From: Candidatus Bathyarchaeota archaeon
GTDB taxonomy: Archaea; Thermoproteota; Bathyarchaeia; TCS64; B23
Length of the DNA stretch: 45,072 nucleotides
Direction: 5' to 3'
NCBI GenBank assembly: GCA_021161045.1
Contig: JAGHBJ010000063.1
Location: 1 to 45,072 of the forward strand
Shown: positions 1 to 45,072 of the stretch, one piece after another
Position numbering within the stretch: the first letter of the stretch is position 1
Layout of the letters: each line of letters begins with the position of its first letter
Notes under the pieces: model-generated
Databases searched by the model: none
Seen by the model: the letters and a program-made list of their open reading frames with translations, nothing else
Told to the model about the DNA's origin: nothing
Translations under genes and position numbers: made by a program

Positions 1-113
1 GCTTTGAAGGTGTTGCCTCGCTTGATGACTTTCAATTCTCTTTGTGAGATTCCCAGAAGTTGTTGGCGCACTTCGGATGCACCTTATAGCTTTCAATTCT
101 CTTTGTGAGATTC
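1..113 (-). CRISPR. CRISPR repeat-spacer units in minus orientation: repeats at 29-52 and 90-113, a full 37-nt spacer at 53-89, and a spacer at 1-28 truncated by the window edge
   Basis: The 24-nt repeat CTTTCAATTCTCTTTGTGAGATTC is identical at 29-52 and 90-113. Its reverse complement GAATCTCACAAAGAGAATTGAAAG ends in ATTGAAAG, the 8-nt crRNA tag known for crenarchaeal Cas6-processed repeats. The transcribed sense of these units is therefore the minus strand. Confidence 0.8.
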
Positions 114-230
114 ATGGCCTACTCACAAAGAGAATTGAAAGCTATAAGGTGCATCCGAAGTGCGCCAACAACTTCTGGGAATCTCACAAAGAGAATTGAA
201 AGTCATCAAGCGAGGCAACACCTTCAAAGC
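1..230. repeat. Perfect inverted repeat (palindrome): arm 1-109 is the exact reverse complement of arm 122-230, with a 12-nt centre at 110-121 (ATTCATGGCCTA)
   Basis: Base-by-base reverse complementation of 1-109 reproduces 122-230 with 109/109 matches. The left arm is cut by the window edge, so the true arm length is at least 109 bp. Confidence 0.95.
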
Positions 231-264
231 GTTGAATGGGGAATCTCACAAAGAGAGTTGAAGG
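122..264 (+). CRISPR. CRISPR array end in plus orientation. Repeats lie at 122-141 (5'-truncated, 20 of 24 nt), 179-202 (perfect) and 241-264 (degenerate terminal repeat). Spacers lie at 142-178 (37 nt) and 203-240 (38 nt).
   Basis: GAATCTCACAAAGAGAATTGAAAG is at 179-202. GAATCTCACAAAGAGAGTTGAAGG at 241-264 has 2 mismatches, which is typical of a trailer-end repeat. Spacer lengths of 37-38 nt are typical for such arrays. No leader-like sequence precedes the first, truncated repeat. Confidence 0.85.
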
Positions 265-497
265 GGTCGACCCGTATCAGGCGAGGAGGACGTCCCTCTC
301 AACCACGAATCCTTAGGGAACTCCCTGAACATCTCAAAAACGGGAGAGAAGCGATGATGAAAGTCGAGACCCCCAGAAGGGTCTCACTGAGATAAAAATG
401 GACCTATTGTTAGGTGATGCCACTCAAGTCGATGTATGGATCGTCTTCGAGGTTTGGAAAGCTTTTAATGAGACCCTAGGGAGTTTTATCCCCGTCG

Positions 498-674
498 GTG
501 TTGAGGTTGGAGGAGGAGAGGCCTAGAGGCCCGGTCTATGAATGTCTCCGCTGCGGCAGTCGAGTCGCCTACTCAGAGTTGGAGCGCTACGTCTCATTTC
601 GATGTCCCCAGTGTGGTTATCGCATCTTCAGGAAGGTTAGGCCTCCGGTTGTCAAGAGGGTGAAGGCGAGATGA
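498..674 (+). CDS. rpoP: DNA-directed RNA polymerase subunit P (Rpo12, Rpb12 homolog), a small zinc-ribbon protein
   Basis: This ORF is absent from the ORF track because it is under 60 codons with a non-ATG start. The frame ending at TGA 672-674 reads ...RPRGPVYECLRCGSRVAYSELERYVSFRCPQCGYRIFRKVRPPVVKRVKAR. It has two CxxC pairs followed by a basic tail, as in RpoP. An in-frame TAG at 477-479 bounds the 5' end. The start is GTG 498, TTG 501 or TTG 507. A TATA-like CTTTTAAT at 462-469 lies about 30 nt upstream. The stop overlaps the next ATG (ATGA at 671-674). Confidence 0.8.
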   Translation: MLRLEEERPRGPVYECLRCGSRVAYSELERYVSFRCPQCGYRIFRKVRPPVVKRVKAR

Positions 675-1249
675 CGTTGGAGGCTGAGAGCCTAGAGGAG
701 CGTCGGGCAGCCCTCATCATAAAGTATAGGGGCCTAGAGGTTGAGAATGTTGAGCGAGAGGGAAACCGGATCTACTACTATCTGAGAAAGAATGGCGATC
801 GCTATGTCATACTCTGCGTCCTAGGCGAGAAGACCATCGGCATCTCCTATATCAGAGACCTGAAGGAGAAGGTGGAGGAGCTAGGCGCCGTGAGGGGAAT
901 CCTCATCGGCGAGGGGCACTACACATACTCCGCCCGAAGCACAGTTGAGAAGCTCAACGAGGAGGCTGAACGTGAGGGGCGTGGACGCCTCATAGAGCTT
1001 ATACCCCCAAGCCTCCCAGCCTTCGACATCTTCCAGCACGAGCTGGTTCCAATACATGAGATCCTCTCAGAGGAGGAGAAGAGGGAGGTGCTGGAGCGCT
1101 ATCACGTGAAGCCCTATCAACTCCCCTGGATGAAGGCCTCAGACCCCGTGGCTATAATCCTAGGGGCGGAGCCTGGAGACATCATCAGGATAAGGAGTAG
1201 AAGCGAGACCGCCGGCGAATACATCTCATATAGATACGTGGTTGAGTAG
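671..1249 (+). CDS. rpoH: RNA polymerase subunit H (Rpo5) with a roughly 117-aa N-terminal extension, giving an Rpb5-like two-domain architecture
   Basis: C-terminal residues 118-192 (FDIFQHELVPIHEILSEEEKREVLERYHVKPYQLPWMKASDPVAIILGAEPGDIIRIRSRSETAGEYISYRYVVE) are a clear RpoH / Rpb5 C-terminal domain. The N-terminal 117 aa are in the same uninterrupted frame, with no internal ATG/GTG/TTG before the RpoH core. Confidence 0.9.
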   Translation: MTLEAESLEERRAALIIKYRGLEVENVEREGNRIYYYLRKNGDRYVILCVLGEKTIGISYIRDLKEKVEELGAVRGILIGEGHYTYSARSTVEKLNEEAEREGRGRLIELIPPSLPAFDIFQHELVPIHEILSEEEKREVLERYHVKPYQLPWMKASDPVAIILGAEPGDIIRIRSRSETAGEYISYRYVVE

Positions 1250-1457
1250 CATAGTTTTAAATGTGGATGTAAGTTTACATATTGAATTGTCTAAGAGACT
1301 CCTAGATCGAATCCTAAACGCCGCCAGAGACTTAAGAGAAGCCTTCAATAAAGCCTACAGGCGTGGAGGAGTCTGGTGGATCATCTTCACAGCCTCCATG
1401 ATCATCATCGCCCTAGACTTCATCCTCCTCGCCTTCATGCTGCTCAGATTCCTTTAA
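1242..1457 (+). CDS. Hypothetical small protein with a C-terminal transmembrane helix (WWIIFTASMIIIALDFILLAFMLL)
   Basis: This is an ORF-track entry with a TTG start overlapping the rpoH stop. Alternative in-frame starts are GTG 1263 and TTG 1287, downstream of the AT-rich element 1254-1261. No family was recognised. It overlaps the 3' end of the convergent ORF 1413-1670. Confidence 0.3.
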   Translation: MSSIVLNVDVSLHIELSKRLLDRILNAARDLREAFNKAYRRGGVWWIIFTASMIIIALDFILLAFMLLRFL

Positions 1458-1670
1458 GCCGCCTCTAAGCTCGCTGAGTATGACGAGGGCCTCCCCCAGG
1501 GGTATGTCAAGCCTCTTCGAGAGCTCCTCAGCCGTTATCTCGGGATCCTCCAGGAGGATGTGATCCCTGACGTAAGCCTTATGATACCTATACATCGGCA
1601 GTCGGTGAACCACCTCCACGAGGATTAGCCAGAGGGGGCTTCGCTCCAGATCGTCGTCCAAGCGGCTCAC
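1413..1670 (-). CDS. Hypothetical 85-aa protein with a possible small helix-turn-helix (ITAEELSKRLDIPLGEALVILSELR) and an acidic tail
   Basis: The start overlaps the stop of the upstream ORF 1667-2179 by 4 nt, implying translational coupling. No family was recognised. Confidence 0.5.
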   Translation of the reverse strand: MSRLDDDLERSPLWLILVEVVHRLPMYRYHKAYVRDHILLEDPEITAEELSKRLDIPLGEALVILSELRGGLKESEQHEGEEDEV

Positions 1671-2179
1671 CCCCTCGAAGTAAGCCGCTCATACATCCTA
1701 TCGAAGGCCCATCGAAGACTGCTTCTAATCTCCCTAAACCTCCTCTCATCACCATAATTCCGAATGATGAGTCTAACAATTCGATCGCCATCGGTCTCAA
1801 CCTCGTAGGAGAGAACATCATCAGGGGATATCTCACCCTTAGAGGCCCTCCTCTCATCCTCCCTCCTCATATTCTCCAGAGTCCGCTCTAGGACAAAGAC
1901 TCGGAAAAGTGGGGAGGAGGCGGAGAATTCGACGTCGCCTCTAGGCTCAAAGATGATGGATCTTCCATCGCATCTCAGAGTTCCCAGGAGAATCCCGCTC
2001 TTCCCCTTCAAGGAGGTTGAGCCTCCAATCCCCTCATCAGCCCTCCTAAAGCCGAGGTGAGCTATCAATCGATCAACCTCGGCGAGGACTCTACGGAGAT
2101 CCTCCAGCTCCCCCTCTAGACGCCTAATCCTCTCCTCCAGCCCCTCCCTAATTCTGAGAAGCCTCCTAACCTCCTCCAA
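1667..2179 (-). CDS. Hypothetical 170-aa protein with an N-terminal coiled coil (EEVRRLLRIREGLEERIRRLEGELEDLRRVLAEVDRLI) and an uncharacterised C-terminal domain
   Basis: It has a TTG start at 2179 and a TATA-like TTATAA at 2212-2217 about 33-38 nt upstream on the minus strand. It has protein-like composition and forms a coupled pair with 1413-1670. Confidence 0.6.
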   Translation of the reverse strand: MEEVRRLLRIREGLEERIRRLEGELEDLRRVLAEVDRLIAHLGFRRADEGIGGSTSLKGKSGILLGTLRCDGRSIIFEPRGDVEFSASSPLFRVFVLERTLENMRREDERRASKGEISPDDVLSYEVETDGDRIVRLIIRNYGDERRFREIRSSLRWAFDRMYERLTSRG

Positions 2180-2210
2180 GGAATCCTCATGGATCAGGAG
2201 GGCTACAGCC

Positions 2211-2246
2211 CTTATAAAGCCCCTTATAATCCTCCATCTTTAAAGG
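2211..2246. promoter_or_regulatory. Divergent promoter region with three TATA-like boxes: CTTATAAAG 2211-2219, CTTATAAT 2223-2230 and CTTTAAAGG 2238-2246
   Basis: The box at 2238-2246 is about 29 nt upstream of the pyrF TTG start (2271). The box at 2211-2219 is about 33-38 nt upstream of the minus-strand start at 2179. This spacing fits archaeal leaderless transcripts. Confidence 0.4.
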
Positions 2247-2270
2247 CCCAGAGGCCTATACTCCTTAGAG

Positions 2271-3143
2271 TTGCTGGGGGAAGGCTTCGTAAAGGGATAC
2301 CTAGAGCTGAGCAGGGAGAAGGAGAGCATCCTCTGCGTAGGCCTAGACCCCGCTGTGAGGGGGATGAGGGAACGCTACCTGGTTCCATACCCCCTCATAA
2401 AGCGTTATGGCCTAGGAGAGGGAGTTAAACGCTTCTGCCTAGACATCATAGTGGCTGTTGCCCCCTACACCCCGATGATCAAGCCCAACGCTCAATACCT
2501 AACCTACCTCTTCAGCCTCGAAGACCTCAAGGAGATCGTGGAGGCCATCCATGAAGCCAACTGCCTGGCGCTCCTAGACGCGAAGCTCAGCGACATAGCT
2601 TCGACTAATCAGGCAGCCCTACACTGGATAGACGCCGCCGGCTTCGACGCCGTCACCTTCAGCCCCTACCCAGGATATGAGGGTGGATGCGACGTGATAT
2701 ACCGCTGGGCCGAGGAGAGGGATAAGGGCATCTTCACCCTCTGCCGAATGTCGAATCCAGGGGCGAGAGACATACAAGGCCTAGTAGTCGAAGATGAACC
2801 CTTATACATCAAAGTCGCCCGTGAAGCCCATAGGCGTGGAGCCAACGGCTTCGTCGTCGGATGCACGGCCATAGAGGAGCTGGGCGCTGTTAGAGAAATC
2901 ATCGGCGAGGAACCCCTAATCCTCAGCCCAGGCCTCGGCCCCCAGGGCGGAGACCCAGCGGCAGCTATAAAACTCGGCTCCAACAGCAGAGGCGAGGGCC
3001 TCATCGTCGCCTCCTCCAGATCCATAGACTACGCCTATGAAGTCAGGGGCCTTAGCTGGGAGAGGTATGCCGAGGCGGCGGCGAGAGAGGCTGAGCGGAG
3101 GAGGGATGAGCTGAATAGGCTTAGACGGCAAGTCTTCGGATGA
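2271..3143 (+). CDS. pyrF: Orotidine 5'-phosphate decarboxylase, long (type 2) form
   Basis: LCVGLDP near the N-terminus, KPN, and LLDAKLSDIASTN (the D-x-K-x-x-D-I region) match OMP decarboxylase. The 290-aa length fits the type 2 form. Confidence 0.85.
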   Translation: MLGEGFVKGYLELSREKESILCVGLDPAVRGMRERYLVPYPLIKRYGLGEGVKRFCLDIIVAVAPYTPMIKPNAQYLTYLFSLEDLKEIVEAIHEANCLALLDAKLSDIASTNQAALHWIDAAGFDAVTFSPYPGYEGGCDVIYRWAEERDKGIFTLCRMSNPGARDIQGLVVEDEPLYIKVAREAHRRGANGFVVGCTAIEELGAVREIIGEEPLILSPGLGPQGGDPAAAIKLGSNSRGEGLIVASSRSIDYAYEVRGLSWERYAEAAAREAERRRDELNRLRRQVFG

Positions 3144-3166
3144 GGATGAAGCAGCAGCCATCCTCA

Positions 3167-3189
3167 CTTTAAGGTTTAATGTTTAATAT
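3167..3189 (+). promoter_or_regulatory. TATA-like element (CTTTAAGGTTTAATGTTTAATAT) upstream of the oxidoreductase operon
   Basis: This AT-rich box lies 12-34 nt upstream of ATG 3201, in an otherwise GC-rich context. Confidence 0.4.
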
Positions 3190-3200
3190 GGGAGCGGAGT

Positions 3201-3773
3201 ATGGATTCGGAGAGACCCACGATGATCGAGGTGAGATTCCATGGGAGAGGCGGACAGGGAGCCTGGACGGCTTCACTCCTCCTCGCCCACGGAGGCCTGA
3301 AGGAGGGGAAACATGTCCAGAGCTTCCCAGCCTTCGGACCTGAGAGAGCTGGAGCACCGATAACAGCCTACACCAGGATAAGCGATGAACCCATAGACAT
3401 CCACTCAGGCATCTACGAGCCAGATCTAGTTGTGGTCCTAGACCCAACGCTCCTAGGTCCATCGGTGGTTGAAGGCCTGAAATCTGGGGGTAAGATCATC
3501 GTCAACACCGCTGAATCCCCAGAGGAGATCAGGAGACGCCTTGGATTGGGAGAGGATGTCGAGGTCTGGACCATCGACGCCACAAGCCTGGCGCTGGAAG
3601 TCCTGAAGCGGCCTATAACCAACACAGTCATGCTCGGCGCCCTACTGAAGGCTGCGGGCATAGTTAAGCTGGAGTCGCTGCTGGAGGCCGTGAGGGAGAG
3701 ATTCAAGGGGGAGGTGGGAGAGCTGAACGTCAAGGTGATAGAGGCAGCCTACAAGGAGGTGAAGAGGGGATGA
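3201..3773 (+). CDS. porG: 2-oxoacid (pyruvate/2-ketoisovalerate):ferredoxin oxidoreductase, gamma subunit
   Basis: IEVRFHGRGGQGAWTAS is the gamma-subunit signature GRGGQG. The gene order gamma-delta-alpha-beta with overlapping stops and starts is the classic archaeal POR/VOR operon. Confidence 0.9.
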   Translation: MDSERPTMIEVRFHGRGGQGAWTASLLLAHGGLKEGKHVQSFPAFGPERAGAPITAYTRISDEPIDIHSGIYEPDLVVVLDPTLLGPSVVEGLKSGGKIIVNTAESPEEIRRRLGLGEDVEVWTIDATSLALEVLKRPITNTVMLGALLKAAGIVKLESLLEAVRERFKGEVGELNVKVIEAAYKEVKRG

Positions 3774-3979
3774 AGGAGGCCAAACCTGGATGGAGGGAGC
3801 TCCCCTTCGGGGCGGTCCCCTACAAGTCATCGCTGGAGTATCACACCGGCGACTGGGGCGTTGAACGCCCAGAGTTCGACCTCGAAAAATGTACGAGGTG
3901 CACCCTCTGCCACTTCTACTGCCCAGAGGGGGCGATAGGCTTTGAGGCGGGGCATCCGGAGGTTGATCTCCGATATTGA
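3770..3979 (+). CDS. porD: 2-oxoacid:ferredoxin oxidoreductase delta subunit (2x[4Fe-4S] ferredoxin-like), apparently frameshifted, with the C-terminal 22 codons continuing in another frame to 4044
   Basis: The first cluster motif CTRCTLCHFYCP is intact. The ORF ends at TGA 3977-3979. The expected second motif KGCGICANECPVEAIRMVRKG is encoded in the -1 frame at 3976-4044, and its TGA overlaps the porA ATG at 4041. Confidence 0.8.
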   Translation: MKEAKPGWRELPFGAVPYKSSLEYHTGDWGVERPEFDLEKCTRCTLCHFYCPEGAIGFEAGHPEVDLRY

Positions 3980-4040
3980 AGGGCTGTGGGATCTGCGCGA
4001 ATGAATGCCCCGTCGAAGCCATAAGGATGGTGAGAAAGGG

Positions 4041-5255
4041 ATGAGCAGTCAGAGGCTTCTGGGTTTAAACGGTGATGAGGCTGCTGCCTATGCTATAAAG
4101 CAGGTTAACCCCGACGTGGTGGCCGCCTACCCCATCACGCCTCAGACGATCATCGTCGAGAGGTTCAGCGAATACGTCGCCGACGGCCTCGTCGACACCG
4201 AGTTCGTCGCCGTCGAATCTGAGCACAGCGCCATGAGCTGCTGTATAGGGGCCGCGGCAGCCGGAGCCAGAGCCTTCACGGCGACGGCGGCCAACGGCCT
4301 TGCGCTGATGTGGGAGATGCTCTACATCGCAGCGTCTCTGAGGTTGCCCATAGTTATGGCCGTTGCGAATCGAGCCCTCAGCGCTCCGATAAACATCCAC
4401 AACGATCACAGCGACTCGATGGGGGCGAGGGACAGCGGCTGGATACAGATATACTGCGAGAACAGCCAGGAGGTCTATGATGCCTGTATCGAAGCCTGGA
4501 GGATCGGTGAGCATCTCGACGTCCAGCTGCCGGTGATGGTCTGCCTCGACGGCTTCACCCTCAGCCACACCATGGAGAATGTCCTGACGCTCAGCGATGA
4601 GGCGGTGAGAGACTTCATCGGCGAGCGCCCCTACATAAAGGTTCAGGGACACCTCGGCGAGGCCGAGTTCAGGTTAGACCCCGAGAAACCTTTGACGATG
4701 GGCCCCCTAGACCTCTACGACTTCTACTTCGAGCATAAGATGCATCAGGTGGAGGCGATGAGGAGGGCCTTGAAGGCGATACCGGAGATCGATGAGGAGT
4801 ATAGGGAGGTCTCTGGGCGCAGCTATAGGCTGCTACATCCCTACATGATGGAGGACGCGGAGGTCGCCCTTATCGGCCTCGGGTCGACGATGGGGACGGT
4901 GCGCCACGTCGTCGATAGGCTGAGGAAGAGGGGGGTGAAGGCGGGGATGGTGAAGATGAGGGTCTTCAGACCCTTCCCAACGGAGGAGCTCCAGGAGCTC
5001 CTGAAGGATGTGGAGGTGGTCGGAGTCCTCGATAAGGCGATGAGCTTCGGCGCCCCTGGAGGCCCACTATACGAGGAGCTGAGAGCGGTCTTCTACGACG
5101 CCGATGAGAGGCCCCTCATCGTCGACTACGTCTACGGCCTTGGAGGTAGGGATACGCCGCCAAATCTCATCGAGGAGGCCTATGAGGGACTGCTGGAGGT
5201 GAAGAGGCGTGGAGAGGCGGTTGAAAAGGTCAGATTCCTGGGGGTGAGGTGGTGA
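4041..5255 (+). CDS. porA: 2-oxoacid:ferredoxin oxidoreductase alpha subunit
   Basis: MSSQRLLGLNGDEAAAYAIKQVNPDVVAAYPITPQT is a typical alpha-subunit N-terminus. The start was chosen at ATG 4041, which overlaps the delta-subunit stop as ATGA, rather than the track start at 4005. Confidence 0.9.
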   Translation: MSSQRLLGLNGDEAAAYAIKQVNPDVVAAYPITPQTIIVERFSEYVADGLVDTEFVAVESEHSAMSCCIGAAAAGARAFTATAANGLALMWEMLYIAASLRLPIVMAVANRALSAPINIHNDHSDSMGARDSGWIQIYCENSQEVYDACIEAWRIGEHLDVQLPVMVCLDGFTLSHTMENVLTLSDEAVRDFIGERPYIKVQGHLGEAEFRLDPEKPLTMGPLDLYDFYFEHKMHQVEAMRRALKAIPEIDEEYREVSGRSYRLLHPYMMEDAEVALIGLGSTMGTVRHVVDRLRKRGVKAGMVKMRVFRPFPTEELQELLKDVEVVGVLDKAMSFGAPGGPLYEELRAVFYDADERPLIVDYVYGLGGRDTPPNLIEEAYEGLLEVKRRGEAVEKVRFLGVRW

Positions 5256-6232
5256 TGTCGACGGCTATAACCCTCAAGGAGATGGTGAAGAAGCCGGATC
5301 TACTCGCATCTGGACATAGGCTATGCGCCGGATGCGCTGAGCCCATCATCGCCAGATTGGTGCTTAAAGCCAGCAGAGGCGCCATCATCGCTACTACGGC
5401 CACCGGCTGCCTAGAGGTGGCGACGACGATATTCCCCTACTCGGCGTGGCGTATACCCTGGATACATACCGCCTTCGAAAACGCCGCCGCCACGGCCAGC
5501 GGGATAGAGGCGGCCTGGAGGGCGATGAGGCGTAAGGGACGTGGCCCCCTCGCCAGATATGAGACCTTAGACATCGTCGCCTTCGCGGGGGATGGCGGAA
5601 CCTATGATATAGGCCTACAAGCCCTATCCGGAGCCTTGGAGAGGGGACATGACTTCACCTATGTCCTCCTCGACAATGAGGCCTACATGAATACGGGGAT
5701 CCAGCGCAGCGGAGGAACACCCTACTGCGCCTGGACGACGACAAGCCCCGCTGGAACGGTGATCCCTGGGAAGAGGGAGTGGAAGAAGCCCATCGATGAG
5801 ATCGTCATCGCCCATGAGATACCCTACACGGCGACGGTCAGCCCTGCATATCCCCTTGACCTGATGCAGAAGGCGCGGGCCGCCTTCGAGACGGAGGGGC
5901 CGGCCTTTATCCACGCCATCTCTCCCTGCTGCAGAGGCTGGAGATTCCCGCCGAACAAGACGATCGAGGTGGCTCGGCTGGCCGTGGAGACCTGCTTCTT
6001 CCCCCTCTACGAATGCCGAGTGGAGGATGGTAGACCAATCTACAAGCTGTCGCCTCCAAGCCTCGCTATAGCGAAGAGGCCTGAGCGTAAGAAGCCGGTG
6101 GAGGATTATCTGAAGATCCAGGGGCGATTCAGACATCTCTTCAGGCCTGAGAGGCGTGGAGACCTCATCGAACGCATCCAGAGATGGGTTGACCGCAGGT
6201 GGGAGATGCTTCTGGAGAAGGCAGGCCTATAA
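5255..6232 (+). CDS. porB: 2-oxoacid:ferredoxin oxidoreductase beta subunit (TPP-binding)
   Basis: GHRLCAGCAEP and GDGGTYDIGLQAL (TPP-binding motif GDGx...) are present. ATG 5255 overlaps the porA TGA at 5253-5255. The track start is GTG 5249. Confidence 0.9.
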   Translation: MSTAITLKEMVKKPDLLASGHRLCAGCAEPIIARLVLKASRGAIIATTATGCLEVATTIFPYSAWRIPWIHTAFENAAATASGIEAAWRAMRRKGRGPLARYETLDIVAFAGDGGTYDIGLQALSGALERGHDFTYVLLDNEAYMNTGIQRSGGTPYCAWTTTSPAGTVIPGKREWKKPIDEIVIAHEIPYTATVSPAYPLDLMQKARAAFETEGPAFIHAISPCCRGWRFPPNKTIEVARLAVETCFFPLYECRVEDGRPIYKLSPPSLAIAKRPERKKPVEDYLKIQGRFRHLFRPERRGDLIERIQRWVDRRWEMLLEKAGL

Positions 6233-6238
6233 TCTCCC

Positions 6239-6244
6239 TTTTTT
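6239..6244 (+). terminator. Oligo-T tract (TTTTTT) 7 nt after the porB stop codon
   Basis: Archaeal RNA polymerase terminates at oligo-T stretches. This is the only T6 run in this GC-rich neighbourhood, and it sits right after the operon. Confidence 0.4.
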
Positions 6245-6303
6245 ATTGTATTCATCTTCTCAACCCCTTAATTTTATCTTTTCTCACACCTTCTACTTCG
6301 TGG

Positions 6304-7041
6304 ATGAGAGGATTAGATCCCCTCCGTGAGGCCTTGATGAGGAGGATAGCAGGGGAGATCGTCATCTCCCCGAATCCCGGCCTGGCGATGAGGAAGTGGC
6401 GTAACCTCCTCCAGGCCAGCCAGGTTGAGGTGGCTGAGGAGCTGGGATGCTCGCCATCGGTGATCAGCGATTATGAGGCTGGCCGTCGACGCTCACCTGG
6501 AAGTAACTTCATCAAACGCTTCGTCGAGGCCCTCTTAGAAATCGATCAGAGGCGTGGGGGGCGCTACACGAGGGAGCTGGCCAGGATCACCATCGATGTC
6601 AGCGACATCTTCCTAGATATGAGGGAGTTCACCTCCCCTGCCACCGCCAGGAGGATATGTGAAGCCGTGGAGGGAGAGGTGCTGGCCTGCCCAGAGGCGT
6701 TGGATAGGGAGGTCTACGGCTACACCATCATCGACAGCCTTAAGGCGATCCAAACCCTCTCCGGATTGGAGTTCTACCGAATCTTCGGCTCCACCAGTGA
6801 GAGGGCACTAGTCTTCACCGGAGTCAGTCGGGGTAGGTCTCCGATGATCGCCGTGAAGATCAGCCCCCTAAAGCCCCGCATCGTCATCCTCCACGGCGTC
6901 AGGGGGAAGGTGGATCCCCTGGCGGTCTCCCTGGCGGAGGGGGAGGGGATACCCCTCGCAGTCTCGAGATTGAAGTCTGAGGATGAGCTCGTCGATGCAC
7001 TTCTACAACTCTACCATTCCCTCTCAAGACAGGTGAGATGA
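6304..7041 (+). CDS. XRE-family HTH transcriptional regulator, archaeal COG1395-like
   Basis: MRKWRNLLQASQVEVAEELGCSPSVISDYEAGRR is an HTH_3-type motif followed by a roughly 180-aa conserved archaeal domain. The start was chosen at ATG 6304, because the track start at 6199 lies inside porB and the terminator. Confidence 0.7.
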   Translation: MRGLDPLREALMRRIAGEIVISPNPGLAMRKWRNLLQASQVEVAEELGCSPSVISDYEAGRRRSPGSNFIKRFVEALLEIDQRRGGRYTRELARITIDVSDIFLDMREFTSPATARRICEAVEGEVLACPEALDREVYGYTIIDSLKAIQTLSGLEFYRIFGSTSERALVFTGVSRGRSPMIAVKISPLKPRIVILHGVRGKVDPLAVSLAEGEGIPLAVSRLKSEDELVDALLQLYHSLSRQVR

Positions 7042-8664
7042 CTAAGGTCTCTTAGCCCTCAGCCTCCTCTCCAGAGCCGCCTTTACGAAGCCGTAGTAGG
7101 GGGGTGAGGGCTTCCAGGGTCTGCTCTTAAACTCGGGGTGGAACTGGGTGGCGAGGAAGAAGGGGTGATTGGGGAGCTCCATGATCTCCTTACGCCTCCC
7201 ATCTAGGCTCCAGCCGGAGAATACGACGCCCGCCTCCTCGAGTCTATCCCAATACCTTGGGTTCACCTCCCATCGATGCCTATGCCTCTCATATATCAGC
7301 TCCGAGCCGTAGAGGCTGTGGGCGAGGGTTCCAGGCTTCACAACCACGGGGTGGGAGCCAAGCCTCATGGTTCCACCAAGCTCGTCGATCTCCCTCTGCT
7401 CCGGCAGGAGATCGATGACGGGATGCGGCGTATCTGGGTCGCACTCCGTGGTGTGAGCATCCTCCAGGCCGAGGACGTGGCGTGAATACTCGACGACGCT
7501 GAGCTGGAAGCCGTAGCAGATGCCGAGGAAGGGTATCCCCCTCATTCTGGCATACTCTATCGCCGCGATCTTACCCTCGACGCCGCGTTCTCCAAAGCCC
7601 CCTGGGACGAGGATCCCATCGAAGTCTGAGAGCATCTCAACTCTGCTGGGATCCTCCTCAAACTCCTCCGTCTCTATGAACTCTATGTTCACCCTACAGC
7701 CGTTGGCCGCCCCTGCATGCCTCAAGGCCTCGTTTACGCTGACGTAGGCGTCGGCGAACTCTGCGTATTTGCCGCAGAGGGCGATGCGAACGGTCTCCTT
7801 GGCATCCTTAAACCTCTGGACTATGCTTCTCCACTCACTCCAGTCTGGTTTACGATTCTCGAGGCCGAGGTATTCGCAGAGGAGCTCGCCCATACCCTGC
7901 TCCTCGAGGACGAGGGGCAGCTCATAGATGGGGTCGACGTTTATCGATGTGAAGACGGCCCTCTCCTCGACGTTGCAGTATAATGCGATCTTCCGTTTCT
8001 GCTCCTCCGGCAGCAGCCCCCACTCGCATCTTGCGACGATGATGTCGGGCTGAAGCCCTATGGCCCTAAGCTCCTTGACGCTGTGCTGAGTCGGCTTCGT
8101 CTTAGGCTCCCCCACGGCCTTGAGAACGGGGACTAGGGTGACGTGAACCAGCAGTGTGTCGCCTCGATGCTCCTCCAGCCGCATCTGCCTGAAGGCCTCT
8201 AGGAAGGGGAGGCCCTCTATGTCTCCGACGGTTCCACCGCACTCGACGAGGAGGACGTCCACATCCGTCTTCTCGGCTACCAGCCTCACTCGACGCTTGA
8301 TCTCATCGGTGATGTGTGGAATTATCTGGACGCATCGTCCAAGGTATTCGCCTCGACGTTCACGCTCGATGACCGTCTTATATATCTGGCCCGAGGTGAT
8401 ATTGTTCAGCCTCGTTAGGTTTACGCCTAGAAACCTCTCATAGGAGCCTAGATCCATGTCGGCCTCATAGCCGTCGTCAAGGACGAAGACCTCGCCATGT
8501 ATATAGGGGTTCATAGTCCCCGCGTCGACGTTGATGTAGGGGTCGCATTTCACAGCCGTAACCTTGAAGCCTCGAACCTGCAGCATCTTCCCGATGCTGC
8601 AGGTCACTAACCCCTTACCCAATCCACTCAGGACGCCACCGGTTATGAAGACATACTTAGTCAA
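7042..8664 (-). CDS. pyrG: CTP synthase
   Basis: [18 protein letters not shown] is at the N-terminus. The C-terminal glutamine amidotransferase domain has GICYGFQ and HRHRWEVN. The 540-aa length is typical. Confidence 0.95.
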
Positions 8665-8722
8665 GGTGACCGCCTGAGGGTTAACATGCGGAAATGTCGC
8701 TCAACCCCTATAAACCCTTCCC

Positions 8723-9946
8723 CTAAGCCCCAAAGCGCTCAACGCGGTCGAGGAGGTTCATCAATATCGGCATGAGGTCTACACCCCTAATCCTTCCAAG
8801 TCCACCTCTGGCGCATAGCCTCTCCGAGTAGGCATCAACGTCGTCCATCCTCACCTCTGGCCCCCATATGGCTATGGGTACGGGGTCTCCGACATGCTCC
8901 CTCACCCTTATGCTGGAGGTATGGTCAGCCGTGACGGCGATGTAGGTCTCCTCAACGTGGTTGAGGAGGTAACCCACCAGGTCGTCGATCTTCTCGATGA
9001 CCATCATCTTCGCCTCCACGTCGCCGTCATGTGTGGCGTTGTCAGTCCCCTTAACATGGATGTAGACGAGGTCATAGTCGCTGAGGAGCTTCACCGCTAC
9101 CCTCGCCTTGGAGACCGCGTCGGTGTCAACTCCCCCAGTGGCCCCTGGAGCATCGTAGAGGTCGAGGCCCGCCGCTGCGCAGGCCCCCCTAACCGTCGGC
9201 GTGACGGCGACGCAGGCGCCCTTGACGCCGTAGATCTCCCTGAGAGGCTTCACCCTCGGCGGAGCTCCGGCGCCCCTGAGTATGATGGCGTTAGCTGGAG
9301 GCAATCCTCTCTCCCTTCGCTCCCTATTGATGGGATGCCTCTCCATCTTCTCCCTCAACAGCTCGTATAGTTTGTTTAGGATGTCAGCCGTCCTCTCGGC
9401 CTCCGGAGAGCCGTCTAGGGCCTCAGCCTTGAGGGGTGGAACCCCCGTCTTATGGGGGTCGATGTCGGAGACCCTCCAGCTTAGCCTCTCACCCCTGAGG
9501 ACGACGACGAGCCTATGCCCCAGCGTCGGCCTCACTAGGATCTCTACATCTTGATAAGCGTCGAGCTTCACGTCGCTGAGATACTCTTTGAATATGGTGC
9601 CATCGATCCTTCCGGCTCGTCGGTCGACGATGACGCCGTCCCTAATGGTGGCGAAGTTTCCCCTCAATGCCACGTCTCCCTCCCCCATCTCTATCCCTGC
9701 GCCTAAGGCCTCAAGGGCGCCCCGCCCCCGATAGCATTTATAGGGGTCATAGCCCAATAGGGCGAGGTTGGCCACATCGCTTCCAGGAGGCCTCCCAGGG
9801 GAGAGGATATCCATGATTCCGCAGACGCCACTTCGAGCTATCTCATCGAGATTAGGCGTCTCAGCGGCCTCCAGCGGCGTCCTTCCCCCAAGCTTCCTTA
9901 GGGGGCGGTCGGCCATCCCATCCCCGACGACGATAACAGCCTTCAT
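8723..9946 (-). CDS. apgM: 2,3-bisphosphoglycerate-independent phosphoglycerate mutase, archaeal type
   Basis: The N-terminus VVGDGMADRP, the ADHTS metal-site region and the roughly 407-aa length are typical of archaeal ApgM. Confidence 0.9.
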   Translation of the reverse strand: MKAVIVVGDGMADRPLRKLGGRTPLEAAETPNLDEIARSGVCGIMDILSPGRPPGSDVANLALLGYDPYKCYRGRGALEALGAGIEMGEGDVALRGNFATIRDGVIVDRRAGRIDGTIFKEYLSDVKLDAYQDVEILVRPTLGHRLVVVLRGERLSWRVSDIDPHKTGVPPLKAEALDGSPEAERTADILNKLYELLREKMERHPINRERRERGLPPANAIILRGAGAPPRVKPLREIYGVKGACVAVTPTVRGACAAAGLDLYDAPGATGGVDTDAVSKARVAVKLLSDYDLVYIHVKGTDNATHDGDVEAKMMVIEKIDDLVGYLLNHVEETYIAVTADHTSSIRVREHVGDPVPIAIWGPEVRMDDVDAYSERLCARGGLGRIRGVDLMPILMNLLDRVERFGA

Positions 9947-9969
9947 CCACAGCCCTAGGAGATGCTGAG

Positions 9970-9977
9970 ATTTAAAT
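9970..9977. promoter_or_regulatory. Single palindromic TATA box ATTTAAAT in the 65-nt divergent apgM/proS intergenic region
   Basis: It lies 24-31 nt from the apgM start (9946) and 35-42 nt from the proS ATG (10012). It is the only AT-rich element in the spacer. Confidence 0.4.
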
Positions 9978-10011
9978 GGGTGGTGTTGAAGATTAGTGGG
10001 GCTGGTGTGGG

Positions 10012-11433
10012 ATGGAGAAGGATGAGAATTTCAGCGAGTGGTTTGACAGGGTTCTGAGGGAGGCTGAGATCGTCGATGACCGATATCCCGTGAAGGGCTT
10101 CGTAGTCTATCGGGGATGGGGATATGAGATTGCGAGGAGGATCGCCTCCATATTGGAGGAGCTCCTGGAGGAGGATGGCCATCAGCCGGTGCTGTTCCCG
10201 ACGGTCATCCCAGAGGACGCCTTCAGGAGGGAGGCTGAGCATATAGCTGGCTTCTCAGGGGAGGTCTTCTGGATCACCCACGCCGGTGAGAGGAGGCTGG
10301 AGAGGAGGCTGATCCTGAGGCCGACATCCGAGACGGCTATCTACCCCCTATTCAAGCTGTGGATAAGAAGCCATGCGGATCTGCCTCTGAAGATCCATCA
10401 GACCTGCACAGTCTACCGCTATGAGACCAAGGCGACGAGGCCGCTTTATAGGGGGCGTGAGTTCCTATGGAACGAGGCTCATACAGCCCACGTCGACTTC
10501 GAGGATGCTGAGAGGCAGGTGAAGAAGGGCGTCGAGATATACTCGAAGGTCTTCGACAAGCTCTGCCTCAGCTACCTCATTCTCCGCAGACCCGAGTTCG
10601 ACAAGTTTGCGGGAGCAGTCTATAGCATCGCCTTCGACACCTGGAATCCTGATGGTAAGGTCAACCAGATAGGGACGGTTCATCACCTCGGGGAGAACTT
10701 CGCAAGGGCCTTTGACGTCACCTACGAGGATCCGACGGGTCGTCAGCGCTACGCCTCCACCACCTGCTACGGCCTTGGGATCAGCAGAACCATAGCGGCC
10801 GTCATAGCCCACCACGGCGATGATCACGGCCTTGTTCTGCCTCCGGTCATCGCTCCGAAGCAGGTTGTCATCGTCCCGATCCCCATGAAGGGATATGAGG
10901 AGGCCGTCGCAGAATACGCCGTCGAGGTTGAGGGGGTTCTCAGCGAAGGAGGCTTAAGGGTGATCCTCGACGACGACCCGAAGCGGAGGCCTGGCGAGAA
11001 GTTCTATAAGTGGGAGATGTTCGGCATCCCCGTTAGGGTTGAGATCGGCCCAAAGGAGGTGGAGGGGAGGACGCTCACCCTTGTCAGGAGGGACACCCTG
11101 GAGAGATGTGAGACACCCCTAGATGGGGCTGTGGAGGCTATTAGGGTTTTGTTCAAGGAGATCGAGGAGAATCTCAGGGAGAGGAGTTGGAGCAGGCTGA
11201 GAAGCGAGATCGGGGAGGCCAGCAACCTGGAGGAGTTGAGGAGGCTGATGGAGGAGAGGCGAATTGTCAGAGTGAACTGGTGCGGCTCAGATGAATGCGC
11301 CGAGAGGATGAAGGAGGAGGTCGCAGGAGAAATTAGGGGCATGAGATGGGATGAGGAGGAGACGCCGACGGGGCCTTGCATCGCATGCGGCGGGGAAGCC
11401 CTCTACGTCGTCTATGTCTCCAGAGCCTATTAG
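10012..11433 (+). CDS. proS: Prolyl-tRNA synthetase (archaeal/eukaryal type)
   Basis: The N-terminus FSEWFDRVLREAEIVDDRYPVKG, the class II core and the C-terminal zinc-binding CGSDEC...CIACG are characteristic. Confidence 0.95.
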   Translation: MEKDENFSEWFDRVLREAEIVDDRYPVKGFVVYRGWGYEIARRIASILEELLEEDGHQPVLFPTVIPEDAFRREAEHIAGFSGEVFWITHAGERRLERRLILRPTSETAIYPLFKLWIRSHADLPLKIHQTCTVYRYETKATRPLYRGREFLWNEAHTAHVDFEDAERQVKKGVEIYSKVFDKLCLSYLILRRPEFDKFAGAVYSIAFDTWNPDGKVNQIGTVHHLGENFARAFDVTYEDPTGRQRYASTTCYGLGISRTIAAVIAHHGDDHGLVLPPVIAPKQVVIVPIPMKGYEEAVAEYAVEVEGVLSEGGLRVILDDDPKRRPGEKFYKWEMFGIPVRVEIGPKEVEGRTLTLVRRDTLERCETPLDGAVEAIRVLFKEIEENLRERSWSRLRSEIGEASNLEELRRLMEERRIVRVNWCGSDECAERMKEEVAGEIRGMRWDEEETPTGPCIACGGEALYVVYVSRAY

Positions 11434-11518
11434 TCGTCGCATCCCCATCGATGATACGTCGAGGGAGTCGTTTGGGGCGTAGGGATAATAATGGCTCTCC
11501 AGCCTCTATATTGATGGA

Positions 11519-12058
11519 TTGGCTTACCAGCCCGCAGAGGATTCCTATCTCCTGTTGAGGCATGTTGAGCGCCTAGTTTGGGGCCTAGTCCTCGACATGG
11601 GAACGGGGAGCGGCATCCAGGCCTTGGGAGCCGCCTCTAGGGTTGAGGTGGAGAGGGTTGTGGCTGTGGACATCGACCCGAAGGCTATTAGAGATGCTGA
11701 TAGGAATCTGAGAGAAGCGGGCTTGAGGCATCGTGTGGAGCTCCTCATCGCAGACCTATTCTCAGCTCTCAGACCTCTCAGCCTCTTCAACTGGATCGTC
11801 TTCAATCCGCCATATCTCCCCTCTGAGGGTGCTGTGGATGAGCCTTCATGGGCTGGAGGCCCCAGGGGTGGAGAGGTGATAGAACGCTTCCTCCGAGAGG
11901 CCTCCAGCTACCTCAGAGATGAGGGGGGCATTCTACTAGTATATTCGACGTTGACGGGGCTTGATGAAGACATCTTCATGGGTTATAGGGTTGAGGTGTT
12001 GGAGGTTCTACCCCTCTTCTATGAGCGTCTCCTCTGCGTCTGTCTCAGGCCTTCCTGA
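11519..12058 (+). CDS. HemK/Mtq2-like SAM-dependent methyltransferase (NPPY family)
   Basis: YQPAEDSYLL is at the N-terminus, with SAM motif I DMGTGSGIQ and catalytic NPPY. The TTG start is the first start codon after an in-frame TAA at 11489-11491. Confidence 0.75.
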   Translation: MAYQPAEDSYLLLRHVERLVWGLVLDMGTGSGIQALGAASRVEVERVVAVDIDPKAIRDADRNLREAGLRHRVELLIADLFSALRPLSLFNWIVFNPPYLPSEGAVDEPSWAGGPRGGEVIERFLREASSYLRDEGGILLVYSTLTGLDEDIFMGYRVEVLEVLPLFYERLLCVCLRPS

Positions 12059-12362
12059 AGCCCATGTAGAGGCCGAAGGCGAAGCTGGCTCCGAAGGGGA
12101 TATGGCTGAGGGCGTCGACGAGGACGCTTTGAGTCCCCTCCGTTAAGCCTAAGAGGTGTAGAACCCAATCCTGGAGGACATCGTAGTTTATGACGATGAT
12201 CCCCTTATAGGCTAGGTATTGCAGCAGGAGGAAGCCGAGGCCGAGGATGACGGCGAGGATCTTAGCGATCTTCTTCAGAGCGTAGCCTACTAAGAAGCCT
12301 CCCACGGCTCCGATGCCAACCTCACCTGCGACGGGGGTGAAGATCTCCCAGGGAATCTCCAT
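12045..12362 (-). CDS. FUN14-family small membrane protein
   Basis: Three predicted hydrophobic helices are present, along with the motif GAVGGFLVGYALKKIAKI that is typical of FUN14 proteins. Confidence 0.6.
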   Translation of the reverse strand: MEIPWEIFTPVAGEVGIGAVGGFLVGYALKKIAKILAVILGLGFLLLQYLAYKGIIVINYDVLQDWVLHLLGLTEGTQSVLVDALSHIPFGASFAFGLYMGFRKA

Positions 12363-12395
12363 CGATGTGATCTCCCCCCACTCGATATTTATCGA

Positions 12396-13340
12396 TTAGT
12401 CCCTCACCAAATGGGTTCCGGCTTCCCCCTCCAGGGCCTCCACGGCTTGATTCAGCGACGCGATGATGGCTCTTTCACCTCCATGCTCCAGGAACCTTAT
12501 ACAGGCCTCAACTTTAGGCCCCATACTCCCAGGGGGGAATTGACCCTCAGCCATGTAGGCCTTAGCCTCCTCAAGGGTCATCCTCCGGATCAGCCTCTGC
12601 GTTGGCTTTCCATAGTCGAGCATCGCCCCCTCCACGTCGGTGAGGATCAGCAGCACATCAGCCTCCACCTCCTCCGCCAGCTTCTCCCCAGCGAGGTCCT
12701 TGTCGATGACGGCGTCGACGCCCTCCAGCCTCCCATCTTCATCTCTCACAACGGGGATTCCTCCGCCTCCCGAGGCGATGACTATGGCTCCACTCTCCAC
12801 CATCCGCTTTATGGCTGGAGCCTCCACTATTCCGAGGGGCTGAGGTGAGGGGACAACTCGCCTCCAACCCTTCTCAGCCCCTGGGCGGACGAGTCTAAAT
12901 CTCCATCCCTTCTCCCCCTCCAGCCTCTTAGCCTCCTCCTCCGTGTAGAAGGGCCCTATGGGCTTATGGGGATCCTGGAAGTCTGGGTCATTCCTGTCGA
13001 CGAGAACTTGGGTGACGATGGTGACGATGGGCCTCTCGTCGCCGAGGACGTTTCTCAACGCCTGCTGGATCATGTATCCGATCTGGCCCTGAGTCATGGC
13101 TCCGAGGACGTGGAGGGGCTGAGGTGGGACGAGATTCTGAGCCTGCTCCTGCTGTATGGCGAGATTCCCCACCTGTGGGCCGTTTCCATGGGTGATGACG
13201 ATCTCATAGCCCCTACGGGCTATCTCAGCGATCTGCCTACAGGTGTTATAGACATTTCTCATCTGCTCCTCATAGGTTCCCCACTCATCGGGCTGCTTTA
13301 TGGCATTGCCGCCCAGAGCGATGAGGACACGCCTACCCAT
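12396..13340 (-). CDS. arcC: Carbamate kinase
   Basis: [14 protein letters not shown] and THGNGPQVG are carbamate kinase signatures. The start was chosen at internal ATG 13340 (314 aa), which removes the overlap with the divergent gene. Confidence 0.9.
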
Positions 13341-13434
13341 CTCAAAAACACTCCGGCGAAGAGAGTTTTTAGGCCTACACTTAAAATGCTTCCGCACAGC
13401 CTTCATAAGCTCCCTATACGCCCTCTATAACAGA

Positions 13435-14481
13435 TTGACACAGAAGACCATACGGGAGGCCCTACTCTACGAGACTCACCCCGACGGCTCGGTGACCTGC
13501 AGAGTCTGCGAGCGCCGATGCCATATAGCTGAGGGCCATCGAGGCTTCTGCGGCTCCAGAATGAACCGAGACGGCAAGCTCTACACGCTTACATATGGAG
13601 ACCTCACATCTGTGGTCGTCAACCCGATAGAGAAGAAACCCCTCTTCCACTATTGGCCAGGGTCGGGAGCACTCTCAGCTGGAAGCTGGGGATGCAACCT
13701 AAGGTGCATCTACTGCCAGAACTATACGCTGAGTATGGTGGACGCCGACCCTAGGAGGGCATCCTACACCAGCCCAGAGGCCTTCATAAGACTCGCCCTG
13801 AACTCGGGGGCCAGGGGCCTTTCGTTTACCTTCAACGAGGCCTCCTGCACCCTCTTCGAATATATCCTCGACTGCTTCAGATTAGCCGCTGAGCAGGGCC
13901 TATATCGGAACTTGAACACCAACGCCTACTTCACGCTGGAGGCTCTGGAGCTCCTCATTGAAGCTGGACTCGACTCGCTTTGCATCGACATAAAGGGGGA
14001 TGAAGCCTTTTACAGGCGATACTGTAACGGGGCCGACGTAGAGGTGGTATGGCGAAACGCCATGGAGGCTAGACGTCGGGGGCTGCATATAGAGATGGTG
14101 AACCTCCTCATCCCTGGAGCCAACGACGATGAGGGATGCATCATGGAGATCATAGAGCGGACGCTGAAGCTGGGGAGGGATACGCCGCTCCACTTCACGA
14201 GGTTCTACCCTGCCTACAAGGCCTGGGAGTATGGATTGACGAAGACAACACCCATAAAGACGCTGGAGAAGGCGAGGGAGATGGCCCTTGATGCCGGTCT
14301 CCGATACGTCTACATCGGGAATGTCCCTGGGCATCTAGGGGAGAACACCTACTGCCCAGAATGCCAAGCCCTCCTCATAGAGCGCTATGGATTCTCAATT
14401 CTCGACTATCGCATCACAGAGGATGGGAGATGCCCAGAGTGTGGATACCCCATACCCATAGTGGGGAAAGTGATCCTATGA
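13435..14481 (+). CDS. amrS: AmmeMemoRadiSam-system-type radical SAM enzyme (PflA-like activase fold)
   Basis: An N-terminal Cys-rich region (CRVCERRCHIAEGHRGFCGSR) is followed by the radical SAM motif CNLRCIYCQN. A C-terminal CPECQ...CPECG is also present. The start was chosen at in-frame TTG 13435 to avoid overlap with arcC. The track start is 13300. Confidence 0.75.
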   Translation: MTQKTIREALLYETHPDGSVTCRVCERRCHIAEGHRGFCGSRMNRDGKLYTLTYGDLTSVVVNPIEKKPLFHYWPGSGALSAGSWGCNLRCIYCQNYTLSMVDADPRRASYTSPEAFIRLALNSGARGLSFTFNEASCTLFEYILDCFRLAAEQGLYRNLNTNAYFTLEALELLIEAGLDSLCIDIKGDEAFYRRYCNGADVEVVWRNAMEARRRGLHIEMVNLLIPGANDDEGCIMEIIERTLKLGRDTPLHFTRFYPAYKAWEYGLTKTTPIKTLEKAREMALDAGLRYVYIGNVPGHLGENTYCPECQALLIERYGFSILDYRITEDGRCPECGYPIPIVGKVIL

Positions 14482-15027
14482 TTCTCTCAGCCTATCCCCA
14501 GCCTTCCGAGGCGGATATATTGGAACACCATCCCTGATAACTGCGAACCTCGTCAACCTATGCCTCCGAATCCGACCCCTATCGATGATGTGTATCACCT
14601 CAACGCCCCTCGCATATAGGTGATCCGATATGATACGCCTATGACAACGCCAATAAAACCTCTCAGAACACATGATGGCCACACACCTCTCAGCGGCAAC
14701 CTCCAGAATCCTCTCAAGGCCCCGCCTAAACTCCTCCGTCAGAGCATAGTCGGCATAGTTCCTGAAGCCTCCACGGCTCCAACCCCTATTGGGCGAAGAT
14801 TCCCCAAGGCTGTATCGCCTATATCCACCGAGGACGTCGCCGAGCCATAGGTAGTCGATGCCCCTCTCCGAGAGGGCCTCCCTGAGATTGTCGCCGTTGA
14901 AGTGGGGATATCTCGAGGAGGTGGGCCAACGCCTAACGTCGACGACGATTTCAATCCCATACTCCTCTAGGAGCTCTAGGAATTCGCTCAGCCCCCTATT
15001 CGAGTGGCCTATGGTGTAGATCCTCAT
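14476..15027 (-). CDS. DUF488 family protein
   Basis: MRIYTIGHSNRGLSEFLELLEEYGIEIVVDVRRWPTSSRYPHF matches the DUF488 N-terminal signature (TIGHS...DVR..P.S). Confidence 0.75.
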   Translation of the reverse strand: MRIYTIGHSNRGLSEFLELLEEYGIEIVVDVRRWPTSSRYPHFNGDNLREALSERGIDYLWLGDVLGGYRRYSLGESSPNRGWSRGGFRNYADYALTEEFRRGLERILEVAAERCVAIMCSERFYWRCHRRIISDHLYARGVEVIHIIDRGRIRRHRLTRFAVIRDGVPIYPPRKAGDRLRES

Positions 15028-15173
15028 CCGCGATCATCGATTAGCTGCAGATATTAGAATGGATCTAAGGGCTATGGAGAAAGACCCTTCAAGGAAGAGA
15101 CCCTTCTCACTTGGCAAGGGATGTCATTTATTGGGTCTTATCATAAACGGGAGGTCGTTGATTTTTATTTAAA

Positions 15174-15251
15174 TGGTAGCGGGGGGTCGATTTGAACGAC
15201 CGACCTTGGGGTTATGAGCCCCACGGGCTAACCTGGCTGCCCCACCCCGCT
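15174..15251 (-). tRNA. tRNA-Met (anticodon CAT), initiator-like, with CCA encoded
   Basis: The minus strand reads AGCGGGG TG GGGC AGCCAGGTTA GCCC G TGGGG CTCATAA CCCCA AGGTC GGTCG TTCAAAT CGACC CCCCGCT ACCA, which folds as a full cloverleaf. The A1:U72 pair and three G:C pairs closing the anticodon stem are archaeal initiator features. Confidence 0.95.
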
Positions 15252-15277
15252 CCAGATTTGTGATGGTTGAACGAGGG

Positions 15278-15287
15278 CTTATAATCC
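15278..15287 (-). promoter_or_regulatory. TATA box (minus strand GGATTATAAG) about 30 nt upstream of the tRNA 5' end
   Basis: The position relative to the mature 5' end (15251) fits archaeal tRNA promoters. Confidence 0.5.
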
Positions 15288-15380
15288 TTTCGTGCATTTT
15301 CCCTTATGAAGAATCTTATCTGCGCTTCGATTATGGAATGGGTGTCCCCCTCATTGTTGAGGGCTACCTCGATATATTGA

Positions 15381-15400
15381 TATATAGAAATTTAAAATAT
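15381..15400 (+). promoter_or_regulatory. AT-rich TATA-like element (TATATAGAAATTTAAAATAT) upstream of the low-GC radical SAM gene
   Basis: TTTAAAATAT at 15391-15400 lies 27-36 nt upstream of ATG 15427. Confidence 0.4.
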
Positions 15401-15426
15401 TACCCCTCCTTAGAGGATAGAGCGTT

Positions 15427-16998
15427 ATGAGGATTGTACTAACATCCGATCAGTCGCTCACATCAACGTTTAGAGATATTCCACTGTTAGACTTCCTCCC
15501 ATGCGCACCCATCGAGAGGGTGCCGAGGATAATCTATAGATTATTGGATTCACAGCTTCCAGAGAAAAATGGACGATTGATATATGCTCCATATGCGATA
15601 AGAAAAGTGGAAGCGGCACTCCTCAATAGTGGATTTAAAAGAGAGGAAATCGTTGTAGCACATCCTAAAAAAATAGAGTGTTTTATCGATGACAAAACAA
15701 CTATTGTTGGAATAAATACAATGGATCCATATGGCTTGGGTCCCGTATCATTGATGTTTACGGATGGTGGAAAATTAACCTCATATTCAAAATATTTTTT
15801 CACAACTCTTGTTAAAAGATTGAATGATTATAGAGAAAGGAAGAATTACAAGTTTAAGATCGTTGTTGGTGGACCTGCTGGATGGCAATTAAAGATGAAG
15901 CAGGATTTAACTGAAAAATTAGGGATAGATCACGTTGTGTCTGGGGAATGTGAGCATGTTATTGGGGATATATTTAGGGATATTGAATCAGGTTCAGTAG
16001 ATAGATTTATAGATATAAAAACTATGCCAAGAATAGATGAGATACCAACAATAGTAAATCCATCATATAAAGGTATGGTTGAAGTTATGAGAGGATGCGG
16101 AAGGGGATGCAAATTCTGTTCACCAAATTTGAGAACTGCAAGATTTTATCCAATAGAGAAAATAATTGAGGAGGTGAATGTTAATGTTAAATCTGGATTG
16201 AGAAGAGCATGGTTGCATAGTGAGGATATTTTTAACTATATGGTTGAGGATAGAAAAAATTTCTATCCAAATGAGGATGCTGTAATTACTCTATTTGAAG
16301 AGACTCTTAAAAGAGTTGAATTTGCAAATCCAACACATGCAACAGTAGCTGGAGCTCTAGCAGCACCTAAAATATTAAAAAGGATTGCCGAATTAAATCA
16401 TGCAAATGCAAATAGGTGGATTGGAGTGCAAGTAGGTTTTGAGACAGCATCATCAGAGTTAATTAAGAAAATAGCGAATAATAAGATGAAGCCGTTCAGC
16501 GCTGAGGAATGGCCATGGGTTTTATTAAATGGAACATACGCATTTAACAAATTTTTCTGGTTCCCAGCATACACAACTATATTAGGGATTCCAGGTGAAA
16601 CAGATGAGGATGAAATTGAAACTGCAAGACTTATAGTGACTATGGAAAAGAGATTAAAGGAAAAATTGGGGGAGAGAGCTCATTTTACAGTTACACCTCT
16701 CGCCTTCGTTCCCATGGGTAGTTTTAAGGAGGCAGACTTCTTCGATATCAATGAAAATCTAACAAGGGGTCGTATATTACATCTCTATTATGCCTGGCGT
16801 CATTTAGCATATGAAGTTGAGCATTCTTTGAATATGGTGATAAAAGACAAATTAACTCTCCTTATGTTCTATCCTTTAGCAAAATTAGGCTCGAAAATCG
16901 TTGTGGATAGTATTAGGAAATTTGCTATTAAAAAGGGAATCAATGTCGATAGGCCCCTTGAACCAATGGACTTGAAGATTTCCAAGATAGAGGTATGA
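15427..16998 (+). CDS. B12-binding-domain-like / radical SAM domain protein (class B rSAM-like), encoded by a low-GC gene
   Basis: The CxxxCxxC motif sits in MRGCGRGCKFCSP at about residue 223. It is preceded by a Rossmann-like N-terminal domain (KIVVGGPAGW) and followed by a GFETAS-type motif. The 523-aa length fits. Sampled lines are 27% GC (15661-15720), 32% (16021-16080) and 38% (16381-16440), against 55-57% in the flanking genes. Confidence 0.85.
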   Translation: MRIVLTSDQSLTSTFRDIPLLDFLPCAPIERVPRIIYRLLDSQLPEKNGRLIYAPYAIRKVEAALLNSGFKREEIVVAHPKKIECFIDDKTTIVGINTMDPYGLGPVSLMFTDGGKLTSYSKYFFTTLVKRLNDYRERKNYKFKIVVGGPAGWQLKMKQDLTEKLGIDHVVSGECEHVIGDIFRDIESGSVDRFIDIKTMPRIDEIPTIVNPSYKGMVEVMRGCGRGCKFCSPNLRTARFYPIEKIIEEVNVNVKSGLRRAWLHSEDIFNYMVEDRKNFYPNEDAVITLFEETLKRVEFANPTHATVAGALAAPKILKRIAELNHANANRWIGVQVGFETASSELIKKIANNKMKPFSAEEWPWVLLNGTYAFNKFFWFPAYTTILGIPGETDEDEIETARLIVTMEKRLKEKLGERAHFTVTPLAFVPMGSFKEADFFDINENLTRGRILHLYYAWRHLAYEVEHSLNMVIKDKLTLLMFYPLAKLGSKIVVDSIRKFAIKKGINVDRPLEPMDLKISKIEV

Positions 16999-17048
16999 AT
17001 CTGAGGGAAGGGTTTTAGCCTCGTCGTTGAGATGTTCTCTGGGCAGGT

Positions 17049-17375
17049 TTGGTGGATCGGGAGGCTAGGGAGATCGCCTTGGAGCGGATACGGATATTGT
17101 TCAGGTTAGCCGATGAGGTCTTCCATCAGAATCCTGAACGTGCTCAGCGTTATGTAGACTTGGCGAGGAGGATCGCTATGAGAGTGCGCATACATCTGCC
17201 GAGGGATCTCCGTCGTCGTATCTGTCGTCGATGTAAGGGCTTCCTCGTTCCAGGTGTTAACTGCCGTGTGAGGATTAGACAGCGTAGAGAGCCTCATGTT
17301 GCCATCACCTGTCTAAGATGTGGAGCTATAATGCGCATACCCCTGAGGAGGAGGGGCGATGGGGAGGGGGCTTAA
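17049..17375 (+). CDS. rnp4: RNase P protein component 4 (Rpp21/Rpr2 family)
   Basis: An N-terminal helical region (ALERIRILFRLADEVF...RAQRYVDLARRIAMRVRIHLP) is followed by the zinc ribbon CRRCKGFLVPGVNCRVR...CLRCG. Confidence 0.85.
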   Translation: MVDREAREIALERIRILFRLADEVFHQNPERAQRYVDLARRIAMRVRIHLPRDLRRRICRRCKGFLVPGVNCRVRIRQRREPHVAITCLRCGAIMRIPLRRRGDGEGA

Positions 17376-18390
17376 ACTCATCAGCATCGGCCTGGCAGAT
17401 GAATACGACCTCAGCCTAAGGGCCATAGAAGAGGCGAGGAGCTGCGACAAGCTCTACGTGGAGCTCTACACCACGAGGCTCTCCACATCGAGGGAACGGC
17501 TTGAAGAAGTGCTCCAGAGACCCCTAACGGAGCTCTCCAGGGGGGATTTAGAGGGGGAGAGGCCTAGGATATTGGATGAGGCATCCCGAAGCCTCATCGG
17601 CCTCCTCATAGGGGGTGATTGCCTCGCCGCGACGACGCATATATCACTGCTACTTGAAGCCAAGAGGCAGGGAATACCGACATGGGTGATCCATGGCTCC
17701 TCCATATTCACAGCCATAGCGGAGACGGGTCTCTCCCTCTATAAATTTGGGAGGATAGTCACACTTCCACTCCCAGAGCGGGGGCCACCTGACACGGTTC
17801 TGGAAGCCCTGGAGGGGAATCTCAGCCTAGGCCTCCACACCCTAATCCTCCTAGATCTAGACGTCGAGAGGGATAGGTGGCTGAGCGTAAGCGAGGGGGT
17901 GAGACTACTCCTAGAGGCTGATCGACCGGAGGTCTTCAACGAGGAGACGCCAGCCATCGGCGTTGCAAGGCTAGGCTGGAGCAACCCCTTGATCAAAGGG
18001 GGTAGAGCCGTGGATCTCCTAGATGTAGACTTCGGCGACCCCCCGCAGGCGTTGATAATTCCTGGACGCCTCCACTTCATGGAGGAGGAGGGATTGAGGC
18101 TTTTGGCCGACTGTCCAGGGGAAGCCTTAAAGGGGTGGAGGCCGAGGGGTGAACCCGAACATCTGGTGGAGAGATATATGAAATCCTGTAGAGGGGTGAT
18201 GGAGAAGTTGAGGGATAAACCCCTAAGCGAGGAGGCTAGGAGAATATTAGATTATGCCGCGAGGTATCTGAGTGACGCCGAATACTACGCTGGTGAGGGG
18301 AGATGGCCTACGGCGTTGGCAGCCATCTCATATTGCGAGGGCCTACTCGACGCCTTGAGGCTGCTAGGCCTAGTAGAGTTTGAGTGGTGA
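17359..18390 (+). CDS. dphB: Diphthine synthase (Dph5/DphB) with a C-terminal helical extension of about 85 aa
   Basis: LKLISIGLADEYDLSLRAIEEARSCDKLYVELYT and IIPGRLHFMEEE match the tetrapyrrole-methylase-fold diphthine synthase, which is normally about 260 aa. Residues from about 258 to 343 are extra. Confidence 0.85.
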   Translation: MGRGLKLISIGLADEYDLSLRAIEEARSCDKLYVELYTTRLSTSRERLEEVLQRPLTELSRGDLEGERPRILDEASRSLIGLLIGGDCLAATTHISLLLEAKRQGIPTWVIHGSSIFTAIAETGLSLYKFGRIVTLPLPERGPPDTVLEALEGNLSLGLHTLILLDLDVERDRWLSVSEGVRLLLEADRPEVFNEETPAIGVARLGWSNPLIKGGRAVDLLDVDFGDPPQALIIPGRLHFMEEEGLRLLADCPGEALKGWRPRGEPEHLVERYMKSCRGVMEKLRDKPLSEEARRILDYAARYLSDAEYYAGEGRWPTALAAISYCEGLLDALRLLGLVEFEW

Positions 18391-18395
18391 CCCCC

Positions 18396-18845
18396 ATGGG
18401 TAAGACCGTTCTAGCCTCAGGGGTCTTCGACCTCCTCCACTACGGCCATGTCCGCTTCCTTGAGGAGGCTAAGAGGCTTGGAGGCCCCGATGCTAGACTC
18501 GTCGTCATCGTCGCCAGGGATCGAACCGTGGAACGATTGAAGGGTCGGAGACCCATCATCCCTGAGGATCAGCGTAGAGCCCTCGTCGAGGCTTTGAAGG
18601 TTGTCGATGAGGCCCTCCTCGGCTACGAGGAGATGGATCTGGAGGCCGTCCTGGAGCATGTGAAGCCTGACATCATCGCCGTAGGCTATGATCAGGAGCG
18701 AATTGAGAGGGAGGTTAGACGCATCATCGAGGAGAGGGGTTTAGACATAGAGGTTGTCCGTATAGGACGGTTCGGCGATGAGGAGCTAAGCAGCTCCTCC
18801 AAGATTAAGAGGAAGATCGTCGAGGACTGGATGCGTAGACTCTGA
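18396..18845 (+). CDS. ribL: Archaeal FAD synthase (FMN adenylyltransferase, cytidylyltransferase fold)
   Basis: MGKTVLASGVFDLLHYGHVRFLEEAKRLG carries the (T/H)xGH nucleotidyltransferase motif. The roughly 150-aa size is typical of RibL. ATG 18396 was preferred over the track GTG 18384. Confidence 0.85.
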   Translation: MGKTVLASGVFDLLHYGHVRFLEEAKRLGGPDARLVVIVARDRTVERLKGRRPIIPEDQRRALVEALKVVDEALLGYEEMDLEAVLEHVKPDIIAVGYDQERIEREVRRIIEERGLDIEVVRIGRFGDEELSSSSKIKRKIVEDWMRRL

Positions 18846-19503
18846 CGAGGTCGCCGTCCCTGAGGTTGAAATGCTTTCTCAGGTATATAGGCGATATCAC
18901 CTCCAGCACCGAGTCGTCGTAGATGGTTCTATCGGCCACTATCACAGCTCCCTCGACGTCATCGTTTATGATGGCTGGATAACATCTCACGGCGCCGAAG
19001 CTCCGCTCCTCATCTTTGAAGCCCTCTAGGATGATGGCTGGCATCCTGGTCAGCCGCCGCTTCATCTCGATGTAGCCTCCGCTCAATCTTAGGTTGAGAG
19101 TCCCAGGATAGGGATCAAAGCCCAGCTTCTCCCTTATCTGCCCCCTATATCCATCCCGAGTGATGTAGTAGGCGCCCTCACCGAGACCTGTGAATACGAC
19201 ACCCTCGAAGATATAGGCCTCCAACTCGCCCTCCTCCAGCTGCCTCCTAAGCCCATAGTAGACCTCCCATAGGACTCTTAACCCCTCCTCCGTTATCCTT
19301 ATATGGCTGCCATTGACTCCAACTCTTCTCTCTATCATGCCCAGCTGCTCGAGGAGTCTCAGATGCCTGGAGGCTGACTGCTGGGAGCATCCCAGCACCG
19401 AGGAGAGCTCCGTTGTGGAGACCCTTATCTCCCTTCTTCCAGCCCCCATATTCATCAATCTATAGAGTGTGAACCATAGGTGAGGCTTCAGACTCTCCGT
19501 CAA
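18805..19503 (-). CDS. rbkR: RbkR-type bifunctional protein: an N-terminal winged-HTH fused to CTP-dependent riboflavin kinase
   Basis: The wHTH is TTELSSVLGCSQQSASRHLRLLEQLGMIERR. The archaeal riboflavin kinase domain carries GTLNLRL and LEVISP motifs. The start is TTG. Confidence 0.8.
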   Translation of the reverse strand: MTESLKPHLWFTLYRLMNMGAGRREIRVSTTELSSVLGCSQQSASRHLRLLEQLGMIERRVGVNGSHIRITEEGLRVLWEVYYGLRRQLEEGELEAYIFEGVVFTGLGEGAYYITRDGYRGQIREKLGFDPYPGTLNLRLSGGYIEMKRRLTRMPAIILEGFKDEERSFGAVRCYPAIINDDVEGAVIVADRTIYDDSVLEVISPIYLRKHFNLRDGDLVRVYASSPRRSSS

Positions 19504-19538
19504 GGCTATGGATAAAGAGGGTGTTGCTCCTTATTTGG

Positions 19539-20996
19539 CTAGCCCTTGGCGACGGCTATGGGGACGGTCATCATCACCTTCGTCCCTATGCCCAGTCTAT
19601 GGCTTACCTCGGCAACCCTGTGGATGTCCTTGTAGCCCTCGGGGGTCTCCTCCTCGACGACTCGGCCGCTGGCAGCTCTGACGATGATCCCCTTCCTCTT
19701 CAACGCGGAGATGACGCTGCTCGCAGTGAATCGTCTCCGAGCCGCAGCTCTGGAGAGGACTCGTCCAGCGCCGTGAGCCGTGCTGGCGAAGGAGATCTCC
19801 TCAGCCTTCTCCGTTCCAACGAGGAGATAGCTCGCCGTCCCCATTGTTCCGACGAGGAGGACGGGCTGGCCGATGCCTCTATAATCCTGCGGCAGATCCT
19901 CCCTCCCAGGGCCGAAGGCCCTTGAGGCCCCCTTCCTATGGACTATGACGAGACGCCTCTTGCCGTCGACGACGTGCCACTCCCTCTTCGCCGTGTTATG
20001 AGTCATGCCATAGACTAGGTGCATACCCATATCCTCAGCCGACCTCTTAAAGACCTCCTCGAAGGCCCTGCGAACCTGGTGCATTATGATGTGCCTGTTG
20101 ATGAAGGCCCAGTTTATTGCGCAGGCCATCGCCTGGAAGTAGTCCTCAGCCTCACGGCTCTTCACAGGTGCGCAGACCAGCTCCCGTGAAGGAAGCCTTA
20201 TGCCATATCTCCTCGCAGCCCTATCCATTATCCGTATATAGTCGCTGGCGATCTGATGGCCATAACCCCTCGATCCGGTGTGTATCCATATGACCACCTG
20301 TCCAGGCCCCGTGATCCCAAAGGCCTTGGCGACGCGTTCATCATAAACCTCGGCGACCCTCGCGACTTCGAGGAAGTGGTTTCCGGCTCCCAGGGTTCCG
20401 AGCTGTCCGGCTCCCCTCTGCTTAGCCCTGTTTGAGACCTTCTCGGGATTCGCCTCCTCCATGCAGCCCCCCTCCTCCATATGCTTCTCATCTCCCTCCC
20501 AGCCGTAGCCGTGGTCTATCGCCCACTTCACACCCTCGACTACGGCGTTGTCCAATTCACGGGTTGAGAGCTTCAGCTTGCTTCCGACGCCCACGCCGCA
20601 GGGGACAAGCCTGAAGATTGTGTCGATGAGCTCCCCAAGCTTTGGCTTCACCTCATCGTAGGTGACGTCTGTCCTGATGAGTCTCACTCCGCAGTTTATG
20701 TCGTAGCCTACTCCACCTGGGGAGATGACTCCCTCCTCTGCGTCGAAGGCCGCTACGCCTCCGATGGGGAAGCCGTAGCCCTGATGGCCGTCGGGGAGTA
20801 TGATGCTATACTTCAATATCCCTGGAAGCTGTGCCACGTCGACGCCCTGCTTTATCGTCGCATCCTTCGTCATACCCTTCAGGAGGGCGTCGTCGGCGTA
20901 TATCCTGGTGGGGACATTCATCCTAGGATCAGCGCTCTTAGGGATCTCCCAGATGAAGTCCCCCAACCTGTTGATGGGATAATTCATAGGCCTCAC
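19539..20996 (-). CDS. rtcB: RNA-splicing ligase RtcB
   Basis: The motifs PDGHQGYGFPIGGVAAF, GGVGYDINCGVR and HTGSRGYGHQ are present. At 485 aa it contains no intein. Confidence 0.95.
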   Translation of the reverse strand: MRPMNYPINRLGDFIWEIPKSADPRMNVPTRIYADDALLKGMTKDATIKQGVDVAQLPGILKYSIILPDGHQGYGFPIGGVAAFDAEEGVISPGGVGYDINCGVRLIRTDVTYDEVKPKLGELIDTIFRLVPCGVGVGSKLKLSTRELDNAVVEGVKWAIDHGYGWEGDEKHMEEGGCMEEANPEKVSNRAKQRGAGQLGTLGAGNHFLEVARVAEVYDERVAKAFGITGPGQVVIWIHTGSRGYGHQIASDYIRIMDRAARRYGIRLPSRELVCAPVKSREAEDYFQAMACAINWAFINRHIIMHQVRRAFEEVFKRSAEDMGMHLVYGMTHNTAKREWHVVDGKRRLVIVHRKGASRAFGPGREDLPQDYRGIGQPVLLVGTMGTASYLLVGTEKAEEISFASTAHGAGRVLSRAAARRRFTASSVISALKRKGIIVRAASGRVVEEETPEGYKDIHRVAEVSHRLGIGTKVMMTVPIAVAKG

Positions 20997-21016
20997 CCCT
21001 TCTCTCAGAGGGAGGG

Positions 21017-21025
21017 CTTATAAAG
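21017..21025. promoter_or_regulatory. Single near-palindromic TATA box CTTATAAAG in the 50-nt divergent rtcB / wHTH intergenic region
   Basis: It lies 21-29 nt from the rtcB start (20996) and 22-30 nt from ATG 21047. Confidence 0.4.
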
Positions 21026-21046
21026 ATTTTTGGCTTCTAAACCAAA

Positions 21047-21511
21047 ATGATGAGGATAAGGGTTTTGAGGAGGCTGACGGTGGAGGAGGTTCGCCGGCGT
21101 ATAAGGGAGCTGGAGAGGAAGTATGGGGGAGTCCTCACCGAACCCTCCGACCGCTCAGTGGAGGGGTGGATAGAGCGCCTTGAGGACTACCTTGAGTGGT
21201 CTGGGATGATGAACGCCCTCAGGGCATACGATGAGGAGGGGGAGTCAGAATACTATGTGGAGGAGACCTGGGAGCTGCCGGCTGAGGATCTATCGAAGCT
21301 GACGCCTAAGAGGCTGGAGCTCCTAGACGCCCTCTCTAGGATGAGGTTCTCCTCAATAAGCGAGCTGGCTGAGCATCTCAGGAGGGATGTGAAGAACGTC
21401 TACCTCGACCTAAAAGCCCTGGAGGAGCTGGGCTTCATAAGGTTGAGGAGGCATGGCCGAGGCCTTATACCTGAACTCAGGGTGGAGGAGCTGACCCTAC
21501 TCCTGGGGTGA
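21047..21511 (+). CDS. Winged-helix DNA-binding protein (predicted transcriptional regulator)
   Basis: The C-terminal half, LTPKRLELLDALSRMRFSSISELAEHLRRDVKNVYLDLKALEELGFIRL, is a typical MarR/ArsR-like wHTH. The N-terminal half was not recognised. Confidence 0.6.
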   Translation: MMRIRVLRRLTVEEVRRRIRELERKYGGVLTEPSDRSVEGWIERLEDYLEWSGMMNALRAYDEEGESEYYVEETWELPAEDLSKLTPKRLELLDALSRMRFSSISELAEHLRRDVKNVYLDLKALEELGFIRLRRHGRGLIPELRVEELTLLLG

Positions 21512-21547
21512 ACCTTAAAGTCCCTATGGGTATCCTATTCATGAGAT

Positions 21548-23185
21548 ATGTCCACTAAGGAACCCTGTAAGGCTGATCTGGTTCTCCTCAACGGGAAGAT
21601 AATCACCGTCGACGAGAACTTCACCATCGCCGAGGCCGTCGCCGTGAGGGATGGACGAATAATGGCTGTGGGTTCAAATGAGGAGGTTAAACGCTACATC
21701 GATGAGGAGACGGAGGTCATAGATCTAGAGGGGAGAACCGTCCTCCCAGGCCTTATAGATTCTCACATCCACCTGCTGAGCCTCGGCCTGACGATGTTCT
21801 GGATAAACTGCTCAACGCCTCCGATGAGGTCTATCAGGGATATCGTGGAGGCGGTGAGGGAGAGGGCCGAGGAGCTAGGTCCAGGGGAGTGGATCATAGG
21901 CCGTGGATGGGATCAGTCTAAGTTGGAGGAGCATAGGTTTCCGAATCGATGGGATCTCGATGAGGCGGCTCCCGATAATCCCGTATATCTCATCAGAACC
22001 TGCGGCCACGTCGTCGTAGTCAACAGCAAGGCGCTGGAGATAGCGGGGATAGACCGAGACACCCCCCAGCCAGAGGGAGGGGTCATCGTTAAGGATGAGG
22101 ATGGTGAGCCAACGGGGGTTCTATTGGAGCGTCCAGCCTTCTGGCTTGTTCAGAGGCATATCCCACAGCCGAGCTTCGAGAGGAAGGTGGAGGCCATAAA
22201 GAGGGCTTGTAGAGCCTTAAATGAGGTTGGCATCACAGGCGTCATCGAGCCTGGCATAACCGCTGAGGATATGAGGGCCTATCAGAGGGCTAGGGCCGAG
22301 GGAGGCCTCACGGTGAGGGTGAACATGATGCTACGGGGCGTGGAGGGCGATGAGCCATTGGAGGAGAGTTTAAAACGCATCAGGGATTTCCCACTCTCAA
22401 CGGGCTTCGGCGACGAGATGCTCCGATTCCTCGGCCTAAAACTGCTGATAGACGGCGGAATAGGGGGCAGAACAGCGCTGCTAAGGGAACCCTATGAGGG
22501 TGAACCCGACAACTATGGGGTTCAGACGATGCCCCTGGAGAAGCTTCAGAGACTCATCGACGAGGCGAATCTCCATGACATGACCGTAGGCGTCCACTGC
22601 GCTGGCGGCAGGGCTATAGACCTCGTCCTAAAAGCCTTCGAGGAGACGGATAGGAGGAGGAGCATTAAGGGTAGGAGGTTCACGTTGATCCACGCCTATC
22701 TGCCGAGTGAGGAGAACTTTGAGCAGTGTCGACGCCTCGGCGTTGTCGTCGCCTCCCAGCCCAGCTTCCTCTACTACCTCGGAGACAGCTTCTACGAGAA
22801 CGTCGGAGCCGAGAGGGCCAGCTGGGCCAAGCCTCATAGGGCTTGGATCGACCATGGCATAGTGGTCGCTGCGGGGACTGACTCTCCCGTCACCCATTAC
22901 AACCCCTTCATAAGCCTATGGGCCGCCATAACTCGGAGGACGGAGGGCGGGAGGCAGCTGGGCGGCGAGCAGTGTGTCGGCAGGGAGGAGGCCATAAGGA
23001 TGTATACCATCAACGCAGCCTATCTCAGCTTCGAGGAGCATCTTAAGGGGAGTCTTGAACCTGGGAAGCTGGCTGACATCATCGTCATCGACCGAGACAT
23101 CCTAACCTGCCCCATCGACGAGATCAAGTCGATTAAGGTGCTGAGAACAATCCTCGGTGGAAAAACCGTCTATGAGGCTGAGTGA
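21548..23185 (+). CDS. Amidohydrolase-family metal-dependent hydrolase (Amidohydro_3 / COG1574-like), paralog A
   Basis: VLPGLIDSHIHLL is the metal-binding HxH motif, with GTDSP near the C-terminus. It is about 40% identical by eye to the ORF at 27647-29200. Confidence 0.85.
   Translation: MSTKEPCKADLVLLNGKIITVDENFTIAEAVAVRDGRIMAVGSNEEVKRYIDEETEVIDLEGRTVLPGLIDSHIHLLSLGLTMFWINCSTPPMRSIRDIVEAVRERAEELGPGEWIIGRGWDQSKLEEHRFPNRWDLDEAAPDNPVYLIRTCGHVVVVNSKALEIAGIDRDTPQPEGGVIVKDEDGEPTGVLLERPAFWLVQRHIPQPSFERKVEAIKRACRALNEVGITGVIEPGITAEDMRAYQRARAEGGLTVRVNMMLRGVEGDEPLEESLKRIRDFPLSTGFGDEMLRFLGLKLLIDGGIGGRTALLREPYEGEPDNYGVQTMPLEKLQRLIDEANLHDMTVGVHCAGGRAIDLVLKAFEETDRRRSIKGRRFTLIHAYLPSEENFEQCRRLGVVVASQPSFLYYLGDSFYENVGAERASWAKPHRAWIDHGIVVAAGTDSPVTHYNPFISLWAAITRRTEGGRQLGGEQCVGREEAIRMYTINAAYLSFEEHLKGSLEPGKLADIIVIDRDILTCPIDEIKSIKVLRTILGGKTVYEAE
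23026..23079 (+). repeat. 54-nt tract identical to the reverse complement of 27750-27803 (within paralog A)
   Basis: The tract is CAGCTTCGAGGAGCATCTTAAGGGGAGTCTTGAACCTGGGAAGCTGGCTGACAT. It was compared base by base with the other copy. Confidence 0.9.
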
Positions 23186-23312
23186 GTGTCTCCCTTTCTT
23201 GATTCATCGATGTCGTGAACAGTTTGAGGATCTCCTCCCCTCATAGCCCCTAGCCTCGTGGGCTTTATGTTATTGGACAGTGGCTGTCAGATCTGTTTCC
23301 CTGTGGATGTGT

Positions 23313-23873
23313 TTATAGGCCGAGTTCCTCGCTGACGCTTCTCATCGCCTTTAAGCCGAGGTCGAAGAATTCCTCTAGGGTGAGGCCTAGCTCCTCGCAT
23401 CTCCTGATGCGGCTTCGGTCTACGCCTCTTGCGAAGGATTTATCCTTAAACTTCCTCTTCAGGCTTCGAATCTTGACGGTGGCCACCCGCTTATCCGGCA
23501 TCATCAGCGCTGTGGCGACTATGAGGCCTGAGAGGGCGTCGGCGGCTATGAGGGCGATGTCCATGGGGCTTTTAGCCTCGACACCTGTCAGCTCGTTATG
23601 CGCCCTTATGGCGTGGAGGGCCTCCTCCGGCAGCACATCTGATACCATCTCGGCGGAGAGCAGTCCATGTCGCTTCATGTCTCCGCCAACCTCCTCATAA
23701 TCTATGTCGTGTAGTAGGCCGACTAGTTCCCAGAGGTCTGGGTCTCCACCTAGATGTTGGGCGAGGCCCCTCATTATGGCTGAGACTGCGATCATATGTT
23801 TCACAAGCCTCTCATTCTTCACATGCCTTCGAACCCTCTCCAAGGCTTCGGCTCTCGTTATCATGCTTCTCAC
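23313..23873 (-). CDS. HD-domain (HDIG-like) metal-dependent phosphohydrolase
   Basis: HMIAVSAIMRGLA...LLHDIDYE contains the H...HD signature. The size is 186 aa. Confidence 0.8.
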   Translation of the reverse strand: MRSMITRAEALERVRRHVKNERLVKHMIAVSAIMRGLAQHLGGDPDLWELVGLLHDIDYEEVGGDMKRHGLLSAEMVSDVLPEEALHAIRAHNELTGVEAKSPMDIALIAADALSGLIVATALMMPDKRVATVKIRSLKRKFKDKSFARGVDRSRIRRCEELGLTLEEFFDLGLKAMRSVSEELGL

Positions 23874-23901
23874 CTCAGCAGACTTAAAATAGGAGTGTGT
23901 G

Positions 23902-23917
23902 GAGTCTTAGAAGACTC
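23902..23917. promoter_or_regulatory. Perfect 16-nt palindrome GAGTCTTAGAAGACTC in the divergent HD/MFS promoter region; candidate operator
   Basis: It sits between the TATA-like GACTTAAAATAGG (23881-23893) and the TTG start of the MFS gene (23934). Confidence 0.25.
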
Positions 23918-23933
23918 TTTCGGGGCCTGAGCC

Positions 23934-25106
23934 TTGGGGAGGGATGAGAAGCTCTCGATCCTCAGCTACTCCCTCTTCGCCGTCACCCTAGCCCACATGC
24001 TGACCCATGTCCTCCAGAGGGTTCACATCGCCCTCTTCCCCATCATAAGGGAGGAGTATAGGCTCTCGTTGAGGGAGTTGGGCTTGATAGCGTCGATTCC
24101 GCCTCTGATTCAGGCTTTCTTAACGCTGCCTATGGGCTTCCTCGCCGATCGATTTGGATCTAAGAGGATGATACTCCTGAACCTCTCCATCGCGGCCCTC
24201 GGCAGCCTATTGGCCTGGAGGTCGATGAATCCCTGGATGCTAGTGGCCGCCGTTTCCCTCATTTATATGAACAGCGCGATCTATCATCCTGCAGCCTATA
24301 GTCTAGTCTCAAAGCTCTTCTCCCCGAGGGATCGCCCCAAGGCCCTCGGGATTCAGGGAGCCGGTGGGACGCTCGGCCTCTCCCTCGGCCCCATATCCGC
24401 CGGCCTGTTGATGGCGCTCCTCCCCATCACCTGGAGGGGTGTCTACCTCTTCTGGCTGATACCTATACTTGTAGGCATCATCTCGATTCTCCCTATTAGA
24501 TATGAGCCTAAGCTCGATGTTGGGGAGGAGTTGGAGGAGGTGGAGAAGGCTTCAAGCATGTTGAGTCTCAGCTTCATCCTCTTCCTCCTCTTCGTCTCCC
24601 TCAGAACCATGGGGGGTCAGATGATCGCATCCTTCATCACCCTATACCTCGTCGATGTTAGAAGGCTGAGTCAGGCGGTCTCAAGTATCGTGTATGGAGC
24701 CTCCTCCCTAGTAGGCATCTTCGCCGCCCCCCTCGGAGGATTCCTCGCATCGAGGTTTGGGGAGAAGCGTTGGCTCCTCCTCACCCTCTCTGGGGCCTAT
24801 ATCTCCATAGCCCTCGCAGCGGCTGCGCCTACACCCCTGATCTTCACTCCCCTCTACATCCTCTATGGCTTCCTCACCACCCTAGGTATGCCGGCCAACT
24901 CCTCCATCATCGCTAGGCTCTCACCCAGCAGCCATAGAGGCCTAGCTTACAGCCTCCTCTTCCTCCCCGTAAGCGTCATGGGGGCTTTATCGCCGACGCT
25001 TGCCTCCCTAATCGCTGAGGTCTACGGCCTCCCCGCCATCTTCCCCCTCTCCCTCATCATCTCAGCCCTAGGGTTGGCGATCCTGAAGTTCGGCGTCGAG
25101 GTCTAA
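23934..25106 (+). CDS. MFS transporter
   Basis: About 12 hydrophobic segments are present. The MFS loop motif LADRFGSKR lies between TM2 and TM3. The start is TTG. Confidence 0.8.
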   Translation: MGRDEKLSILSYSLFAVTLAHMLTHVLQRVHIALFPIIREEYRLSLRELGLIASIPPLIQAFLTLPMGFLADRFGSKRMILLNLSIAALGSLLAWRSMNPWMLVAAVSLIYMNSAIYHPAAYSLVSKLFSPRDRPKALGIQGAGGTLGLSLGPISAGLLMALLPITWRGVYLFWLIPILVGIISILPIRYEPKLDVGEELEEVEKASSMLSLSFILFLLFVSLRTMGGQMIASFITLYLVDVRRLSQAVSSIVYGASSLVGIFAAPLGGFLASRFGEKRWLLLTLSGAYISIALAAAAPTPLIFTPLYILYGFLTTLGMPANSSIIARLSPSSHRGLAYSLLFLPVSVMGALSPTLASLIAEVYGLPAIFPLSLIISALGLAILKFGVEV

Positions 25107-25885
25107 CAGCCGTCGATGGGAGCGAGGTTGAGGTAGTTTACAGCCCTCCCGATCTCCCTAGTTCCCCCTCCCTCAGCTACGATCCGCATCAAGCTGTCGG
25201 CGTCTACAACCCTCAAGGCCCCAACTGCATCTACGCCTCTATCGAAGAGGGGGTCGGGGAGGAGTGGTGTTGAGGCTCCGACGACGGCTTTAAACCTCGC
25301 ATCCTGGGAGAGGCTGAGAACCTCATCTATGCTTCCATTCGCTATGCTGCTGCCGGTGATCACCACGACGTCGGCCTCGGGGAGGATCCTCGGAGCCTCA
25401 GAGCCTGGCAGCGCCCTCCCCCTCCTCCTCGTAGGGTCATTCTCCAAGATTATGAGTTTAGAGGATGCCTCCCTCAGGGGTTTCTCGAAGGGCCTTATGT
25501 AGCCGACGAGGACTACTGTGTCGCTGGGTTTAATCTCTCTCAGCAGATGTGGGAGGAGGTTCCCCCTCCAAACCCTGTATCGATGCTCCTGGAAGATGTG
25601 ATGCGCCAATGCGTTTAGGGCCGCCATTCCGACCACCCTCTCACTTAGGTCTTGGGAGGCGGCGAGTCTCGCAAGCTCTAGGGCTTTCATATCTCTGAGG
25701 GTGCCCGCCCTCCTCGAGATTCCCCTGGGGCAGGGGTTCTCCCCTAGAAGTGAGTGGCATAGGCCTACATCCCCCGAGTCTATCCTGACGGCTGTGTATC
25801 CGACGCCTAGAATCGCCTCCTCCACGGTGAACTCGTCGACATCCTCAGCCTCTATCCGCTCTAGGAGCTCCTTTACGACCCCCAT
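25103..25885 (-). CDS. DUF4213/DUF364 protein (Rossmann-like, putative metal-chelation domain family)
   Basis: The N-terminus ILGVGYTAVRIDSGDVGLCHSL and the C-terminal Rossmann-like part VVLVGYIRP...VVVITGSSIANGS match this architecture. Confidence 0.7.
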   Translation of the reverse strand: MGVVKELLERIEAEDVDEFTVEEAILGVGYTAVRIDSGDVGLCHSLLGENPCPRGISRRAGTLRDMKALELARLAASQDLSERVVGMAALNALAHHIFQEHRYRVWRGNLLPHLLREIKPSDTVVLVGYIRPFEKPLREASSKLIILENDPTRRRGRALPGSEAPRILPEADVVVITGSSIANGSIDEVLSLSQDARFKAVVGASTPLLPDPLFDRGVDAVGALRVVDADSLMRIVAEGGGTREIGRAVNYLNLAPIDGC

Positions 25886-25925
25886 CTTGGAGGTCTATAG
25901 TCGATGAGGCTCTTCACTTTTATCC

Positions 25926-27344
25926 TCACAGTATATGGGGCCAGAGGATGAGGGCCATCAGTGTTGTCAGGAGGCCGCCGATGATGTCTAGGAGGACTCC
26001 AGCCTTGATCATCTCCCTCAGCGAGACCTTGCCGGTGCTATAGGCTATGGCGTTGGGCGGCGTCCCAACGGGTAGCATGAAGTCTAGGCTGGTGGCTATG
26101 CCGACTACGGCTGCGGGTATGCTCGCCCTAATCCCCATGGCTCCGCTCATGCCGATGACGATGGGCAGCAGGATCCCCGCACTCGCGGTGTTGCTCGCTA
26201 TGATGCTGACTCCGAGGCTGAGAAAGGCGATTAGTAGTAGGGTCATCGAAGTTGGTAGTTCACCTAGGCTTAGGATGACTCCCCCAATTCTCGCCGTAAG
26301 CCCTGAGACTTTGAGGGCTGAGCCTAGGCTGAGTCCTCCACCTATGAGGAGCAGCGTCCCCCAATCAACCCTTGAGATGTCATGCTCGTCGAGTAGGCCT
26401 GTGAGGAAGAGGAGGAATCCTATCAGGGCTGCCACCGCCCCCGAGGATAGGCCATGTCCACCCCAGCCCAGCAGCCTTGCGAGGGGTTCAGGCAGCCTAC
26501 CCGTGGCCCATAGAACTATGGAGGACGCGAAGAGGATGAGAGTCAACCTCTGCCTAGGATTCATCTCCAGCTCCACCTTGAGGGCTGGAAGCCGTTTCAC
26601 ATCGGTGGGAAAGAGGGTTAGGAGGAGAAGCCAGATGATGGGGATCATGGTCAACGTTATCGGCAGCCCTAATAGGCTCCAGCCTAGGAAGGTGATCTCA
26701 TATCCAGTCATCTCCCTCAGCATCCCCGCGGCCATGGCCGTGGTGGTTGTCCCAACGAGGGTGGCCAACCCCCCGACGGTGGCCGAGTAGGCGACTCCCA
26801 AGACCAGGATCTTCGAGAGGTTCCCCCTCGAATCTCTAACCTCCTCGGTCATCCTCAACGCTATGGCCAGCATGAGGGCTGTCGAGGCCGTGTTGCTGAT
26901 CCACATCGATAGGAGGGCCGTCGTCAGCATCGTCAATAGGATTAGAAGCCTCGCATCGCCGCCGAATCTCGATAGGATTTGATGGGCGATATACTCATCG
27001 AGATCATGTTTATCGACGGCTACGGCTAGGAGGAAGCCGCCTAAGAGGAGCATGACAACGGGGTCGAAGAAGGGTTGAAGCGCCTCGCGGAAGCCCTGGA
27101 TGCCCAGCATCGACTGTAAGAGGGGTATCAACAGCGATGTGGCCGCGAGGGGGAGAGCCTCAGTCATCCACAGACCCGCCGCCAGGATCAAAAGCATCAG
27201 GGCACATCTCTCCCCCTGGGTGAGCAGGCCGCTGGAGGCGTAGAAGGAGAGGAGTGACGCCGAGGCGACGGCGATGAACTTAGCTCCCCGCCCAAGCTTC
27301 AAGTCCAAATCCCCTAAAGCTCCTTGAAGGAGAGGATGGTGCAC
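25926..27344 (-). CDS. DASS/SLC13-like anion transporter (ArsB/NhaD permease superfamily)
   Basis: This 472-aa polytopic membrane protein has duplicated hairpin motifs (SNTASTA and SNTASAG) that are characteristic of the divalent anion:Na+ symporter family. Confidence 0.8.
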   Translation of the reverse strand: MHHPLLQGALGDLDLKLGRGAKFIAVASASLLSFYASSGLLTQGERCALMLLILAAGLWMTEALPLAATSLLIPLLQSMLGIQGFREALQPFFDPVVMLLLGGFLLAVAVDKHDLDEYIAHQILSRFGGDARLLILLTMLTTALLSMWISNTASTALMLAIALRMTEEVRDSRGNLSKILVLGVAYSATVGGLATLVGTTTTAMAAGMLREMTGYEITFLGWSLLGLPITLTMIPIIWLLLLTLFPTDVKRLPALKVELEMNPRQRLTLILFASSIVLWATGRLPEPLARLLGWGGHGLSSGAVAALIGFLLFLTGLLDEHDISRVDWGTLLLIGGGLSLGSALKVSGLTARIGGVILSLGELPTSMTLLLIAFLSLGVSIIASNTASAGILLPIVIGMSGAMGIRASIPAAVVGIATSLDFMLPVGTPPNAIAYSTGKVSLREMIKAGVLLDIIGGLLTTLMALILWPHIL

Positions 27345-27604
27345 TCCTCCTGGGAGCAGAGCTCCTCCACCAGGGCTTTGAAGCTGAAGAGATCTTCCAG
27401 GTCGACGGTGGCGTATAGAACCGCCAGGCTTGGATAACGTCTCCCAACTGCCTTTAAGACTGGTGGAACTGCTATGCTGCTGCTGAAGTCCGCCCTTAAG
27501 CCGCTCTCCCTAAGCCTCTCAGCCAATTTGAGGATGATGTTCCTCTCTATTATATCGCCTCTGACGATGATTTCAACAGTCCTCAACTTACCCAAGTCTA
27601 TCAA
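27314..27604 (-). CDS. Hypothetical 96-aa soluble protein co-oriented with, and overlapping, the transporter gene
   Basis: This ORF-track entry overlaps the DASS start by 31 nt. No family was recognised. A beta-alpha-beta-like N-terminus (RTVEIIVRGDIIERNIILKLAERLRESGL) vaguely recalls PII-like small regulators. Confidence 0.45.
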   Translation of the reverse strand: MIDLGKLRTVEIIVRGDIIERNIILKLAERLRESGLRADFSSSIAVPPVLKAVGRRYPSLAVLYATVDLEDLFSFKALVEELCSQEECTILSFKEL

Positions 27605-27646
27605 ATATCAACCTTCATGAGGCTTATAAAAAGGCGTTGAATCGGC

Positions 27647-29200
27647 TCAACCTCTTCGATAGAGGATTCTACCCCCAACTATCGTCATGTAGACCTCCAT
27701 ATCCTTGATTCGGTCAGGCTCCATGATCATGTCGCCGTCGACGATGGTTATGTCAGCCAGCTTCCCAGGTTCAAGACTCCCCTTAAGATGCTCCTCGAAG
27801 CTGGAGTAGGCGGACTCCCATGTATAGCATCTAACAGCCTCCACGACGCTTATGCGGCTCTCCTTTATCGGATGGTTGACAGCTGACCAGATGCCGTAGA
27901 GGGGGTGGAAGGGCATGGAGTCTGAACCGAAGGCGACGTGGACGCCTTCATCCAGCAGCACTCGGTAGGGATTGTTCCTCCTCAACCTCTCAGGCCCTAG
28001 GCGGGCCTCATACATGCCTCCAGGGCCACTCCAGTTTCCGACGAAGTTTGGCTGCATCGAGGCTATGAGGTTCAGCTCCCTGATCCGTTCGATCTGGTTT
28101 GGGGTGAGCACCTCGCAGTGTTCTATTCGATGCCGGTGGTCTCGTCTGGGATTCTCCCTCAGCGCCTCCTCTATGGCGTTTATCACCTCCTCTATACCCC
28201 TGTCGCCGATGGCGTGGACGGCCACCTGGAATCCACGGCTGTGAGCCTTCCTAATCAGCCTTCTGAGCTCCTCAGGTTCGAGGGTGAAGATCCCCCTGGT
28301 GGAGGGGTCGTCGGCGTAGGGTTCGAAGAGGGCTGCGGTTCTAGCACCCATGGAGCCGTCGGCCAGCAGCTTCACCGATCCTATGCGGAGCATCTCGTCG
28401 CCGAAGCCGGTTTTGATGCCCAGCCTCTCAGCCGCCTCAGCCGCCTCCTCAGCCAGCATGAGATAGGCCCTAACCTTCAGGACGCCCGTCTCCCACGCCC
28501 TCTGATAGACCCTGAGGGCGAAGGGGTCGAGACCCGCATCCTGTATGCTGGTGCATCCAAGCCTCAGGGCCAAGTCGCAGGCCCTCTTCAAGCCCTCCAG
28601 GGCCTCCTCCTCCGTCGGCGGCGGTATAACCCTCTCGATGAGTTCACGGGCGTCCCTCAAGATGCCCGTCGGCTCTCCATCCGGCCCCTTATCGATGAGT
28701 CCCCCAGGTGGATTCGGCGTATCCCTGGTTATGCCCGCGATCTCCAGAGCCTTGCTGTTGACGGAGACGAGGTGGCCGCAGATCCTCACCAGCATCACGG
28801 GGTTGTCTGGGGCTATGGGGTCGAGATCCTCCTTCGTTATGTATCTCCGCTCAGGCCAGTGGCTCTCATCCCATCCGCGGCCTAGAACCCACTGCCCCTT
28901 CGGAGTCTCCTCGACGCGTCTCCTCACCAATTCAAGGGCATCCTTGAGGCTCTTGGCCTTGCTTAGGTCGATGTATCTCAGTAGGCCGAGTCCCATCATG
29001 AAGAAGTGGCAGTGGGCGTCTATGAGGCCGGGTAGGACTGTCTTACCCGATGCGTCGATGACCTCGGCGTCCTCCGGTATCTCAACCTCCCCCCGCCTGC
29101 CGACGGCCTTTATCCTGTCGCCTTCAACGAGGATTACTCCATCCTCTATGGGTTCACGACCCGTTCCATCGATGATCCTGCCTCCCACAATCGCCAGCAA
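27647..29200 (-). CDS. Amidohydrolase-family metal-dependent hydrolase (Amidohydro_3 / COG1574-like), paralog B
   Basis: VLPGLIDAHCHFF is the HxH motif, with AFGSDS near the C-terminus. The start is TTG at 29200. It shares SFEEHLKGSLEPGKLADI with paralog A. Confidence 0.85.
   Translation of the reverse strand: MLAIVGGRIIDGTGREPIEDGVILVEGDRIKAVGRRGEVEIPEDAEVIDASGKTVLPGLIDAHCHFFMMGLGLLRYIDLSKAKSLKDALELVRRRVEETPKGQWVLGRGWDESHWPERRYITKEDLDPIAPDNPVMLVRICGHLVSVNSKALEIAGITRDTPNPPGGLIDKGPDGEPTGILRDARELIERVIPPPTEEEALEGLKRACDLALRLGCTSIQDAGLDPFALRVYQRAWETGVLKVRAYLMLAEEAAEAAERLGIKTGFGDEMLRIGSVKLLADGSMGARTAALFEPYADDPSTRGIFTLEPEELRRLIRKAHSRGFQVAVHAIGDRGIEEVINAIEEALRENPRRDHRHRIEHCEVLTPNQIERIRELNLIASMQPNFVGNWSGPGGMYEARLGPERLRRNNPYRVLLDEGVHVAFGSDSMPFHPLYGIWSAVNHPIKESRISVVEAVRCYTWESAYSSFEEHLKGSLEPGKLADITIVDGDMIMEPDRIKDMEVYMTIVGGRILYRRG
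27750..27803 (-). repeat. 54-nt tract identical to 23026-23079 in inverted orientation (within paralog B)
   Basis: The plus strand reads ATGTCAGCCAGCTTCCCAGGTTCAAGACTCCCCTTAAGATGCTCCTCGAAGCTG, the exact reverse complement of 23026-23079. Confidence 0.9.
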
Positions 29201-29266
29201 CCTCGACAGCTCTATGAGATATGCCTAAAAGTGATTAAATCCTTCGTAGAGGGAAGGAGGGAGTGG

Positions 29267-30412
29267 GTGGAGTCAGAGGGCAGAGCAGTCCTCTGCATGC
29301 TGAAGACGAACGTCCATGACCACGTCGTATACAAGATCAGGATGGCGGAGCTTAGACGGCTAGTGGAGACTCTCGGCCTAGAGATCGTCGGCGAATTCAT
29401 CCAGACGAGGAGTCAGCCCTACTCCAAATTCCTCATCGGCAGTGGGAAGGTCGCTGAGATCAAGCGCTTCGTGAAGGCGAAGCACGTCGACCTCGTCGTC
29501 TTCTATAATATCCTCACCAGCAGTCAGAAGCTTAACCTCATTAGGGAGCTGGGATGTGACGTCGTCGACCGCTATGAGATAACATTGGAGATCTTCGATA
29601 GGATGGCCTCAGACAACCTCAGCAAGCTCCAGATCGAGGCTGCGAGATTGGAGAAGTTGGCGCCCTACTTCAAGTTGGAGGTCTCCCTGAAGTTTAGGAA
29701 TGAGCATCCCTTCTTCAGGAGCATGGGCGAGTACGCCTATCACAGCCGGTTGAGGGAGATCACCCGTAGGCAGGCGAAGATCAGGGAGCGTATAGAGGCC
29801 TTGAAGAGGGAGAAGCAGAGGCGCATCTATAAGCGTAAGTCGCTGGGCTACCCCATCATCTGTATCTCAGGCTTCTACAACGCCGGTAAGACGAGTCTCT
29901 TCAACGCCTTGACGGGGGAGGATAAGCCCGTCAGCCCTAAACCCTTCACGACGCTGAGCAGCAAGTATCAGCGTCGATATCTGGAGGATGGGAAGACGCT
30001 TCTGTTCATCGACACCATAGGCTTCGTCCTAGACCTCGACCCGAGGCTGATAAAGAGCTTCGAACTCAACTTGGAGGACATCCGATGCGCCGACCTGGTT
30101 CTGCTCCTCCTAGAGATCAATGATCCACTGCTGACGCTGAGGATGAAGCTGCGGGAGGGTGTAAGGCTGCTCACCGATATAGGGGTCTCCCCAGATCGAA
30201 TCATCATCGTCTTCAACAAGCTCGACCTCGCCCCTGAGAGGGGTGAATCCATCGGCGATGATCTCGGCCTCCCCCTGCTCGGCCTCCCCTGGATAGCCGT
30301 CTCCGCTAAGGAGCGCATAAATCTCGACGGCCTCCTCCAGCTCATACTCCAGAGGCTTGAGGAGGTTGAGAAGCCCCGATTGGAGGCTGTGGCGGCGGTT
30401 GGAGAGGGTTGA
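29267..30412 (+). CDS. hflX: GTPase HflX
   Basis: An HflX N-terminal domain (GSGKVAEIKRFV...LSKLQIEAARLE) is followed by a G domain (GFYNAGKTSLFNALTG, DTIGFV, NKLD). The start was chosen at in-frame GTG 29267, about 26-34 nt downstream of the GATTAAATC box (29233-29241). The track start GTG 29231 would place that box inside the gene. Confidence 0.85.
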   Translation: MESEGRAVLCMLKTNVHDHVVYKIRMAELRRLVETLGLEIVGEFIQTRSQPYSKFLIGSGKVAEIKRFVKAKHVDLVVFYNILTSSQKLNLIRELGCDVVDRYEITLEIFDRMASDNLSKLQIEAARLEKLAPYFKLEVSLKFRNEHPFFRSMGEYAYHSRLREITRRQAKIRERIEALKREKQRRIYKRKSLGYPIICISGFYNAGKTSLFNALTGEDKPVSPKPFTTLSSKYQRRYLEDGKTLLFIDTIGFVLDLDPRLIKSFELNLEDIRCADLVLLLLEINDPLLTLRMKLREGVRLLTDIGVSPDRIIIVFNKLDLAPERGESIGDDLGLPLLGLPWIAVSAKERINLDGLLQLILQRLEEVEKPRLEAVAAVGEG

Positions 30413-31058
30413 GGAGATCGTCAGCCGTGTTCTAACCCGCTACGGCGTGATGAATCCACCGAGGATTGGAGACCCCTTCAAGGGCTTGATTCGAACAATC
30501 CTCAGCCAGAACACGAGTAGGGCCAACACACAGGCAGCCTATAGACGTCTTGAATCCCTGATAGGGGTGGAGCCTAGACGTCTGGCGGAGGCATCCATCG
30601 AGGAGATCGCTGAGGCTATAAGGCCCGCCGGCATGCACCGTCAACGGGCTGGGGTTATCAAGCGTGTAGCCGAGCTGATTCTGCGGCGATATGGGGGAGA
30701 TCTGAAGCCTCTTTTGGATAGGCCCTACGAGGAGGCGAGGAGGCTGTTGATGGAGCTTCCAGGCGTCGGTAGGAAGACGGCTGACGTGGTTCTCCTCTTC
30801 GAGGGCGGCTTCAGGGTGCTGCCCATAGATAGGCATATACATCGAATAGCCGTGAGACTCGGCCTAGTCCCCAGGGGGGCTGACTATGATGAGGTTAGGA
30901 GAACCCTGGAGGCCGCCGCCAGCCCTGAGAGGTATCTAGACCTCCATCTAGGCCTCATCAGATTTGGGAGGGAGATATGTCGGGCGAGGAGGCCTAGATG
31001 CGATGCCTGCTTCCTCTCGGATCTCTGCCCTAGGAGAGGTGTCTCTAATCCTCCTTGA
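30357..31058 (+). CDS. nth: Endonuclease III / HhH-GPD DNA glycosylase with an Fe-S cluster
   Basis: LIRTILSQNTS, the HhH motif LPGVGRKTADVVL and the C-terminal CRARRPRCDACFLSDLC are present. The start is uncertain: TTG 30357, 30366 or 30399 all overlap the hflX 3' end. Confidence 0.85.
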   Translation: MRRLRSPDWRLWRRLERVEEIVSRVLTRYGVMNPPRIGDPFKGLIRTILSQNTSRANTQAAYRRLESLIGVEPRRLAEASIEEIAEAIRPAGMHRQRAGVIKRVAELILRRYGGDLKPLLDRPYEEARRLLMELPGVGRKTADVVLLFEGGFRVLPIDRHIHRIAVRLGLVPRGADYDEVRRTLEAAASPERYLDLHLGLIRFGREICRARRPRCDACFLSDLCPRRGVSNPP

Positions 31059-31467
31059 GCGATGCATAGTATAGGGCTGCTGAGGTGTATGTGAAGCCCT
31101 GGAGGGCGAGGAAAAGCCACGACGGCCTCTCAACGCCTGGTATGGTTGAGAGGAGGCTTGTGATGGAGGATACTAGGATCGTGGAGACGAGAAGCCTATC
31201 CATCCAGGGATCGATGAGATGTCTAGATGCCTGCTTCTCCCCCATGGAGGGCTGCTGGGATGGTATCCTCACCCTCAATATCGCGAGTAGGGTGAGGGAG
31301 GCTAGGAGGGCTGAGAGGGTGGAGAGGGGGGCGAGCCACCAGGCTGGGGTCAATCCGGCGGAGGAAAGATTTAGAATAAAATGAAGTTTATGGATTCTAA
31401 ACAGCTCCCACTGATCGCTGAGAGTAAACCCTATGAGTGATATGATTCCCTGAGATGGCTGGATCAT
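31045..31467 (-). CDS. Hypothetical membrane protein (3-4 hydrophobic segments)
   Basis: This is the only ORF with protein-like hydrophobic periodicity in the otherwise unassigned 31059-31526 interval. No family was recognised. Confidence 0.35.
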   Translation of the reverse strand: MIQPSQGIISLIGFTLSDQWELFRIHKLHFILNLSSAGLTPAWWLAPLSTLSALLASLTLLAILRVRIPSQQPSMGEKQASRHLIDPWMDRLLVSTILVSSITSLLSTIPGVERPSWLFLALQGFTYTSAALYYASLKED

Positions 31468-31526
31468 AGGTATCCGAGGTCGATCCAGAAACCTTTATGG
31501 ATGCCTAATCCTTAGAGTGGTCGAAC

Positions 31527-32129
31527 TTGGTTAAGGCCCTATACATCGACGGAGCGATCCTCATCCCAGACTTCAACGAGGCTAATAGCCTCCATCAGGA
31601 TGGCTATGGAAGCTTCAAGCATCGACAATTAAGTCTCACCCCCTGCGAGGCCCTATACCTCCTAGACAGAAACCGCATCGAGGTGTATGATGAGCGGGGA
31701 GTTAAACTGAGCTTTAAGGAGCTCCTGAGGAGGTTCTCATCCTGCGGTGGGCTGCTGGATCGCCTGGGAAGCCTCGTTAGAAACCTCCTAGGGAGGCCCT
31801 CAACATCTACATCCCTCTGGATAAGGTATCTCATCTACCGTGATCTGAGGATGAAGGGGTATGTTGTGCGGGAGGAGGCCCACTCGCTGCTGGTCTATGA
31901 GCGAGGCTCCTATCCTAGGGCGCCTCCCAGCTATGAGGTCTACCCCCTCCCAGAGGGGATGCCCCAGTCCATTAGGAGGCTTATGGAGGCCCTTGAGAGG
32001 GCTGAGGAGGGTGGGAGAACCCTGAAGATCGCAGTTGTGGATAGACGTGGAGAGGTTGTCTACTATACGCTGAGGGAGATGGATTTCAGTGGGGGCTTAG
32101 ATGATCCAAAAGACTCTCCAGGGGGATGA
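31527..32129 (+). CDS. endA: tRNA-splicing endonuclease subunit (EndA family), possibly the non-catalytic structural subunit
   Basis: LTPCEALYLLDRNRIEV, WIRYLIYRDLRMKGYVV and KIAVVDRRGEVVYYTL match the EndA fold. At the positions where catalytic subunits carry HS.Y.V and a Lys, this protein has PPSYEVYP and GGRTLKIAVVD. The start is TTG. Confidence 0.8.
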   Translation: MVKALYIDGAILIPDFNEANSLHQDGYGSFKHRQLSLTPCEALYLLDRNRIEVYDERGVKLSFKELLRRFSSCGGLLDRLGSLVRNLLGRPSTSTSLWIRYLIYRDLRMKGYVVREEAHSLLVYERGSYPRAPPSYEVYPLPEGMPQSIRRLMEALERAEEGGRTLKIAVVDRRGEVVYYTLREMDFSGGLDDPKDSPGG

Positions 32130-33375
32130 ACCTCTGCTCTCCGGTCTCCATATCCCTCACCGTGACTCCCCCCCGCTCCAGCTCCCTGGAGCCGACTATG
32201 ACGACTTTCCTAAAGCCCCTTCGATTGGCGTATTCAAGCTGCTTTGAGAGGCTTCTACCCATCAAGTCTAAGTCCGTTGATATGCCCGCCCTCCTAAGCC
32301 TCTGAGCGATCTCTATGGCCTTATCCCTCACGGAGTCGGAGGCTGAGGCGACGAAGACCTCCGTTCCAATCCTCAGATCATCTAGGACTCCAAGCTCCTG
32401 GAGGGTGGCGACGATCCTTTCGACTCCTAGGGAGATGCCCGTCGCCGGCGTTGGGTCGCCGCCGTAGAGCTGGATCAACTCATCGTATCGGCCTCCAGCG
32501 GCGATGCTGATGCTCACATCGCCGAGATATATCTCGAAGACGGGGCCGGTGTAGTAGTCTAATCCCCTTGCGAGGCTTAGGTCTAGAAGTAGATGGGGCT
32601 TGAAGCCGAATCTCCCAGAGTATTCGACGACGCCTCTTAGAGCCTCCAGGCCTTGAAGCCCCACCTCGGAATGCTTAAGGATCTCCTCCACCTCTCCAAG
32701 CCTCTCCTCCGGCTCTCCCTTGACGTCGATCAGCTTCATCAGCTTCCCTCTCTTCTCCTCGGATACCCCGAGCTTTGAAAGCTCCCTATCGACGCCGTCG
32801 ACGCCGATCTTGTTCAGCTTGTCTATAGCCCTGAAGATGTCTAGTGATAGACTCCTCGGCAGCTCTAGGAGTTCGATGAAGGCCTCTAGGATGCGTCTAT
32901 CGTTTATCCTCACCTTGAATCCCTCTAGGCCGAGGCGTTTCAAGGCGTCTACGGCGACTGATATGACCTCCGCGTCAGCTATGGGGTCGGCGACGCCGAC
33001 TATGTCGGCGTCTGCCTGCCAGAACTCCCTTAGCCGCTTCTCCGATGGGCGTTCATATCGCCAGACGGGGCCGATGGCGTAGCGTTTGAAGGGCTTTGGC
33101 AGCTCCCTATGGGAGGCGACGACCCTGCAGAGGGAGGCTGTCCACTCGAATCGGAGGCCCAGCTCCCTGTTGGATTTATCCTTGAAGTAGTAGATCTCCC
33201 TGATGATGTCCTCACCGCTCTTGAGCTTCAACATCTCCCAGCTCTCGAAGGCTGGTGTCCCGAGGGGTTCATAGCCATAGGCCTCGAAGACCTCCCTTAT
33301 GCGGTCTATGACCCAATTCCTCCTCCACATCTCCCATGGGAGATAGTCCCTAGTCCCCCTTGGAGGTCTGAACAT
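32086..33375 (-). CDS. hisS: Histidyl-tRNA synthetase
   Basis: MFRPPRGTRDYLP is at the N-terminus, with class II motifs and GGRYD. The start was chosen at ATG 33375. Confidence 0.95.
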   Translation of the reverse strand: MFRPPRGTRDYLPWEMWRRNWVIDRIREVFEAYGYEPLGTPAFESWEMLKLKSGEDIIREIYYFKDKSNRELGLRFEWTASLCRVVASHRELPKPFKRYAIGPVWRYERPSEKRLREFWQADADIVGVADPIADAEVISVAVDALKRLGLEGFKVRINDRRILEAFIELLELPRSLSLDIFRAIDKLNKIGVDGVDRELSKLGVSEEKRGKLMKLIDVKGEPEERLGEVEEILKHSEVGLQGLEALRGVVEYSGRFGFKPHLLLDLSLARGLDYYTGPVFEIYLGDVSISIAAGGRYDELIQLYGGDPTPATGISLGVERIVATLQELGVLDDLRIGTEVFVASASDSVRDKAIEIAQRLRRAGISTDLDLMGRSLSKQLEYANRRGFRKVVIVGSRELERGGVTVRDMETGEQRFIPLESLLDHLSPH

Positions 33376-33416
33376 ATCGTTCCTCGAAAAAACCTTGATC
33401 AAGCTATTTAAGAGCT

Positions 33417-34064
33417 TCAATCCTCAGCTAATAGGGTTTCAACCCTCTCAACGCCTCTACCTGGATTTCGACGTCTCAGCCTGACTCGGCCGATCTCCCT
33501 CGTATTCCTCACATGGGTTCCGGCGCAGTACATCTCTATTGGGCCGCATCTCCAGATCCTCCAGCCAGGCCTATCGGGGTCTAGGGTGATGACGATTGGA
33601 TGCCCCTCAGCTATGAAGCGGTTAGTCTGCTCCTCAACCCATTTCAGAGCCTCTGGGGGGAGTCTCCCATCATAGGCGTAGTCGGCCCGGTCTTTGCGCT
33701 CATCGACGTGGGATCCAAGCCTCTCCAGGGGGCCTAGGCGTTGGTATAGGAAGTACTCCATGATGTGAGATGCTGAGTGTAGCCTCATAATCCTGTATCT
33801 TCGACTCCAGTTGAGGATTCCCCTCACCTCATCGCCGACCTTGAAGGCCTCCGGCTCCTCCACCAGGTGGATGATATGCCCCTCTCTCTGGATGGTGTTG
33901 ATCACCCTCACGTCGTTGAGGGTTCCGATGTCTCCTGCCTGGCCTCCGCCTTCGGGGTAGAAGGCCGTCTGGTTGAGGATTACGCCATCCTCCTCAACTG
34001 CGATGACTACGGCCTCAAACTCCCTGAGATAGGGATCCTCGTAGTAAAGCCTCCTCGTATCCAC
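33417..34064 (-). CDS. alaX: Alanyl-tRNA editing protein AlaX (AlaX-M type)
   Basis: LYYEDPYLREFEAVV, FYPEGGGQAGD, the zinc motif HSASH and CAGTHV are present. Confidence 0.85.
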   Translation of the reverse strand: MDTRRLYYEDPYLREFEAVVIAVEEDGVILNQTAFYPEGGGQAGDIGTLNDVRVINTIQREGHIIHLVEEPEAFKVGDEVRGILNWSRRYRIMRLHSASHIMEYFLYQRLGPLERLGSHVDERKDRADYAYDGRLPPEALKWVEEQTNRFIAEGHPIVITLDPDRPGWRIWRCGPIEMYCAGTHVRNTREIGRVRLRRRNPGRGVERVETLLAED

Positions 34065-34106
34065 ATGAATTGGAATAGCAACGGTAGTTATAATATTCAG
34101 CTCTCC

Positions 34107-35516
34107 CTATCTCAAGGCCTCCCTGAGGAAGGGGTAGAGGTCCTCTATCTGCTCCTGGATGATGGCCTGATAGTATTGGTATAGGATGCTGACGCAGAGC
34201 AGCACACCCGTCCCAGTGCTGAAGACTCCTAGGAATTGGGCGACGGCGGATACTACGCCTATTATAAGGCCTCCTAGGATGCTGATCGTCGGTATATACC
34301 TCTCCAACAGCTTCTCAATAGGTCTGCGACTTCTCCTGAAGCCTGGTATCTGCATCCCCGATTTCAGCAGCTGATCCGCCACGCTCTTCGGATCCATTCC
34401 GCCCACCTCTATCCAGAGCTTTGAGAGGAGGACGCAGACGGTTACGACGATGACTGCGTAGATCAAGGCTCTCACCGGCTGCTGTATCACGGCGTCAAGT
34501 CTCCCTGGGAAGGTGATGTAGTAGACGAGGCCCCCTATTGGTGTGGGGCCTCGATCCGTGAGGTTGAACATCCCTATTATGTTGAGGAATGGATTGGAGT
34601 TGTCCATGTTCCACCTCTGCCATATCGTCTGCGATATTATCTGGATGTTGCTGAACAGCGTGTAGGCGAGGATGACTGGTATGTTGGAGACGTAGATGAG
34701 CTTCAGCGGCATACGGCCTCTGAAGCCCCTATACATGGAGTGGGAGATGGGGAGCTCAACTCGCATACCCTCCATGAAGATGAGGGCGAGGAAGAGGAGC
34801 ATCGTCGTCAGGAAGCCCACCATATCTGGGAAGCCGCCGGTTCTATGGAACCAGTTCCAGACTGGTTCATGTCGCAGAATGGCCTCGAAGAAGGCTGGTA
34901 TGGCTCCAAGCCTCTTCCCATCGCCGACGGGTAGCATGCTGAAGGAGTTCCACCATATGCGCTGGGAGATGCCCGCGACGATGAAGAGGCTTATCCCGCT
35001 GCCGATACCCCACTTCTGAACAAGCTCATCCAGCAGCATGATGATGAGGCCGGCAGCTATGAGCTGTAGCAGTATGAGGATGGAGGCCGTGAAGTTGAGT
35101 CTCCCATAGGCCCCGCTGATGATATACATGGAGGCCTGGAAGATGGTCATGATGATGGAGAGGGCCTTACTCGCCGTGGTGAAGAGGGCTCGGTCTTCGG
35201 GGTTGGAGAAGTCAACCTCTATGAGGCCTGAGCCTGCTAGGAGCTGGATGATGAGACCCGCGGTGACTATGGGGCCTATACCCAGCTCCATGAGGGTGCC
35301 ATACTTCGATGCGAAGACGACTCTCATGGTGAAGAGGGCTGGATTCTCAGCCCTGGGAGCTATGCCATAGAGGGGTATCTCGGACATGATGAGGTAGATG
35401 ATGAGGGCGACGCCAGTCCAGAGGAGCTTCGTATTGAAGGGAACCCTCCTCTCCGGCCGCTTCACCTCCGGCATGAATCTGGAGATGGGCTTGAAGGCCT
35501 GGAGGAATCTGCCCAT
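34107..35516 (-). CDS. secY: Preprotein translocase subunit SecY
   Basis: This 10-TM protein has the typical archaeal SecY N-terminus (FMPEVKRPERRVPFNTKLLWT). It sits after L15 at the end of the ribosomal operon. Confidence 0.95.
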   Translation of the reverse strand: MGRFLQAFKPISRFMPEVKRPERRVPFNTKLLWTGVALIIYLIMSEIPLYGIAPRAENPALFTMRVVFASKYGTLMELGIGPIVTAGLIIQLLAGSGLIEVDFSNPEDRALFTTASKALSIIMTIFQASMYIISGAYGRLNFTASILILLQLIAAGLIIMLLDELVQKWGIGSGISLFIVAGISQRIWWNSFSMLPVGDGKRLGAIPAFFEAILRHEPVWNWFHRTGGFPDMVGFLTTMLLFLALIFMEGMRVELPISHSMYRGFRGRMPLKLIYVSNIPVILAYTLFSNIQIISQTIWQRWNMDNSNPFLNIIGMFNLTDRGPTPIGGLVYYITFPGRLDAVIQQPVRALIYAVIVVTVCVLLSKLWIEVGGMDPKSVADQLLKSGMQIPGFRRSRRPIEKLLERYIPTISILGGLIIGVVSAVAQFLGVFSTGTGVLLCVSILYQYYQAIIQEQIEDLYPFLREALR

Positions 35517-35962
35517 CAGCCCTCACCCAGAACTTCTCCACCAGCCTCCTCGATCTTCAGCTTCGCCTCCTCACTGTAGGAGGGAACCCTAACCCTCAGC
35601 GGAATCGAGATCTCCCCCTCGCCGAGGAGCTTTCCATAGCCCAGGGCCTCTAGGTCTAGTTCGAGGGGTTCACCACTCTTCAGGGCTTCAGCCCCGTAGA
35701 GCTTGTAGGCGAGCTCCATCAGCTCGCCGACGTTTATGGTTGGCGGCCTAGGCCTCTTGGCTGAGGGTGGCTTGAAGCCGATCTTCCTAAATCTCTTCGG
35801 CTCATATTTGACGGTTCTAATCCAGAAGTGGTCTCGTCCCCCAGCCTTGCCTACGCCTCCCTTATCTCCGGATTTCCTATGCTGCCCTACTCTGCCGTAG
35901 CCCATGGTTCTGGAGCCTCGGAGTTTACGGGTCTTCCTCAGCTTGTGGGGCATCCCATTCAT
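35516..35962 (-). CDS. rpl15: 50S ribosomal protein uL15
   Basis: KLRKTRKLRGSRTMGYGRVGQHRKSG, plus operon position. Confidence 0.95.
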   Translation of the reverse strand: MNGMPHKLRKTRKLRGSRTMGYGRVGQHRKSGDKGGVGKAGGRDHFWIRTVKYEPKRFRKIGFKPPSAKRPRPPTINVGELMELAYKLYGAEALKSGEPLELDLEALGYGKLLGEGEISIPLRVRVPSYSEEAKLKIEEAGGEVLGEG

Positions 35963-35992
35963 CCCCCTATGATTGTTTTAAAAAGGGTTTTC

Positions 35993-36466
35993 TCAGCTCA
36001 TCCTCTTAGCCAGCTCGTTTATGGCCTCACCCCTATACCCCAGCTCTCCGCCGGCTTTATAGGGGCGTTTAATCGACCCTTTAAAGCCCCTGCTCGGTGG
36101 GTGAAGCCTGAAGAAGGGTTTGATCCCCTTCAACTTATGGAGCTCCACTCGGCAGTGGTATAGGTCTTCGGCCAGCTCGTCGAGGCTGCTGTATCCCAGG
36201 GCCTTTAGGGTTTCCTCGTCGATGCGTCCTCCGCCGATCTTCTCACCCCGCCTCTCCAACAGCATCTTGATGGTCTCAACCGTCGGCTCACCCCAGGTGA
36301 TCCAATCCTTGGCTGTCTGGAGCATCCCCTTATAGCTTGGCCTATCATCTATTAGGGTGGCCGTATTATTCCTCCTCAACCTCAGCATGTGGAGGGTGTC
36401 CCTAACCCTCTTAGGGACATTCACCCTCCCACGGATTCTTATCACCAATAAGCATCGGCGCTCCAT
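35993..36466 (-). CDS. rpl30: 50S ribosomal protein uL30
   Basis: LLVIRIRGRVNVPKRVRDTLHMLRLRRNNTA, plus operon position. Confidence 0.95.
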   Translation of the reverse strand: MERRCLLVIRIRGRVNVPKRVRDTLHMLRLRRNNTATLIDDRPSYKGMLQTAKDWITWGEPTVETIKMLLERRGEKIGGGRIDEETLKALGYSSLDELAEDLYHCRVELHKLKGIKPFFRLHPPSRGFKGSIKRPYKAGGELGYRGEAINELAKRMS

Positions 36467-36467
36467 C

Positions 36468-37088
36468 TCAGCTCGCCCAATCCCTCGGGGTCATCATTTT
36501 CCAAGTCATCTTAAGGGCGTTGAAGGTGGCGTAGGCGAAGGAGACGGCCGTCCGTGTGTCACCCCGGGTTTTAGACCAGCAGTCCTTCACCCCCGCCAAT
36601 CGTAGAACCGTCTTCGCCGTGTCGCCGATGACTAGGCCGAGGCCTTTAGGCCCTGGGATGAGGGTTACCTCGACGCTGCCGCATTTACCCCAGACCTTGA
36701 AGGGCAGTGAATGCGGCTCTCCGCAGCCGCACTCCCAGCTTCCACATCCCCTCCTGATGGGGTAGATGTTGAGCTTCGCATCCCTTATGGCCTTCTCGAT
36801 GGCCGTCCTAACCCTCTGAGCCTTCCCGAGGCCGACGCCTACGAGGCCGTCCATGTTCCCGACGGCGACTAGCGCTCTGAACCTCGATCTCTCTCCGGCG
36901 TCGGTCTGCTTCTGGACGAGGGTGATGTCTATCACCTCGTCGACGAGGTCTGGGAGCAGCGCATCGACTATCTCAACCTCCTTGATCCTATAGCCCATCT
37001 CGAAGATCTCGTAGATGGAGGTGATATTACCCTCCATCACCATCCTGCCCAGCTCCGTTCTAGGCCTCCACTCCTCCTCACCGCTCAC
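36468..37088 (-). CDS. rps5: 30S ribosomal protein uS5
   Basis: [29 protein letters not shown] and [14 protein letters not shown] are present. The start was chosen at GTG 37088, which overlaps the L18 3' end by 11 nt, rather than the track start at 37223. Confidence 0.9.
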
Positions 37089-37677
37089 CGCCCATCTCCT
37101 CCAGGATTCTCTCCTTAATCTCCTTGAAGTGTTTGGGGAGCTCCTCGGGTCTGAGTCCCCTTCGGAGATAATCTGAGAATCTCCTCTCATACTCCTCGGG
37201 GTTTTCGAGGAGCATCTTCGCATATTCGGCTATCACGGCGCCCTCGATGCGCTCATCGGAGGGGAAGACCTCGGGGTCGCAGGGGATGTCCAACCCCGCA
37301 TCTCTCGCCCCCTTCACCGCCGCGAAGATCTTACAGCCCTTCGTAGCCCTCTTGAGGCCTATGTCCAATATGGCGCTTTTAATCCCCCTTTCAAGGGCCT
37401 TATAGCCGGCTATCATGCCGAGTAGATAGGCAGCCGGCGTGTTCTTTCGGCCTCCTAGCCATCCGAAGCGCTTCACCAGCTCGTGGGAGGTCGTCTGGGT
37501 GAGGACGTGGTCTCCCTCTATTCTGGCCTCGATGAGCTGTATGATGATGTTCCTATTCGTCGGCCTAACGACGAATCTCGGCCTATCTGATGTGGCGAGG
37601 ATTCTCCTAGCTCTGTAATTCGTCTTCCCCTCCCGTCTACGCCGATATGGCACCGTGTAACCTGGCCCCCTAGCCAA
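37078..37677 (-). CDS. rpl18: 50S ribosomal protein uL18
   Basis: [17 protein letters not shown], plus operon position. Confidence 0.95.
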
Positions 37678-38128
37678 GGATCCTCCTCCTCAGCTTATGT
37701 TCCTCTATATATCTCTCTAGGTCTGCACAGCTCCTGAACATTCCCCCCTTCGCCTTCCTATAAAGCATCCTATAGGTGCTGACGGTGATGATGCGTCTAT
37801 CACGGAGCAGTCTAAGCCGTTTCCTCAGCGCCCTTATCCGGTTTATCCATCGCCTCTTCCTTGATACCACGGCATATTTGCTCCCCTTACGGCTTCCAGG
37901 ACCTCTTCGACGACCCTTACGCCTCTTAGCCCTCAAAATCCTCGTCCTACCCCTGCTCTGACCCTTAAGGGGCTGAGCCCTTATGACGCCTCGATCGATG
38001 AGCCTCTTTATCTCCTCCCTGGTGATGGCTGTCTCCACCTCGTCGACCCGCTCGGGATCTATCCAGACCCTATTGACTCCGACGCCGAGTATGGAGGCGG
38101 CCAACCTCCTCTGGCTTCTAAGGCTCAA
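37670..38128 (-). CDS. rpl19e: 50S ribosomal protein eL19
   Basis: [23 protein letters not shown], plus operon position. Confidence 0.95.
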
Positions 38129-38534
38129 TCTCCTCCACCTCCTCCTCGAATCCAGGGTTGAGAACCTTTATCCCCCTCTTCTCAGCCTCAGCGAGTATTA
38201 TGGCTCTCTTCCTTGCTCCAACGGTTCCCGCGATCCTGATGGCCTGCGTCTCTGGATCTATGGTTGCGAGGTCTCCGACGTTGTAGACTAGGACTTCCTC
38301 ATAGCCCGAGGGGTGTAGCCCCCTCACGGCTTTCGGCCCCCTGTATCCGACGCTGGGTGAGGGGGGCCAACCCTTCTTCTTCAACCTCATCTTGCTGTCT
38401 ATACCCCTAGGCCTCCTCCAGCTCTCCTTGATTCTGACGTATCTCCAGCTCTCCTGCCTCCTAAACCTCGGCCTCTTGGATGCTATCCGCCTCCTCAGCC
38501 TCAGAAGCCTCCTACGGAGCTCCAGGGTGTTCAT
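38118..38534 (-). CDS. rpl32e: 50S ribosomal protein eL32
   Basis: [30 protein letters not shown], plus operon position. Confidence 0.95.
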
Positions 38535-39082
38535 CCAATCTCCTCCTTCGCGTAGACATATATGCCATCGAGGAACTTTCTAAGGTCTTTCCGCCTGATC
38601 CTGGTCGCCTGCTCTATGTTGGCCGCCGTCTGCCCTACGGCTTCGATGTCTATGCCCTCAACGATTACATCTTCCCCTTGGACATAGACCTTGACGTCGC
38701 CGATGATCCTCGCCTCCCTGGGCTTACGCTCGCCGAGGAAGTTCTGGATGAGAACCTTATCTCCTGCGACTTGAATGTTGATGGGGAAGTGGACATATAC
38801 GATCTTGAGCTTATATCTGAAGCCCTTCGTCACGCCCTTAATCATGTTGTTGATGTGGCTGGCGATGGTCTTAACCAGCGCCCTCTCCTTCTTACGGGGG
38901 TTTAAGGCCCAGACCCTCACCTTGTCGCCGTCTAGGGTGATCTCAACCTTGGCGTGGGTGAAGTCCTTCTCTATGACTCCCCTCGGCCCTGAGACCCTCA
39001 CCCGTTTCCCGTCTAGGGATACCTCAACTCCATCGGGGATGTCGACATAGCTCTCGACGATGTTGAAGGCCATAGGCATCAC
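38531..39082 (-). CDS. rpl6: 50S ribosomal protein uL6
   Basis: It has a two-domain L6 pattern ([23 protein letters not shown]) and the expected operon position. Confidence 0.95.
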
Positions 39083-39083
39083 C

Positions 39084-39476
39084 CTAATAGACGTAGGCTA
39101 ATAGCCTCCCGCCTATGTGCCTCTTCTTCGCCTCCTCATGGGTCATGACGCCCTCTGGCGTTGTGAGGATTAGGATGCCGACATCCTTAGCTGGTAGATA
39201 GCGCTTCTCCCACTTCTCCATCTCCCTAACCTTCACCGCATGCCTCGGCTTTATGGCTCTGCAGTCGTTGATCCTGCCGAAGAGTTGAACCCTGAACTTA
39301 CCTGTTCTCCCATCGTCGATGAACTCTATCTCGCCTATGTAGCCCTTAGACTGCATGATCCTCAGCACTTTACCTATGAGCTTCGAGGCTGGGCAGATGA
39401 TGCACTCCTTCTTACGACGCTCCTCATGGTTTCTGATCGTCGTGAGGGCATTGGCGAGGGGGTCATTCATCGTCAT
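39084..39476 (-). CDS. rps8: 30S ribosomal protein uS8
   Basis: [14 protein letters not shown] at the N-terminus, plus operon position. Confidence 0.95.
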
Positions 39477-39486
39477 GTTCTCATCC

Positions 39487-39642
39487 TCACATATACTTCT
39501 TGAATCCCAGCTTCTCAGCTACCTCCCTGAAGCATCTGCGACATATATTGAGATTATATCTCCTAATCAATCCGTCGTGGGTTCCGCATCTTATGCATCT
39601 GCGGCTTCCCTTTCCAAACCTCCTCTTCTTCCCCTCCTCCAT
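39487..39642 (-). CDS. rps14: 30S ribosomal protein uS14 (zinc-binding type)
   Basis: This 51-aa ORF is absent from the ORF track. The minus strand translates to [51 protein letters not shown], with CxxC...CxxC. It lies exactly between uL5 and uS8. Confidence 0.9.
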
Positions 39643-39643
39643 C

Positions 39644-40204
39644 TCAGAACACCTCAACTCCGAAGCGGCTCCTTATAAACTCAACCGCCTCCTCCCTCGA
39701 AACCCTATGCCTCCTCCCAATCTTCGATTTAGCCCTCCTCCTGCGGGCAACCCTATATCCTGGGCGCTCTATGTTGACGATGACATCCATCCCCACGATG
39801 CCCAGCTCGGGGTCGTACTTCACCCCCGGTATGTCGATGTGCTCCCTTATGCCGAAGGCGAAGTTTCCATGCTCATCGAAGCTCCTAAGCGGTATCCGGT
39901 TGCCCACGGCCTCCAGGGCCTTTCGGAGGAACTCCTCAGCCTTCTCACCCCTGAGGGTGACCATGCAGGCTATCGGCTCCTTACGTCTAATGCCGAAGGC
40001 CCTGATGGTCTTCTTAGCCCTCCTGATCGAAGGCTTCTGACCTGTTAGCTCCTCGAGGATCCTCACGGCCTTCTCCAGCGGCTCGCCGGATCGGCCTACG
40101 CAGATGTTTACGACGACCTTCCCTATCCTCGGCTCAAGCATCGGATTCCTCTCGGGTTTCTCCTCCACCTCCCCTGTTGTCTCCTCGGCTTGCTCCACCG
40201 ACAC
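39644..40204 (-). CDS. rpl5: 50S ribosomal protein uL5
   Basis: [18 protein letters not shown], plus operon position. Confidence 0.95.
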
Positions 40205-40205
40205 T

Positions 40206-40937
40206 TCAATCAGCCTCCGGCAGCGATATGAGGGGCTCTTCTCGCCCTATGGCGAAGACGTATTTCAGTAGGGTTCTCACCTCTCCCGTCTTCGTCTCTA
40301 TGGCCGCCGTCCTCCACTTCCCCGGCTCTGGGCCGATCTCCTTCAGTTTTCCAACGGCTCCCGCTGAGCGTCCTCCTACGACGAGGGCTATGACTCCAGG
40401 CTCGAATCTGACGTGGTCTAGTATCTCTTGATGGGGGATGGCCAGCTTCAATACGTCGTTCACCTTGTATTGGTCTCCGCTATCTGGGAGGTGGATGTTC
40501 CTCCCATCGTGGAGATTCAGCTGGGTTCTCCCCCCCTTCAGGGTGGTTTTACCGATGATTCTGCAGAGCTTGAATTCCCTCTCCTCTCCATCGATGGGGT
40601 GGAGTGTAAGCCTCCTCCCCTTAGCTGGGAGCATCCTATAGGCCTCGCCTGTGTCGGGTATCTCAACCACATCCATCAGGCCGACGGGGAAGCGTTCATC
40701 CTTCCTTGGTCTGCCGTCGACGAGGATCTTACCCTCCTTGATCAGCCTCTTAGCCTCCTTCCTCGTCTTAGCATAGCCGAGCATATCCCTGAGGATGACG
40801 AGGAGCGGTATGGAGGCCTCTATGGGGTGGGGGCCTGGACTAGGCCTAACGGCCCAGACATGCTCCTTCCGATGTATGGGCCAGAAGGGAGGCGTCTTCT
40901 CCCGCTTCATATGCCTCGTTGGACCCTTCCTACCCAT
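40206..40937 (-). CDS. rps4e: 30S ribosomal protein eS4
   Basis: GPTRHMKREKTPPFWPI at the N-terminus, plus operon position. Confidence 0.95.
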   Translation of the reverse strand: MGRKGPTRHMKREKTPPFWPIHRKEHVWAVRPSPGPHPIEASIPLLVILRDMLGYAKTRKEAKRLIKEGKILVDGRPRKDERFPVGLMDVVEIPDTGEAYRMLPAKGRRLTLHPIDGEEREFKLCRIIGKTTLKGGRTQLNLHDGRNIHLPDSGDQYKVNDVLKLAIPHQEILDHVRFEPGVIALVVGGRSAGAVGKLKEIGPEPGKWRTAAIETKTGEVRTLLKYVFAIGREEPLISLPEAD

Positions 40938-41323
40938 CAGCTCTCACCAACCTTCGCTGCGTAGCCCCTCCTCTCCAGAATCCTCTTCCTCCAGGGGTCG
41001 CTGAGGTCGAGCCTGGTGATCATCACATTCCAGGGTCTTATCGGTATGGGAACCGTTGAGCCGTCCATGCGTTCACGGGTGAGGCCCTCGATGTAGATGC
41101 GCATCCGTTTGGTGTCGACCCTCGTGACCTTACCCTCCTTCATCTTCCAGTCTCCCTTCAATACTACGACGGTATCCCCCTTCCTAACCGGCAGAGACCT
41201 AGTCCCATACTCGGCTCGGAGCTCCGGTGAGAGGGGGGCTGAGAGATATTTACGCCTCCTATGGAGTGGGGCGTTGAACCAGCGCTTCCGAACCGTGCTC
41301 GGCTTACGAGGTGTCGTCTTCAT
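40937..41323 (-). CDS. rpl24: 50S ribosomal protein uL24
   Basis: The KOW motif VRKGDTVVVLKGDWKMKEGKV, plus operon position. Confidence 0.95.
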   Translation of the reverse strand: MKTTPRKPSTVRKRWFNAPLHRRRKYLSAPLSPELRAEYGTRSLPVRKGDTVVVLKGDWKMKEGKVTRVDTKRMRIYIEGLTRERMDGSTVPIPIRPWNVMITRLDLSDPWRKRILERRGYAAKVGES

Positions 41324-41743
41324 CTAGACCACCATCTTAGCTATGCTCCCCAGCTTCGGCCACCGCTCCACCGCCTCCCTGGCGACGGGCCCCCTGATGT
41401 CTGATCCCTTTGGATCGCCCTCTGGGGTGACGATGACGGCGGCGTTGTCCTCAAACCTTATCCAGGTTCCATCACGCCTTGGGTAGGGCTTCCTCTGCCT
41501 TATCACCACAGCGTGTAGAACCTGCTTACGCATCTCAGGTGTCCCGTCTCGGACGGAGACGACGATCATGTCTCCGACTCCGGCCTTGGGGTAGCGTCTC
41601 TTACGCCCCTTATACCCTATCACCTGGATGAGCCTCAGCCTCTTAGCCCCCGTGTTATCTGCGCAGATTAGCATGGAGCCGCTGGTTAGGCCGGCTGAGA
41701 TGCGCCTCCTAGGCCTTATACGACGCTTAACCCTCTTCGACAT
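41324..41743 (-). CDS. rpl14: 50S ribosomal protein uL14
   Basis: [18 protein letters not shown] is present. The start was chosen at ATG 41743, just after the S17 stop. The track start is 41764. Confidence 0.93.
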
Positions 41744-41744
41744 C

Positions 41745-42068
41745 TCACTCCACCTTCTCCACAACCACGAAGGCCTTAGTCTTGCTCAGGGGCCTACACT
41801 CAGCTATCCTAACCCTATCACCCACCTTCGCATTTATGCAGGGTGGATTATGAGCTGGAATCCGGCTGTGCATCCTCGCATATCTCTCATACTTCGGATA
41901 ATATTTGAGATACTCCACCTTCACGATGACGGTTTTAGACATCTTATCGCTGACGACGACCCCCTCTAGGACTTTGCCCCTGATCTTCAGGTGGCCGTGG
42001 AAGGGGCATCTTGGGTCGTCGCACTCCCTTTCAGGGGGTTTGAATCTACCCATCAGGAGCTTCACCAT
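41745..42068 (-). CDS. rps17: 30S ribosomal protein uS17
   Basis: [34 protein letters not shown], plus operon position. Confidence 0.95.
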
Positions 42069-42346
42069 CTCCTAATCCTCCTCTTCACCCTATCCTCGGG
42101 TCTGCCCACCAGCTTGGCGCCCTCAACCTCAACTAGGGTGCCGTCGGGGAGTCTGAACCTGAAGGTGGCATACTCCTTGGCGATGCGCCTCTCCTTAGCG
42201 CCGTCATCTATCAGCAGGGTGTTCCTCGTCTCGTCGACGACTCGGCCGGAGATGCCGATGTTATAGGGATTTGAGTCGTCGACCACCTCCACCTCCAATC
42301 CTATGAGTTCATGCCGTAGGATGTTTCTGGGGGTGATGGGCGTCAT
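42062..42346 (-). CDS. rnp1: RNase P protein component 1 (Rpp29/Pop4)
   Basis: [36 protein letters not shown] is the Rpp29 Sm-like fold signature. It occupies the canonical position between L29 and S17. Confidence 0.9.
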
Positions 42347-42549
42347 GGCCTCTCACCCTCCTCCCTCATCACGGTGAGTATCCTCGCAATGGTTCTCCTA
42401 AGCTCCCTAATCCTCCCAGGATTCTCTATGGAGCCTCCAGCCCTCACCATGGCCTTAAGCCTTGAAAGCTCTGTTCGGAGCTCCTCCAGCTTCTTCCGCC
42501 TCTCATCAGGTGTCATCTCCCTGATCTCCCTCATACGTAGAATCGCCAT
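42343..42549 (-). CDS. rpl29: 50S ribosomal protein uL29
   Basis: MREIREMTPDERRKKLEELRTELSRLK, plus operon position. Confidence 0.95.
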   Translation of the reverse strand: MAILRMREIREMTPDERRKKLEELRTELSRLKAMVRAGGSIENPGRIRELRRTIARILTVMREEGERP

Positions 42550-43211
42550 TACTTCTCTCCTCCCTCCTCAGCCTCCTCGGCCCTCTCCTCCCCCTCAGCC
42601 TCCGCCTCTGCCTCCTCAGCCTCCACCTCCACCTTATCTGGGAACTCGGCCTCGGGGGGGACGATCTTGACGGTTATCCCGTAGACGCCTCTCTTCATCT
42701 TCACGTGGATGGTGGCCTTCCTCACATGCTTCATCGCCGGCTCTCCAGCCTTCGGTATGTAGCCCTCGGTGACCTTCTCGAAGCGGCTTCTATCGCTGCG
42801 CAGCTTCCCCTTCACGATGATCTCGCAGCCCATCGCCCCGGCTTCCATTATGCGCCTCAAAGCCCAGAAGACGGCCCTTCGATAGTGGACTCCCTTCTCC
42901 AGGGCGCTGGCGATCCTCGAAGCCATCACCCTTGGATTCAGCTCTGGAACCTCTATCTCGACGACGGTTATCTGTGGATTTGGAACGCCTATCTCCCTCT
43001 CCAGCCGCTCCGAGGCAGCCTTAATGGATTGACCCCTCTTCCCGATGACTCGGCCAGGCCTCATGGTGTAGAGCGTTATCTGAGTCCCCATAGGGGTCTT
43101 CGTCAGGGTGATGCCGCCGTATCCCGCGTGATCGAACTCCTCAGCTAGGAGTTCATCGATCTTCATTCTCTCGATGGCATCCCGAATTACACGCTTTATG
43201 GCTGACATCAC
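42549..43211 (-). CDS. rps3: 30S ribosomal protein uS3 with an acidic low-complexity C-terminal tail
   Basis: The KH domain carries VIGKRGQSIK. The tail is EAEEAEAEAEGEERAEEAEEGGEK. Confidence 0.95.
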   Translation of the reverse strand: MMSAIKRVIRDAIERMKIDELLAEEFDHAGYGGITLTKTPMGTQITLYTMRPGRVIGKRGQSIKAASERLEREIGVPNPQITVVEIEVPELNPRVMASRIASALEKGVHYRRAVFWALRRIMEAGAMGCEIIVKGKLRSDRSRFEKVTEGYIPKAGEPAMKHVRKATIHVKMKRGVYGITVKIVPPEAEFPDKVEVEAEEAEAEAEGEERAEEAEEGGEK

Positions 43212-43669
43212 ACCTCCTCTACCGCTACCTCTATATGGGTGAGCCTCTCAAAGTAGGGTGAGGACCTTCCAAAGGCCCTCGGAATATACTTCTTTATAAC
43301 CGGCCCCCTCTGGGCGGCGATGTGGACTATTCGCAGCCTATCTGTATAGAGGCCCTTAAACTCGGCGTTGGCCTCCACGGCCTCCAAAACCTTCAGTATG
43401 GCCGCCGCCGCCTTCACGGGGTATCGGCCGGCGTAAAAGCCCTGAAGCCCCCTCCTATGGGGTATCTTCTTCTTATGCCTCCTATAGGGGATTGCCCTCT
43501 TCAGCTCTATGACCTCCCTTAGAACCTCCTTAGCCTTCTGGAGGTTCATACCCCTGATATAGTTGCATATCTCCCTCGCCGCCTTCGGCGAGATCCTCAG
43601 GTCTCTACCACTGGCTATCGCTGTCCTATCCGGATCGAGGCCCTTCACCGAATATTTCCAGGAGGGCAT
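43208..43669 (-). CDS. rpl22: 50S ribosomal protein uL22
   Basis: DLRISPKAAREICNYIRGMNLQKA is present. It is the first gene of the operon in this window. Confidence 0.95.
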   Translation of the reverse strand: MPSWKYSVKGLDPDRTAIASGRDLRISPKAAREICNYIRGMNLQKAKEVLREVIELKRAIPYRRHKKKIPHRRGLQGFYAGRYPVKAAAAILKVLEAVEANAEFKGLYTDRLRIVHIAAQRGPVIKKYIPRAFGRSSPYFERLTHIEVAVEEV

Positions 43670-43705
43670 AGGTTCACCGTTCGCCTACACAACAGCCTCC
43701 GATGA

Positions 43706-43713
43706 TTTAAAAA
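43706..43713 (-). promoter_or_regulatory. TATA-like box (minus strand TTTTTAAA) about 40 nt upstream of the uL22 start
   Basis: It is the only AT-rich element in the 75-nt spacer between vapC and rpl22. Confidence 0.4.
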
Positions 43714-43744
43714 CCTTTTCAGTCCCCTTGAGGGCATTAGAACT

Positions 43745-44176
43745 CTACTCCCTCGTCCGCCCTGCCTCGACGAAGTCCTCGAGGAAGAGTATCTCAGCCT
43801 CGGTTTTAATTCTCCTAAGCTCTCTGAGGAGCTCTCTCTCCCTCCTGGCGAAGAGGGCTGGTATTGAGAGCATCTCCGCGAGGGAGATGGTGAAGCAGTC
43901 TGGGAGCGATAGGGCCGCCTCGCATTTAAGCTTCGATGCCCTCTCACAGAGGGGTGTTATATCCTCAACCTCTATGAAGCCTGAGAGGGATAGCTTCTCA
44001 ACCCTTGATGCAGCCGCCTCCCATCCGATTCTCCTACATAGGATGTATCTCGCCTCCGTTAGGGCGAGCTCCGTGGCGTATCCGAGGAGGCTGCCGTCAA
44101 GCAGCCTCTCCCTGAGCAGCCTTCCCCCAGGGGTGGAGAGGAGGAGCTCTATGAGGACGCTGGCGTCAAAGGCCAT
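43745..44176 (-). CDS. vapC: PIN-domain ribonuclease toxin (VapC family)
   Basis: MAFDASVLIELL carries the first acidic residue. LTEARY, SLPDCFTISLAE and a C-terminal FLEDF supply the remaining acidic positions. The start was chosen at ATG 44176 and overlaps the upstream small gene by 11 nt. Confidence 0.8.
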   Translation of the reverse strand: MAFDASVLIELLLSTPGGRLLRERLLDGSLLGYATELALTEARYILCRRIGWEAAASRVEKLSLSGFIEVEDITPLCERASKLKCEAALSLPDCFTISLAEMLSIPALFARRERELLRELRRIKTEAEILFLEDFVEAGRTRE

Positions 44177-44420
44177 GCTTCCTCTCAACTCTCTCCTCAT
44201 CCATCCTCCTCTCCCTGTATAGCTCCATTAAGGCCTCCTCCGCGCCCTCTATGGGTTGACAGGCTTCTATGAGGAGTTTAGGCCTCTTCCTCCTCGCCTC
44301 CCTTAGCAGGTGGGCTATCGCCTCGTCGAAGTCGACTCTACGCCCCAGCTTCATCTGGAGCTCCGACGCATATCTCAGGAGCTCCATCTTCGTGCTCTTC
44401 GAAACCCTCACGGTGGACAT
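44166..44420 (-). CDS. vapB: VapB-type antitoxin (ribbon-helix-helix-like N-terminus)
   Basis: MSTVRVSKSTKMELLRYASELQMKLG has a beta-strand plus helix pattern. The gene is 84 aa, sits immediately upstream of the PIN gene and overlaps it. Confidence 0.7.
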   Translation of the reverse strand: MSTVRVSKSTKMELLRYASELQMKLGRRVDFDEAIAHLLREARRKRPKLLIEACQPIEGAEEALMELYRERRMDEERVERKHGL

Positions 44421-44460
44421 TGTATACCAAGTATTCAATAGTATACAATGTATATAAAAA
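44420..44460 (-). promoter_or_regulatory. vapBC promoter/operator: TATA box (minus strand TTTTTATATA, 44451-44460) plus the inverted repeat TTGTATAC (44420-44427) / GTATACAA (44441-44448)
   Basis: The 8-nt arms are separated by 13 nt. They lie between the TATA box and the vapB ATG (44420). Toxin-antitoxin operons are typically autoregulated through such palindromes. Confidence 0.5.
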
Positions 44461-44469
44461 CTGATGCGG

Positions 44470-44808
44470 CTAATCGACGATGGGTATGAGGCATAGGAAT
44501 CTCAGCGTTTCATCGCCGTTGTTCCTAAGCTGATGTCTCTCCCCCGGCGGGATGTATATGACGTCTCCAGGCTTTATAGGCTTCTCACCCTCCTCTCCGA
44601 CTGCTAGGCCCCTGCCTGAGAGGATGTATATCTCATGTTCCCAGGGGTGGGTGTGGTTGGGTGTGTATCCCCCTGGCTCCACCTCGAAGAGCCTCATGGC
44701 GAAGTTGGGTGCCCCCGTCTCCTTTGAGATGAGCCATCTCACCCTAACGCCCTTCGCCTCTCCATCGGCCTCCTCGGCCGGAACCTCGGTGTAGTGAACC
44801 AGCCGCAT
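44470..44808 (-). CDS. Cupin-domain protein
   Basis: The cupin motifs are GGYTPNHTHPWEHEIYILSG and GDVIYIPPGERHQLRN. The start was chosen at ATG 44808, 23-33 nt downstream of the TATA-like box at 44831-44841. The track start is 44826. Confidence 0.8.
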   Translation of the reverse strand: MRLVHYTEVPAEEADGEAKGVRVRWLISKETGAPNFAMRLFEVEPGGYTPNHTHPWEHEIYILSGRGLAVGEEGEKPIKPGDVIYIPPGERHQLRNNGDETLRFLCLIPIVD

Positions 44809-44878
44809 ATCCAATGCTACTCCCAACCTCGATTTAAAACCCTCTATCTTTAAGCCTCACCCCGCGGAGGATCAGCTG

Positions 44879-45072
44879 ATGGATAGGTGGCTTCTCCTCA
44901 TATCCCTAATACTCCTCCTGACGCTGATAGTCGTCGCCTGGAGGCTCTTCGTGAAGCCGAGGGAGGTGGAGGAGGTGGTGGAGGTGGAGACGGCTAAGGG
45001 GCCTCCAGCCCTAAGTCTGAAAGCCTGCCGCGGGGAGCTAATCATACTCTATGATAATAATCCCTATGATCC
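44879..45072 (+). CDS. Partial CDS (3' end outside the window): N-terminal membrane anchor followed by the start of a soluble domain
   Basis: From ATG 44879 the frame reads MDRWLLLISLILLLTLIVVAWRLFVKPREVEEVVEVETAKGPPALSLKACRGELIILYDNNPYD and is open to the window edge. A TATA-like CTTTAAG at 44847-44853 lies about 26-32 nt upstream. The ILYDNN segment resembles the first strand of some metallo-beta-lactamase-fold proteins, but this is a weak match. Confidence 0.5.
   Translation, partial: MDRWLLLISLILLLTLIVVAWRLFVKPREVEEVVEVETAKGPPALSLKACRGELIILYDNNPYD

Follow-up and report, generated by a model that had tools for sequence, protein, structure and literature searches.

A perfect palindrome at the trailer end of a Bathyarchaeia CRISPR array is very probably a technical foldback of the contig tip

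The window analyzed here, a stretch of 45,072 nt that represents an entire contig (G000:C122, 1-45072) of a Bathyarchaeia MAG (G000; 137 contigs, 1.26 Mb), opens at contig base 1 with a perfect palindrome made of CRISPR sequence. We consider it highly probable that this palindrome is a technical foldback, introduced during library preparation or assembly at the end of the contig, and not a biological structure. Four lines of evidence lead to this reading: the terminal position, the recurrence of the same symmetry at other contig termini, its absence from relatives and the existence of a leader at the syntenic site. The real feature would be the trailer end of an ordinary one-directional Bathyarchaeia array, which occupies a conserved position in the chromosome between the homolog of another contig of the assembly (C12) and rpoP/rpoH-like genes. 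Of the two alternatives put forward in the initial annotation, an amplification or assembly foldback chimera is therefore strongly supported, whereas a real recent foldback duplication is not.

A repeat search confirmed that positions 1-109 are the exact reverse complement of positions 122-230 (109 nt, 100% complementary), with an intervening stretch of 12 nt (ATTCATGGCCTA, positions 110-121), just as had been described. For single-stranded DNA, the predicted structure of 1-230 is a single hairpin without interruption (-142.9 kcal/mol), which is far beyond chance (shuffle mean -26.6, z = -33.5). Contig and left arm end at the same base, partway through the mirrored spacer 203-240. The features that can be discerned around the palindrome are collected in Table 1, together with the mirrored tips discussed below. 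With respect to the loop, the earlier claim that the junction removes 4 nt from the first repeat holds for the right-arm copy and fails for the left-arm copy, which is made complete by the ATTC at 110-113. The remainder (114-121) is most likely the reverse complement of the final 8 nt (TAGGCCAT) of the next upstream, unassembled spacer, and the chimeric join would sit somewhere within 114-122; across the junction the palindrome reads ...GAGATTCATGGCCTACTCAC....

The symmetry generates several spurious annotations. Matches to Rfam miRNA precursor models (MIR8007, MIR5048, mir-135 and others) reached E-values as low as 1e-20, but all stayed under the gathering scores, and they were rejected because they mirror only the perfect hairpin. 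Likewise, the mechanically called ORFs that run across the palindrome and array on the plus strand, at 105-395 (96 aa) and at 44-199 (51 aa), are artefacts and should not be annotated.

Table 1. Features at the start of the window and perfect inverted repeats found in the assembly
Feature	Position	Strand	Remarks
Left arm, mirror copy of 122-230	1-109	.	100% complementary; contig-terminal; read as artefactual
Mirror-copy repeats	29-52 and 90-113	-	
Loop	110-121	-	direct reading; 110-113 (ATTC) finishes repeat 90-113
Repeat from which the foldback join has removed the initial 4 nt (GAAT)	122-141	+	real CRISPR repeat
Spacer, 37 nt	142-178	+	
Perfect 24-nt repeat	179-202	+	identical to many Bathyarchaeia array repeats
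Last spacer, 38 nt	203-240	+	
Terminal degenerate repeat	241-264	+	2 mismatches; trailer end of the array
Trailer/intergenic flank	265-497	+	94% identity with same-genus G005
Zinc-ribbon ORF, 58 aa, RpoP-like	498-674	+	21 bits, under the Pfam cut-off of 24
RpoH/Rpb5 homolog, 192 aa	671-1249	+	Rpb5_C 101.9 bits; housekeeping, not cas
Mirrored tip, C122 start			arm 109 nt, loop 12 nt
Mirrored tip, C86 start	C86:1-118		arm 59 nt, loop 0 nt
Mirrored tip, C116 end	C116:7242-7359		arm 59 nt, loop 0 nt
Mirrored tip, C90 end	C90:4149-4260		arm 54 nt, loop 4 nt
Mirrored tip, C68 end	C68:3804-3920		arm 40 nt, loop 37 nt
Mirrored tip, C109 end	C109:23035-23118		arm 40 nt, loop 4 nt
Mirrored tip, C55 start	C55:1-63		arm 27 nt, loop 9 nt

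The part of the contig tip that we consider real, 122-264, contains three regularly spaced direct copies of a 24-mer (GAATCTCACAAAGAGAATTGAAAG) with a period of 61-62 nt, in line with the definition of an array as at least three such repeats. The resemblance of the intact copy at 179-202 to an established repeat family, Rfam CRISPR-DR45, is weak (29.3 bits, with a gathering score of 37). The earlier reading of this arm as a plus-sense array, with the ATTGAAAG 3' handle, a degenerate last repeat and a trailer from position 265, was borne out, and its orientation is corroborated by the relatives, in which a conserved leader precedes the repeat in the GAAT... sense, with the same flank beyond the final repeat. 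The neighbors of the array are housekeeping genes, encoding the zinc-ribbon protein, RpoH/Rpb5 and a protein of the OMP-decarboxylase family. The N-terminal part of the RpoH/Rpb5 homolog matches the Mrr_cat restriction-endonuclease fold (22.2 bits, cut-off 21), and with this part the protein is longer than the 73-position Rpb5_C domain alone. Exact searches with spacer 142-178 (metagenome, genome and viral contig collections), spacer 203-240 (viral contigs) and the junction of degenerate repeat and trailer (metagenome contigs) gave no match, so that the collections searched yielded neither an independent copy of the array end nor a protospacer.

The most telling evidence came from the other contigs of the same assembly. 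The whole 1.26 Mb was scanned at every position for perfect inverted repeats with an arm of at least 20 nt and a loop of at most 40 nt, and seven were recovered, all of them flush with a contig terminus and none internal. As positions no more than 250 nt from a contig end make up around 5% of the assembly, such a distribution by chance is excluded. In an assembly-wide search the CRISPR repeat was encountered on C122 only, apart from one degenerate copy inside C117, and the other six foldbacks thus concern non-CRISPR DNA.

Three of these six ends (C86, C116 and C109) were compared with the same-genus genomes G001, G003 and G005. The relatives contain one copy of the sequence, with 83-97% identity as far as the fold centre, and the sole match of the terminal arm is to that same place on the opposite strand. 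Beyond the fold the relatives run on for at least 1.5 kb, in sequence that is unrelated to the terminal arm and agrees with it at 13-25 of 59 and 22 of 44 bases. The mirror arm is thus missing from the relatives at all three ends tested. The location of foldbacks at the ends and the single-copy nature of the sequence in relatives together imply that the assembly systematically mirrors contig tips. The fold centres of tested ends hold short natural palindromes (e.g. GCGGCCTTAAGGCCGC at C116), which are the expected sites of snap-back synthesis or of self-reverse-complement edges in an assembly graph. The 12-nt loop of C122 differs from C86 and C116 in this respect, since no natural inverted repeat is obvious in the middle of it. 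The two cases with 59-nt arms and no loop would fit a k of ~119, but a single assembler k as the determinant of arm length was rejected, as the other five (arm/loop 27/9, 40/37, 54/4, 40/4 and 109/12) fit none. Adapter strings of the Nextera, TruSeq and MGI types were searched for in the assembly and not found.

These data also bear on the possibility that the palindrome is real. In that case the part of the array next to the trailer would very recently have been duplicated in inverted (foldback) form, by fork template switching or by repair of a hairpin-capped break, and the duplication would exist in the genome as such or in some of the cells only. The palindrome stands, after all, perfect in the deposited assembly, and its arm of 109 nt is around twice as long as those of the other six terminal foldbacks (27-59 nt). 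Moreover, the terminal position alone is weak as evidence, since a true palindrome would likewise tend to end a short-read contig at this point. Nevertheless, we regard a real duplication as very unlikely, given the six additional flush-terminal foldbacks in unrelated DNA with none internal, the lack of the mirror arm in relatives at every other end compared, the ordinary organization of the homologous loci in G005 and G001 (see below), the public-run contigs shown, none of which bridges the junction, and the left arm that halts mid-spacer precisely at the contig end. In addition, cells do not stably maintain long perfect palindromes with short loops. A genuine palindrome would be expected to have unique flanks on both arms and a junction that recurs in independent samples; here the left arm ends with the contig, and the pieces shown from four public runs do not bridge the junction. 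There is a slim chance that the palindrome is real in at least part of the population, where the trailer end of the array would have been duplicated by foldback so recently that cellular nucleases had yet to remove the copy. If so, one hairpin transcript could give rise to both sense and antisense crRNA; the dsRNA/anti-crRNA scenario that had been sketched on this basis is otherwise unsupported.

The comparison with relatives makes clear what an undisturbed version of the locus looks like. The flank of the array (230-1500) is 94% identical to G005:C127. There it comes after at least 25 identical repeats with a single orientation, and that contig in turn ends within the array. The last of these repeats, homologous to the degenerate repeat at 241-264, is perfect and abuts the same flank. 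The beginning of the G005 array lies on a second contig (CALEIY010000242.1, L044), on which the homolog of C12 is followed by the upstream region with the leader and the array start in the same sense, so that the two contigs together carry at least 25 plus at least 6 repeats. In G001 the complete order is found on one contig: the C12 homolog, the leader, one repeat and then the flank. Around 475 nt upstream of this single repeat, 94% identity begins to the first 720 nt of C12 of G000. At the same site (L003/L045, G001:C108, JAPDJB010000049.1) around 170 nt of trailer is unlike the window and the match begins at window position ~397; together with the single repeat, the altered trailer suggests a collapse or replacement of the array in that lineage.

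The leader covers around 115 nt before the first repeat and is conserved in 10 loci with a mean column identity of 85% (alignment A1, 146 columns including the first repeat; L044:5228-5371, L045:2949-3092 and eight others). It contains two TATA-like boxes, CTTTATAAAG and CTTATAG, and the element GAATCCCCA-NN-AAAGGGGTCT that abuts the first repeat. A CCCC-N6-GGGG hairpin-like element of the Bathyarchaeia leader family adjoins the first repeat, and the leader family is common to the syntenic array and to the cas-adjacent arrays. At the syntenic site the conserved leader is found in G005, G001 and CAZEET. A copy of the leader was found neither in the window nor elsewhere in the G000 bin. However, C12 of G000 stops 474 nt before the expected position of the first repeat, and on the basis of synteny the order in G000 would be C12 (reversed), an unassembled gap holding the gene end, the leader and most of the array, and then C122. 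The synteny with G005 and G001 therefore indicates that the leader of G000 is unassembled, within the gap between C12 and C122, and it is not shown to be missing from the genome. Both the 'lack of a leader' and the 'orphan mini-array' that were reported for this stretch can be traced to the assembly gap: the former because the leader lies off the contig, the latter in view of the many repeats at the homologous locus of G005 and the further spacers with this repeat in public runs.

A third possibility is that the tip represents two real arrays that diverge from each other, or that contigs from two strains with the same last spacers were wrongly joined. In several metagenomes, related strains with this locus are found together, which makes a mis-join conceivable. 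Real divergent arrays, however, need leaders between them, and only 12 nt is present; the arms are identical at 109 of 109 positions; a mis-join of strains would not give reverse-complement symmetry around one point; and the same symmetry exists at six contig ends without CRISPR sequence. We therefore consider this possibility extremely unlikely.

Irregular array contigs are encountered in G005 as well. Remnants of Nextera transposase adapters (…AGATGTGTATAAGAGACAG / CTGTCTCTTATACACATCT…) occur at its contig ends, in L009 (G005:C127, 43611-43634) and in L044 (6191-6215). In L044 the array runs, after its sixth repeat, into around 500 nt of unrelated AT-rich sequence (5700-6190); this is probably a further case of chimeric assembly in a CRISPR array.

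The public runs that contain the stretch are hydrothermal-vent and marine-sediment metagenomes. The Logan contigs of four of these runs were aligned to window positions 1-1500; being contigs and not reads, they show presence and not absence. The junction (110-121) was bridged by none of the pieces listed for the four runs, and the cover of parts of 101-178 consisted of repeat-level matches only (X1, X2 and X6). The best-matching run, X1, may not be the source, as it shows 3 differences from the window in 800 bases. Its flank contig stops exactly at position 179, and several different sequences precede the repeat that starts there, which points to heterogeneity in spacer content, an ordinary cause of a contig break. 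Further spacers of 37-40 nt were present between copies of the repeat in X1, X2 and X6, and a 2487-nt contig of X3 showed a direct, multi-repeat array leading into the flank of the window. The latter alignment contained a joint between opposite strands (29 to 122), which was discarded as support for the palindrome, as it results from the alignment of a direct array to a palindromic reference.

The exact 24-nt repeat was recovered at 40 public loci (L010-L049), and in none of these 40 did it occur on both strands. The records with the same repeat, as well as G005 (CALEIY01), include MAGs labelled Bathyarchaeota or Bathyarchaeia. Within the same set, the repeat also appears in MAGs labelled Methanomethylicaceae, Methanodesulfokora (Korarchaeia), Marsarchaeota and 'Crenarchaeota', which would reflect either a wide horizontal spread of one CRISPR-Cas module or cross-contamination of bins with array contigs. 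In the genus relatives the repeat and the leader are found beside cas1, csa2 (DevR) and cas6, and the repeat thus belongs to a cas-associated family. Profile searches of the G000 bin, 97% complete by markers, gave no match for Cas1, Cas_Cas6_C or DevR; contigs with CRISPR-cas loci often miss bins. A 160-aa ORF on C117 (G000:C117:12726-13223; L056:1468-1965) matches CRISPR_Cas6 (PF10040, 49.9 bits). It has around half the length of the open frames of ~300 aa in relatives, adjoins the solitary degenerate repeat (GAATTTCACCTAGAGAATTGAAAG) near a PIN-domain gene, and may be a decayed cas remnant.

Taken together, the technical foldback would have arisen as follows. The genome would read, on the plus strand, from a leader through many repeat-spacer units to the spacers and degenerate last repeat of 122-264, and from there via the trailer into the rpoP/rpoH-like genes. 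The short-read assembly probably broke inside the population-variable array, as it did in relatives, after which the open end would have had no competing path. The contig would then have grown into its own reverse complement for as far as support reached, which was partway through a spacer, at what is now base 1. The extension may have been fed by a minority of inverted chimeric molecules in the library (snap-back or template-switch products, as in MDA or end repair) or may have followed a hairpin edge in the graph; the choice between the library-chimera route and the graph-traversal route is one that we can only infer. Bases 1-109 would then duplicate 122-230 without forming a second array, and bases 110-121 would preserve the true upstream sequence in reverse complement, with 4 nt of the repeat and around 8 nt of the next spacer.

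The main value of the finding lies in quality control. Mirror-image artefacts are present at 7 of the 274 contig ends of this MAG, and such tips can yield false inverted repeats, false ORFs (e.g. 105-395) and false matches to hairpin RNAs. Bases 1-121 of C122 should be trimmed, and the other six mirrored tips should be distrusted and trimmed as well.

In comparison with known systems, the G000 bin deviates from its genus relatives in that it lacks cas1 and csa2 and has the 160-aa Cas6 fragment on C117 as its only cas6. The stretch 122-264 differs from an ordinary array in that only the last two spacers were assembled and the leader and remainder are missing. It is like the ordinary archaeal arrays with 24-nt repeats that have the ATTGAAAG end and are associated, in the genus, with I-A-like cas sets (with Cas1, Csa2/DevR and Cas6): it has the regular 61-62-nt period, unique spacers of 37-38 nt and a terminal repeat that is degenerate, its genomic position corresponds to that of the long G005 array and its repeat is identical to that of the cas-adjacent arrays of the relatives. 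For the palindrome itself there are ample technical precedents, as more than 85% of MDA chimeras have been reported to be inverted sequences (PMC1855051), hairpins that form during library preparation give rise to artefactual palindromic reads (PMC3946424), and palindromic contigs have been described as assembly errors in SPAdes assemblies and single-cell genomes (PMC9455707; bioRxiv 10.1101/2023.06.06.543983). The tip of C122 differs from the wholly palindromic contigs in that the mirrored tip concerns only 230 nt of 45 kb, and resembles the known foldback or inverted chimeras in several ways: it sits at the very terminus and mirrors its neighbouring sequence exactly, such tips have short loops or none, the structure recurs within the assembly, and it is not found in relatives.

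What the first reader, a model, noticed from the sequence alone, without database searches (positions are those of the whole stretch)
671..1249. Archaeal RpoH with an N-terminal domain resembling the eukaryote-specific half of Rpb5
Canonical archaeal RpoH/Rpo5 (about 75-90 aa) corresponds only to the C-terminal domain of eukaryotic Rpb5. Here the RpoH core (residues 118-192) is preceded by 117 residues in one uninterrupted frame, with no internal start codon.

The central block of the extension is RYVILCVLGEKTIGISYIRDLKEKVEELGAVRGILIGEGHYTYSARSTVEKL, followed by LIELI and then FDIFQHELVP. By eye this lines up with the Rpb5 N-terminal jaw domain as I recall it. The human sequence is [50 protein letters not shown]...ILEQF...INITEHELVP, and the yeast one is [47 protein letters not shown]. 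The order of hydrophobic strand, E-x-x-(I/V)G(I/V), acidic helix, GI(L/F)(I/V) strand and (T/Y)xSA(R/K/M) is the same.

The Rpb5 N-domain is classified as a restriction-endonuclease-like fold, which this block also resembles. A full-length Rpb5-like subunit in an archaeon would bear on the origin of the eukaryotic RNA polymerase jaw module.
Basis: partly seen in the sequence, partly recalled or inferred. Interest (0 to 1): 0.75.

Follow-up and report, generated by a model that had tools for sequence, protein, structure and literature searches.

The report
Archaeal RpoH with Rpb5-like jaw domain
This archaeal gene encodes RNA polymerase subunit H carrying the extra N-terminal "jaw" domain (a dead restriction-enzyme fold) that textbooks call eukaryote-specific, and the same long form is found in Bathyarchaeia, many Asgard archaea and Hadarchaeota, so the eukaryotic Rpb5 jaw probably arose in archaea.

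Summary
ORF 671..1249 (+) encodes 192 aa: an Rpb5_C/RpoH core at residues 118-190 (E=1.6e-29), preceded by about 115 residues with no in-frame start codon between residues 75 and 139. It sits in a conserved rpoP-rpoH gene pair.

The N-terminal part is a confidently folded (pLDDT 93) αβββαβαβ PD-(D/E)XK domain. It passes Pfam's Mrr_cat threshold, but the catalytic D/(E/Q)xK residues are replaced in all 325 archaeal long forms examined.

The full-length model superposes on full-length eukaryotic Rpb5 (TM 0.76, E=3e-15), against TM 0.38 on short archaeal RpoH.

This protein's N-domain alone is not significantly similar in sequence to Rpb5_N: no PF03871 hit, and 4.7 bits. It does belong (hhalign P=1e-24) to an archaeal family whose other members hit Rpb5_N specifically (hmmsearch against PDB, E=1e-8; hhalign 97%, P=1e-10).

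Long forms occur in Bathyarchaeia, in MAGs labelled Heimdall-, Hod-, Kari-, Thor-, Wukong-, Sif-, Frey- and Jordarchaeota, and in Hadarchaeota. They never lie next to rpoB.

No searchable paper describes this; reviews state that archaeal RpoH lacks the domain.

Open question: whether these genomes also carry a short rpoH.

The parts
671..1249 (+). rpoH (long form): a 192-aa RNA polymerase subunit H/Rpo5 with the two-domain, Rpb5-like architecture
   Evidence: ORF. Pfam and NCBIfam hits. AF2 model with pLDDT 92.3 and pTM 0.85. Foldseek top hits are full-length Rpb5, TMq 0.76.
671..1021 (+). N-terminal domain plus linker (residues 1-117): an inactivated Mrr-type PD-(D/E)XK fold, H8-19 E23-30 E33-40 E43-50 H58-71 E75-80 H86-101 E108-111. 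It is the counterpart of the Rpb5 jaw domain. Conserved motifs are TIGISY.R (55-62) and G.YTYSA (82-88, in register with the eukaryotic TPSA motif).
   Evidence: Mrr_cat 22.2-24.0 bits against a cutoff of 21. Fold. Catalytic residues replaced. Family-level similarity to Rpb5_N. Invariant residues.
1022..1246 (+). C-terminal assembly domain (residues 118-192), the canonical RpoH/Rpb5_C core that docks on the largest subunit
   Evidence: PF01191 at residues 118-190, E=1.6e-29. 50-59% identity to RpoH chains of solved archaeal RNAP structures, rmsd 1.1-1.4 Å.
498..674 (+). rpoP (Rpo12/Rpb12 zinc-ribbon subunit). Its stop overlaps the rpoH start (ATGA at 671-674). Which start codon is used is uncertain.
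   Evidence: NCBIfam RpoP equivalog models at E=4.5e-11 (below their cutoffs), and Pfam Zn_ribbon_RPAB4 at 21 bits. The same 61-62-aa gene lies directly upstream of long rpoH in L047, L083, L084 and L085.

Best explanation
The gene encodes a full-length, Rpb5-like RNA polymerase subunit H.

Shown:
- The C-terminal 75 residues are the universal archaeal/eukaryotic assembly domain that docks on the largest subunit.
- The N-terminal ~110 residues are an Mrr-type PD-(D/E)XK restriction-endonuclease fold that has lost its catalytic Asp, Glu/Gln and Lys.
- The domain is strongly conserved.
- It is predicted to pack against the C-domain in the same way as the two domains of eukaryotic Rpb5.

Inferred:
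- In the polymerase the domain occupies the lower-jaw position beside the downstream DNA duplex. There it acts as a non-catalytic DNA-contact and factor-docking module, through the conserved TIGISY.R and G.YTYSA surfaces; the latter is in register with the DNA-contacting TPSA motif of Rpb5.
- The gene is co-expressed with rpoP as a two-gene RNAP-subunit operon that is detached from the rpoB-rpoA operon.
- Evolutionarily, an inactivated Mrr-like domain was fused to RpoH within archaea. This long form persists in Bathyarchaeia, most sampled Asgard lineages and Hadarchaeota, and is the likely ancestor of the eukaryotic Rpb5 jaw.
For: Domain assignment.

Structure:
- The full-length model has pLDDT 92.3 and pTM 0.85.
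- Its Foldseek top 34 hits are full-length Rpb5 chains from eukaryotic (and two ASFV) RNA polymerases, E down to 3e-15, TMq up to 0.77 over ~206-211 columns. Short archaeal RpoH reaches TMq 0.38.
- For the N-domain-only model, the best PDB hit is Rpb5 (5xog_E, E=5e-4, TMq 0.59).

Family-level sequence homology with the C-domain excluded:
- The A3 profile finds only Rpb5 N-domains in the PDB: E=1.1e-8 for fly and human, 4e-6 for Arabidopsis, 3.6e-4 for yeast.
- hhalign of A4 against eukaryotic Rpb5_N gives 97% and P=1e-10; A3 gives P=9e-12. Eukaryotic Rpb5_N against Mrr nucleases gives only P=3e-5.
- Eukaryotic Rpb5_N scores only about 15 bits on Pfam Mrr_cat.
- The window's subfamily is tied to those archaeal forms at P=1e-24 and E=1e-13 to 1e-6.

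Inactivation: the D, Q/E and K columns are Y/F/I, W/H/L and I/L/V in 325 of 325 archaeal sequences.

Selection: the N-domain is 57.6% identical on average within the subfamily.

Operon: the rpoP-rpoH pair and the downstream synteny are conserved in the window, L047, L083, L084 and L085.

Distribution: 76 of 80 GTDB loci encode long forms. They carry Bathyarchaeia, Heimdall-, Hod-, Kari-, Thor-, Wukong-, Sif-, Frey-, Jord- and Hadarchaeota labels.

Role of the Rpb5 jaw and the TPSA motif in downstream DNA contact: PMC6690254, PMC2675907, PMC551604.
Against: - The window protein's own N-domain shows no significant direct sequence similarity to Rpb5_N. It is closer to Mrr_cat nucleases.
- The N-domain fold alone matches Rpb5 and restriction enzymes (MspJI, EcoT38I) about equally well.
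- The inter-domain geometry is an AlphaFold prediction that may echo Rpb5 structures in its training set.
- There is no experimental evidence that the 22-kDa protein is made or sits in RNAP.
- Long rpoH is never next to rpoB/rpoA (0 of 76 loci), whereas short forms are (3 of 4). I could not check whether the same genomes also hold a short, operon-located rpoH. A 2026 paper lists a Bathyarchaeota Rpo5 accession two numbers away from Rpo1 (PMC13257274), which hints that some Bathyarchaeia have an operon-located copy.
- The distribution is patchy, so horizontal transfer among archaea is possible.
Confidence: 0.72

Rival explanations
1. Convergent fusion. Archaea and eukaryotes independently attached an Mrr-like PD-(D/E)XK domain to the N-terminus of RpoH/Rpb5. 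The archaeal domain would then be an analogue of the Rpb5 jaw, not its ancestor.
For: The archaeal N-domains are much closer to bacterial Mrr_cat nucleases (hhalign P=3e-21) than to eukaryotic Rpb5_N (P=1e-10). They pass Pfam's Mrr_cat threshold but never that of PF03871. The fold alone does not separate Rpb5 from restriction enzymes. Eukaryotic Rpb5_N has a ~20-35-residue insertion that the archaeal forms lack.
Against: - Domain order and linker are the same, and the predicted inter-domain packing is the same.
- Eukaryotic Rpb5_N is far closer to the archaeal RpoH N-domains (38 bits; P=1e-10 to 1e-11) than to Mrr_cat in general (about 15 bits; P=3e-5).
- No PDB nuclease is hit by the archaeal profile.
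- Both have lost the catalytic residues (PMC551604).
- The long form is present in Asgard lineages, the archaeal relatives of eukaryotes.
Confidence: 0.13
2. Paralogue. The long form is a second, specialised RpoH-like protein that coexists with a canonical short rpoH next to rpoB. It could be an alternative or regulatory subunit, or a non-RNAP protein.
For: All 76 long-form loci lack rpoB/rpoA within 6 kb, while short-form loci have the canonical rpoH-rpoB-rpoA order. The accession numbers in PMC13257274 suggest an operon-located Rpo5 in at least one Bathyarchaeote.
Against: - The C-domain passes NCBI's RpoH equivalog cutoff and keeps the conserved core motifs.
- The gene is paired with rpoP in the window's lineage.
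- No assembly contributed two loci among the 80 best, including 7 complete chromosomes. This is weak evidence, because the scan was limited to two peptide patterns and truncated.
- In Asgard genomes the conserved str/L30e cluster starts at rpoA1, without rpoH (PMC10833476). The Hel- and Thorarchaeota Rpo5 accessions in PMC13257274 are not adjacent to Rpo1.
Confidence: 0.2
3. The N-terminal domain is an active Mrr-type nuclease, for example a modification-dependent restriction activity tethered to RNAP.
For: The Pfam Mrr_cat hit is above the gathering threshold.
Against: The metal-binding Asp, the Glu/Gln and the Lys are replaced by hydrophobic or aromatic residues in the window protein and in all 325 archaeal long forms aligned. 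Lys occurs in 0 of 325. The best alternative Pfam family is explicitly an inactive REase family.
Confidence: 0.02
4. Artefact: a mis-called or frame-fused ORF that joins an upstream gene to a normal short rpoH.
For: None beyond the unusual length.
Against: There is no stop codon, and no start codon at the domain junction. The identical architecture appears in hundreds of 90%-identity clusters from independent assemblies, including complete chromosomes. Apparent stand-alone N-domains are contig-end fragments or frameshifted copies.
Confidence: 0.01

Closest known systems
Eukaryotic Rpb5 / RPABC1 (Pfam PF03871 + PF01191; e.g. PDB 1dzf, 5xog_E)
   Same: - Two-domain architecture: an N-terminal catalytically dead PD-(D/E)XK 'jaw' domain, a linker (..F.I..HELVP), and the C-terminal assembly domain.
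- The full-length predicted structure superposes at TM 0.76.
- Motifs are in register: RGY in helix 1 (in the non-Bathyarchaeia archaeal forms), (V/I)G(V/I) after β3, a hydrophobic β4, and T-x-S/A-A, which corresponds to TPSA.
   Different: - The N-domain is about 105 aa rather than about 140. It lacks the eukaryotic insertion between helix 1 and the sheet.
- No archaeal sequence reaches the PF03871 gathering score; the best is 20.7 bits against 27.
- The window's own subfamily has diverged so far that direct similarity is not significant.
- It serves one polymerase rather than three.
Canonical archaeal RpoH / Rpo5 (77-84 aa; PDB 4qiw_H, 8cro_H, 7ok0_H, 2waq_H)
   Same: The C-domain is 50-59% identical, with rmsd 1.1-1.4 Å. 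It passes the NCBIfam equivalog cutoff.
   Different: It has an extra ~115-residue N-terminal domain. The gene is not at the head of the rpoB-rpoA operon; in this lineage it is paired with rpoP. The literature describes archaeal RpoH as lacking this domain (PMC2675907, PMC6690254).
Mrr_cat type IV restriction endonuclease catalytic domain (PF04471) and inactive derivatives (NA-iREase1, PF22722)
   Same: This is the closest sequence family: hhalign P=2e-19 to 3e-21, with a Pfam hit above threshold. It has the same αβββαβ core and the same helix-1 R.GY, VG..VREL and G.FT..A motifs.
   Different: The catalytic D...(E/Q)xK is lost. The domain is fused to an RNA polymerase subunit rather than to DNA-recognition, NTPase or membrane modules.
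Rpo13 of Sulfolobales
   Same: It occupies part of the space beside Rpo5 that the Rpb5 jaw fills in eukaryotes, and it contacts downstream DNA (PMC2675907, PMC3479171). It is thus a possible functional analogue.
   Different: It is an unrelated helix-turn-helix protein encoded by a separate gene. No sequence or fold relationship was found here.

Membership tests
Archaeal RpoH/Rpo5 (NCBIfam NF007129; Pfam PF01191) | Rpb5_C / subunit-H core above the curated cutoffs | tested here: met
   PF01191 at 101.9 bits against 23.5. NF007129 at 100.3 bits against 83.
Archaeal RpoH/Rpo5 (NCBIfam NF007129; Pfam PF01191) | Single-domain protein of about 75-90 aa | tested here: not met
   192 aa with a folded 110-residue N-domain. 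Solved archaeal RpoH chains are 77-84 aa.
Archaeal RpoH/Rpo5 (NCBIfam NF007129; Pfam PF01191) | Gene heads the rpoH-rpoB-rpoA operon | tested here: not met
   No RpoB or RpoA signature motif anywhere in the 45-kb window or in any of the 76 long-form loci. The motifs are present downstream in 3 of 4 short-form loci.
Archaeal RpoH/Rpo5 (NCBIfam NF007129; Pfam PF01191) | Physically a subunit of the RNA polymerase | not testable with these tools
   Needs purified RNAP, mass spectrometry or cryo-EM. The only indirect support is the conserved rpoP-rpoH gene pair.
Eukaryotic Rpb5 (RPABC1) | Two-domain architecture: PD-(D/E)XK-like jaw domain N-terminal to the assembly domain, with Rpb5-like mutual packing | tested here: met
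   Foldseek against full-length Rpb5: E=3e-15, TMq 0.76, ~206-211 aligned columns. The packing is a prediction (pTM 0.85).
Eukaryotic Rpb5 (RPABC1) | Pfam RNA_pol_Rpb5_N (PF03871) above the gathering score | tested here: not met
   No hit at E<=10 for the window protein. The best archaeal relative scores 20.7 bits against a cutoff of 27. The model covers only the first 89 positions of the domain.
Eukaryotic Rpb5 (RPABC1) | Significant profile similarity of the N-domain to Rpb5 N-domains, with the C-domain excluded | tested here: inconclusive
   Window protein or Bathyarchaeia-only profile: not significant (E=0.13; hhalign P=0.007; 4.7 bits). Whole archaeal family: significant and specific (E=1.1e-8 in the PDB; hhalign 97%, P=1e-10).
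Eukaryotic Rpb5 (RPABC1) | TPSA motif of the jaw that contacts downstream DNA | tested here: met
   T85-Y-S-A88 aligns with TPSA or TPFA in the phmmer and hmmsearch alignments. T85 and S87 are invariant in the subfamily. DNA contact itself was not tested.
Mrr_cat restriction endonuclease domain (PF04471) | Pfam hit above the gathering score, and the αβββαβ core fold | tested here: met
   22.2 and 24.0 bits against 21. Secondary structure and Foldseek hits to MspJI and EcoT38I. hhalign P=2e-19.
Mrr_cat restriction endonuclease domain (PF04471) | Catalytic D ... (E/Q)xK residues | tested here: not met
   These are replaced by Y, L and V in the window protein, and by hydrophobic or aromatic residues in all 325 archaeal long forms.
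NA-iREase1 (PF22722, inactive REase) | Pfam hit above the gathering score | tested here: not met
   22.8-24.4 bits against a cutoff of 27 for the window protein. Several other archaeal long forms do pass, at 28-39 bits.

The most novel reading that the evidence does not exclude
The Rpb5 jaw domain is not a eukaryotic invention. It arose in archaea when an inactivated Mrr-type restriction-endonuclease domain was fused to RpoH. In this reading it is the sole RpoH of Bathyarchaeia, most Asgard lineages and Hadarchaeota, and it was inherited vertically by the first eukaryotes. The archaeal proteins are then the missing sequence intermediates that link Rpb5_N to Mrr nucleases. Some Asgard RNAPs would carry a eukaryote-like lower jaw, in some Kari/Heimdall lineages with two or three tandem copies of the domain.
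Probability: 0.55. Interest if true: 0.8.

Novelty: new variant of a known kind. Interest (0 to 1): 0.7.

Why it matters
Reviews and structural papers treat the Rpb5 jaw as eukaryote-specific and describe archaeal RpoH as lacking it. PD-(D/E)XK surveys list Rpb5_N as Eukaryota-only.

A conserved full-length form in Bathyarchaeia, Asgard archaea and Hadarchaeota would have four consequences:
- It adds one more item to the RNAP features that predate eukaryotes.
- It gives a concrete origin for the jaw, a domesticated and inactivated Mrr nuclease.
- It supplies sequence intermediates between the two families.
- It predicts that these archaeal polymerases contact downstream DNA and factors through a eukaryote-like lower jaw.

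The last point is directly testable by cryo-EM or reconstitution.

The finding also exposes an annotation gap. These proteins are tagged Mrr_cat plus Rpb5_C and simply named 'subunit H'.

Tried and rejected
- **Direct Pfam/HMMER assignment of residues 1-117 to PF03871.** No hit. phmmer of the N-domain against the PDB gave only chance hits.
- **Bathyarchaeia-only N-domain profile against the PDB.** Rpb5 came top but was not significant, at E=0.13. hhalign of the same profile against eukaryotic Rpb5_N gave P=0.007.
- **Bathyarchaeia N-domain profile against 1.84 billion representatives.** It found no eukaryotic Rpb5, only archaeal long forms and weak bacterial Mrr nucleases.
- **N-domain-only Foldseek search.** It cannot discriminate Rpb5 from restriction enzymes.
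- **Genome-collection scans with diverse alignments A4 and A5.** The scan that did run (A6) used only two peptide patterns and kept the best 80 of 224 hits. Absence of a lineage from the list is therefore not evidence of absence.
- **Organism names for distant long forms.** Cluster look-ups and contig look-ups yielded only a few names.
- **The supplement of PMC13257274.** It is not held.
- **Literature.** Ten full-text searches and targeted reading found no description of a long archaeal RpoH. The library is not exhaustive.
- **Rejected readings.** Active nuclease. ORF-fusion artefact. Internal initiation giving a short RpoH, because there is no start codon between residues 75 and 139.
Full report
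**1. The observation**

- Pfam places RNA_pol_Rpb5_C on residues 118-190 (E=1.6e-29).
- NCBI's RpoH equivalog model matches residues 117-192 above its cutoff.
- Upstream of that core lie 117 residues in the same frame.
- In-frame candidate starts are ATG1, TTG3, GTG68, GTG74, GTG140, GTG146 and ATG154. No start of any type exists between residues 75 and 139, where a normal 75-85-aa RpoH would have to begin.

The extension is not a chance open frame:

- All of the best 120 homologues listed (out of 333 with E<=0.001) are 174-193 aa and align from about residue 5. The named ones are Bathyarchaeota 'subunit H'.
- The N-part averages 57.6% pairwise identity, against 68.3% for the C-domain.
- AlphaFold2 folds it with pLDDT 93.

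The closest relatives (87-98% identity) include 'Candidatus Bathyarchaeota archaeon B23', so the window comes from a Bathyarchaeia genome.

**2. What the N-terminal part is**

The predicted topology is α(8-19) β(23-30) β(33-40) β(43-50) α(58-71) β(75-80) α(86-101) β(108-111). This is the αβββαβ PD-(D/E)XK core.

- Pfam's Mrr_cat (PF04471) is hit above its gathering score, at 22.2 and 24.0 bits against 21. The inactive-REase family NA-iREase1 falls just below its own threshold.
- Profile-profile comparison with bacterial Mrr-type nucleases gives P=2e-19.
- In that alignment the catalytic Asp, Gln/Glu and Lys of the nucleases fall on Y, L and V in the window protein.
- Across 325 archaeal long-form N-domains these three columns are Y/F/I..., W/H/L... 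and I/L/V... There is not one Lys.

The domain is therefore a catalytically dead Mrr-type fold. This is what has long been said of the yeast Rpb5 N-terminal domain: the restriction-enzyme-like structure is conserved, there are no catalytic residues, and the domain is thought to bind nucleic acid (PMC551604; classification in PMC3424549).

**3. Relationship to the Rpb5 jaw**

(a) Structure.
- The full-length model (pLDDT 92.3, pTM 0.85) finds full-length Rpb5 from eukaryotic RNA polymerases (plus the ASFV homologue) as its 34 best PDB matches. E-values go down to 3e-15 and TM (query-normalised) is 0.65-0.77 over about 206-211 columns.
- Short archaeal RpoH chains match only the C-domain, at TM 0.37-0.38.
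- The N-domain modelled alone also has Rpb5 as its best hit (5xog_E, E=5e-4, TM 0.59). However, MspJI and EcoT38I restriction enzymes score about the same, so the fold by itself is not discriminating.

(b) Sequence, this protein alone. Nothing is significant.
- No PF03871 hit.
- phmmer finds nothing.
- A Bathyarchaeia-only N-domain profile puts Drosophila Rpb5 first among 177,635 PDB sequences, in the right register, but at E=0.13.
- hhalign gives P=0.007.
- A eukaryotic Rpb5_N HMM scores the window's N-domain at 4.7 bits, no better than Mrr nucleases.

(c) Sequence, family level.
- A search of 1.84 billion representatives with the N-domain profile found only 78 proteins. Among them were 176-191-aa RpoHs of other, much more divergent lineages.
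- A profile of fourteen such N-domains, with C-domains removed, hits only Rpb5 N-domains in the PDB. E-values are 1.1e-8 (fly, human), 4e-6 (Arabidopsis) and 3.6e-4 (yeast). The next best hit is at 0.17, and no nuclease appears.
- hhalign of all archaeal N-domains against a eukaryotic Rpb5_N alignment gives 97% probability and P=1e-10 over 85 columns, from the 'RGY' helix 1 to the TPSA motif. The eukaryotic sequences were verified. The non-Bathyarchaeia subset gives P=9e-12.
- The window's subfamily is linked to those forms at P=1e-24.
- Eukaryotic Rpb5_N is much further from Mrr nucleases: hhalign P=3e-5, and about 15 bits on Pfam Mrr_cat.

The archaeal N-domains thus behave as sequence intermediates: Mrr to archaeal at 1e-21, archaeal to Rpb5_N at 1e-10, Mrr to Rpb5_N at 3e-5.

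One reason databases never tag these proteins as Rpb5_N is that the PF03871 model covers only the first 89 positions (human residues 4-94). It omits the best-conserved β4-TPSA segment.

**4. Distribution and genomic context**

A scan of one genome per GTDB species returned 80 loci. It used two peptide patterns and kept the best 80 of 224 confirmed hits.

- 76 loci encode RpoH with an N-domain HMM hit.
- By the submitters' labels these are about 50 Bathyarchaeota/Bathyarchaeia (six complete chromosomes), 15 Asgard MAGs (Heimdall-, Kari-, Hod-, Thor-, Wukong-, Sif-, Frey- and Jordarchaeota; one complete Freyarchaeota chromosome), two Hadarchaeota, one 'Thermococci' MAG and one Thermoproteota MAG.
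- The four short forms are from Nanobdellati, Hydrothermarchaeum and unnamed archaea.
- Some labels are doubtful, because near-identical sequences carry different names (L004/L005 and L018/L020).

None of the 76 long-form loci has RpoB or RpoA signature motifs within 6 kb, whereas three of the four short-form loci show the canonical rpoH-rpoB-rpoA order. This fits a published survey in which the conserved Asgard str/L30e cluster begins at rpoA1, without rpoH (PMC10833476).

In the window's own subfamily the long rpoH is preceded by a 58-62-codon rpoP (Rpo12) gene. Here the two overlap by ATGA at 671-674. The gene order radical-SAM / rpoP / rpoH / OMP decarboxylase / pyruvate-ferredoxin oxidoreductase is conserved in members only 53-63% identical, including a complete 1.5-Mb chromosome. 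A two-gene RNAP-subunit operon is indirect support that the long protein is a genuine polymerase subunit.

**5. Mechanism (inferred)**

- The C-domain should dock on the largest subunit, as in every solved archaeal and eukaryotic RNAP.
- The N-domain, packed on it as in Rpb5, should sit at the lower jaw beside the downstream duplex. The Rpb5 jaw contacts DNA there through its TPSA motif and offers a docking surface for factors (PMC6690254, PMC2675907).
- The subfamily-invariant residues T55 I56 G57 I58 Y60 R62 and G82 Y84 T85 Y86 S87 lie on the loop after β3 and on the TPSA-equivalent turn. Both are plausible DNA-facing elements.
- No nuclease activity is expected.
- In Sulfolobales the unrelated Rpo13 partly fills this space (PMC2675907).

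**6. Rivals**

- **Convergent fusion.** It is disfavoured by the identical architecture and linker, by the specific archaeal-eukaryotic similarity, which exceeds the eukaryote-Mrr similarity, and by the presence of the long form in Asgard lineages. It is not excluded, because the archaeal domain is closest to Mrr_cat.
- **Paralogue coexisting with a short operonic rpoH.** This could not be tested. A 2026 paper lists a Bathyarchaeota Rpo5 accession two away from Rpo1 (PMC13257274), so at least some Bathyarchaeia may have an operon-located copy.
- **Active nuclease and ORF artefact.** Both are rejected.

**7. Novelty**

- The PD-(D/E)XK census lists Rpb5_N as Eukaryota only (PMC3424549).
- A 2026 survey of archaeal small RNAP subunits discusses Rpo5 in Bathyarchaeota and Asgard models without mentioning a long form (PMC13257274).
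- Eme et al. 2023 do not list it among informational eukaryotic signature proteins (PMC10307638).
- Ten full-text searches found no description. The library is incomplete, so prior mention elsewhere cannot be ruled out.

Databases already hold hundreds of these sequences, named 'subunit H', some with Mrr_cat tags. IMG even gives a few of them the eukaryotic name RPABC1.

I rate this a new variant of a known kind, with interest 0.7.

Noticed in passing
window 1-262: There is a perfect 109-nt inverted repeat (1-109 against 122-230). It is built from 24-nt CRISPR-like repeats (GAATCTCACAAAGAGAATTGAAAG) and 37-38-nt spacers, and a third repeat copy lies at 239-262. It looks like the end of a CRISPR array, with a fold-back (palindromic) assembly artefact at the contig end. 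Rfam reported no CRISPR-DR family.
   Followed up: partly
window 498-674: An rpoP (Rpo12) gene lies directly upstream of rpoH, and its stop overlaps the rpoH start (ATGA). An A/T-rich TATA-like element (TTTTAAT, 463-469) lies about 30 nt upstream of the GTG at 498. This suggests a leaderless or short-leader rpoP-rpoH transcript; the promoter was not tested.
   Followed up: partly
L011 2793-4217; L016 1233-2543; L021; proteins P0153, P0187: Some Kariarchaeota/Heimdall-type RpoH genes encode 378-481-aa proteins with two or three tandem copies of the inactivated Mrr-like domain in front of the Rpb5_C core.
   Followed up: partly
L006, L007, L008, L010; protein P0196: Heimdallarchaeota-type long RpoHs (232-301 aa) carry an additional, highly charged (basic then acidic) C-terminal tail after the Rpb5_C domain. 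P0196 is also the archaeal N-domain most similar to eukaryotic Rpb5_N, at 39.9 bits.
   Followed up: no
window 956-988 (residues 96-106): An 11-residue insertion (EEAEREGRGRL) that lengthens helix α3 is present only in the window's closest clade (P0001-P0011). The other Bathyarchaeia long forms lack it.
   Followed up: no
window 1667-6232; L083, L084, L085: The gene order downstream of rpoH is conserved: an unannotated 170-198-aa ORF on the minus strand, then OMP decarboxylase, then the four-subunit 2-oxoacid:ferredoxin oxidoreductase (gamma, delta, alpha, beta). A B12-binding radical-SAM gene lies upstream of rpoP in the relatives.
   Followed up: partly
Pfam PF03871 model (not in the window): The RNA_pol_Rpb5_N model spans only 89 positions (human Rpb5 residues 4-94) and stops before the β4-TPSA segment, the part best conserved between the archaeal and eukaryotic domains. 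This probably explains why archaeal long forms are tagged Mrr_cat/NA-iREase1 and never Rpb5_N.
   Followed up: partly
proteins P0131, P0143, P0124 (relatives, not in the window): Apparent stand-alone N-domains, or N-domains with odd C-termini, look like frameshifted or chimeric gene calls rather than a separate gene family.
   Followed up: no

What the first reader, a model, noticed from the sequence alone, without database searches (positions are those of the whole stretch)
15252..17010. Sharp low-GC island carrying a single B12-domain radical SAM gene beside the initiator-like tRNA-Met
Counted 60-nt lines inside the gene are 27% GC (15661-15720), 32% (16021-16080), 37% (15541-15600) and 38% (16381-16440). 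Flanking genes are 55% (14701-14760) and 57% (17401-17460). Composition returns to the host level within a few bases of the stop codon at 16998.

Codon usage is dominated by AAA/ATA/TTA/GAT-type codons that are rare elsewhere in the window. The island has its own very AT-rich promoter (15381-15400) and abuts a tRNA gene, a classic landing site for foreign DNA. No integrase, att duplication or other cargo is visible.

The product is a 523-aa class-B-like radical SAM protein (CGRGCKFC). This enzyme class includes archaeal lipid-tailoring enzymes (tetraether synthase, ring synthases) and many orphan methanococcal-type families. The pattern suggests a recent horizontal acquisition or allelic replacement from a low-GC archaeon or mobile element.
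Basis: partly seen in the sequence, partly recalled or inferred. Interest (0 to 1): 0.7.

Follow-up and report, generated by a model that had tools for sequence, protein, structure and literature searches.

The report
Foreign radical-SAM gene cassette, still spreading
A 1.7-kb low-GC piece of foreign DNA carrying one radical SAM enzyme gene with its own promoter has been inserted between the initiator tRNA gene and an RNase P subunit gene of a sediment archaeon (Bathyarchaeia). Some close relatives carry it and others do not, so it is a clean but ordinary case of recent gene transfer, and the enzyme's function is unknown.

Summary
The 523-aa gene (15427-16998) has 36% GC and GC3 0.30, against 57% GC and GC3 0.70±0.05 in the 49 other ORFs (z = -8).

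It is an insertion of 1713 bp (15292-17004), made up of 135 bp of upstream DNA, the ORF, and 6 bp after the stop codon. It sits in a 5-bp gap between the back-to-back putative promoters of initiator tRNA-Met and rnp4.

- **Empty sites exist.** Relatives with almost identical flanks lack the insert, as do more than 20 more distant Bathyarchaeia. Both forms occur in the same public metagenomes, so this is not a misassembly.
- **The protein is foreign.** It groups with low-GC Thermoplasmata/DHVE2/Aenigmatarchaeota-type copies (70-77% identity; bootstrap 100/100), not with native-GC Bathyarchaeia copies (48%).
- **The insert is younger than its flanks.** Synonymous divergence is 0.11 against 0.4-0.75 between host clades, and 0.009 against 0.05-0.11 within one clade. 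It is therefore still spreading, probably by homologous recombination anchored in the invariant tRNA gene.
- **No mobility features.** I found no integrase, att repeat or viral/plasmid copy.
- **The gene is functional.** dN/dS is 0.14.

The fold resembles cobalamin-type radical SAM enzymes (MgmA, TsrM). The protein belongs to no characterised family, so its substrate is unknown.

The parts
15174..15251 (-). Initiator-type tRNA-Met(CAT), native. It is 100% identical in all related loci aligned (A3) and is the proposed left homology anchor for recombination.
   Evidence: ARAGORN. A1:U72 pair and GGGG/CCCC anticodon stem. Invariant in alignment A3.
15252..15291 (.). Native spacer holding the putative tRNA promoter (TTATAA at 15279-15284, read on the minus strand, about 31 nt upstream of the tRNA 5' end). 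Identical in all island-bearing genomes of both host clades; 1-3 SNPs in genomes with empty sites.
   Evidence: Alignment A3. The promoter assignment is inference from position and sequence.
15292..17004 (+). The inserted foreign cassette: 1713 bp (boundaries ±3 bp), 36.7% GC.
   Evidence: Alignments with empty sites in L083, L084 and L085. Public-run contigs that skip exactly 15292-17004 and carry TTCGT or CTCGT instead. GC.
15292..15426 (+). The cassette's own upstream region. The AT-rich stretch 15381-15400 has 5% GC. A TATA-like TTTAAAATA at 15391-15399 is centred about 32 nt before the ATG, which suggests a leaderless or near-leaderless mRNA.
   Evidence: Sequence. TTTAAAATA is conserved in the island copies of L001 and L086, although the region is only 88% identical overall. 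Function is inferred.
15427..16998 (+). 523-aa radical SAM protein: an N-terminal Rossmann-like domain (B12-binding-like), a radical SAM barrel and a C-terminal helical domain. It is under purifying selection.
   Evidence: ORF. Pfam PF04055, 40.5 bits against a cut-off of 29.5. AlphaFold model, pLDDT 93.7. Foldseek. dN/dS 0.016/0.112.
16096..16119 (+). Codons for CGRGCKFC (C224, C228, C231), the CX3CX2C site for the radical SAM [4Fe-4S] cluster.
   Evidence: Translation. These three Cys and C26 are the only invariant Cys among 81 homologues.
17005..17048 (+). Native region upstream of rnp4 (GGGAAGGG then TTTTAG at 17013-17018, about 33 nt before the start codon). Clade-specific SNPs resume 14 bp after the junction.
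   Evidence: Alignment A4. The promoter assignment is inferred.
17049..17375 (+). rnp4 (RNase P subunit Rpr2/Rpp21), native. It lies directly next to the tRNA in all genomes with empty sites.
   Evidence: Pfam PF04032. Synteny in more than 20 loci.

Best explanation
Window 15292-17004 is a horizontally acquired single-gene cassette (promoter plus ORF) in a Bathyarchaeia genome of about 57% GC.

Shown
- It is an insertion into the 5-bp gap between the divergent tRNA-Met(initiator) and rnp4 genes.
- It is present in some genomes and absent in others among very close relatives, and both forms occur in the same sediment samples.
- Its protein belongs to the Thermoplasmata/DHVE2/Aenigmatarchaeota-type branch of a conserved archaeal radical SAM family. 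Members of that branch normally sit in genomes of 30-45% GC.
- Its synonymous divergence between carriers is 4-10 times lower than that of the adjacent genes.
- It evolves under purifying selection.

Inferred
- After a first illegitimate insertion from a low-GC donor, the cassette has been passing between already diverged Bathyarchaeia lineages by homologous recombination. The left crossover would lie in the invariant tRNA gene and spacer (118 bp). The right crossover would lie in, or have been later trimmed back to, the conserved rnp4 upstream element.
- The position is tolerated because the putative promoters on both sides stay intact.
- The cassette is transcribed from its own TATA box.

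Enzyme (inferred from fold and motifs)
- One [4Fe-4S]/SAM site cleaves SAM to a 5'-deoxyadenosyl radical.
- A cobalamin-type N-terminal domain suggests methylation or another radical transformation at an unactivated carbon.
- The substrate is unknown. My guess is a lipid, or an RNA or protein modification common to many anaerobic archaea.
- In this host the gene is accessory.
For: Composition
- GC3 0.30 against 0.70±0.05; GC1 is also shifted.
- Tetranucleotide distance 0.75 against 0.22±0.02.
- In about 55 other genomes the homologue's GC follows the host's, mostly to within ±0.07. The exceptions are this window (-0.20), L005 (-0.19), and L017, L019 and L070 (+0.10 to +0.13).

Empty sites
- L083 has flanks 94-96% identical to the window and no insert. 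L084, L085, L119 and L120 also lack it. Every relative at 52-60% Dph5 identity whose contig reaches the tRNA has it 150-230 bp from rnp4.
- Contigs of public runs X2 and X5 skip exactly 1713 bp. Contigs of X1, X3 and X5 span the occupied junctions. In X5 the empty form has depth 43 and the island depth 11.

Phylogeny
- In a neighbour-joining tree the island proteins fall inside the Thermoplasmata/DHVE2/Aenigmatarchaeota-type clade in 100 of 100 bootstraps. Identity to native-GC Bathyarchaeia copies is 48%.
- Low-GC contigs carry copies at 76-77% identity: L118 (gene 36.7%, flanks 32% GC) and L116 (42%, 39%).

Age
- dS of the island is 0.11 against 0.38-0.75 for rnp4, dph5, ribL and rtcB between clades A and B. 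Within clade B it is 0.009 against 0.05-0.11.
- The non-coding upstream region of the island is 88% identical between clades.

Hitch-hiking
- The 42-bp spacer between tRNA and junction is identical in occupied genomes of both clades but differs in genomes with empty sites.
- The two clades are not syntenic to the left of the tRNA.

Host
- All named homologues of the flanking Dph5 are Bathyarchaeota/Bathyarchaeia. Of four named cluster mates of the island protein at ≥90% identity, three are labelled Bathyarchaeota; the fourth sequence is deposited under both a Bathyarchaeota and a Thaumarchaeota label.

Enzyme
- Pfam Radical_SAM, dN/dS 0.14, confident model.
- Best fold matches are MgmA (9ccb), MiaB, TsrM, AprD4 and CysS.
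- Metatranscriptome contigs cover parts of the island at depths similar to the flanks.
Against: - No donor closer than 77% protein identity was found, so the source lineage is unsampled.
- The right-hand homology available for recombination is only about 14-18 bp. That is short unless co-transferred flank was later erased.
- Polarised substitutions show no clear drift towards host GC (AT>GC 27, GC>AT 21). This fits a recent arrival but does not prove it.
- The island protein and the L005 island protein are sisters (bootstrap 92/100). Both stay low-GC in high-GC hosts at 77% identity, which a single recent transfer does not by itself explain.
- The RNA evidence comes from assembled contigs that can include DNA.
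- Cobalamin binding and the substrate are untested. This copy does not match Pfam B12-binding.
Confidence: 0.85

Rival explanations
1. Independent site-specific insertions. The same cassette entered the same 5-bp site separately in clade A and clade B from a shared reservoir (for example an unsampled low-GC plasmid, virus or donor species) by an unknown targeting mechanism, rather than passing between Bathyarchaeia by homologous recombination.
For: - Clade-specific SNPs resume only 14 bp to the right of the junction, so little co-transferred flank is visible.
- The junctions are identical to the base in both clades.
- A sister low-GC island sits at a different locus in another Bathyarchaeia genome, L005, which suggests a reservoir that seeds this class repeatedly.
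Against: - No integrase, terminal inverted repeat, target duplication or att repeat.
- No homologue on IMG/VR contigs, phage records or plasmid records.
- The 42-bp native spacer to the left of the insert is identical in carriers of both clades but polymorphic in genomes with empty sites. That pattern is expected from co-transfer by recombination.
Confidence: 0.2
2. Ancestral presence with repeated precise loss. The gene was at this site in the common ancestor of the clade, and the empty sites are deletions.
For: Presence and absence are mixed within both clades.
Against: - Island dS between clades (0.11) is far below flank dS (0.38-0.75).
- All more distant relatives whose contigs reach the tRNA have it directly next to rnp4.
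- L083 and L084 share the filler TTCGT and L085 has CTCGT, all in the same register. Independent deletions would not produce this.
- The gene's composition and phylogeny are foreign.
Confidence: 0.03
3. Assembly chimera. A read-level misjoin placed a low-GC organism's gene into a Bathyarchaeia contig.
For: Composition changes abruptly, and the tRNA region is a high-depth repeat where assemblies tend to break (depth 393-840 in X1, X2 and X5).
Against: - The same two junctions occur in the window and in three further contigs. L001 (ENA ERZ23491052) and L082 (ENA ERZ2433807) come from separate ENA assemblies, and L086 is a JGI contig. Their flanks differ from the window's by about 13%.
- A single 3911-bp contig of run X3 spans 15174-17500.
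- The island copies have diverged in step with their carriers: 96% between clades, 99.6-99.8% within clade B.
Confidence: 0.01
4. Allelic (xenologous) replacement. The foreign gene replaced a native orthologue at the same locus by recombination within the gene.
For: GC3 is higher at the ends of the ORF (codons 1-40: 0.53; last 43 codons: 0.42) than in the middle (0.27). A mosaic could produce this.
Against: - Empty sites contain no gene, only 5 bp.
- No relative has any family member at this locus.
- The N-terminal 40 residues match the Thermoplasmata-type homologues.
Confidence: 0.03

Closest known systems
Horizontally acquired genomic islets (single-gene compositional islands, strain-variable 'flexible genome' loci next to tRNA genes)
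   Same: Deviant GC, codon use and tetranucleotides; a phylogeny that conflicts with the host's; presence/absence polymorphism among close relatives; position beside a tRNA gene.
   Different: No integrase, att repeat or other cargo. The insert is on the 5' (promoter) side of the tRNA. It is trimmed to promoter plus ORF plus 6 bp. It appears to spread by recombination between lineages whose flanks are about 13% diverged.
Cobalamin-dependent (class B) radical SAM enzymes with solved structures: MgmA (9ccb), TsrM (6wte), CysS (9n1d). Also AprD4 (6fd2), which has the same domain layout.
   Same: Predicted architecture of an N-terminal Rossmann-like domain, a radical SAM barrel and a C-terminal domain. 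Foldseek E 3e-17 to 7e-10, TM about 0.5. CX3CX2C motif.
   Different: Only 12-16% identity. This copy does not match Pfam B12-binding. NCBIfam scores are far below every cut-off, for example TIGR04014 (MgmA) at 28 against 360. The family occurs in many non-methanogens, so the substrate must differ.
MiaB/RimO methylthiotransferases
   Same: Best sequence match in the PDB (7mjv, E 8e-10 with the family profile), covering the end of the N-terminal domain and the start of the core. Similar fold.
   Different: Only one invariant Cys (C26) in the N-terminal domain instead of the three that hold the auxiliary cluster. No TRAM domain. TIGR00089 scores 51 against 251.
Archaeal tetraether-lipid radical SAM enzymes (Tes/GDGT-MAS, GrsA/B, Gms, Gmm, Ted)
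   Same: Radical SAM proteins of about 500 aa, widespread in anaerobic and thermophilic archaea including Guaymas Bathyarchaeota (PMC11214058; bioRxiv 10.1101/2025.10.20.683597).
   Different: - Gms is AhbD-like, with SPASM/Twitch and an N-terminal COG4001 extension (PMC11214058). Nothing of the kind is detected here.
- Tes carries additional auxiliary Fe-S clusters (PMC11186832). Here there are no further conserved Cys and no PDB match to it.
- Gmm and Ted are MoeK5-like B12 enzymes whose genes cluster with gms or grs. I saw no such clustering in the three native neighbourhoods I examined.
- I could not compare directly with Grs, Gmm or Ted sequences.

Membership tests
Radical SAM superfamily | CX3CX2C motif binding the [4Fe-4S] cluster | tested here: met
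   C224-x3-C228-x2-C231 (CGRGCKFC), invariant in 81 homologues.
Radical SAM superfamily | Match to Pfam PF04055 above the gathering score; partial TIM-barrel core | tested here: met
   40.5 bits against a cut-off of 29.5. Model with pLDDT 93.7 whose core superposes on radical SAM structures.
Class B (cobalamin-dependent) radical SAM | N-terminal B12-binding Rossmann domain recognisable by sequence (PF02310) | tested here: inconclusive
   No hit in the window's protein at E ≤ 0.1. Weak hits in 12 of 26 family members, best E 1.8e-5.
Class B (cobalamin-dependent) radical SAM | Overall fold like solved class B enzymes | tested here: met
   Foldseek: MgmA 9ccb E 3.4e-17, TsrM 6wte 1e-11, CysS 9n1d 7e-10, with TM about 0.5. 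MiaB and the cobalamin-free AprD4 score similarly.
Class B (cobalamin-dependent) radical SAM | Binds cobalamin | not testable with these tools
   Needs purified protein.
MiaB/RimO/MtaB methylthiotransferases | Three conserved N-terminal Cys for the auxiliary cluster, a C-terminal TRAM domain, and a score above the family cut-off | tested here: not met
   Only C26 is invariant in the N-terminal domain. No TRAM hit. TIGR00089 scores 51.2 against 251.
TIGR04013 (MJ_1487-type B12/radical SAM) and TIGR04014 (MgmA) | NCBIfam score above the curated cut-off | tested here: not met
   52.5 against 251, and 28.4 against 360.
Tes / GDGT-MAS (tetraether synthase) | Sequence relation to the solved enzyme; extra Cys ligands for auxiliary clusters | tested here: not met
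   Neither the protein nor the family profile matches it in the PDB at E ≤ 0.01. No further conserved Cys.
Gms (GMGT synthase) | AhbD-like SPASM/Twitch radical SAM with an N-terminal COG4001 extension (PMC11214058) | tested here: not met
   No SPASM, Fer4_12 or AhbD-type hit in Pfam or NCBIfam. The domain order is different.
GrsA/B, Gmm, Ted (B12 radical SAM lipid modifiers) | Orthology to the characterised proteins; clustering with tes, gms or grs | tested here: inconclusive
   The characterised Grs, Gmm and Ted sequences were not on hand. TIGR04072 ('lipid biosynthesis B12/rSAM') scores 28.9 against 360. No lipid genes lie next to the native copies in Pyrococcus, Methanocaldococcus or a Nitrososphaerota MAG.
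Integrase-mediated tRNA-targeted genomic island | Integrase gene, direct att repeats duplicating part of the tRNA, insertion at the tRNA 3' end | tested here: not met
   The insert holds one ORF only. No boundary repeats. The insert is 40 bp from the tRNA 5' end.
Horizontally acquired islet | Deviant composition, phylogenetic incongruence, and presence/absence among close relatives | tested here: met
   composition; tree; empty sites.
Anti-phage defence gene or viral gene | Match to PADLOC or PHROGs models, or presence on viral or plasmid records | tested here: not met
   No hits.

The most novel reading that the evidence does not exclude
The cassette is one visible copy of a minimal 'promoter plus gene' unit for an uncharacterised, very conserved archaeal radical SAM enzyme. 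It circulates among unrelated archaeal phyla in hydrothermal sediments without any mobility genes. It keeps its low GC because it is repeatedly re-seeded from an unsampled low-GC reservoir (a DPANN- or Thermoplasmata-type lineage, or an unknown plasmid or virus). It spreads within Bathyarchaeia as an ongoing gene-specific sweep, because the enzyme confers a selectable change to the membrane or to RNA.
Probability: 0.2. Interest if true: 0.65.

Novelty: new member of a known kind. Interest (0 to 1): 0.42.

Why it matters
The site gives base-pair-resolved occupied and empty alleles, in two host clades and within single samples, for an inter-phylum gene transfer into uncultured Bathyarchaeia. The insert is 4-10 times younger than its flanks, which shows gene flow by recombination between archaeal lineages about 13% diverged. 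That bears on how species boundaries and flexible genomes work in uncultured sediment archaea.

It also flags a radical SAM family that is 45-77% identical across archaeal phyla. No curated NCBIfam model claims it, its best structural relatives are only 12-16% identical, and I found no characterised member. The family is evidently worth acquiring, which makes it a reasonable target for functional work in Thermococcus or Pyrococcus, where native orthologues exist.

Tried and rejected
- GMGT synthase (Gms). I suspected this from the taxonomic spread. Gms is AhbD/SPASM-like, so I rejected it.
- Tes/GDGT-MAS. No PDB match and no auxiliary-cluster Cys.
- RaSEA (archaeosine). NCBIfam returned no RaSEA or archaeosine family among its hits, and all ten hits fall far below their cut-offs. 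The paper I read gave no sequence details.
- Mobile-element vectors. IMG/VR scan, phage tblastn, plasmid tblastn, PHROGs and PADLOC all came back empty.
- Boundary repeats, att sites and terminal inverted repeats. I found only chance-level repeats.
- Donor upstream region. The 135-bp leader matches nothing except the other island copies.
- Drift towards host GC. Polarised substitutions are too few and too balanced to say anything.
- Gene neighbourhood for function. I saw no conserved neighbours in the three native contexts examined.
- First bootstrap script. It timed out, so I rewrote it.
- Library of 50%-identity representatives. It showed only that the family is compact, with 157 clusters at E ≤ 1e-30.
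- Native paralogue elsewhere in the host genome.
Full report
**1. The observation**

The trough is real and unique in the window. At 1-kb resolution, GC falls to 0.355 only around 15.5-17 kb; elsewhere it is 0.50-0.61. At 200-bp resolution it drops from about 0.50-0.58 to 0.32-0.40 and returns to 0.53 by 17000-17199.

The gene at 15427-16998 (523 aa) has GC3 0.30. The 49 other ORFs of at least 100 aa have 0.70±0.048 (z = -8.3). GC1 is also lower (0.44 against about 0.58), and the protein is richer in K, N, F and I. So the protein itself evolved in an AT-rich genome.

The tetranucleotide distance to the rest of the window is 0.75, against 0.22±0.02 for other windows of equal size. AAA, TTA, AAT, TTT, ATT and GAA are 4-9 times more frequent per 1000 codons than in the host. 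ATA and GAT are enriched but not rare in the host.

The tRNA at 15174-15251 (-) is an initiator-type tRNA-Met, with an A1:U72 pair and a GGGG/CCCC anticodon stem.

**2. Insertion with exact boundaries**

I scanned metagenome contigs with the neighbouring Dph5 protein. This returned 30 related loci, which I screened for the flanking genes and the tRNA.

- L083 shares AmmeMemoRadiSam, DUF488, tRNA-Met, rnp4, dph5, ribL, ribK and rtcB with the window at 95-99% protein identity, yet has no radical SAM gene.
- L084 and L085 also lack it. So do L119 (on a 735-kb contig) and L120.
- About 15 contigs at 52-60% Dph5 identity have the tRNA 150-230 bp from rnp4.
- L086, L001 and L082 carry the gene.

Alignments of occupied and empty sites put the insert at 15292-17004. 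The empty sequence reads CCTTTC-TTCGT-GGGAAGGGTTTTAGCC. The occupied one reads CCTTTC-[1713 bp]-GGGAAGGG.

Assembled contigs of public runs show the same thing independently. X2 and X5 contain contigs that skip exactly 15292-17004 and carry CTCGT or TTCGT instead. X1, X3 and X5 contain contigs that cross the occupied junctions, and one 3911-bp contig of X3 covers 15174-17500. In X5 the empty form has depth 43 and the island depth 11. This excludes a chimera and shows that both alleles coexist in one sample.

The insert consists of 135 bp of upstream DNA, the ORF, and 6 bp after the stop codon. It has no terminal repeats, no duplication of tRNA sequence and no second ORF.

It lies between two back-to-back putative promoters.
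- TTATAA at 15279-15284 is about 31 nt upstream of the tRNA on the minus strand.
- TTTTAG at 17013-17018 is about 33 nt before the rnp4 start.

Both are retained. These promoter assignments are inference from sequence and spacing. The cassette has its own TTTAAAATA at 15391-15399, about 32 nt before the ATG, conserved in the other island copies.

**3. Foreign origin**

The host is Bathyarchaeia. All named Dph5 homologues carry that label. Of four named cluster mates of the island protein at ≥90% identity, three are labelled Bathyarchaeota; the fourth sequence is deposited under both a Bathyarchaeota and a Thaumarchaeota label.

The protein family is large and very conserved in archaea. Among 57 homologue-bearing loci from species-representative genomes, the gene's GC follows the flanks, mostly to within ±0.07. 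Besides the window (-0.20), the exceptions are L005 (-0.19) and L017, L019 and L070 (+0.10 to +0.13).

The window's protein is 70-77% identical to copies in Thermoplasmata, DHVE2, Aenigmatarchaeota and Syntropharchaeia. It is only 48% identical to the native-GC copies of other Bathyarchaeia. In a neighbour-joining tree it falls inside the former group in 100 of 100 bootstraps.

Low-GC contigs carry copies at 76-77% identity with matching composition. L118 has a gene at 36.7% GC and flanks at 32%. No closer donor was found.

**4. The insert is younger than its surroundings**

Right-flank nucleotide identity defines two host clades.
- Clade A: the window and L083, 95.7% identical.
- Clade B: L085, L086, L001 and L082, 96.7-99.3% identical.

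Between the clades the flanks are 86.5% identical, but the island is 95.9% identical.

| Comparison | Island dS | Flank dS |
|---|---|---|
| Clade A vs clade B | 0.11 | 0.38-0.75 |
| Within clade B (L086 vs L001) | 0.009 | 0.05-0.11 |

The non-coding leader of the island differs by 12% between the clades, in line with its dS.

So the island reached these genomes after they had diverged, and a single ancestral insertion followed by losses is excluded.

The 42-bp native spacer between the tRNA and the left junction is identical in carriers of both clades. It differs by 1-3 SNPs in genomes with empty sites. To the left of the tRNA the clades are not homologous. To the right, clade-specific SNPs resume 14 bp after the junction.

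The simplest reading is transfer between Bathyarchaeia lineages by homologous recombination. One crossover would lie in the invariant tRNA plus spacer (118 bp). The other would lie in, or have been later eroded back to, the conserved rnp4 upstream element. I rate this at about 0.6. The alternative, repeated site-specific insertion from a common reservoir, is not excluded.

**5. The gene is functional**

dN/dS between the clades is 0.14. Metatranscriptome contigs from one sediment sample cover parts of the island at depths similar to the neighbouring genes. This is weak evidence, because such contigs can contain DNA.

**6. The enzyme**

- Pfam finds only Radical_SAM.
- Every NCBIfam hit is far below its cut-off. 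The best is TIGR04013 at 52 against 251.
- The PDB sequence search finds only MiaB/RimO and 9ccb, weakly.
- A confident model (pLDDT 93.7) matches MgmA (9ccb), MiaB, TsrM, AprD4 and CysS at TM about 0.5 and 12-16% identity. The layout is a Rossmann-like N-terminal domain, a radical SAM barrel and a helical C-terminal domain.
- The B12-binding Pfam model matches 12 of 26 homologues weakly and does not match this copy.
- Only C26 and the CX3CX2C cysteines are invariant. That argues against auxiliary clusters, and so against methylthiotransferase, Tes or SPASM chemistry.
- Gms is AhbD-like (PMC11214058). Gmm and Ted are MoeK5-like and cluster with lipid genes (bioRxiv 10.1101/2025.10.20.683597). 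I saw no such neighbours in the native contexts I examined.

My best inference is a class-B-like radical SAM enzyme that methylates or otherwise transforms an unactivated carbon on an unknown substrate.

**7. Verdict**

It is an insertion rather than an allelic replacement. The tRNA probably matters as a conserved recombination anchor and as a variable hotspot, not as an integrase target. The case is a well-resolved example of a known phenomenon. What remains open is the donor, the means of first entry, and what this conserved enzyme does.

Noticed in passing
L005:5720-7560 (Bathyarchaeia MAG contig CAZKUI010000026): A second single-gene low-GC island (39.5% against 58% GC) carries the sister protein (77% identity; bootstrap 92/100). 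It lies in a completely different intergenic site, with no tRNA, in a distantly related Bathyarchaeia genome.
   Followed up: partly
L085:3600-5400 (and 2100-2700): In a clade B genome whose tRNA/rnp4 site is empty, the other (3') side of the same initiator tRNA carries a different low-GC gene (about 41% GC). It encodes a 476-aa beta-helix/NosD-like protein. A low-GC BsuPI-like inhibitor gene lies nearby, next to a subtilase gene. The tRNA locus is therefore a hotspot with different cargo in different strains.
   Followed up: partly
window:15172 and the equivalent point in L001, L084, L085, L086, L119, L120: Synteny breaks exactly at the 3' end of the tRNA. At least five different left-hand contexts occur among relatives whose right-hand side (rnp4, dph5, ribL, ribK, rtcB) is conserved.
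   Followed up: partly
window:15174-20996 and L083-L112: The order initiator tRNA-Met, rnp4, dph5 (fused to a DUF357 domain), ribL, ribK, rtcB is conserved across Bathyarchaeia-like contigs from 38% to 66% GC.
   Followed up: partly
window:15427-15546 and 16867-16995: GC3 at the two ends of the foreign ORF (0.53 in codons 1-40; 0.42 in the last 43) is higher than in the middle (0.27). Two low-GC native carriers (L002, L014) show no such rise at either end; L118 shows a smaller one at the 5' end only (0.42 against 0.33). The cause is unexplained; it could be partial drift towards host GC, gene conversion or an older mosaic.
   Followed up: partly
L017:168-1721 and L019:108-1652 (Thermococci MAG contigs): This is the reverse case. 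Here the homologue is 12-13 points higher in GC than the rest of its contig. Both genes sit at contig ends, so either transfer or a binning or assembly artefact is possible.
   Followed up: no
L115:6966-9158 (Nitrososphaerota MAG): The family member there lies directly next to a Phage_integr_3 integrase gene, a ParB_N gene and several small ORFs without Pfam hits. These may form an integrated element beside the gene.
   Followed up: no
L001:1951-2250: A short, very AT-rich intergenic stretch (25.7% GC) lies between the MFS transporter and TrmB genes in the clade B relative.
   Followed up: no
window:15164-15254: Contig depth over the tRNA is 393-840 in three of the four public DNA runs, against 11-25 in the adjacent island. 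This tRNA sequence is therefore shared by many genomes in these samples, which also explains why assemblies break there.
   Followed up: no
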